Shown: positions 1 to 32,000 of the stretch, piece after piece
Position numbering within the stretch: position 1 is the first letter of the stretch
Layout: every line of letters starts with the position of its first letter
Origin: Candidatus Arthromitus sp. SFB-mouse-Japan
Lineage (GTDB): Bacteria; Bacillota; Clostridia; Clostridiales; Clostridiaceae
Direction of reading: 5' to 3'
Length of the DNA: 32,000 nucleotides
Assembly: GCF_000270205.1 (NCBI RefSeq)
Contig: NC_015913.1
Coordinates: 540,001-572,000, forward strand
The notes under the pieces: generated by a model
Seen by the model: only the letters and a program-made list of their open reading frames with translations
Told to the model about the DNA's origin: nothing
Databases searched by the model: none
Program-made: the position numbers and the translations under genes

Positions 1-5
1 ATATT

Positions 6-1028
6 TTGGATTTAAATGAATATAATTTGTCTTATGATTTTTTAAATAGTGTTATAGGAATAGATGTGAATGAATGTTACCCGTATAAAAATGGATTTTT
101 TATAATTGATCAAAATGGAAATAATTATTTGATATTTAAAATTTTGGAGAGGGATGTAGAAAAATATATTCAGATATTTGATGTTTTACAGAATATAAAT
201 TCCATAAATAGATCAATTCAAGGTATGCATTTTTTTATGGGTAATAAATATTTTATAGATAAGTCCACAGGGCATTATTATGTTGTATTTAATTATCCCA
301 ACGGGGAATATATTAAGTGGCTAGATTTTAATATTAATTCTATCAAAGATATTTTAATTAATTTTTACAATGGATCTCAGGATATTCTTAAAGATTTGTA
401 TAATTTTAATTTAAAAGAAGATGTAAAGTTACTGACCATAGGTGATGAGGTAAAAGAAATAGATGAATATCTTTTAAACATACAAAACATAGAAATTTTC
501 ATTTTGCATAAGTACAATAAGGATAGGTTTGATGATTTATTTCTTGAAAATAAAACTTACATGAAGGATGAGCTAATAAAAATTAGAAAGTTTTTCACTA
601 GCTCTAAGTTTAAAAATTACGTTAGTAACCATAAAAATATAAGATTTATAAATGGAAATTTATCGAATAAGTCTTTTATATTTAATAATGATAGAAGTTA
701 TATTATAAATTTTTATAATGCATCTATTGATTTATTTATTAAGGACATAGGTATTTTATCTGAGAAGGCAATATTCAATATTAATGTGGATGAGTTTAAA
801 ACATTTATTATAAATTTTTTGAGTAACTTTGAAGGAAATATTAATGAACATATAGAGATGTTATTTAATTATATTAGACTTAATAATCGCATGTTTAAAT
901 GGTTTAATACTCAATACAAAAACATTCATTATAGTGGTAGAAAAGTTGATTTAGATAGTAAGATATCAGAAATTTATATGTATAAACAAAATATTAACGA
1001 TTTTATAAATATATTATCCTTCACTTAG
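6..1028 (+). CDS. CotS/YutH-like spore-coat kinase-fold protein with degenerate catalytic motifs (possible pseudokinase); the 5' end may lie upstream of the window
   Basis: 340-aa ORF with TTG at 6, and the frame stays open to the window edge. Size and layout resemble CotS-family/aminoglycoside-phosphotransferase-fold proteins. FINGNLSNKSF (nt 645-677) sits where the family has HGD-x4-N. IINFYNASIDLFIKDIG (nt 702-752) sits where it has IDFD...D. A hairpin terminator follows. Confidence 0.45.
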   Translation: MDLNEYNLSYDFLNSVIGIDVNECYPYKNGFFIIDQNGNNYLIFKILERDVEKYIQIFDVLQNINSINRSIQGMHFFMGNKYFIDKSTGHYYVVFNYPNGEYIKWLDFNINSIKDILINFYNGSQDILKDLYNFNLKEDVKLLTIGDEVKEIDEYLLNIQNIEIFILHKYNKDRFDDLFLENKTYMKDELIKIRKFFTSSKFKNYVSNHKNIRFINGNLSNKSFIFNNDRSYIINFYNASIDLFIKDIGILSEKAIFNINVDEFKTFIINFLSNFEGNINEHIEMLFNYIRLNNRMFKWFNTQYKNIHYSGRKVDLDSKISEIYMYKQNINDFINILSFT

Positions 1029-1043
1029 TGTGAAGGTTTTTTT
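1018..1043 (+). terminator. Rho-independent terminator
   Basis: Stem ccttcac (1018-1024), loop ttagt, stem gtgaagg (1030-1036), then T7 (1037-1043). The stop codon of the upstream CDS lies in the loop. Confidence 0.7.
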
Positions 1044-1513
1044 ATAGTTTGTTGTTATTTATAATGTGTTTTAATAGAGAATCGCATCCAGCTTTAACGA
1101 GTTCAAATGTTAAATCAAAATTTCTTGTATAATAAGGATCAGGAATAAATTTATGTGATGTATTTTCAATAAAATCTGTTAATTTATACACTTTTATATT
1201 AGGATTTATGTTCATGACATCATTCATATTTGAATCATCCATAACAATTATATAATCGTTTGTATTTAAATCTTTTTCTGTAAGTTTTTTTAGATACAAT
1301 GTTTGAAAAATCTATATTTAATTTTTTAAGGATTGTTTGAGTACCGTGATGAGGAGGATTTCCCACATTGTATCCAGATGTAGCCCTAGATGATACGTTA
1401 ATTTTATCACTAAGATTATTTTGTTTAATGATATGTCGCATATAGGCCTCACTCATTGGAGATCTGCAAATATTGCCCAAACATATGAATAAAATATTGA
1501 CCAAAGTAATCAC
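1042..1513 (-). pseudogene. Low-molecular-weight protein-tyrosine (or arginine) phosphatase, split by a +1 frameshift in an A7 homopolymer
   Basis: The N-terminal ORF (1235-1513) carries the P-loop CLGNICRSP (C-x5-R-S). The C-terminal ORF (1042-1299) carries IIVMDDSN and the DPYY general-acid motif. The two frames meet at the T7/A7 run at 1285-1291. Removing one A gives ...NIVSKKLTEKDLNTNDYIIVMD..., a normal protein of about 153 aa. The likely true start is TTG at 1504-1502, after GAGGTG. Confidence 0.8.
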
Positions 1514-1654
1514 CTCAAATATAATTTTCTTAAGATTATATCATAATATAATTATAAATAGATGTTGTTTTTATTGGTATATTTCGTATAAAATTAAGTA
1601 TAGACTCAAATACTAACTATTAAGATAATAATCAGTAGGGGTGAAATAAGAAGA

Positions 1655-2479
1655 ATGTACATATATTCACACTTAAACATAACAGATGTTTTAGAAATAA
1701 TTAGGAAAGTGAATCCCGTAAAGATATTAGACGTTAATGTTGGATTTGGACGTTGGGGCATCTTGTGTAGAGAATTATTAGAGAGAGACAATATGGGAAA
1801 GGTTCGAAGGCCTGACTTATGGAATATTAAGATAGACGGAATAGAAAATATCACTAGTTCTTGTATACAAACCTATCATGATATCTTTTATGATAATATA
1901 TATAGGCAAGATTTAGAGGGATTCTTTAAAAACCATTTAGCACTATATGATTTAACAATTTTTTCAAATGTATTGGAATATAGGTCAAGAGAAGAAAGTA
2001 TTAGAATGTTAAGTAGTGCAATGGAGATATCGAGATTTATATTGGTTTATGTTAAACTTGGAAAACATAATGATCAATACACACCAGATGAAAGACAAGT
2101 TAGTATCTGGAAAAAAGAGGATTTTAATGGATATGATGTTGTTAACAATATCATTTTAAATGATAGATATGGAAATAAATATGGGATTTTCTTGATTGAG
2201 TGTAATACGATTAAGAGAATATACAATAAAAATGTTGTTATATATGGAATAGATGATTATTTTGATTTATGTGTTAAACCATTTATAGATGAAAATAAAA
2301 TCATATGTTTTATGGAAGAGAATGTATTTAAACAAGGACTTTTTCATATGGGAAAGATAATTCATACTATAAAGGGAGTTAAAAAAATAAAGGATGATTT
2401 TGTAATAATAATAGCAAGTGTATTTTATAGAGAAATAAGGAAAAAACTTGAGGCCGCTAGCTTATATAATTTTATATAA
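1655..2479 (+). CDS. Class I SAM-dependent methyltransferase-like protein with an extra C-terminal domain of about 85 aa
   Basis: 274-aa ORF with RBS aggggtg upstream. Motif I-like ILDVNVGFGRWG and a post-I/II-like YDLTIFSNVLEY are present. The C-terminal VVIYGIDDYF...DFVIIIAS looks like a Rossmann-type strand-loop that has lost its glycine-rich loop. Confidence 0.6.
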   Translation: MYIYSHLNITDVLEIIRKVNPVKILDVNVGFGRWGILCRELLERDNMGKVRRPDLWNIKIDGIENITSSCIQTYHDIFYDNIYRQDLEGFFKNHLALYDLTIFSNVLEYRSREESIRMLSSAMEISRFILVYVKLGKHNDQYTPDERQVSIWKKEDFNGYDVVNNIILNDRYGNKYGIFLIECNTIKRIYNKNVVIYGIDDYFDLCVKPFIDENKIICFMEENVFKQGLFHMGKIIHTIKGVKKIKDDFVIIIASVFYREIRKKLEAASLYNFI

Positions 2480-2490
2480 TTGTAATTTTT

Positions 2491-2526
2491 GACGCAAGAC
2501 CTAATTCTTGTGTCTTATTATTTTTT
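2491..2526 (+). terminator. Rho-independent terminator
   Basis: Stem gacgcaaga (2491-2499), loop cctaat, stem tcttgtgtc (2506-2514, one G-U pair), then a T-rich tail ttattatttttt. Confidence 0.65.
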
Positions 2527-2677
2527 AAAGGATATTTTTCATTTAATATTGAATTCTTGGTTTAATATAATTTTAATAATGTTCTAGAAATAATTTATTT
2601 TAAATAATGTAAAATTGATTGAAGTTTTTTAAAAATAATGTATTTAATGAATGATTTATTTAGGAGAGATTGATATT

Positions 2678-3229
2678 ATGGACAATTTGAGTACAGAGGT
2701 AGTCACAGGAAAAGTTCGTTTTAATTGTGTGTATTTATGGGAACCTAGAATTATTAATAGTAATCCTGAATATTCAGTATGTTTATTAATACCAAAATCA
2801 GATGAAAGGACACTGAATGATATTAGACAGGCTATGAAAAATGCAAAGGAAATAGGGATAAGTATTTTAAATTACAATATGGATTTAGATCTTAAAATGC
2901 CATTAAGAGATGGCGATATTGAACGATCAGATGAGGTTTACGAAGGATGTTATTTTATGTATGCTAGTAGTGCTAATAAGCCACTTATATTAGATGAATT
3001 TAACAATCAAATTAATAATAAGGAAGATTTTTATAATGGTTGTTATGGATATGCATCAATTAATTTTTATGCTTTTAATACAGATAAGAATAAAGGCATA
3101 GCGTGTAGGATTAATAATATTGTCAAGATTGAAAATGGAGATTTACTAGATGATAAATCGACTGTAAAAGAAGATATGATATCTATAGAGGCTATAAAAT
3201 TAGAAAATTTAGAAGGTTTTATGGTTTAG
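2678..3229 (+). CDS. DUF2815-family protein (phage-type ssDNA-binding-like)
   Basis: Start ATG at 2678 follows aggagag (2662-2668), so the ORF-track start at 2651 is probably too far upstream. The sequence VVTGKVRF...YLWEP...EYSVCLLIPKSD...LKMPLRDGD...YEGCYFMYASS...FYNGCYGYASINFYAFN...NKGIACRINN matches my recollection of the DUF2815 consensus along its whole length. Confidence 0.7.
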   Translation: MDNLSTEVVTGKVRFNCVYLWEPRIINSNPEYSVCLLIPKSDERTLNDIRQAMKNAKEIGISILNYNMDLDLKMPLRDGDIERSDEVYEGCYFMYASSANKPLILDEFNNQINNKEDFYNGCYGYASINFYAFNTDKNKGIACRINNIVKIENGDLLDDKSTVKEDMISIEAIKLENLEGFMV

Positions 3230-3300
3230 TGAAATTATATAAATTTAGATATAAAGTATTTTGTTTCATAGAAGTTTGAAACTTGTTTGTTATAGAGTTC

Positions 3301-3337
3301 TATAGAGCAAATGCAGAGCATTTGCTCTATATTTTTT
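3301..3337 (+). terminator. Rho-independent terminator
   Basis: Perfect 14-bp stem: tatagagcaaatgc (3301-3314), loop aga, gcatttgctctata (3318-3331), then T6 (3332-3337). Confidence 0.85.
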
Positions 3338-3462
3338 ATAGGAAAAGATACAATTAATTTAATGATTTCTCATTAAAAGATACTATTTCAAAATTTTATA
3401 TTTGTATATAATTAAAACATTAAATAGAACAAGCAAAACAATATATAAATAATTTTTAGTAG

Positions 3463-3594
3463 ATGATTAATATGTTAAAAGATAAGATTAAGAAGATAGT
3501 ATCAGCGGTGGTTTTAGGGGCATTGTTAACAATTGGAGTAGGAAGTATAAAATCAATGGCAACAACAGACAATACACAACAACAAAATTTATAA
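3463..3594 (+). other. Short ORF that is essentially only a signal peptide, in frame with the next CDS and separated from it by one TAA
   Basis: (MIN)MLKDKIKKIVSAVVLGALLTIGVGSIKSMATTDNTQQQNL, then TAA at 3592-3594. This is frame 1, the same frame as the ORF starting at 3604. No strong Shine-Dalgarno sequence precedes either ATG (3463/3472 or 3604). Confidence 0.4.
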
Positions 3595-3603
3595 GAAGTT
3601 TAT

Positions 3604-4257
3604 ATGGACTTTGATAGTGTAGACGGAGATTATTATGAATATGATGAGTCTACTTACTCTGAGATTATAAAAGAATTGCTAGATTCAGGATATATAGATC
3701 AAGCTAAAGCTGATAGGTTTATACAAAATATTAATTCTGAATCAGTACAAGCGGAAATTATTAAAGAGTATAATTTATATGCAGTTGATTCATATGTGAA
3801 AGAAGGATATTATAGTGCGGAAGCTGGGGAATTAGAGAAGCAGTTAATAGAAGCACAATATGCAGGGAATGATGCACTAGTTGAAGAGTTAAATAATAAA
3901 TATATGGAACAATTAGAAAAAGATGGAGTGGTTTTTGATCTTTATGATAATACGTATTATCAAGATGCTGTGGATCATCTATTGAGTGAAGGATATATAG
4001 ATCAAGCTAAAGCTGATAGCTTTACACAAAACATTGATTTTGAATCAGTACAAGCAGAAATTGTTAAAGATTATACTTTATACGCAATTGATTTATGGGT
4101 AAAAGATGGATATTACAGTGAAGAGACTGGAAAATTAGAGAAACAAATAGTAGAAGCAGAATATGCGGGGAATGATTCACTAGCTGAAGAGTTAAGGAAT
4201 AAATACATGGAACAATTAGAGAATGATGAACTAGCAAGTTTTTATGAACTTGGATAA
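3604..4257 (+). CDS. Hypothetical acidic protein made of two tandem 101-aa repeats; possibly the truncated body of a secreted protein
   Basis: 217-aa ORF. I recognise no family. Internal duplication with a 303-nt period (see the repeat feature). A hairpin terminator follows. Confidence 0.6.
   Translation: MDFDSVDGDYYEYDESTYSEIIKELLDSGYIDQAKADRFIQNINSESVQAEIIKEYNLYAVDSYVKEGYYSAEAGELEKQLIEAQYAGNDALVEELNNKYMEQLEKDGVVFDLYDNTYYQDAVDHLLSEGYIDQAKADSFTQNIDFESVQAEIVKDYTLYAIDLWVKDGYYSEETGKLEKQIVEAEYAGNDSLAEELRNKYMEQLENDELASFYELG
3628..4233 (+). repeat. Intragenic tandem duplication, 2 x 303 nt
   Basis: ggatatatagatcaagctaaagctgatag occurs at 3688 and again at 3991, an offset of 303 nt or 101 aa. The encoded cores (SGYIDQAKADRFIQNI...NKYMEQLEKD and EGYIDQAKADSFTQNI...NKYMEQLEND) are roughly 70% identical by eye. 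Confidence 0.85.
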
Positions 4258-4284
4258 GAAATTATTTAGATATGATGGTATTTT

Positions 4285-4316
4285 AAGAAAGCTTTATAAT
4301 AAAGCTTTCTTTTTTT
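4285..4316 (+). terminator. Rho-independent terminator (the hairpin is shared with the convergent gene)
   Basis: Stem aagaaagcttt (4285-4295), loop ataat, stem aaagctttctt (4301-4311), then T5. The stop codon of the minus-strand gene (4315-4317) abuts it. Confidence 0.75.
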
Positions 4317-4545
4317 ATGTGAGTGTATCTTTTACATAAACAACATCACAATTTAAATGAGTGAATAATGGTTCTATTGATGTTTTGAATTCTCCAATTT
4401 CGTAATTTAAAGATTGGTTAAATAAAATTTGATTTGTTACATTGTTCATAACTAATAGATTTCCACTTGAAATATCATAGGTAACTGATAAGTCTGTATC
4501 ATTAGATCTTATGTAATTTAATAAATCGTCGATTGAGTCGAACAT
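4315..4545 (-). CDS. Hypothetical small protein (76 aa)
   Basis: The ORF track starts at 4569, but the ATG at 4545 is preceded by AGGAGGTG with 5-nt spacing. The product MFDSIDDLLNYIRSNDTDL... matches no family I recognise. Confidence 0.5.
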   Translation of the reverse strand: MFDSIDDLLNYIRSNDTDLSVTYDISSGNLLVMNNVTNQILFNQSLNYEIGEFKTSIEPLFTHLNCDVVYVKDTLT

Positions 4546-4610
4546 AATAACACCTCCTAATTTATACATAATTTAATTATTTCAAGTAAATTAGAAATTA
4601 TTCAACATAT

Positions 4611-4639
4611 TTTAAAAAAATTAGTTTGTGTGGTAGAAT
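4611..4639 (+). promoter_or_regulatory. Putative sigma-A type promoter with a TRTG extended -10
   Basis: -35 TTTAAA (4611-4616), 17-nt spacer ending in TGTGg (4629-4633), -10 TAGAAT (4634-4639). It lies about 30 nt upstream of the recJ ATG and its AGGAGG. Confidence 0.4.
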
Positions 4640-4667
4640 TGCAGTATGGTTTTAATAGGAGGAATGT

Positions 4668-6440
4668 ATGTTAGAGCGGTGGATTTTGAGAAATAGAAAT
4701 ACCTTAATAGAAGGGATAGAAAAGCTTGAAGTATCTAGCAAGCTTTTAAAGATACTCATTAATAGAGATTTTAAAAATTTTGATGATATGAGAAGTTATA
4801 TGTATCCGAGTGAGGTTTTATTAAATGATCCATTTGAATTAAAAGATTTTCAAAAGGTTATTGATATTTTGATTTCATTAATTGAAAGTGGAGATAAGAT
4901 AAGAATTGTTGGCGATTATGATGTTGATGGTATAATTAGTGTCTACATATTATATACAACTTTTAAGAATATTGGAATTGATGCTGATTTTGTAATACCT
5001 GATAGGGTTAAAGACGGTTATGGAATAAATAAAAAGATAGTTAGTGAGGCTAAAAATGATGGAGTTAAGGTTTTAATAACGTGTGATAATGGTATAGCTG
5101 CTATTGATGTTATAAAGTTTGCAAAAGAGAATGATTTAATTGTAATTGTTACGGATCATCATGATATTCAAATTATACACGGTGAAGATGGAAATTGTGA
5201 TAGGGTTTTGCCTGATGCTGATGCGATTTTAAATCCAAAGCAAGATGAGTGTGCATATAAGTTTAAAAAACTTTGTGGAGCTGGTATTTGTTTTAAGCTT
5301 TGTTCTGAGCTATATAAGAAGTTTGGGTTAGAATATAAGATAGATGATTTGATAGAGGTAACTGCTATTGCAACTATTTGTGATGTTGTTGATTTGGAAG
5401 ATGAAAATAGATTTTTAGCAAAGAAGGGTATTGAGTTATTAAGATCAACAAATAATATTGGCTTGAATGCTATAATTGATATAAATTCTATATCAAGAGA
5501 AAATATTTCTTCGTATGAGATAGGTTATATAATTGGTCCTTGTTTGAATGCACTTGGAAGGCTTGAGAGTGGTATGAAGGGACTAGATTTATTATTGTGT
5601 GATGACAATGATAAGGTTTATGAACTCGCATCAGAAATAAAGGATTTAAACGATAGAAGGAAGTCTATGACTTTGGATGGTTTTATTGAGTGTTTAAATA
5701 TAGTTATGGATGAAGGATACTTCAATTCAGATATAATTGTTGTTTATAATGAAAATATTCATGAAAGCATAGCGGGTATAATTGCTGGAAGGATTAAGGA
5801 AAGGTTTTATAAGCCTACAATTGTTTTAACAAAAGGTGAGGAAATTTGTAAAGGATCGGCTAGGTCAATTGAGGGAATAAATATTTTTGATTTAATTTCT
5901 GAAAATCGAGATATACTTGAGACATTTGGAGGTCATCCTATGGCTGCAGGATTATCTATTAGAGAAGAAAATATAAATTTATTTAGAGATAGATTGAATT
6001 CATCAAATAGAATTGATAAGGAGAAGTATTTAAATACTGTGTATATTGATATCTTTTGTCCAATTCAGGATATAGATTATGATTTTGTCAGAGATTTGGA
6101 CAAACTTGAGCCATTTGGAAAATCAAATCCAAAACCAATTATTGGTGATAAAAGGTTAAGATTATATTCCATCAAAAGAATTGGTAAAAATAGGAATTAT
6201 ATTTCTATGAAATTAATTTCGAGGGATAACAAAATTTTTGATTTTGTTTATTTTGGATATGCTGATGAATTTGATAAATCATTTAGTAATTATTATTCAA
6301 GAGTTGATCTCGAGAAACTATATTCTGGAAGATGTAATATGAACAGTCAATTTTTTATTGATGTTTTATATGAAGTTAAGATAGATAATTATAATTTTAG
6401 TGAGACGATAAAGTATTTTTTATTAAAGTATAGATTTTAA
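4668..6440 (+). CDS. recJ: Single-stranded-DNA-specific exonuclease RecJ
   Basis: 590 aa with RBS aggagg. DHH-family motifs are present: VGDYDVDGI, CDNGIAA, VTDHHD and the DHHA1 motif GGHPMAAG. Confidence 0.9.
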   Translation: MLERWILRNRNTLIEGIEKLEVSSKLLKILINRDFKNFDDMRSYMYPSEVLLNDPFELKDFQKVIDILISLIESGDKIRIVGDYDVDGIISVYILYTTFKNIGIDADFVIPDRVKDGYGINKKIVSEAKNDGVKVLITCDNGIAAIDVIKFAKENDLIVIVTDHHDIQIIHGEDGNCDRVLPDADAILNPKQDECAYKFKKLCGAGICFKLCSELYKKFGLEYKIDDLIEVTAIATICDVVDLEDENRFLAKKGIELLRSTNNIGLNAIIDINSISRENISSYEIGYIIGPCLNALGRLESGMKGLDLLLCDDNDKVYELASEIKDLNDRRKSMTLDGFIECLNIVMDEGYFNSDIIVVYNENIHESIAGIIAGRIKERFYKPTIVLTKGEEICKGSARSIEGINIFDLISENRDILETFGGHPMAAGLSIREENINLFRDRLNSSNRIDKEKYLNTVYIDIFCPIQDIDYDFVRDLDKLEPFGKSNPKPIIGDKRLRLYSIKRIGKNRNYISMKLISRDNKIFDFVYFGYADEFDKSFSNYYSRVDLEKLYSGRCNMNSQFFIDVLYEVKIDNYNFSETIKYFLLKYRF

Positions 6441-6450
6441 AGGTGATTTT

Positions 6451-8121
6451 ATGGAAATATATGAGCTTGATAAGCAGATTGACATTATTAATTCGTTTAA
6501 CGATATTGTTTTGGTTACAGATCTTAACAATATCATTAGATCGTATAATAAAAGGGCCTATGAATCATTTTCATTTGATAAGGATTTTTTAAGAGATAAA
6601 AGTATAATTGATTTTATTAGTGCGTTTGAAGTAAGAATATATGATGAATTTATTGATGGGAAAAATTTTGATTTAACGAGCAAAATGCCAAGGAATATAT
6701 TGAACTATGATATGAAGACTGTTGTTTTTAAGAGAGTTTTTAAGCGTAAAGAATTATTTTTTAAGCTTGGGATTTATGAACATAAGTTATATGGTAGGGA
6801 AATAATAGGAAATATTTACATATTGACGGATATAACGGACATTTATATGGCTTATAATGATTTAAGTAAAAATAATGAAGCGATGAGAAATTATATTGTT
6901 GATATGAAGGGTCTCATTGATATAAAGCATAGATTGAATAAAAAGAAACATAATCAATTTATACATATAAATAATATAATTAACAATTTGCATGAAGGAA
7001 TCATAGTAGTAGATAATATGTTTTCTGAAATTTACTGTAATGATGTCTATAAAAACACTTTTGATTTTACAGCAAGAGAATTTTTATCTTTAAAATTTTT
7101 GGATAATTATAAGGTTGAATCTATAGGAAATAATTTTATTGATATTAGAGAATTTTTGAAAAATATTAAATGTAAGAATGAAAAGCGGACGGGGCAATTT
7201 TTATTTAAGAATATTGAATATAATATTGAAAAATATTTTCAAATAACACTGAACACGATAGATTATCATGAAAATTCTAAGCTTAAATATCATAATATAA
7301 TTACATTTTCAGATATAACTCAGCTTAAAATTCAAGAGTTGTTGAAGGATGATTTTTTTAATATGGTATCTCATGAATTAAGAACACCTATTACTTTAAT
7401 AAAATCATCTCTTCAGGCACTTGAAAATTTGTGTAAAAACGAACTGACGATGGGCATGAAAAAATATTTGAGTATGATGAATAAAAATAGCTCAAGATTG
7501 TTAAAACTCATTAATAATATTTTGGATTTATCGAGAGCTGAATCTGGTTATATGTTACCTGTTATGAGTTATTTTGATATAGTAATTATAACAGAAGACA
7601 TAGTTACATCAATAAATTTGCATGCTAATCATAAAAAGAACATAAAGGTTATATTTGAACCAAATGTAGAGGAAGAATATTTATTTTTTGATAAGGATAT
7701 GTACGAGAAAATTTTACTTAATTTATTATCTAATGCAATTAAATTTACTCCAAATAATAAGATGGTTTATGTTAATTTGATTATAAATAGTGATAATTTT
7801 GTATTGAAAGTAAGAGATCAAGGGATAGGAATACCTAAAGATAAATTAGATGGTGTTTTTGATAAATTTAGTCAGGTTAACTCTGTTTTAAGTCGTGGTG
7901 CAGAGGGAAGTGGAATAGGATTATCTATAGTTAAGAGATTTGTAGACATTTTGAAAGGTAAAATTGTTGTTAATAGTGATATTGGAATTGGGACAGAATT
8001 TATTTTAACATTTGATAGATCTATTGTAGACAATAATTTTGATACAATTGAGGAGGATATATTGATAAATGATGAGATTGATGTTAAAGTAGATATTCAT
8101 TTTTCTGATATTTATCCTTAA
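6451..8121 (+). CDS. Soluble PAS-domain sensor histidine kinase (orphan; no response regulator in the window)
   Basis: 556 aa with no hydrophobic segment. Two PAS-like regions (IINSFNDIVLVTD..., NNLHEGIIVVD...). H-box FFNMVSHELRTPIT, N-box LLNLLSNAIKF, G1 DQGIGIP, G2 GSGIGLSIV. Confidence 0.9.
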   Translation: MEIYELDKQIDIINSFNDIVLVTDLNNIIRSYNKRAYESFSFDKDFLRDKSIIDFISAFEVRIYDEFIDGKNFDLTSKMPRNILNYDMKTVVFKRVFKRKELFFKLGIYEHKLYGREIIGNIYILTDITDIYMAYNDLSKNNEAMRNYIVDMKGLIDIKHRLNKKKHNQFIHINNIINNLHEGIIVVDNMFSEIYCNDVYKNTFDFTAREFLSLKFLDNYKVESIGNNFIDIREFLKNIKCKNEKRTGQFLFKNIEYNIEKYFQITLNTIDYHENSKLKYHNIITFSDITQLKIQELLKDDFFNMVSHELRTPITLIKSSLQALENLCKNELTMGMKKYLSMMNKNSSRLLKLINNILDLSRAESGYMLPVMSYFDIVIITEDIVTSINLHANHKKNIKVIFEPNVEEEYLFFDKDMYEKILLNLLSNAIKFTPNNKMVYVNLIINSDNFVLKVRDQGIGIPKDKLDGVFDKFSQVNSVLSRGAEGSGIGLSIVKRFVDILKGKIVVNSDIGIGTEFILTFDRSIVDNNFDTIEEDILINDEIDVKVDIHFSDIYP

Positions 8122-8168
8122 ACTAAGATTAAATTAGAATTTATTTTAATATAAAGAGGGTATTCTAG

Positions 8169-9236
8169 ATGAGTAAGAAGATTATATTAACTGGTGGTGG
8201 GACGGCAGGCCATGTTATTCCAAATATTGCAATAATACCTAAATTAAAGGAAATTGGATATGATATTGTTTATATTGGAAGCAGGACTGGGATAGAAAAA
8301 GAGCTAATACAGGCACATAAAATTAAGTATTATGGTATAAGTACGGGTAAGCTCAGACGTTATTTTGACATGAATAATTTTAAAGATCCCTTTAGAATAG
8401 TTAAGGGTGTTTTTGAGGCAGTTAAAATAATGAGAGATGAAAAACCTGATATTGTATTTTCAAAAGGTGGATTTGTTGCTATACCTGTAATATTAGGGGC
8501 ATTTATAAATAAAATTCCTATTGTTTCTCATGAGTCAGATATCACTCCAGGACTTGCAAATAAAATTGCTATGCCTTTTATAAAAACTATATGTACGACT
8601 TTTCCAGAAACGGAGAGATATATTGGAAGTAAAAAAATTGAGCTTACAGGTACTCCAATACGGAAAGAACTATTTTTAGGAAGTGAAATAAAGGGGAAAG
8701 AAATTTGTAAATTTAAGAATAATAAGCCTATTATACTTGTAATGGGAGGAAGTCAAGGTTCTACTTTTATAAATAATTTAATACGTAAGAATTTGGATAG
8801 ACTTTTGGTTAAATTTAATATAATTCACATTTGCGGCAAAAATAATCTAGATAACAGTTTAGATAATAAGGAAGGATATATTCAAAATGAATATATTAAA
8901 TCTGAATTACCTCATTTATTTAAAATAAGTAGCTTAATAATATCAAGAGCGGGATCAAATAGTATATATGAAATACTTGCGTTAAGAAAACCTAACATAC
9001 TGATTCCATTATCAAGACGAGCTAGTAGAGGAGATCAAATTTTAAATGCAAAGTCTTTTTTTGACAGGGGATTTAGTGAATTTATAGAGGAAGAAGATAT
9101 AAAGAGTTTTGATGAATTAAATAATTTAATTAATAAGGTTTATGATAATAGAGAGATGTATATAAACAATATGAATATAAATTCTGATAATCCAATTAAA
9201 AATATAATTAATGTTATAGTTAAATATTCAAAATAA
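8169..9236 (+). CDS. murG: UDP-GlcNAc:lipid I N-acetylglucosaminyltransferase MurG
   Basis: 355 aa. N-terminal ILTGGGTAGHVIPNIAI, GGSQGS and a C-terminal ISRAGSNSIYE...P pattern are typical of MurG (GT28). Confidence 0.9.
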   Translation: MSKKIILTGGGTAGHVIPNIAIIPKLKEIGYDIVYIGSRTGIEKELIQAHKIKYYGISTGKLRRYFDMNNFKDPFRIVKGVFEAVKIMRDEKPDIVFSKGGFVAIPVILGAFINKIPIVSHESDITPGLANKIAMPFIKTICTTFPETERYIGSKKIELTGTPIRKELFLGSEIKGKEICKFKNNKPIILVMGGSQGSTFINNLIRKNLDRLLVKFNIIHICGKNNLDNSLDNKEGYIQNEYIKSELPHLFKISSLIISRAGSNSIYEILALRKPNILIPLSRRASRGDQILNAKSFFDRGFSEFIEEEDIKSFDELNNLINKVYDNREMYINNMNINSDNPIKNIINVIVKYSK

Positions 9237-9237
9237 G

Positions 9238-9276
9238 AAAGGAGAATTCAATTTTAAGTTGAATTCTCCTTTTATG
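9238..9276. terminator. Hairpin shared by the convergent murG and 9272-9856 genes
   Basis: 13-bp stem aaaggagaattca (9238-9250) pairs with tgaattctccttt (9260-9272), with a 9-nt loop. The T/A tracts are weak on both sides. Confidence 0.5.
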
Positions 9277-9856
9277 TTATAAAATTTTTATAGATACCAG
9301 ATGTCAATATATTTAAAAGTTTGTCTGAAACTATCATATACCACTGATTATTTTTTTTAGATAATTGTATATCTAATATGCTGGAAAATTTATATTTTGT
9401 AGATTTTAACGATTCTAAAAAAATTTCGTATTTATTTTCATCATCTGGAAAAGATGGATCATTTTTAAAAAAGTTTATTATGTGCTTAGCTATATCGTAA
9501 TATGTAAATCTTATTTTAAGTGTTGATGAGTTAAAAAATGTTTTTGAGGATAATATTTCGTAATCTATGTTGAACATCATATTTTGTATTTCGCTAATTA
9601 TTTCCATTTTACTCTCATTGTCTGATTGACTTAATACATTATCAAACACATGATTTATATTTGGTATAGAGATATTTAATAAATATTTATTGGCTTGTTC
9701 AATATCTTTTGAGGTATATGAATTAATAAAATTTTGAAATGTGATTTCACTATCTTTAGATATTGATAGGGAAAATAGGATAGCAAAACCTAAGACTATA
9801 GAAATTAGTATTACACAACAAAATTTTAATAATATATTTTTACTTGTAATTTTCAC
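9272..9856 (-). CDS. Hypothetical N-terminally membrane-anchored protein
   Basis: 194 aa with a GTG start after ACGGAG. One N-terminal hydrophobic helix (LLKFCCVILISIVLGFAILFSL). The rest is polar and matches no family I recognise. Confidence 0.55.
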   Translation of the reverse strand: MKITSKNILLKFCCVILISIVLGFAILFSLSISKDSEITFQNFINSYTSKDIEQANKYLLNISIPNINHVFDNVLSQSDNESKMEIISEIQNMMFNIDYEILSSKTFFNSSTLKIRFTYYDIAKHIINFFKNDPSFPDDENKYEIFLESLKSTKYKFSSILDIQLSKKNNQWYMIVSDKLLNILTSGIYKNFIT

Positions 9857-9905
9857 ATTACTCCGTCCTTTATATTAGATTATTTTAAAATTAAAAGGTG
9901 ATCTT

Positions 9906-11015
9906 ATGAAAAAGAATAACAAAAAATTAAAGAATTATACTGATAGAAAATTAATTAATTTAAGATTATTACAAATAAGGTTAATAAGTAGATTAAATGC
10001 ACCTGATTTGGAGTACAAGCTATATAATTTACAACAATTAATTACTATTCTTGAAGAAGATGAATTTTATGATCATAAATTAGGTAAACAATACTTAGAA
10101 GATATAAAAAATAATAATTTTAATTGCATTGAGCAGTTTAAAGAGGATAATTCAACTATAGATTTAAATTTTCAAAGTGATTTTAAAGAATTAACATATA
10201 ACCTTAGAAAGATAATTTACGATGGAAATTATGAAAAAGCAATAGAACTTGGAAATAAAATAGGAGAAATATATCAAAAAAAGGATTTAATATGGTTTTT
10301 AATAGCTTTATGTCATGACTTAAATGGTGATAAAGAAGAAAGTGTATTCTATTATAAACGATCTATATTGTTAAATGAATCAGAAGTTAAATATTATTAT
10401 TATTTAGCTAATGTATATATAGATATAGGGGATTTAGAAAATGCTAATAAATATATTTCGTATGCATTAAAATTAGATTGTGAAAGCAGATATATACTTG
10501 AATCCCATGCTTATATTTTATTACACAACAATCAGTATGATAGTGCAATTAGTATTTTTAAAGAATTTATGTCTGATACTGAACAGTATAAAAATGTCAA
10601 TAGAATAATTTCAATTATATATTTTTTGAAGGGTATTAATTATTCTTATAAATCAAAGGATGGATATCTTTATAACATAGATAAGAATGATACTTATAAT
10701 GTTATTGCGTGTATAGATAAGGCTATGGATTTTGATAGTAGCGATTTATATTTTAAGGAGCATATTGATAATGCAAGAAATTCTTTAAAAATGTGTTTTG
10801 ATTTAAAGAGAATATGGATTCTTTTGATAACGAGTTTATTTTATATATTAAATGTTCCTTTTATTAAAGTTTTAGTTATTATTATGTTGTTTGTTATATT
10901 TATATCTAGTTTTAAAATGGTATGTGTACTTGAAAGATTTAAAATAACAAATGATGGGAGTAAAATAGATAATTTCTGTGATAGAATAAATAAAGTATTT
11001 TATTTTAAAAGATAG
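9906..11015 (+). CDS. TPR-repeat protein with a C-terminal membrane segment
   Basis: 369 aa with RBS aaggtga. TPR-like helices (YEKAIELGNKI..., ALCHDLNGDKEESVFYYKRSILLNE, YYYLANVYIDIGDLENANKYISYALKLD). C-terminal hydrophobic stretch IWILLITSLFYILNVPFIKVLVIIMLFVIFISSF. Confidence 0.65.
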   Translation: MKKNNKKLKNYTDRKLINLRLLQIRLISRLNAPDLEYKLYNLQQLITILEEDEFYDHKLGKQYLEDIKNNNFNCIEQFKEDNSTIDLNFQSDFKELTYNLRKIIYDGNYEKAIELGNKIGEIYQKKDLIWFLIALCHDLNGDKEESVFYYKRSILLNESEVKYYYYLANVYIDIGDLENANKYISYALKLDCESRYILESHAYILLHNNQYDSAISIFKEFMSDTEQYKNVNRIISIIYFLKGINYSYKSKDGYLYNIDKNDTYNVIACIDKAMDFDSSDLYFKEHIDNARNSLKMCFDLKRIWILLITSLFYILNVPFIKVLVIIMLFVIFISSFKMVCVLERFKITNDGSKIDNFCDRINKVFYFKR

Positions 11016-11035
11016 TTGAAATTGGAGGTATCAAG

Positions 11036-11524
11036 TTGACTACATTGTATGAACATAATATATTGGGATCTAAGATTTCGATGATTAGTGCTATTTTTAA
11101 TATACCATTTCTTGTTGGAGAAGGTACAATCTGTTTATATGAGCAAGGAATAACTCTTTTAGATAAAAATGGCAATGAAAAATACATTATAGGATTGGAT
11201 GAATTAGTTATTAGCTATGAATCCTTTGTTAACACAAGAAATTTAAAATACATTTCTAATATAAAGTTTTTTACATATGATATTAGTTCTAAATTTAGAA
11301 ACTTAAATAAAAAACTTAAGCATGTTAATGGATCTTATTATGGTAAGATGGTAATAACAATATCTGAGATTGGTGAAGTAGAACTTTTTGATAATCAATC
11401 ATTTAAATATAGAAAGTTTTATAATCTTGTTAATGATTTAAAAAATGGAATTAGCCCTTTAAAAAATATAGAGGAACAAAAAGGAACGTTTTTATCAAAG
11501 TTATTTAAATATAAATTATTTTAA
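11036..11524 (+). CDS. Hypothetical protein
   Basis: 162 aa. TTG start 7 nt after GGAGG (11024-11028), 20 nt after the TPR gene stop, so likely co-transcribed. No recognised motif. A strong terminator follows. Confidence 0.5.
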   Translation: MTTLYEHNILGSKISMISAIFNIPFLVGEGTICLYEQGITLLDKNGNEKYIIGLDELVISYESFVNTRNLKYISNIKFFTYDISSKFRNLNKKLKHVNGSYYGKMVITISEIGEVELFDNQSFKYRKFYNLVNDLKNGISPLKNIEEQKGTFLSKLFKYKLF

Positions 11525-11559
11525 AAACTTTTGGCAAGTATTTGCCAAAAGTTTTTTTT
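11524..11559 (+). terminator. Rho-independent terminator
   Basis: 14-bp stem aaaacttttggcaa (11524-11537), loop gtat, ttgccaaaagtttt (11542-11555), with the T-run continuing to 11559. Confidence 0.85.
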
Positions 11560-11607
11560 ATAAAAAATGAATATTAATTTATTTAATTTTAAAAAATATT
11601 AAAGATT

Positions 11608-11994
11608 TTAATTATTAAGTTCAAATGAGTATGTACCAATACCATTATCGTATTTTAAATCTATGTAGTATATTTTTTCACTGTTAGGTTTAAGAGTAAC
11701 TTCTTCTTTTGAAGAAGAACTTATATGTAAATATTCTTTACCATCTTCATCTACAACAGTTATATATGTTTTACCTGTTCTAAGTTTTAATGAAGATTTT
11801 AGAGTAGATTCTTTTGAAATTGTGAATTTATAGGATTCAGTGCCAGAAAACTTTGAAAAATCTTGTGTTATTTGGGAATTTGGTTCTATTTCACCAATTA
11901 TTGTTCTTTTTGTTTTAGGAGCATTAGAACATGAAGTTAAGAAAAGAGTAAGTGTTACAATAAATGTCCCTAATATTAAGTGTCGTGATTTCAT
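11608..11994 (-). CDS. Small putative lipoprotein
   Basis: 128 aa. The signal peptide MKSRHLILGTFIVTLTLFLTSC has a lipobox-like LTSC. The mature part is beta-rich and polar. It is transcribed divergently from the giant-gene operon. Confidence 0.65.
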   Translation of the reverse strand: MKSRHLILGTFIVTLTLFLTSCSNAPKTKRTIIGEIEPNSQITQDFSKFSGTESYKFTISKESTLKSSLKLRTGKTYITVVDEDGKEYLHISSSSKEEVTLKPNSEKIYYIDLKYDNGIGTYSFELNN

Positions 11995-12110
11995 TATTGA
12001 ACTCTCCTTTTAAGTACTTTGGATTTAGTATTGCACAAAAATAGGAAAAATTTCAAACAGTTTTACGATTTAACAATTATTTTAAGAATTTAGGAAAGGA
12101 AGGAATTAAT

Positions 12111-15100
12111 TTGAATAATGGAGCTTTAAAAATTTTAAATTCAATATTTTTACTCTTGTTTGTGGTAAATTGCTTGGGATTTTCTAGTGCATATTCTAAA
12201 AATAAAGTAGTTAAACAATCGAGAGCATATGATTTGGAATTAAAGATTGATAATGTGAATTTCAATTCAGCTAAATTTAGTTGGGTATATCCGGAAGACA
12301 TTGAATTTACATTTGGAGATTACATAAGTTTGATTTTGATTAATGAAGAGAATGGAAGTCAAGGAGAAACTCCTATATTTTCTGTCATTCATGGTAAAGA
12401 TGAGGCAGATTTATCAGAGATTACAAGTTTTGAAATTAATTCACTAATACATTCAACAAAGTATCAGTTGAAATTAGAATTAAGCAAAATACAAGGGGAT
12501 TATTATTCTGTTGAGGAAAGTTTTGAAACATCTGATTTTGAAATATTTGATATTCAAATAGAGGGAGCAGAGGAGGGAGTAGTTAGAAATAAGCTATTGA
12601 AGGTTAATTGGAAAACAAATCCTGAAACAGTAGATTTTGGAGAAAATGATAAGGTTGAGATATTTTTAAAGAAATTAAGTGACAATGATTTTTCGAAAAA
12701 GCCAATTTTTTCATCAGATAAAGATGTTAAGAGTGCAGAATTTTCTCTCCCTGTGTTTGAAGAAATGTATGATTTCAAAATAGCGTATCGCTTGAAAGGA
12801 AATGTAATTTATAGTGATTTCTTTTACTGTGATTTAAAAAGTGGGGGAGCAATTCCTGAAATGCAAGATATAAAATCTTCATCGGCTAAGCTTACTTTGA
12901 ATTATCTGAATGAGGAAATGTTAACTGAAAATAGTAAAGTTAATATCTACATTAAAGAAGATAGGAATCTTGATTATAGTAAAGATCCGATTGTTTCATT
13001 TGATGGTAAGGAAGAGATTATTAAAAATAAAGAATATGTATTTAATAAACTTAAGTTTTCAACAAAATATTATGTTAAAGTTCAACTTGTTGTTGAAAGT
13101 TTTAATGAATTTGGAAAAGATATGCTAGCTATGGATGAGAATAGATGTGAGTTTGAAACGAAAAAATTTGATATAAAGGATTTAGTTTTTACTGATGGAA
13201 ATGAAAATATCTCAAAGCTTAGTTGGAATTTTGATGGTGAGGATATTTCATTTTCTGAAGGAGATAATTTGAAAGTTTACATAAAAGAGAGCTCAAAAGA
13301 TAGCTATTCAGAGGATATTTTAAAAGACAGTACTTTAAGTGTAGATGAATTATTGACAAAAAAAGAGTTGAATATTACGTTTCCTAAGTATGATACAAAA
13401 TATGATATCAAGTTAATTTATACTATTGGGGGTAAACAGCTTTCTAAATATTTAACTCATACTGTTTCTTTACCTAAAATTGATTTTGGAGTAAAGGTGT
13501 TAAGTGATGAAAGTTTGGAATTTAAATTTAATTTTGATCAAAATAAAACTAGGTTTGAAAAAAATGAGAATGATAGAATAGAAATTTTTGTTAAAAAATA
13601 TGGTGAAAAAGATGAGGCTTATAAGTCTATAACATTTAACGATGAGGAGTTAAATGATATGGAAGTTTCATCAAGAGAGGGAGAAGATGTAACTGAGAAC
13701 AAAATAGAGCGAAAATTGAAGATTGAAAATATTTCATCTGTTGTTAATGGAGCTTCGGGATCAAGAGAGGGAAGTCAGGATGAAGGAGATCAAGTTAACA
13801 GTAGTGGAGGAGGTCAAGATGATTCAAGTTCCACGCAAGAGGAGAAAAAGCAATATGATTTTAAAATCGTTGTAACAAAAGATGGGGCTTTGTTCCAAGA
13901 GAAGTTTTATAGAGTGTCAATGGAAAAGGATTCACTTCAAATTGTTGATGTGGTTTTTAAGAAGATAAATGAGAAAAAGGTTGAGACAAGTGTTGAGTAT
14001 GCACCTTATGATTATGATTTTAATGATAAGGTTGAATCGCTTAGTTATACAAAGGAGAAGAATTCATCTTCTAAAAGTAAAAATCCTGAATTTAAGAGGT
14101 CATCGAATAAGACTACATCAATAACTAATGATTTTAAAACAAATAACAAATTTGAGATAGAGTTTGAAGATTTCGGAGTTTATAAATTGAAATTTTCGTA
14201 TAAGATGAAGGAAAATGGAACTACAGATGGGGTTACTACTACTACTAGAAATTCAGAAAATCAGTTTAAATGTAACGAGATGGAAAAAATTTATGATAAT
14301 AAGTTTGATGTTTTTAAATTTGAGTTAGTAGATGATGTTTTTAATGAAATAAAATTAAATTTAAATTTTGTGAATTATTATAAGCCTAAAAATGGAGATA
14401 AAGTTGATATATTTTTCAAAGTAAGTGGTGATGAAAGTGAATCTGAATCCGGAGATGATAGTTTTAGTAAAGATCCATTAGTCACATTTGTTCATAAAGA
14501 TAATGAACTCAATTTAGTAAATATGGGAGCTTTTGATTTATCTGGACTTGATGCTGGAACTAAGTATACTTTTAGAGCGAAATTCACCGCTAAGGATCAT
14601 ATATCAAATGTGATACAAGAAGATAAAAATGCAGCTACTAAAGATATTAAAATTTCTAATTTGAGGATTGATCATGTATCTGACATAGTTGCATATGTAA
14701 GATGGGAGCTTGAAGAGGGATTTGAGTTTGGAGTTAATGATAAAGTGGATATTTTCTATAAAGTAGATGGAGAGGAATATCCAGAAGAAGCAAACCAACA
14801 GGAAGAAGATTTATATATTAGTGATGGAGTTATTATTTATTTAGATACAGTTGATACTCAATATAAAGTAAAGTTTATATTTAGGAGTGGAAGTAAAACT
14901 CTTGAGAAAGAAATAGATTTTAATAATAAAATAGATGATTTAGATGCCGAAATTACAGATGTTTATGAAACATCCACTTATATAAAATGGAATTATCCTT
15001 CTAATTATGATTTTACAGATGGAGAAAGTATTGCAATATTTATAAAAACAAAGGATGGAACTTATGATGAAGAGCCAGATTATTATGTTGAACAAAATGA

Positions 15101-16496
15101 AGAAGAGGGCGAGGATGTAAAAACATTTAAAAGTATTAAAATGACAAATTTGTATCCAAATACAGAATATGATGCAAAAATTTTATTAGATTTTGGGGAT
15201 GTAGGGAAGAAAGAAAAGGAAGTTAGTTTTAAGACTAAAGAAATTGATATGTTAAATATTTCACTTAAGGCGTTGTCTAATAATTTTTTTGATATAGGCT
15301 GGGAGTTTTCTTCAGATACACTTGATTTTGATGAATATGTGGATTCTTTAAATATATATAGGAAGCTTGAAGATGATGATTTTTCGGATTCTAATATTAT
15401 TTATAAAATTGAAAATGGTATTGATAAAAGAAATAGTATAAGACTTGAAGTAGATGATATTTATGAGAGTTATGATATTAAGATTGAATACAAATTTTTA
15501 TCTGGAAGTATAGAGAAAACGATTTCTGCAGGAGGGTTTCTTGCGGAGTTTGAAGGGGATACATCTAATTTGATGGTGAAATATCCTGAATCTTTAGTAT
15601 TTGAAAAAGGTGATTTTATAAAAGTTCTTGCAAGAGAAGGATTAGAGGGAGATTATGAAGATTTTATAAATATAGAACATTCATCTTCTGAAAATTTAAA
15701 TAAATTAGAAAATATAGAATTAGATAGTTTACTTAGTGGAACATCGATTATTTTGAGCATTAACAATAAAAATACTCAAGTTTTTCCTGTAGAGATTACT
15801 TATGAATATGAGGAAGTTGGAGATGAAGACGGGGGAGAATCAGAATATCCAGTTTTAGATATTGTAAGTGAAATGAAAGGAAATTGGGTAGATATAAGTA
15901 TTCCAGATGAATATGATATTGATACTTCATCAGAAGTTTTAAATAGCATTGGTGGTAATTCTTACTATGACCAATTAGAAGATGGAACGTATGTAATAGT
16001 AATAGATAGAATTGTACCTAAAAAAGTTTACTCTAATGTATTTGTTTTAACATCTGATATGAGTGGAAATGAAGTTAGGTTTGATATAGGTGAATTTCAA
16101 TTAGAACCATATAATTTGTTAGAAGATTTTCTATTTAACTCTTATTATTTTGCTTTTGATAGGGAACCTGATGAAAACGGATACAATTATTGGAAAGATC
16201 AACTTGAAGTAGAGGGAAATTTGTCAGGGAAGTATTTTCTTATTAATTTAATGTTTGCAGAAAGAGAGTTTGCAGATAGAAATCTGAGTGATGAAGATTT
16301 GATTAAAGCTTTATATCAAATTGTAGTTAACAGACAGTATGATACTGAAGGATTAAATTATTGGATTTATATGTATGGTGAATATTTAAATGAGTTCGGC
16401 GGTGATAAATATGAAGCGAAGAAAACTTTAGTTTTAAGGATGGCTTATGAACCTGAGTTCGGAAGATTATGTGATGAAATGGGAATAGCTTGGTAA
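12111..16496 (+). CDS. Giant secreted repeat protein 1 (1461 aa): leader, 11 beta-sandwich-like modules, pre-terminal module, DUF4214-like C-terminus
   Basis: TTG start after ggaagga. Hydrophobic leader ILNSIFLLLFVVNCLGFSSAYS. Modules span nt 12228-15815. The pre-terminal module is aa 1236-1333. The C-terminal domain (nt 16110-16493) carries the motif twice (YYFAFDREPDENGYNYW and LYQIVVNRQYDTEGLNYW) and ends MGIAW. Confidence 0.85.
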   Translation: MNNGALKILNSIFLLLFVVNCLGFSSAYSKNKVVKQSRAYDLELKIDNVNFNSAKFSWVYPEDIEFTFGDYISLILINEENGSQGETPIFSVIHGKDEADLSEITSFEINSLIHSTKYQLKLELSKIQGDYYSVEESFETSDFEIFDIQIEGAEEGVVRNKLLKVNWKTNPETVDFGENDKVEIFLKKLSDNDFSKKPIFSSDKDVKSAEFSLPVFEEMYDFKIAYRLKGNVIYSDFFYCDLKSGGAIPEMQDIKSSSAKLTLNYLNEEMLTENSKVNIYIKEDRNLDYSKDPIVSFDGKEEIIKNKEYVFNKLKFSTKYYVKVQLVVESFNEFGKDMLAMDENRCEFETKKFDIKDLVFTDGNENISKLSWNFDGEDISFSEGDNLKVYIKESSKDSYSEDILKDSTLSVDELLTKKELNITFPKYDTKYDIKLIYTIGGKQLSKYLTHTVSLPKIDFGVKVLSDESLEFKFNFDQNKTRFEKNENDRIEIFVKKYGEKDEAYKSITFNDEELNDMEVSSREGEDVTENKIERKLKIENISSVVNGASGSREGSQDEGDQVNSSGGGQDDSSSTQEEKKQYDFKIVVTKDGALFQEKFYRVSMEKDSLQIVDVVFKKINEKKVETSVEYAPYDYDFNDKVESLSYTKEKNSSSKSKNPEFKRSSNKTTSITNDFKTNNKFEIEFEDFGVYKLKFSYKMKENGTTDGVTTTTRNSENQFKCNEMEKIYDNKFDVFKFELVDDVFNEIKLNLNFVNYYKPKNGDKVDIFFKVSGDESESESGDDSFSKDPLVTFVHKDNELNLVNMGAFDLSGLDAGTKYTFRAKFTAKDHISNVIQEDKNAATKDIKISNLRIDHVSDIVAYVRWELEEGFEFGVNDKVDIFYKVDGEEYPEEANQQEEDLYISDGVIIYLDTVDTQYKVKFIFRSGSKTLEKEIDFNNKIDDLDAEITDVYETSTYIKWNYPSNYDFTDGESIAIFIKTKDGTYDEEPDYYVEQNEEEGEDVKTFKSIKMTNLYPNTEYDAKILLDFGDVGKKEKEVSFKTKEIDMLNISLKALSNNFFDIGWEFSSDTLDFDEYVDSLNIYRKLEDDDFSDSNIIYKIENGIDKRNSIRLEVDDIYESYDIKIEYKFLSGSIEKTISAGGFLAEFEGDTSNLMVKYPESLVFEKGDFIKVLAREGLEGDYEDFINIEHSSSENLNKLENIELDSLLSGTSIILSINNKNTQVFPVEITYEYEEVGDEDGGESEYPVLDIVSEMKGNWVDISIPDEYDIDTSSEVLNSIGGNSYYDQLEDGTYVIVIDRIVPKKVYSNVFVLTSDMSGNEVRFDIGEFQLEPYNLLEDFLFNSYYFAFDREPDENGYNYWKDQLEVEGNLSGKYFLINLMFAEREFADRNLSDEDLIKALYQIVVNRQYDTEGLNYWIYMYGEYLNEFGGDKYEAKKTLVLRMAYEPEFGRLCDEMGIAW
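12228..15815 (+). repeat. Array of 11 divergent protein-coding modules (94-151 aa each) within giant gene 1
   Basis: Module boundaries read from the translation: 12228-12533 (A), 12534-12839 (B), 12840-13163 (A), 13164-13472 (B), 13473-13925 and 13926-14285 (divergent, with low-complexity inserts), 14286-14642 (A), 14643-14930 (B), 14931-15239 (A), 15240-15533 (B), 15534-15815 (A-like). The repeats are visible at protein level only. The DNA copies are too diverged to be recent. Confidence 0.7.
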
Positions 16497-16519
16497 TTTT
16501 GTATTTATGGAGGAGAGGA

Positions 16520-19500
16520 ATGAAAATATGTATGAAGAGATTCATTATTAATCTTATGACTCTTATATTTTTGTTTGAATTGATACCATTTGGGGAAATG
16601 GGAATTAAGTTCGGCTTTTTTAAGAAAGCCGAAGCTTATTATACCCAACTTGAAATGGTTGCACCAGGTTATGTGATAAGCCCTGAGGAAGGGGGGATTG
16701 TATTTGATTTAAGTCAAAGATTATCATCTTCAATGAGTGTTGAATCGTTTAGTGTAAAGAATACAAATCCTGAACAGCAGAAGAAAGATTTAAAAGAGGA
16801 ATCTTCTGATGGAGTTAGATGGTTATCAAAGGATGAAATGATAAATGGTCATATTTATGAAATTGAAAGTAAGATTTATGATACTGACACGCAGGAAACA
16901 ATAACATTTATAAATTCTTTTAAGTATATAGATAAAAATATAGCTTATAATCCTAAGCTATCTTTTTCGAAGTTTGATTCTAGTAGAATGGTTACTCAAG
17001 ATGTTATATTTGATTTTTCTGAGTGCAGGGAATTAATAGATAATTCAAATAATCTTAAGCTTGAGATTTTAAATTCTGATTTAACAAGAGCAGAGATAGA
17101 TCCTATGAATATTAATAAAAATGATGTTGTAAATAATGGATATAAGTATACTATTTCTAGAGCAGCTTCTTTATTTAGACCAAACAAAGATTATATAGTT
17201 AGACTCCATGCAGATGGTATTATTTGGGATAAAATGATTTCTTGTCCAGTAAAGGGGAATCCTACGATAGTTGAAAATATTAAACCTGTAGCTATGGATT
17301 TTAGATATTATCCTGAAAGCAGAAATTTTTACTTTCATACAATAGATCTTGGAATTTTTAAAAAATTTGAGGATAGGATTAATGTTGTGGTTAAGGCTAT
17401 TTTAAATAATCCAAAAAAAGGTTTTGTTCCAGTTGAGGTAACAGCTGAAATACCACATGTAATAGAAATTAAAGTTCCAGAAGAATATTATACTACATCA
17501 ATACCAAGTGATTTGAGGGTTTATGTTATTGATAAGAGTACTGGACTTGTACTTGCTGAATATTTATTTCAGTTTACATTTAGGTCTGATAAGGGAATTA
17601 TGATGTGGAGAAATTTAAAGCATTCAGCTGAAAAAGAAGCAACAGGATATAAGATTAATAAAATAAAATTAGATCATACTGACGATAACAATACTATTCC
17701 ACATTCATGGGATGGACTTCCTAGGGCACATTATATAACTCTTTATGATAATAAATTAGAAAATCAAATAGGTGGAGAATTCAGATTTGATGTTACAGAT
17801 CCTGAGTATAGAAAACAATTCCTTGAGCCGACTCATGATGTTAGAGGAGCTAATTTTAAGATACCATTTACTGATATGAAGCAAGGGTTTAATAGTTATA
17901 ATTTTAAAGTTGAATCTAGTAGTCAGTATCCAGAGTGGGCATATGCACATATACCATTTGGATTTTATGCAGATGTTGCTGAAATAAAAGATTTAGATAT
18001 TAATATAAAAAATGTAAAACCAAATGAAAATGGAGATAAGTATAGTTTTACTCTTGAAATAAAGAATCAAAAAATTGTTATTGGCGATAAGATGAGCTTT
18101 ATAGATGATGACGGTAAGGAGCATATATCTACTTCAAATAGTTCGAAGACATTTGACTTTAAAGATGTCCCAATGGTATTTGGAGGGAAATATGTGGTAA
18201 CTTATAATCAAATAAGTTCTTTGCTTCATTTTAAATCTACAGATTTATCTATATTGTTTAATCCAGTTGTTATAGGTACTTTTTCAGATGAGAGGGATAG
18301 TATTGAAATTACTATCGATAATAAATATGAAAAAATTTTGAGCACTGATAAAGGTCAAAATAAGTTAAGAATACTTAATATGAATGGTACTAGTACGGGA
18401 AATGATTTTTCAAATTTTGGGATAGGAAAAACTAAATTTGCGTTAAATGGAAATTTGATTGAAGGAGAAAATTATATAGCAGAGGTATCTAATTCTAAGG
18501 GAGAAGTATATAAAACTACTTTCCAGTATTCTACAATGAAACTTGATTTATCGGAGATAACAGGTACAACAGCAAAGCTTGACTGGGAATATCCTGATAA
18601 TTACCTAATAACTGATGGAGATGCATTAAGTATATATTTCAAAAAAGATGGATCTGGATATCCTGCTGTTCCCGATGCAAAAATAGTGCATGGTTTTCAA
18701 GGAGTAGATTTCAATGACGTTACTACATACACGATTAAGAATATGAGCCCGAATGTAAACTATACGGCAAAGCTTGAACTTGCAACAAATGAAGGCATGA
18801 CTTATGTGGATGAAGTTGAATTTGTAACGAGTACTTTTAAAATTTTAAATGAAGAAATTGAGGGTATTTCTGAAGATGGAACCGTAAATAGTAAATCTAT
18901 AACTTTTAAGTGGGATATAAATCTTGGTGATATAGAATTTTATGAAGGTGATAAAGTTGAGGTTTTTCTTAAACCACTTTCTCATAATGCATTTCCCAAA
19001 ACACCGACGGCAACTATTGATAAAGATTTAAATAGAATGAAACGGATTAAATTTGATGTACCAAATTATTATGAATCTTATAGTGTCAAAATTGTATATA
19101 CAATAGGTGGAGTTAGGCATACGAGTAAAGTATTAAATTTTACTGTGAATATGCAAGATGTTGAAGTATATATGAGTACTATTACTCAGTGTACAGCTAA
19201 TATTAACTGGAAGTATCCAAAGGATGTAGATGTAGATAGTAATTTTGAAGAGGTTAGGATTTATACAAAAAAACACAGTGATTTAGAATTTAAGCTTGAA
19301 AAAACTTATAATAAATCTGAGAAAGCTCTTAATGATGTAGTTAAACATGTGATTAAGAATTTAGGTATCGATACCAAATATAAAGCTAAATTAGTATTTA
19401 AAATTGGTGAAAAGTCAGTTGCAGGAGTGAAAGAAGAGATAACTCAAGTTGTTGAGACTGAATTTAAAACAGAGAATTTTGTTATAGAAAAATTTAATGT

Positions 19501-22500
19501 TACGAATGATATAAGTAATTTCATAATAGCAACATGGGATATAAAAGATGATAGTTATCCTTATACTACAAATGATAGTGTGGCACTTTTTGTAAAAGAA
19601 AGAGGAGAACCATCACAAAATTATATTAGAATTAATTCTATGGGAGGAGATATTGCAGGGAAAAGATCATTTAATGGATCTATGGTACCTAAATACAATG
19701 TGGATTACGATGTAAAATTGACCTATACCTTAGGAGAAAAAGAAGTTAGTGCTTATTCAGCTATTAAATTAGATATTGGTTATATAAAACTCAAGATAGA
19801 CGAAATAAATGATACTAAAATTAAACTTTCTTGGACTTATCCAAATGAGATTTTAAGAGGTGATAAGGTCGAAATAAGTTTAAAAAATCTTAGTAATGAA
19901 AATGACGTAAAATCTGAATCAAAGGTTCAGAATTTTGATCATGGAAATACTGTTATGATTGAAGAGTTTAGAGAAAAAGAATTTGATTTAACTAAGGATA
20001 ATATGTATGAAGTTAAACTTAGGTTAACTTCAGATTATTTTTATCCTATGGAAGAATCATTCAGGTTTAAGGCTACTTCTGATTTTCAAATTTTAAGTTT
20101 AGATGGTGAGTCTATGGACTCTAGTACATTTAAACTTGATTGGGATTTTTATAATAATAATCAAGAATTTAATACAAGTGATAAAGTTGAAATTTTATAT
20201 AAACGATTGAATGAATTAGATTTTCAAAGTAATGCTAGGACGACAAGTGAAGATGATCAATTTACAGGTATTAGTTCTGTTAATATGCAAACTGGAACTG
20301 AATTGAGCAGATTTAAATCCTACATAGTTCAGGGACTTGATGTGAATAAGGATTATTTATTTAGAGTACGTTATACATTTAATAAAGATAGAATTCAAAA
20401 GGTAGTATATAAAGATTTAGTAGGAAAAACAGAGCCTAAAAAACTGAATTCAAGTGTAATTGATGTACAGCCAACAGGTGTTAAAATTATGCTTGAGTAT
20501 CCAGAGGCCTATGAAATAGTGGAAGGCGATATTTTAGATATATTTATAAAGGAAAAAGAAGGAGCAAATTATGGAGTTAATCCTAATTTTACTGGGAAAC
20601 ATGGTAATGAAGAGGGCGATTTTGATTTAAATGAGGTAACTATGCTTGATATACTTGGATTATCTCCAGATAAAGAGTATAATGCTAAAGTTGTATTTTG
20701 GCCAGATGGTGGGTCAGGAAATAAAGAAGAGGTAGAACTTAGTTTCAAAACAGATACCGTAAAAGGTATAGCTGAAGTATCTATAGGTGATGTATTGGAT
20801 TATGTTGTAAAAGTTGGTATCAAGATGAATCCAGAAGAAATTATTTTAAGTGATAAGGATAGTTGTAAAATTTTTATAAAGAAAAAGGATCAACCACATT
20901 ATCAAGATACACCAAATGGTGAAATGCGAGGAGATATATTCAACGAAGAAAGATTTGTATCAGCATATTTCGATGAGTTGAATGCAGAGTATACTGTAAA
21001 AGCTGTGGTAAATATCGGAGGTAGTGAATTTGAATATGAGACCGACTTTGTAAGCAAAGTTGATGATTTTAGTATTGATGTTATAGAAATTAATCCGATG
21101 ACAACACAAGTTGAATGGAAATATCCAGATAACTATACTCTTGTAAATGGTGAAAGTATTCAAATATTTATTAAGTATAAAGATGAAGAAGATTTCTTGA
21201 GTGAACCTGATCTTGAACTTATTCAATCAGAAGAAATGAGCTTATATGATACAAATTTGGTTGAGTTATATTCACTAATACCTGATACAGATTATGAAGT
21301 TAAAGTTAAATTGAATTTATTGGAGGCAGATATTGAACCGATTATTAAAGAATTTACAACAACGACTTTTGAAATAGAAAATTTGGAGATAGCAGATGTA
21401 AGCAGTGATGGAATGTCTCTCACATGGGAGTTAAGTACAGAGGAATTGGATTTTTTAGATGATTATGATAATTTAGCTATATTTATAAAAAATAAGAATG
21501 AAGATGATTATGATTTTTCGAATCCTGTGGCGGAGTTTACTGAAGACTTAAATAATATAAGATCTGTGTCTTTTGAGACAGAAGAGAGTATAGCAGATAT
21601 TGATATTTATGTATCATATTTAATTGAAGATTATGAAGCAGCTATGGAAATATCATATACAGCAATTGAACTTAGTGTTGAAGTGCAAGATGAGGGTGTA
21701 TTAGTTGAATGGAGTTATCCTCCTGGAATAGAATTTGAACCTGAGGATAAACTCGATATTTATTTGAAACACGCAAATAAGTCAGGATATAAAACAGAGC
21801 CAAATTTTAGATACACTCATGAAGAAGATGGGGATTTGACTGAGTTGAATCAAATATTCTTTAAGAAATTAGAAAAAGGGAACTATAAGATGAAATTTTC
21901 TTTAATTACTGCTGATATGAGATATAATCCTATAGAAATTGAGTTTAGTACGGAAGGTAGTCAAGAAGTAATAGATGGAATAGAACTTAAGTTTAATGGT
22001 AAATCGAGTGGAAGAAAAATAGAACTAAATATTGTTGGAGATGAAGAATTTGATTATGAAAAAGGATTTTATATTGATCCTGAAGGATTAGATCTTGAAA
22101 TAGATGAAGATAGAAATAAGTTTATAGTTTTAAATTTAGTTCCAAATAAGGAATATAAAAATATAATTATAACGTTCTTTACAGCAGATGATGAAGAAGT
22201 TAATTTTGTTGTTAAAAATGTGAAAATAGATCCAGAAACTCTTTTGGAAGAATTCATAACAAATATTTATAAGTTTGCGTTTGAACGTTATCCAGATGAA
22301 GAAGGATATAGCTATTGGTTAGGGAAACTTCTTGAAAAAGGTGAAATTACAGGTAAATTTGTTTTATATAATTTGATGTTTTCAGAACGTGAGTTCTCTG
22401 ATAGAAATCTTTCTGATGATGATCTCATAAAGGTTTTATATCAGATAGTGGTTAATAGAGAGTATGATGAGGGAGGACTTAATTATTGGATAGGTGAATA

Positions 22501-22624
22501 TAGAAACACATATTTACCTCAAGCAAATAATGATAGTTATGAAGCACAGAAGGCTATAGTAGAGAGAATGTTACATGAACAGGAATTTAAAGATTTGTGC
22601 AACAAAATGGGAATCTTATGGTAA
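16520..22624 (+). CDS. Giant secreted repeat protein 2 (about 2034 aa): leader, about 640-aa unique head, 11 alternating modules, pre-terminal module, DUF4214-like C-terminus
   Basis: The ORF is open from 16490, but the ATG at 16520 follows GGAGGAGAGG and gives MKICMKRFIINLMTLIFLFELIPF, a charged n-region plus a hydrophobic core. The C-terminal domain (nt 22235-22621) carries IYKFAFERYPDEEGYSYW and LYQIVVNREYDEGGLNYW and ends MGILW. It aligns by eye with the C-terminus of gene 1. Confidence 0.85.
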   Translation: MKICMKRFIINLMTLIFLFELIPFGEMGIKFGFFKKAEAYYTQLEMVAPGYVISPEEGGIVFDLSQRLSSSMSVESFSVKNTNPEQQKKDLKEESSDGVRWLSKDEMINGHIYEIESKIYDTDTQETITFINSFKYIDKNIAYNPKLSFSKFDSSRMVTQDVIFDFSECRELIDNSNNLKLEILNSDLTRAEIDPMNINKNDVVNNGYKYTISRAASLFRPNKDYIVRLHADGIIWDKMISCPVKGNPTIVENIKPVAMDFRYYPESRNFYFHTIDLGIFKKFEDRINVVVKAILNNPKKGFVPVEVTAEIPHVIEIKVPEEYYTTSIPSDLRVYVIDKSTGLVLAEYLFQFTFRSDKGIMMWRNLKHSAEKEATGYKINKIKLDHTDDNNTIPHSWDGLPRAHYITLYDNKLENQIGGEFRFDVTDPEYRKQFLEPTHDVRGANFKIPFTDMKQGFNSYNFKVESSSQYPEWAYAHIPFGFYADVAEIKDLDINIKNVKPNENGDKYSFTLEIKNQKIVIGDKMSFIDDDGKEHISTSNSSKTFDFKDVPMVFGGKYVVTYNQISSLLHFKSTDLSILFNPVVIGTFSDERDSIEITIDNKYEKILSTDKGQNKLRILNMNGTSTGNDFSNFGIGKTKFALNGNLIEGENYIAEVSNSKGEVYKTTFQYSTMKLDLSEITGTTAKLDWEYPDNYLITDGDALSIYFKKDGSGYPAVPDAKIVHGFQGVDFNDVTTYTIKNMSPNVNYTAKLELATNEGMTYVDEVEFVTSTFKILNEEIEGISEDGTVNSKSITFKWDINLGDIEFYEGDKVEVFLKPLSHNAFPKTPTATIDKDLNRMKRIKFDVPNYYESYSVKIVYTIGGVRHTSKVLNFTVNMQDVEVYMSTITQCTANINWKYPKDVDVDSNFEEVRIYTKKHSDLEFKLEKTYNKSEKALNDVVKHVIKNLGIDTKYKAKLVFKIGEKSVAGVKEEITQVVETEFKTENFVIEKFNVTNDISNFIIATWDIKDDSYPYTTNDSVALFVKERGEPSQNYIRINSMGGDIAGKRSFNGSMVPKYNVDYDVKLTYTLGEKEVSAYSAIKLDIGYIKLKIDEINDTKIKLSWTYPNEILRGDKVEISLKNLSNENDVKSESKVQNFDHGNTVMIEEFREKEFDLTKDNMYEVKLRLTSDYFYPMEESFRFKATSDFQILSLDGESMDSSTFKLDWDFYNNNQEFNTSDKVEILYKRLNELDFQSNARTTSEDDQFTGISSVNMQTGTELSRFKSYIVQGLDVNKDYLFRVRYTFNKDRIQKVVYKDLVGKTEPKKLNSSVIDVQPTGVKIMLEYPEAYEIVEGDILDIFIKEKEGANYGVNPNFTGKHGNEEGDFDLNEVTMLDILGLSPDKEYNAKVVFWPDGGSGNKEEVELSFKTDTVKGIAEVSIGDVLDYVVKVGIKMNPEEIILSDKDSCKIFIKKKDQPHYQDTPNGEMRGDIFNEERFVSAYFDELNAEYTVKAVVNIGGSEFEYETDFVSKVDDFSIDVIEINPMTTQVEWKYPDNYTLVNGESIQIFIKYKDEEDFLSEPDLELIQSEEMSLYDTNLVELYSLIPDTDYEVKVKLNLLEADIEPIIKEFTTTTFEIENLEIADVSSDGMSLTWELSTEELDFLDDYDNLAIFIKNKNEDDYDFSNPVAEFTEDLNNIRSVSFETEESIADIDIYVSYLIEDYEAAMEISYTAIELSVEVQDEGVLVEWSYPPGIEFEPEDKLDIYLKHANKSGYKTEPNFRYTHEEDGDLTELNQIFFKKLEKGNYKMKFSLITADMRYNPIEIEFSTEGSQEVIDGIELKFNGKSSGRKIELNIVGDEEFDYEKGFYIDPEGLDLEIDEDRNKFIVLNLVPNKEYKNIIITFFTADDEEVNFVVKNVKIDPETLLEEFITNIYKFAFERYPDEEGYSYWLGKLLEKGEITGKFVLYNLMFSEREFSDRNLSDDDLIKVLYQIVVNREYDEGGLNYWIGEYRNTYLPQANNDSYEAQKAIVERMLHEQEFKDLCNKMGILW
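18530..21955 (+). repeat. Array of 11 strictly alternating A/B modules (98-118 aa) within giant gene 2
   Basis: Boundaries, checked against codon positions: A 18530-18832, B 18833-19150, A 19151-19474, B 19475-19774, A 19775-20080, B 20081-20434, A 20435-20755, B 20756-21058, A 21059-21364, B 21365-21661, A 21662-21955. Type A has W-x-Y-P early and ends [EK]-F-x-T. Type B has W-[DEN]-[FIL] early and usually ends Y-x-[VI]-K-[ILV]-x-Y-T-[IL]-G. Confidence 0.75.
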
Positions 22625-22628
22625 TATA

Positions 22629-22662
22629 TTAACCATCAATATTAATTGATGGTTAATTTTTT
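22629..22662 (+). terminator. Rho-independent terminator of the giant-gene operon
   Basis: 12-bp stem ttaaccatcaat (22629-22640), loop atta, attgatggttaa (22645-22656), then T6 (22657-22662). Confidence 0.85.
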
Positions 22663-22790
22663 GGCAAATTTGGAAATAATTAATTTTGTAAAGTTAATAA
22701 TGATAATTTGAGTTAAAAATAGTAGATAGACTTCAGGTGCAATTATAAAGTAAGATATAAATTATTGGTAATAAACGTAGGAGGTGGATC

Positions 22791-23309
22791 ATGAATATTG
22801 TGACAATTAATGTAAATGGCGTTGAATATAAGTTGAAGGGTGAGGAATCAAAGGAGTATTTAAATAGCATAGCTAAAGAGGTGGATGATAAAATAAAAGA
22901 GATGATGGCATTAAATACGAATCTTACGTTGCACTCCTCATCAATTTTATTAGCAATAAATTATTGTGATCAGTTACATAAACTAGAAAATGATAAGGAA
23001 AATTTAAATAATAGCATTGAAAATTGTAATTTTAAAATACAATCTCTTATTGATGAAAATAATGAACTTAAAGAAAGAATAATACATATTGAAAATGAGA
23101 ATTGTGAAATTAAATTAAAGAATGAAAATCTTGAAGAAGAAATAGAAGCCTATAATATTGTTTTAAAAGATGGAAATAAAGATTTATTTTCTAATAACAA
23201 TGAGATTGAAGAGCTAGAGAAAGAAATAGAGCTCCTTAAAGATACAGTGAGAAAAATTAAAGATGAAAATTTTGAATTACAAAATAAATTGAAGGGGAAA
23301 ATATCTTAA
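22791..23309 (+). CDS. zapA: Cell-division protein ZapA with a long C-terminal coiled coil
   Basis: 172 aa with RBS aggaggtgg. The N-terminal VTINVNGVEYKLKGEESKEYLNSIAKEVDDKIKEM...LTLHSSSILLAINYCDQL follows the ZapA pattern. The C-terminal 100 aa or so are heptad-like and rich in E, N, K, L and I. Confidence 0.75.
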   Translation: MNIVTINVNGVEYKLKGEESKEYLNSIAKEVDDKIKEMMALNTNLTLHSSSILLAINYCDQLHKLENDKENLNNSIENCNFKIQSLIDENNELKERIIHIENENCEIKLKNENLEEEIEAYNIVLKDGNKDLFSNNNEIEELEKEIELLKDTVRKIKDENFELQNKLKGKIS

Positions 23310-23367
23310 TATTATCAATACTTTAAAGTATTTTATTAAATACTAAGGATAATAGGAGGTATTTGAG

Positions 23368-23952
23368 ATGAATTTAGCTAACAGTCAAACTAAAGAGAAT
23401 TTAATGAGAGCGTTTGCGGGTGAGTGCCAAGCTCATATGCGTTATGATTTTGGAGCCAATTTAGCGAAAAGGGAAGGATTTCATGTTATTGAGAAGGAAA
23501 TTAAAATTATTTCTACACAAGAGATAGCACATTCCAATGTATTTTATAAATTTTTGAGAGAATTTAATGGTCAACATATAACCTTACAAGGAGCTAAGTA
23601 TCCAGTTGATTTGTATGATAAAACTTTAGATTTTTTGAAAGCTTCACATGAGAGAGAATTAGAGGAACATGATAGTATATATAAAGAATTTGCTGATGTA
23701 GCAGCTAAAGAAGGTTTTATGGATATAAGCTATAAGTTTAAAGAAATTAGTGAAATTGAAAAATTACATGCAGATAGATTTATAAAATTATATAATGATT
23801 TATCTAGTGGTATGATGTTTAAGAAAAATACTAAGATAAAATGGTTTTGTACAAATTGTGGTCATGTGCATGAATCTGAGGAGGCCCCAGAATACTGTCC
23901 TGTTTGTAGTCATCCACGTGGATATTTTACCCCATATACTAATCAAGCTTAA
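23368..23952 (+). CDS. rbr: Rubrerythrin
   Basis: 194 aa with RBS aggagg. N-terminal ferritin-like diiron domain (ENLMRAFAGECQA, E-x-x-H pairs EIAH and EKLH). C-terminal rubredoxin-type CTNCGH...CPVCSHP. Confidence 0.9.
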   Translation: MNLANSQTKENLMRAFAGECQAHMRYDFGANLAKREGFHVIEKEIKIISTQEIAHSNVFYKFLREFNGQHITLQGAKYPVDLYDKTLDFLKASHERELEEHDSIYKEFADVAAKEGFMDISYKFKEISEIEKLHADRFIKLYNDLSSGMMFKKNTKIKWFCTNCGHVHESEEAPEYCPVCSHPRGYFTPYTNQA

Positions 23953-23960
23953 TTAAATTT

Positions 23961-23999
23961 TAGGAGTATGATAAATTATCATACTCCTAAAATTTTTTT
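23961..23999 (+). terminator. Rho-independent terminator after rbr; the hairpin overlaps the stop of the convergent gene
   Basis: 12-bp stem taggagtatgat (23961-23972), loop aaatt, atcatactccta (23978-23989), then aaa followed by T7. Confidence 0.7.
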
Positions 24000-24895
24000 A
24001 AAGCATTTGAAAATGTGATAAAAATTTGAGTATTTGTTATCCTTGAATTGACTATCTTTTTTAATTCTTGCCGAATTTCATCTAATTCATCTATGGAAAA
24101 TCTGCCGTTTAAACTTAATGTGATGTATATTTCGGTGAATTTACCAAGTTTTGATATAAATATATCATAAATTCTAATTTCTGGATAATTATGTTCAATT
24201 AATAACATAAGTTCTTGTTCAGATTTATAGTGAATTCTTTTATAAGTTAAGATATTTATTTGATTTTTTAAGAGTTGTATTGGTTGATATGCGAAAAAAA
24301 TAGTTAGAATGATGACAATAATTGCATCCGAGATTGGGAATAGAGGTTTAAGAAATGGAATTACATTAAATAAAATAAATGCAATAGATGCGCCAAGGCT
24401 GAGTATTGCATCAATGCTTGCACCGATTGCTTCAGATTTTAAGACTTCTGAACAATTTTCATTTTTTTTGTTGTAGTGCTTATAGATTAAATATAAAGCA
24501 AAACAAAGGAGAGTCATTAATGCTCCATTAGTAATGATCAAATTTAAATCTACTTTGGGAATTAGATTTGGATCAGAAATAAATGTGGAAATAGTCATCA
24601 TACTTGAGAAAATAGATGAGACAAGCAATATTATTATAAGAATTGATTTGAATAAAACATAAAGAGTCTCTTTGCTATATTGACCCAAAGGATATTTTTT
24701 CCTACTCGAGGTTTCGATGTCTTTAGAAATTTTTATTGCTATTATGACTGAAATAAATTGTATGAATGAGAACAATCCGTCTATTAATACTGCTTTTGAT
24801 TTGGAAAATATAAATAATATAATTCCTATAATAGCCATTAATAAGTTTAATATATTTCCACGTTTTAATGCTTTTTGCTCAATTGATAAATCCAT
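23987..24895 (-). CDS. Cation-diffusion-facilitator-like membrane transporter with atypical metal-site residues
   Basis: 302 aa with RBS AGGGTGA. Six hydrophobic segments, then a soluble C-terminal domain of about 80 aa, which is the CDF architecture. The TM2 region AVLIDGLFSFIQF and TM5 region EAIGASIDAILSL keep Asp, but by eye lack the usual His/Asp partners. Confidence 0.55.
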   Translation of the reverse strand: MDLSIEQKALKRGNILNLLMAIIGIILFIFSKSKAVLIDGLFSFIQFISVIIAIKISKDIETSSRKKYPLGQYSKETLYVLFKSILIIILLVSSIFSSMMTISTFISDPNLIPKVDLNLIITNGALMTLLCFALYLIYKHYNKKNENCSEVLKSEAIGASIDAILSLGASIAFILFNVIPFLKPLFPISDAIIVIILTIFFAYQPIQLLKNQINILTYKRIHYKSEQELMLLIEHNYPEIRIYDIFISKLGKFTEIYITLSLNGRFSIDELDEIRQELKKIVNSRITNTQIFITFSNALKKF

Positions 24896-24993
24896 TTTAT
24901 CACCCTAATTTTTATTAGAAATTCTACTTATAATTATTTTAACATATTTGGGTTATGGTGTTCAAAAATAAAATTAAAAATAAGCGTTTATTT

Positions 24994-25004
24994 TGTGGTA
25001 AAAT
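24994..25004 (+). promoter_or_regulatory. Putative extended -10 promoter element (TGTGgTAAAAT) upstream of the MATE gene
   Basis: TGTG (24994-24997), g, then TAAAAT (24999-25004). This is the same TRTG-n-TAnAAT form as upstream of recJ. No convincing -35 is present. It lies 45 nt upstream of the TTG start. Confidence 0.3.
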
Positions 25005-25048
25005 ATCGTAAGGCATATTTTTAAACAATTTATTGGAGGTTATTAATT

Positions 25049-26404
25049 TTGTTTTTTGTAAAGGATAAGAATTTCTATAGGAAAATATTAACTATAGCTG
25101 TGCCTATAACATTACAAAGTCTTATAACTTTTGCAACTAATATGATGGATACAATAATGGTTGGAAGTCTTGGTGAGATAGCTTTGTCGGCAGCATCATT
25201 ATCAGGACAGATTTTTTTTGTATTGAGTGTTTTATGTTTTGGTATAGGTGGAGGAGGAGCAGTTTTAACTTCTCAGTTTTGGGGTAAAAAAGATATTAGT
25301 TCAATTTCAAAAACATTATCGATAACGATTAAGTTAAGTTTAGTGGTTGGAATTATAGCCATGATACTTGCTTTAACTATGCCAGATAAATTACTCGGAT
25401 TTTATATAAATGATTCAGCGGTTATACAGGCTGGAGTTTCTTATTTAAAATTGGCATCTCTTATTTATCCGATTTTTGCTGTATTAACTATAACATCAAT
25501 AATACTCAGAACTACATCTCAAATTAAAATTTCTGTTTTGGGAAATAGCGTAGCATTTGTACTTAATGTGTTTTTCAATTATATTTTTATATTTGGTAAA
25601 TTTGGAATGCCACAGATGGGTTTAACGGGAGCAGCGGTTGGTACAGTAATTTCAAGGATTGTTGAATTCTGTATAATAATGGGATATTTATTTTTTGTAG
25701 ATAAAAAAATACAATTCAGATTTAAGGATTTAATTAGTTTTGACAAATTGATATTTGTAAAATATCTTAGGAGTGGTATTAATGTTCTTATAAGCGATGC
25801 ACTATTAGTTGCAGGACTTACAAGTCTTACAATGATATTAGGAAGGCTTGGACCTGAAATGATTGCAGCAAATAGTATTTGTAGTATAGTAATTCAACTT
25901 TCGACGGTATTTATAAATGGAATATCAAGTTCAGGACTTGTTATAATAGGAAATACAATTGGAGAAGGGAAATTTTCGCTTGCGAAGGAGCAATCTAGGA
26001 CGTTCTTATTAATTTCTATAATAGTTGGAATAATAGCATCTTTATTAATTATTATAATGAAACATTTCATTATAGATTTTTATAATGTTGAACAAGTAAC
26101 AAAGGACATAGCTCATGAATTAATGAATGGGGCAATATTTATTATAATTTTCCAAGTTCCATCTTCTGTATTAACGAAAGGTATTTTGCGTGGAGGAGGA
26201 GATACAAAATTTTTGGTATTTGCTGATGTTTTGTTTTTATGGCTATTATCAATACCACTTGGTATGTTAGCAGCATTTGTGTTTAAATTTTCACCAGCTT
26301 TTATATATATTTGCTTGAAATTTGATGAAATAATAAAGGCCATTTGGTGTAGCGTAAGAATGATTGGTAATAAATGGATTAAAGATGTTACTGTAAAAAA
26401 TTAA
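25049..26404 (+). CDS. MATE-family multidrug/oligosaccharide efflux transporter
   Basis: 451 aa. TTG start 8 nt after GGAGG (25036-25040). About 12 hydrophobic segments. N-terminal ILTIAVPITLQSLITFATNMMDTIMVGSLGEIALSAASL is typical of MATE (MatE repeat). Confidence 0.85.
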   Translation: MFFVKDKNFYRKILTIAVPITLQSLITFATNMMDTIMVGSLGEIALSAASLSGQIFFVLSVLCFGIGGGGAVLTSQFWGKKDISSISKTLSITIKLSLVVGIIAMILALTMPDKLLGFYINDSAVIQAGVSYLKLASLIYPIFAVLTITSIILRTTSQIKISVLGNSVAFVLNVFFNYIFIFGKFGMPQMGLTGAAVGTVISRIVEFCIIMGYLFFVDKKIQFRFKDLISFDKLIFVKYLRSGINVLISDALLVAGLTSLTMILGRLGPEMIAANSICSIVIQLSTVFINGISSSGLVIIGNTIGEGKFSLAKEQSRTFLLISIIVGIIASLLIIIMKHFIIDFYNVEQVTKDIAHELMNGAIFIIIFQVPSSVLTKGILRGGGDTKFLVFADVLFLWLLSIPLGMLAAFVFKFSPAFIYICLKFDEIIKAIWCSVRMIGNKWIKDVTVKN

Positions 26405-26431
26405 TGTACTTTAATTAGAGAAGGGATTTAT

Positions 26432-27136
26432 ATGGGATGTTTATTTAGGATAATTAAATCATTCATAGTGGTATCATTATTTGTTATTATTTTAGTTCTA
26501 GCGAGAGGTTTTTTATTTTATAAGGATGCATTGGACAAGACGCCTTTAAGTGTTAAAGTGAGTGAGATTACTTCAAACTCAAATTATGTAACTATAGATA
26601 ATATTTCAGATAGTATGAAAAAGTTTATTGTAACTGTTGAAGATAAGAGGTTTTATACACATAGTGGTATTGATATAACCGCAATAGTAAGTTCGATGAT
26701 CAGTAATTTATCTGTTGGATATTATAAATATGGTGGGAGTACGATAACTCAACAATTAGCGAAGAATATGTATTTTTCGAATGATAAGAATATTACGAGG
26801 AAAATTGCTGAAATGTTTACTGCGTTTAAAATTGAAAGAGAGTACTCTAAAGATAAAATTTTGGAAATGTATTTAAATCAGATATATTTTGGACACGGAT
26901 ATTACGGAATAAATTCTGCAAGTTATGGATACTTTGGGGTATCTCCAAAGGATTTAACAAGATATCAATCTTCATTACTTGCTGGTATACCACAATCTCC
27001 TAGCATGTATGATTTAAAAACTAAAAATAAATCAATGGGAAAGCGATATTCAGTTGTTCTTAAGAATTTATTGAAAAATGGGGATATAACAATTGACGAG
27101 GTAAAGAAGTTTGAAGATGATTATAAGGCATCATGA
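26432..27136 (+). CDS. Monofunctional peptidoglycan glycosyltransferase (GT51)
   Basis: 234 aa with an N-terminal membrane anchor. GT51 motifs EDKRFYTHSGID, GGSTITQQLAKN, RKIAEM...E and KILEMYLNQIYFGHGYYGI are present. There is no transpeptidase domain. Confidence 0.9.
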   Translation: MGCLFRIIKSFIVVSLFVIILVLARGFLFYKDALDKTPLSVKVSEITSNSNYVTIDNISDSMKKFIVTVEDKRFYTHSGIDITAIVSSMISNLSVGYYKYGGSTITQQLAKNMYFSNDKNITRKIAEMFTAFKIEREYSKDKILEMYLNQIYFGHGYYGINSASYGYFGVSPKDLTRYQSSLLAGIPQSPSMYDLKTKNKSMGKRYSVVLKNLLKNGDITIDEVKKFEDDYKAS

Positions 27137-27160
27137 TTTGATTCATGATGCCTTTTTATT
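27126..27160 (+). terminator. Rho-independent terminator
   Basis: 11-bp stem aggcatcatga (27126-27136), loop tttgat, tcatgatgcct (27143-27153), then ttttatt. The stop codon lies inside the hairpin. Confidence 0.8.
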
Positions 27161-27225
27161 TATGTTATAATGTAATTGATTTATGTTAACTCATATTTAT
27201 TAGGATAAAATTAAGGAGAATTGAG

Positions 27226-27813
27226 ATGAATTTAAATAAAACTGAGCGAAATATAATTATAGATATTGATAATTACAAAAATAAGTATTTAAATGATCCG
27301 ATTTTTACGAAATACGTAATAGAGTTTTCTGAAAAGGGTGGGGCTACAGCATTTTTAACTAATAATTTTACAAATTTTAAAATATTAAAAGAGTCAACGA
27401 GTTTACCAGTATTTTTTGAAGTTGATAGACAATTTAATGGAATAATAAATATAGATCCTGAATTTTTAATTATAGATATAGTTAACTTTGATGGTATTTA
27501 TGAACAATTAAATGAATTTTTAAATGGAATTAGAGATAAATTTAAGGGAAAAATAATCGGTAAGATTTTTAATAAGAAACAGGCTATATTGGCGTGTAAA
27601 TTATATTTGGATGGTATTTTGATTGATGTATCTGAAAATAATTTTGATAAAGATTTTATAGCCGAAATTTATTTTGATATAAATATATCTGTTATATTAA
27701 GAATTAAATCTTTAGATATAAATAGTTGCAAGGATTTAGTTAAAATTGGTATAAATTACTTTATTTTGGGGGAGGATATAACTAATCCTAATAAAATTCT
27801 GAGTAAGATTTAA
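27226..27813 (+). CDS. Hypothetical protein, with weak resemblance to a ribulose-phosphate-binding TIM-barrel C-terminus
   Basis: 195 aa with RBS aaggaga. The only hint is the C-terminal KIGINYFILGEDITNPNKI, which resembles the G-x-x-x-V-V-G-x-A-I-T-x-P ending of NanE/PyrF-type barrels. The rest is unrecognised. Confidence 0.5.
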   Translation: MNLNKTERNIIIDIDNYKNKYLNDPIFTKYVIEFSEKGGATAFLTNNFTNFKILKESTSLPVFFEVDRQFNGIINIDPEFLIIDIVNFDGIYEQLNEFLNGIRDKFKGKIIGKIFNKKQAILACKLYLDGILIDVSENNFDKDFIAEIYFDINISVILRIKSLDINSCKDLVKIGINYFILGEDITNPNKILSKI

Positions 27814-27814
27814 A

Positions 27815-27852
27815 AAAACTATACTTCTTAACTGAAGTATAGTTTTAATTTT
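27815..27852. terminator. Bidirectional Rho-independent terminator
   Basis: 13-bp stem aaaactatacttc (27815-27827), loop ttaact, gaagtatagtttt (27834-27846). An A7 run lies upstream and a T-rich tail downstream, so both strands read hairpin plus U-tract. It sits between convergent stops at 27811-27813 and 27845-27847. Confidence 0.8.
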
Positions 27853-28351
27853 TTGCTGAACTCATTATCAAAATTTTTAAAACCTTTTCTTTATATATCA
27901 ATTCTGTAATCATATCCAAATTTTTAATTATTTCATCAAATGATATATTCAAATTCAAATATAAATTACTATCAATTATTCGCTTTGATTTTAGAAAATA
28001 TTTTTTATCAAATGAAAAATATTTATTGTTTAATTTAGGTGATGATATATTTTCATTGAAGACGTCTTTATGATTAATGTATAAAAAATCTATTATGTTT
28101 GGATAAAGATCAAATAAAGAAGGATTGTAGAATACTAAATCATTGATCTTAATTCCACAAAATTTTTTATACCCTAGGGTGTACTCATTAGCTGGTATGT
28201 TTTTAAAATATATCTTTACTTCTGAGGTATTATTTAATTTGGCAGCAGACATAATTATATTTTCGATTTCTTCATTTTTGAGGTTATAGGTATTTTTTTC
28301 ATGATTATTGTTACGAATAATTTTGAATTTATAATTTTGATTATTTTGCAT
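27845..28351 (-). CDS. Hypothetical protein
   Basis: 168-aa ORF, extremely Asn/Lys/Ile-rich, with no recognised motif. It is called only from ORF length and its position between a terminator and an intergenic gap. Confidence 0.45.
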   Translation of the reverse strand: MQNNQNYKFKIIRNNNHEKNTYNLKNEEIENIIMSAAKLNNTSEVKIYFKNIPANEYTLGYKKFCGIKINDLVFYNPSLFDLYPNIIDFLYINHKDVFNENISSPKLNNKYFSFDKKYFLKSKRIIDSNLYLNLNISFDEIIKNLDMITELIYKEKVLKILIMSSAKN

Positions 28352-28424
28352 AATTAGTCTCCATATTTTAAAGTAGTATATTAAATATTGTATTTATATT
28401 TTAAAAAAGTATGTAGAGGCATAT

Positions 28425-29156
28425 TTAATTTTTAATATTGACTAGTTCGATTAGTTTTGAAATTATAAGATCAATGAAGATGAAAAAATTACCACTGCAA
28501 TTTAAATTGTATGTTTTCATTAGTTTGTTTTCTGGTAAAAATACAAATAACGAAGCTGAGTTATTTATATTTTTTATCATTGTATTTGATAAAACGATAA
28601 TTGTTTTGTTTGATAATCTCTCTAATGAATTTCTTAGAGCAATATCTCTAATAGAATCAACTATGTAAATGATTAATGGTGCATCTTTATTTTTTGAGTT
28701 TATTTTTAAGGATGATGTTATGCTTGTTTTAATATTTAGGCATTTTAGTTTATCCTCAAAATACTGTGCTATTATTTTATATGATTCTGAAAATAGGAGT
28801 GACACTTCTTTGTATTTGAAGAGGAAATCGGATATTAGATTTATATGGGTTTCGTTGAGATTTTGAATGAAATTGTTTAACAAATCTTTTGATATGTTGT
28901 ACATATTATTTTTATTTGATAGTTCTGCTTTAGAACATTCATTTAGTATAGAAATTAAATTTTCGTAGCTATCCAAGTTTAATTTACTGCAAAATTTATT
29001 TATTGAATATTCGCTTAAGTTTAAAGATAAACTGAGTTCTTTTATATTCATTTGTGAGACGTGTGATATGTTGCATGAAATAAAATTGAATATAAATTTT
29101 TCCTTTTCAGACAGAGAATTAAAAAAGTCTCCAAACATTTCCTTAAATAAATTCAT
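28425..29156 (-). CDS. RpiR-family-like transcriptional regulator (HTH_6 plus a degenerate SIS domain)
   Basis: 243 aa. N-terminal LSEKEKFIFNFISCNISHVSQMNIKELSLSLNLSEYSINKFCSKL matches the RpiR HTH layout. In the C-terminal half, VSLLFSESYKIIAQYFEDKLKCLNIKT sits where SIS domains have I-x-x-G-x-G-x-S, so the glycine/serine phosphosugar loop is not conserved. Confidence 0.55.
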   Translation of the reverse strand: MNLFKEMFGDFFNSLSEKEKFIFNFISCNISHVSQMNIKELSLSLNLSEYSINKFCSKLNLDSYENLISILNECSKAELSNKNNMYNISKDLLNNFIQNLNETHINLISDFLFKYKEVSLLFSESYKIIAQYFEDKLKCLNIKTSITSSLKINSKNKDAPLIIYIVDSIRDIALRNSLERLSNKTIIVLSNTMIKNINNSASLFVFLPENKLMKTYNLNCSGNFFIFIDLIISKLIELVNIKN

Positions 29157-29253
29157 ATTATCACCACCTAGAAAATAATTTTACTCCTAATAAATTTTTA
29201 AAAACTTACGATTTAAAAGTTGATTGATAAATTTTTATTGGGAGGTTTATACG

Positions 29254-29601
29254 ATGAATAGTTTATGTGAACATAAATTGAATAAAAAATTTTTAAAGTA
29301 TGCCCTCCTGCTAGGCGGAGTGGCAATAATTTCATTACACATAGGTAAAAGTATGTTAAAGAAAAAACGTAATGAGCATTCTTATAATTTAATAGATTGC
29401 TATATTTCAAAGATCAATAATTTTGATGATTTGGAAGGTTTGGTTTACAGTAATGGAACCCAAGTTATTTTAGATGAGACGAGTGGAGTAGTATCAATAG
29501 TGTTTATTAATGCTGATGGAAAAGCTGAAATCATTGAGATATCTGATAGCGATTTAAGTGAATTAATTTCTAATAGGTTTTTTGATACAGCTAAGAATTA
29601 A
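29254..29601 (+). CDS. Small single-pass membrane protein, hypothetical
   Basis: ATG at 29254 follows GGGAGG, so the ORF-track start at 29224 is less likely. 115 aa with one hydrophobic helix, FLKYALLLGGVAIISLHIG. No recognised family. Confidence 0.5.
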   Translation: MNSLCEHKLNKKFLKYALLLGGVAIISLHIGKSMLKKKRNEHSYNLIDCYISKINNFDDLEGLVYSNGTQVILDETSGVVSIVFINADGKAEIIEISDSDLSELISNRFFDTAKN

Positions 29602-29670
29602 TTTTATTAGAAATTTTTTATGTTGTAAACCATGCATAAATATTTTAAAATATTTTATAAATGTTTGGAA

Positions 29671-29703
29671 ATTAACCACTATTTTTATAGTGGTTAATTT
29701 TAT
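29671..29703 (+). terminator. Probable Rho-independent terminator
   Basis: 12-bp stem attaaccactat (29671-29682), loop tttt, atagtggttaat (29687-29698), then a short interrupted T-tract. Confidence 0.5.
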
Positions 29704-29723
29704 ATATTTGGAGGAAGAATTTT

Positions 29724-32000
29724 ATGTCAGTTGAGCTATTAGCTCCAGTTGGAAGTTATGAGTCTTTTATCGGTGCAATTAATGAAGGTGCGGATGCTAT
29801 ATATTTGGGGGGTGAAAAATTTTCTGCAAGGGCGAATTGTGAGAAATTTTCAGATGAAGAATTTCAATATATGATTGATTATGCTCATGAATATGAGGTC
29901 AAAGTTTATGTTGCTTTCAATACTCTTATAAAGCAAGAGGAGCTTAAAGAAGCTTTTGAATATGGGTTGAAGTTGTATAACATGGGTGTGGATGCTTTAA
30001 TAGTTCAAGATCCTGGGCTTATATATATGTTTACAAAATTTAAGGAACTTGAGGTTCATGCGTCAACTCAATTAAGTATACATAATTTATTTGGTGCAAA
30101 GTATTTTAAAGATAACGGAATAACTCGTATTGTGGTTGCGAGGGAATTATCTATTGAGGATATAAGAACTATTTCTGAGGAAGTTGAAACTGAGGGATTT
30201 ATTCATGGAGCAATTTGTGTTAGTTATTCGGGTCAATGTACTATGAGTGGACTTATATCAGATAGAAGTGGGAATAGGGGAAGGTGTGCTCAGCCCTGTC
30301 GTATGGAATATTCTTTGATAGATGATAATAGTAAATTTCATAAAACAGGTTTTCTCATGAGTACAAAAGATTTGATGACTATAAATATTTTGCCAAAACT
30401 TTTAAAGGAAACGAAGATTAAATCATTAAAGATTGAGGGAAGAATGAAACGTGGAGAGTATGTTGTGAATACGGTTCGTTCTTATAAGGAAGTAATAAGG
30501 GAGATTGAAAAAAATAAGGAAGTTACAGATTTATATATAAAGAAAAAGGAAGATGATTTATTAAAAGTATTTAATAGAGAGGGATTTACAAATGGATATA
30601 TGCTTGGTTATGAAGGTGAGAAGTTTTTATCTGTAAATAACCCTAAAAATCAAGGCACATATTTAGGAGAGATGTTAAATGATGGATATATTATTTTGAA
30701 GAATGATGTGTCACTTGGAGATGGAATTTCTTCGTTATATGATGGATGTATTTTAACAAAGATACTTTATAATAATGAAAAGGTATCTGTAGGAAAGTCT
30801 GGCATGAAGGTTAAATTATTTCCAACGAGATTTTCAAAAGGAGATAAAATTTTTAAGACTAATGATCAAAAATTTGAGAGAGAATTGAGGGAGAGTTTTA
30901 AAAAAGAATATGTAAATAAAAATTATGTTAATGCTAATTTTGTATTTGAAGTTAATAAACCTATGACTTTAGAACTTAAATATAAGGGTTATAGGGTGAA
31001 AGTATTTGGTGGGGTTGTTGATGAAGCCATAAATACTCCTTTAGACAGAGATAGGATTATAACTCAGTTAAAGAAAGGAAGTATTGGAAGCTTTTCTATA
31101 GGTGAGGTTAGTTTGAATTACCAGGAGGGATATATAAATATTTCAAAGATAAATGAATTAAGAAGAGAGTCTCTAACTAAGTTAAGAGATAAGGTGGTTA
31201 ATAGTTATCACAATAATTTTGAATTTAGTTTTGATGAAAATTTTTTAGCTGATAAAAAAGATATTCAAAATGATGATGAAAGTTATATTATTTATGTTTC
31301 AACTCAAGAACAGTTTAATGTTGTTTATGAAAATGGATATAGAAATATTATAATATCTCCTTTTATATATAGAAGAAAATTAGACTTTGAAAGTATTTTA
31401 TCGAAGGGTGATTTAAATTTATATGTGAAATTTCCAACAATAATAAAAGATAGTGAAATGGAAAAAATATTTAGAGTATTTGAAAAATTTAAAGATAGTA
31501 TAAAAGGAATTTTAACAAGTAATGCAGGTATACTTAGACATTTTAGAGGTTCAGACTATGAAATAATAGGAGATGTTAAACTAAATGTATTCAATGAAGT
31601 TTCAACTAGATTTTATAAAGAAATAGATATTTTTACAATAAGTGTGGAACTGTCTAGGAAAGAAATATTTGATTTATCTACGATAAGCGATAAAAAACTT
31701 TGTATGTTTGTTTACGGGAAGACGGACATAATGGTTAGTGAATATTGTCCAATAGGAACATTTGTAGGGAAAAGGTCTTTAAATAATAAGTGTTCACGAC
31801 CTTGTACTAGGGACAATTTTTATTTAAAAGACAGGGTTAATAATAAGCTACTTTTAACAACGGAAATTAATTGTAAAATTCATACATATAAAGAGAAACC
31901 TATTGATTTAATAAGTCAGATTAATGAGATTAAAAATAAAAATATAAATGTTTTTAGGTTAGATTTTATTGATGAAAGTTGTGAAGATGTTCAGAAAATA
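29724..32000 (+). CDS. Peptidase U32 family protein, long form, 3'-truncated by the window edge
   Basis: Not in the ORF track because there is no stop in the window. ATG at 29724 lies 8 nt after GGAGGA. My manual translation is open for all 759 codons to nt 32000. It begins MSVELLAPVGSYESFIGAINEGADAIYLGGEKFSARA. It contains the U32 signature EGFIHGAICVSYSGQCTMS...GNRGRCAQPCR, and a second Cys cluster near the end (CMFVYGKTDIMVSEYCPIG...CSRPC). Confidence 0.85.
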   Translation, partial: MSVELLAPVGSYESFIGAINEGADAIYLGGEKFSARANCEKFSDEEFQYMIDYAHEYEVKVYVAFNTLIKQEELKEAFEYGLKLYNMGVDALIVQDPGLIYMFTKFKELEVHASTQLSIHNLFGAKYFKDNGITRIVVARELSIEDIRTISEEVETEGFIHGAICVSYSGQCTMSGLISDRSGNRGRCAQPCRMEYSLIDDNSKFHKTGFLMSTKDLMTINILPKLLKETKIKSLKIEGRMKRGEYVVNTVRSYKEVIREIEKNKEVTDLYIKKKEDDLLKVFNREGFTNGYMLGYEGEKFLSVNNPKNQGTYLGEMLNDGYIILKNDVSLGDGISSLYDGCILTKILYNNEKVSVGKSGMKVKLFPTRFSKGDKIFKTNDQKFERELRESFKKEYVNKNYVNANFVFEVNKPMTLELKYKGYRVKVFGGVVDEAINTPLDRDRIITQLKKGSIGSFSIGEVSLNYQEGYINISKINELRRESLTKLRDKVVNSYHNNFEFSFDENFLADKKDIQNDDESYIIYVSTQEQFNVVYENGYRNIIISPFIYRRKLDFESILSKGDLNLYVKFPTIIKDSEMEKIFRVFEKFKDSIKGILTSNAGILRHFRGSDYEIIGDVKLNVFNEVSTRFYKEIDIFTISVELSRKEIFDLSTISDKKLCMFVYGKTDIMVSEYCPIGTFVGKRSLNNKCSRPCTRDNFYLKDRVNNKLLLTTEINCKIHTYKEKPIDLISQINEIKNKNINVFRLDFIDESCEDVQKI

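Follow-up and report, generated by a model that had tools for sequence, protein, structure and literature searches.

The adjacent giant genes SFBM_0510 and SFBM_0511 (A and B below) of Candidatus Arthromitus SFB-mouse-Japan, a mouse gut symbiont of the segmented filamentous bacteria (SFB), encode members of the described SFB family of DUF4214 proteins, not proteins of a new kind. Both proteins share one plan, consisting of a signal peptide, 11 abutting FN3 modules, a twelfth degenerate beta-sandwich and a two-repeat helical DUF4214 domain. We consider it probable that the pair represents co-transcribed whole-gene duplicates within this secreted family, and that the products are wall-tethered FN3 stalks of fixed length.

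The gene pair and its transcription signals

The positions of all features are given in the Table; "the window" denotes the whole 32,000-nucleotide stretch that was analyzed. An exact-sequence look-up showed that both proteins are labeled "DUF4214 domain-containing protein" in GenBank. The two open reading frames (1461 and about 2034 codons) and the 23-nt gap with a ribosome binding site (RBS) reported in the first-pass annotation were reproduced. The TTG start of SFBM_0510 is preceded by an AGGAAGG RBS, and the best start of SFBM_0511 is the ATG at 16520; the mechanical open reading frame opens earlier, at TTG 16490. Only one strong terminator was found, after the second gene as previously described (dG = −14.3 kcal/mol, z = −5.5), and folding of the A-B spacer revealed no significant structure. 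Judged from these sequence signals, namely the short RBS-bearing gap and the single terminator after B, the two genes look co-transcribed, in line with the earlier proposal. The 23-nt gap is the same in rat SFB and in two other SFB contigs (L003 and L004), and both open reading frames are intact in every lineage examined; the disruption in close relatives that had been envisaged earlier was not seen. The genes flanking the pair encode MurG, ZapA and rubrerythrin.

A conserved block upstream of gene A is a putative promoter or operator. Its 17-nt core TTTAACARTTATTTTAA (12069-12085) has one exact copy in the window; each of the six SFB loci that cover this region contains it a single time, immediately before gene A in every case. 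Some of the lineages that keep this core have coding-sequence dS values above 1.

A BLASTP comparison of A and B gave 31% identity over 748 aa (E = 2e-75). The alignment spans the pre-terminal module and the C-terminal domain, as expected from the homology noted for these parts in the first-pass annotation. At least one further giant FN3/DUF4214 paralogue, P0077 (1918 aa), is present in SFB. Our literature search found no report on the expression or localization of SFBM_0510 or SFBM_0511, and neither protein is among the four antibody targets of an SFB phage-display screen (bioRxiv 10.1101/2023.10.13.562275).

Table. Features of the SFBM_0510-SFBM_0511 locus, with positions in the window.
Feature	Position	Strand	Details
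Putative promoter/operator	12067..12089	+	GATTTAACAATTATTTTAAGAAT; conserved block upstream of gene A
Gene A, SFBM_0510	12111..16496	+	1461 aa, TTG start; BAK56288.1 / WP_014017877.1
A signal peptide	12111..12191	+	~aa 1-27, likely cleavage after SSA; hydropathy profile
A FN3-like modules x 11	12234..15824	+	aa 42-1238; module HMM, Pfam fn3
A pre-terminal module	15825..16097	+	~aa 1239-1329, degenerate; homologous to B counterpart
A C-terminal DUF4214	16098..16493	+	aa 1330-1461, two repeats; PF13946 E = 9e-15, 2 stretches
A-B spacer	16497..16519	+	23 nt, with RBS GGAGGAGAGGA at 16509-16519
Gene B, SFBM_0511	16520..22624	+	2034 aa, ATG start; BAK56289.1 / WP_014017878.1
B signal peptide	16520..16636	+	~aa 1-39, A-E-A before Tyr40; hydropathy profile
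B N-terminal head	16637..18535	+	aa 40-672, ~six beta-sandwich domains; AlphaFold2
Dimorphic hypervariable cassette	16958..18148	+	aa 147-543, inside B head; strain comparison
B FN3-like modules x 11	18536..21967	+	aa 673-1816; module HMM, Pfam fn3
B pre-terminal module	21968..22225	+	~aa 1817-1902; all-beta in model (residues 110-186)
B C-terminal DUF4214	22226..22621	+	aa 1903-2034, two repeats; PF13946 E = 1e-16, 2 stretches
Intrinsic terminator of the pair	22628..22663	+	13-bp stem (hairpin 22628-22657), then T6

Rods with a largely constant module count and the head of SFBM_0511

A self-trained module HMM found exactly 11 modules in each protein (the best score obtained with shuffled sequences was E = 0.14), the number counted in the first-pass annotation. 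Module 5 of A is split by a Ser/Gly/acidic low-complexity insert at about aa 530-580. The motif skeleton described earlier also held up, its residues being kept in 15 to 21 of the 22 modules (Trp in 15, the D/E of the G-D motif in 21, [FY] in 18, Lys in 20, and the Tyr and the K/R of Y-x-x-K in 19 and 20, respectively). Pfam fn3 (PF00041) matched B with 66.3 bits and A with 30.8 bits, both above the gathering threshold of 25 bits, and the AlphaFold model of B module 11 plus the pre-terminal module matched FN3 tandems of fibronectin, NCAM and titin in Foldseek searches. The suggested FN3-like beads on a string were thus recovered at the level of both profile and model. The modules belong to two alternating types, with mean pairwise alignment scores of 68 for odd-odd, 62 for even-even and 48 for odd-even pairs. 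The same-numbered B module gives the top score for A1, A2, A8 and A10 and a near-highest score for A4 and A9; this correspondence for 6 of the 11 A modules supports a whole-gene duplication.

The module count of 11, the conservation of which had been proposed as a check, was found in 14 of 14 B orthologues tested, at identities as low as 43%, and in 10 of 13 A orthologues scored. For B it is unchanged across lineages with dS above 1. The low dN/dS of the rod (0.22 for mouse versus rat SFB) and the intact open reading frames together indicate functional constraint. A periscope protein, with highly similar tandem repeats that vary in number between strains, was rejected as a model since the modules are strongly diverged and number 11 in all B and most A orthologues.

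Several known proteins share aspects of this design. In fibrillar Gram-positive adhesins and periscope proteins such as SasG/Aap, Rib/alpha-like proteins, Bap and Ebh, as would be the case for A and B, a secreted rod of tandem Ig- or FN3-like sandwiches holds an N-terminal functional region off the wall, and the Bap BSP domain (7c7u) is among the structural matches of the B head. However, these proteins are usually anchored by sortase via LPXTG, which A and B lack, and their repeats are as a rule near-identical and vary in number by strain, whereas those of A and B are old and diverged. Pfam detected no G5, Rib, Big or Bap family in A or B. Eukaryotic FN3 arrays (fibronectin, titin A-band super-repeats, cytokine-receptor ectodomains) and macroglobulin-domain arrays (CD109, TEP1, C5) share the fold and the head-to-tail order with A and B, and the alternating module types, which form a higher-order repeat, recall the titin super-repeats. 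The Foldseek matches to these arrays had E-values of 1e-5 to 1e-10 at 8-16% identity and TM-scores of 0.1-0.25, which are low because the inter-domain geometry differs. On the basis of the models, this likeness is a fold-level analogy that implies neither family membership nor a thioester or bait region.

The earlier description of the architecture was accurate for the 11 modules and the two shared C-terminal parts, but left out the 630-aa head of B, a non-repeat region that this protein carries in addition to the rod. The AlphaFold2 model of the head (pLDDT 87.9, pTM 0.80) is all-beta, and its Foldseek matches are macroglobulin, FN3 and Bap-type sandwich arrays. No Pfam family matched the head at E ≤ 10. 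Among 1.84 billion representative proteins, a profile search returned only 3 matches, namely two full-length proteins of ~2,030-2,050 aa, one of which is the B orthologue P0008, and a 63-aa fragment; no relatives outside SFB were found among these proteins.

The head is the most variable part of B and contains a dimorphic cassette with sharp boundaries. Compared to a near-identical strain, the DNA identity is 62-91% in the cassette versus 99-100% over the other ~19 kb. In mouse SFB the cassette occurs as two alleles, which differ at 143 of 420 aa (~34%), and one of which is absent from the sequenced laboratory strains. The B backbones outside the cassette differ at 1-20 of 1614 aa, and these differences do not correlate with the allele; dS is 0.48 in the cassette versus 0.006 in the rest of the gene. 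This pattern indicates that the alleles diverged anciently and that recombination has moved them between strains of mouse SFB. Since the overall dN/dS of the head is ~0.5 and thus not above 1, diversifying selection is suggested, not demonstrated.

The DUF4214 tail and the proposed mode of attachment

The hydropathy profiles agree with the hydrophobic leaders noted previously on both proteins. The cleavage sites are heuristic, being derived from hydropathy; in the B orthologues Ala39 at the predicted site is invariant. The mature proteins have masses of 166 kDa (A) and 230 kDa (B). Beyond the leaders, hydropathy analysis showed no TM-like segments in either protein, and neither LPXTG nor NPXTG is present, which excludes a sortase-anchored LPXTG protein; SFB have been reported to lack sortase (PMC7474095). 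A Pfam scan at E ≤ 0.1 detected only DUF4214, fn3 and sub-threshold noise in A and B, and thus no SLH, CWB2, choline-binding, LysM or GW domains for wall binding. A lipoprotein was also rejected: the Cys of the V-V-N-C sequence in the h-region of A is not conserved, being Tyr or Ser in most orthologues, and B has no lipobox.

The first-pass annotation was therefore right that LPXTG, SLH, CWB2 and choline-binding motifs are missing, but its statement that there is no recognizable anchor domain did not stand, since the C-terminus of both proteins is the Pfam domain DUF4214 (PF13946). The whole proteins score 45.4 bits (A, E = 9e-12) and 53.3 bits (B, E = 3e-14), both above the Pfam gathering threshold of 23.2 bits, and the isolated domains score 55-63 bits, each in two stretches. 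Nor are the proteins unexplained by known surface-protein types, as had been claimed. DUF4214 is the signature of the secreted protein clusters specific to SFB, Cluster.1 and Cluster.3 of Pamp et al. 2012 (PMC3371716), it has been postulated as an SFB surface anchor (PMC7474095), and it was termed a "likely surface-anchoring domain" (PMC12780176). In agreement with the Cluster.1/.3 criteria tested, A and B occur in SFB genomes only, have a predicted signal peptide and end in DUF4214. The C-terminus of the SFB proteins was predicted to resemble a phycobilisome linker-like helical domain, PDB 2KY4 (PMC3371716), and the model of the B domain is likewise an all-helical bundle, with eight helices in two repeats (helices with pLDDT > 90).

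The secreted DUF4214 proteins of SFB, which come from the same group of organisms, include the Th17/B-cell antigen P3340 (SFBNYU_003340) and the CD8 antigen SFBNYU_003240. A and B resemble them in the signal peptide, the DUF4214-type tail and the lack of classical anchors (PMC3371716, PMC7474095), and in evolving faster than the proteome average with polymorphism between strains (PMC3371716, PMC7474095, PMC13174671). They differ in being much larger than P3340 (~114 kDa for the tagged protein) and in having a fixed 11-module FN3 rod as their body. The known SFB T-cell epitopes are absent from the window.

In the mechanism that we propose, A and B would be exported by Sec, after which the DUF4214 tail would hold them non-covalently at the cell wall or a surface layer. 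SFB themselves lack sortase as well as an SLH or CWB2 system. The rod would serve as a stalk of fixed length that projects the N-terminus outwards, the variable head of B then being an exposed, selected surface, which may bind a host or mucus ligand or be a target of antibodies or phages. An FN3 domain is ~3.5 nm long. At this value the 12 sandwiches of A would add up to a stalk of ~40 nm and the 18 of B to one of ~60 nm. The tail is the most conserved region of B, with a column conservation of 0.88 compared to 0.46-0.79 elsewhere, and across lineages DUF4214 retains 76-94% identity, while that of the FN3 modules falls to 21-60%. Such conservation is in keeping with a ligand that is itself conserved and carried by the bacterium.

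A stronger and more specific version of this explanation is that A and/or B are structural subunits of the hair-like structures on the SFB surface, with the B head as attachment or host-specificity determinant, which we regard as rather doubtful. A cryo-ET study from 2025 described an S-layer, an ordered hair-like layer with filaments 28 ± 4 nm long and ~1.4 nm wide, and disordered hairs of 34 ± 6 nm at the adhesive tip; its authors call the composition unknown and rule out the Th17 antigen as a constituent of the hair-like structures (PMC12780176). Thin rods of diverged FN3 modules that strictly number 11 would be apt for a layer of even thickness, the ~40 nm of a rod of 11-12 domains are comparable in order of magnitude to the measured 28-34 nm, and the layer was seen on mouse and rat SFB, in both of which the pair is conserved. 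However, the predicted lengths of ~40 and ~60 nm exceed those measured, and an FN3 domain is ~2-2.5 nm across, more than the measured 1.3-1.4 nm. The existence of P0077 and of roughly 14-20 other DUF4214 proteins reported for SFB in the literature also gives A and B a low prior as hair subunits.

It is less probable still that A and B are released, as soluble or matrix proteins ("fuzzy coat", mucus binders or antibody decoys), with DUF4214 acting in oligomerization or secretion. The domain is acidic in both proteins (pI 4.2-4.6), which also sets it apart from most domains that bind anionic wall polymers and speaks against wall binding, and it could alternatively mediate protein-protein assembly. 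Release would further agree with the lack of a covalent anchor or TM segment, with the occurrence of DUF4214 in proteins of Gram-negative bacteria, including secreted ones, and with the remark by Jonsson et al. that a large number of SFB exoproteins seem to lack an anchor (PMC7474095). Against this, P3340, an antigen with the same C-terminal motif and the one such protein for which the literature supports this location, was placed at the cell wall by immuno-EM (PMC7474095, PMC12780176). In addition, the tail is extremely conserved relative to the rest of the protein, as would fit a ligand carried by the bacterium, and a free protein would have little reason to keep its rod length constant. It is very unlikely that A and B are stage-specific parts of the envelope that belong to spores or intracellular offspring (as S-layer lattice, spore appendages or nap) and not to growing filaments: surface layers do switch during SFB development (PMC12780176) and the conserved gene-specific upstream element would allow developmental control, but the S-layer subunits of the offspring are globular with 8-nm spacing (PMC12780176) and do not fit rods of 40-60 nm, no match to a sporulation-sigma promoter was recognized by eye in the conserved upstream block, and the flanking MurG, ZapA and rubrerythrin genes are not sporulation genes.

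Implications for the SFB surface

SFBM_0510, SFBM_0511 and the third paralogue are concrete and testable candidates for rod-shaped surface proteins of fixed length. SFB are a model commensal for the induction of Th17 cells and IgA, which involves intimate, host-specific attachment. With the pair read as wall-tethered stalks, the conserved tail and the variable tip provide a clean natural experiment on how DUF4214 proteins are polarized. Wild mouse SFB and laboratory reference strains differ at the presumably exposed tip and are 99-100% identical elsewhere, and the dimorphism of the cassette could bear on vendor-to-vendor SFB phenotypes and on the design of antibody and qPCR assays. A further proposal, which we put forward tentatively and hold to be rather unlikely, is that A and/or B are subunits of the hair layer or the tip hairs and that the cassette is a strain-level determinant of attachment or of escape from IgA or phages. 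If this were true, "strains" of mouse SFB whose genomes appear identical overall would be functionally distinct at the exposed tip.

Genomic setting of the gene pair

A and B, the paired giant secreted proteins, were traced by an exact-sequence look-up to SFBM_0510 and SFBM_0511 of Candidatus Arthromitus sp. SFB-mouse-Japan, whose existing annotation reads "hypothetical" or "DUF4214 domain-containing protein". ORF calls bore out the coordinates, start codons and lengths that the first-pass annotation had assigned to both genes. The 23-nt spacer between them contains GGAGGAGAGGA and showed no structure on folding, and B is followed by a terminator of a 13-bp hairpin and T6 (−14.3 kcal/mol, z = −5.5). 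A and B are secreted paralogues that appear to be co-transcribed; BLASTP aligns them at 31% identity across 748 aa (E = 2e-75). They lie in a window of about 27% GC among ordinary chromosomal genes, and their copies in SFB-mouse-SU and NYU are identical or nearly so. The comparison of synteny suggested in the first-pass annotation showed that rat segmented filamentous bacteria (SFB), as well as SFB MAGs at a greater distance, keep the pair together with its 23-nt gap and its flanking genes; the chicken-gut MAG Candidatus Dwaynia gallinarum also has one orthologue.

Coordinates of the gene pair and other features in the window
Feature	Position	Strand	Remark
Conserved upstream element	12067-12089		23 nt, GATTTAACAATTATTTTAAGAAT; just upstream of A
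ORF A	12111-16496	+	TTG start, 1461 aa
ORF B	16520-22624	+	ATG start, 2034 aa
Dimorphic cassette	16958-18148		B aa 147-543; sharply bounded, two alleles
Hairpin	16606-16639		within leader-coding region of B
Upstream neighbours			RecJ, histidine kinase, MurG, TPR protein
Downstream neighbours			ZapA, rubrerythrin, CDF transporter, MATE transporter, transglycosylase
Low-complexity inserts in A	~13698-13850, ~14400-14440		Ser/Gly/Asp/Glu-rich; the first at aa 530-580
Enc34-type phage ssDNA-binding protein	2651-3229		Pfam E = 5e-49
Small unannotated ORFs	6-2479, 3604-4257		around the Enc34-type gene, upstream of recJ
Small ORF	9272-9856	-	no Pfam match
Small ORF	11036-11524	+	no Pfam match
Small ORF	11608-11994	-	128 aa, divergent from A; no Pfam match
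Small ORF	27226-28351		no Pfam match

In the NYU record, A starts 17 codons downstream (window 12111-12161; 1444 aa), so that the signal peptide is cut off. One assembly splits B into 1229 and 805 aa, and a rat SFB Logan assembly (L002 5623-9977) splits A into 1366 and 81 aa; these splits may be frameshifts or sequencing errors, and every other copy is intact. Among the cluster members, P0045 and P0040/P0041 show such discrepancies. The region of the Enc34-type gene may be a remnant of a prophage or mobile element. In mouse and rat SFB and in distant SFB lineages alike, the small ORFs beside the pair that lack a Pfam match keep their synteny.

A 17-nt core of the conserved upstream element does not vary among the six SFB loci that cover the region, very divergent lineages included, and occurs once per locus, upstream of A only. 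The element is probably a promoter or operator. A sigma-70 promoter scan gave scores not above shuffle expectation, and the element could be matched to no known sigma factor. The 116-nt intergenic region upstream of A also serves the divergent 128-aa ORF. The hairpin within the leader-coding region of B (−16.1 kcal/mol, z = −3.8) was considered as an attenuator; since it is absent from rat SFB and from the compared contig L003, it probably arose by chance.

A rod of fixed length and a conserved tail

Pfam recognises fn3 in both A and B; an NCBIfam search of the two proteins and PDB sequence searches with their full lengths gave no match. With a module HMM trained on A and B themselves (best E = 0.14 for shuffled control sequences), we found that aa 42-1238 of A and aa 673-1816 of B each hold 11 modules, precisely the number counted from the sequence at first, and the described skeleton of W, G-D-x-[VI]-x-[IV]-[FY]-x-K and Y-x-x-K is kept, position by position, in 15-21 of the 22 modules. 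Two module types alternate: in pairwise scoring, odd-numbered modules average 68 against one another and even-numbered ones 62, whereas odd-even pairs average 48. For six of the 11 A modules (A1, A2, A4, A8, A9 and A10), the best or a near-best score is that with the module of the same number in B, which indicates that an ancestral gene with 11 modules was duplicated whole. The count proved to be conserved, as 11 modules were present in 14 of 14 B orthologues, at identities down to 43%; of 13 A orthologues that were scored, 10 had this number. Because this number persists among lineages in which synonymous sites are saturated (dS > 1), rod length is constrained. Length-variable "periscope" adhesins, in which the number of repeats changes, are the reverse case. 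The low-complexity inserts of A break FN3 modules 5 and 7, and the length differences among A cluster members (1459-1461 aa) may map to them.

AlphaFold2 modelled B aa 1716-2034 (pLDDT 82.6) as an FN3 module, a beta-sandwich corresponding to the pre-terminal module, and an eight-helix domain. In Foldseek searches, the FN3 and pre-terminal modules matched FN3 tandems of fibronectin, NCAM and titin, which together with the Pfam result supports the earlier reading of the rod as a fibril of FN3 beads on a string. The helical domain, modelled with pLDDT above 90, is the DUF4214 domain that Pfam places at the C-terminus of both proteins; as Pfam matches it twice, it is a two-repeat unit. It is acidic in A and B (pI 4.2-4.6) and is their most conserved segment, with a column conservation of 0.88 and identities across lineages of 76-94% where some FN3 modules drop to 21-36%. 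The SFB DUF4214 C-terminus has been reported, from prediction, to resemble the phycobilisome linker (PMC3371716). A PDB search with the DUF4214 profile gave no match, and a word-indexed homologue search with the isolated domain returned 7 fragments only.

A dimorphic head on B

The repeats of B are preceded by an N-terminal region of 630 aa that the first-pass annotation had missed. This head had no Pfam match at E ≤ 10, and when its profile was run against 1.84 billion representative proteins, only three matches were retrieved: a fragment of 63 aa and two full-length proteins, each about 2,030-2,050 aa long, which include the B orthologue P0008. It is nonetheless modelled confidently by AlphaFold2 as about six beta-sandwich domains (pLDDT 87.9, pTM 0.80), with structural matches to macroglobulin-domain arrays (CD109, TEP1, C5), cytokine-receptor FN3 arrays and the BSP domain of Bap. 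A scan of a genome collection by short peptide patterns revealed only three single-copy orthologous loci, one of them in "Candidatus Dwaynia gallinarum", and no further or silent head copies.

When the window was compared with L004, a contig of another mouse-type SFB, in 300-nt bins over 20.5 kb, DNA identity was 99-100% in all bins except at 16.7-18.2 kb, where it fell to 62-91%. Correspondingly, the 90% protein cluster of B comprises two classes, one of 2034 aa that includes all sequenced laboratory strains and one of 2029 aa from several metagenome sources, the latter allele being common in metagenome assemblies. In the cassette, about 143 of 420 residues distinguish the two classes, versus 1-20 of 1614 elsewhere; the first head domain (aa 40-146) lies outside the cassette. 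Within the cluster, head class is uncorrelated with backbone variants: one allele-1 and one allele-2 protein differ by a single backbone residue, and another such pair has distinctive backbone substitutions in common. Since near-identical backbones thus carry either allele, recombination is indicated. The inter-allele dS is 0.48 in the cassette versus 0.006 over the remaining gene, which argues that the alleles are old or imported and have been maintained or exchanged within mouse SFB. The cassette value equals the mouse-rat SFB divergence of that segment (0.49-0.63). Between the alleles, dN/dS comes to about 0.5 as a whole and reaches 0.7-0.9 for aa 255-384; for the rod it is 0.22 in the mouse-rat SFB comparison.

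Placement among SFB surface proteins and possible role

Pamp et al. 2012 grouped secreted proteins specific to SFB into clusters that share a DUF4214-like region at the C-terminus; an FN3 domain occurs in one of these clusters. They proposed that the proteins are parts of surface structures, and noted polymorphism from strain to strain (PMC3371716). The original observation was sound, but the view that the architecture cannot be recognised finds no support: A and B are uncharacterised members of this known SFB DUF4214 surface-protein family. Mouse SFB carry a third giant FN3/DUF4214 paralogue elsewhere (P0077, 1918 aa), in which both the head of about 425 aa and the extreme C-terminus differ from those of A and B. 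The proteins P0016-P0027 (about 1430 aa) were rejected as A orthologues, as their C-terminal tail and genomic context differ; they are another FN3/DUF4214 paralogue family of other SFB-like MAGs (L005 8001-12317), with another DUF4214 gene nearby in L005. Neither A nor B is the Th17 antigen P3340 or another known SFB antigen, because P3340 is about 114 kDa and none of the six frames contains the 7B8, 1A2 or CD8 epitopes or the human-SFB peptides that have been published. Nor are they among the four phage-display antibody targets in SFB (SFB3340, 5460, 3310 and 15470; bioRxiv 10.1101/2023.10.13.562275). We found no mention of the SFBM_0510 and SFBM_0511 locus tags in the literature.

The classical anchors are indeed absent, but the claim that there is no recognisable anchor fails as stated, because DUF4214 has already been proposed in this role. 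Jonsson et al. 2020 pointed out that SFB are without sortase, postulated the C-terminal motif as an anchor, and cited immuno-EM placing the motif-bearing P3340 at the cell wall (PMC7474095); a 2025 cryo-ET study regarded DUF4214 as a likely surface-anchoring domain (PMC12780176). We propose DUF4214 as the putative wall anchor of A and B as well. Anchoring of A as a lipoprotein was rejected, as its leader Cys is not conserved among orthologues.

The pair combines a fixed-length FN3 rod with a conserved helical tail and a variable head. The DUF4214 tail would tether the proteins at the wall, the rod, roughly 40 nm long in A and 60 nm in B, would serve as a spacer, and the head of B would form an exposed interaction surface. 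The tail being conserved above all other segments supports this polarity and would be expected if its ligand belonged to the bacterium itself. SFB possess a hair-like layer of 28 ± 4 nm and tip hairs of 34 ± 6 nm (PMC12780176). One may speculate that the pair contributes to either of them, as a module count that does not vary would go well with a uniformly thick layer. Against this, the lengths and widths predicted for the proteins do not agree closely with the measured ones, and many other DUF4214 candidates exist. What is added to the known picture of this family is a ruler fixed at 11 modules and an orphan six-sandwich head with a dimorphism that recombines; taken together, these features recommend the pair as good candidates for unassigned SFB surface structures.
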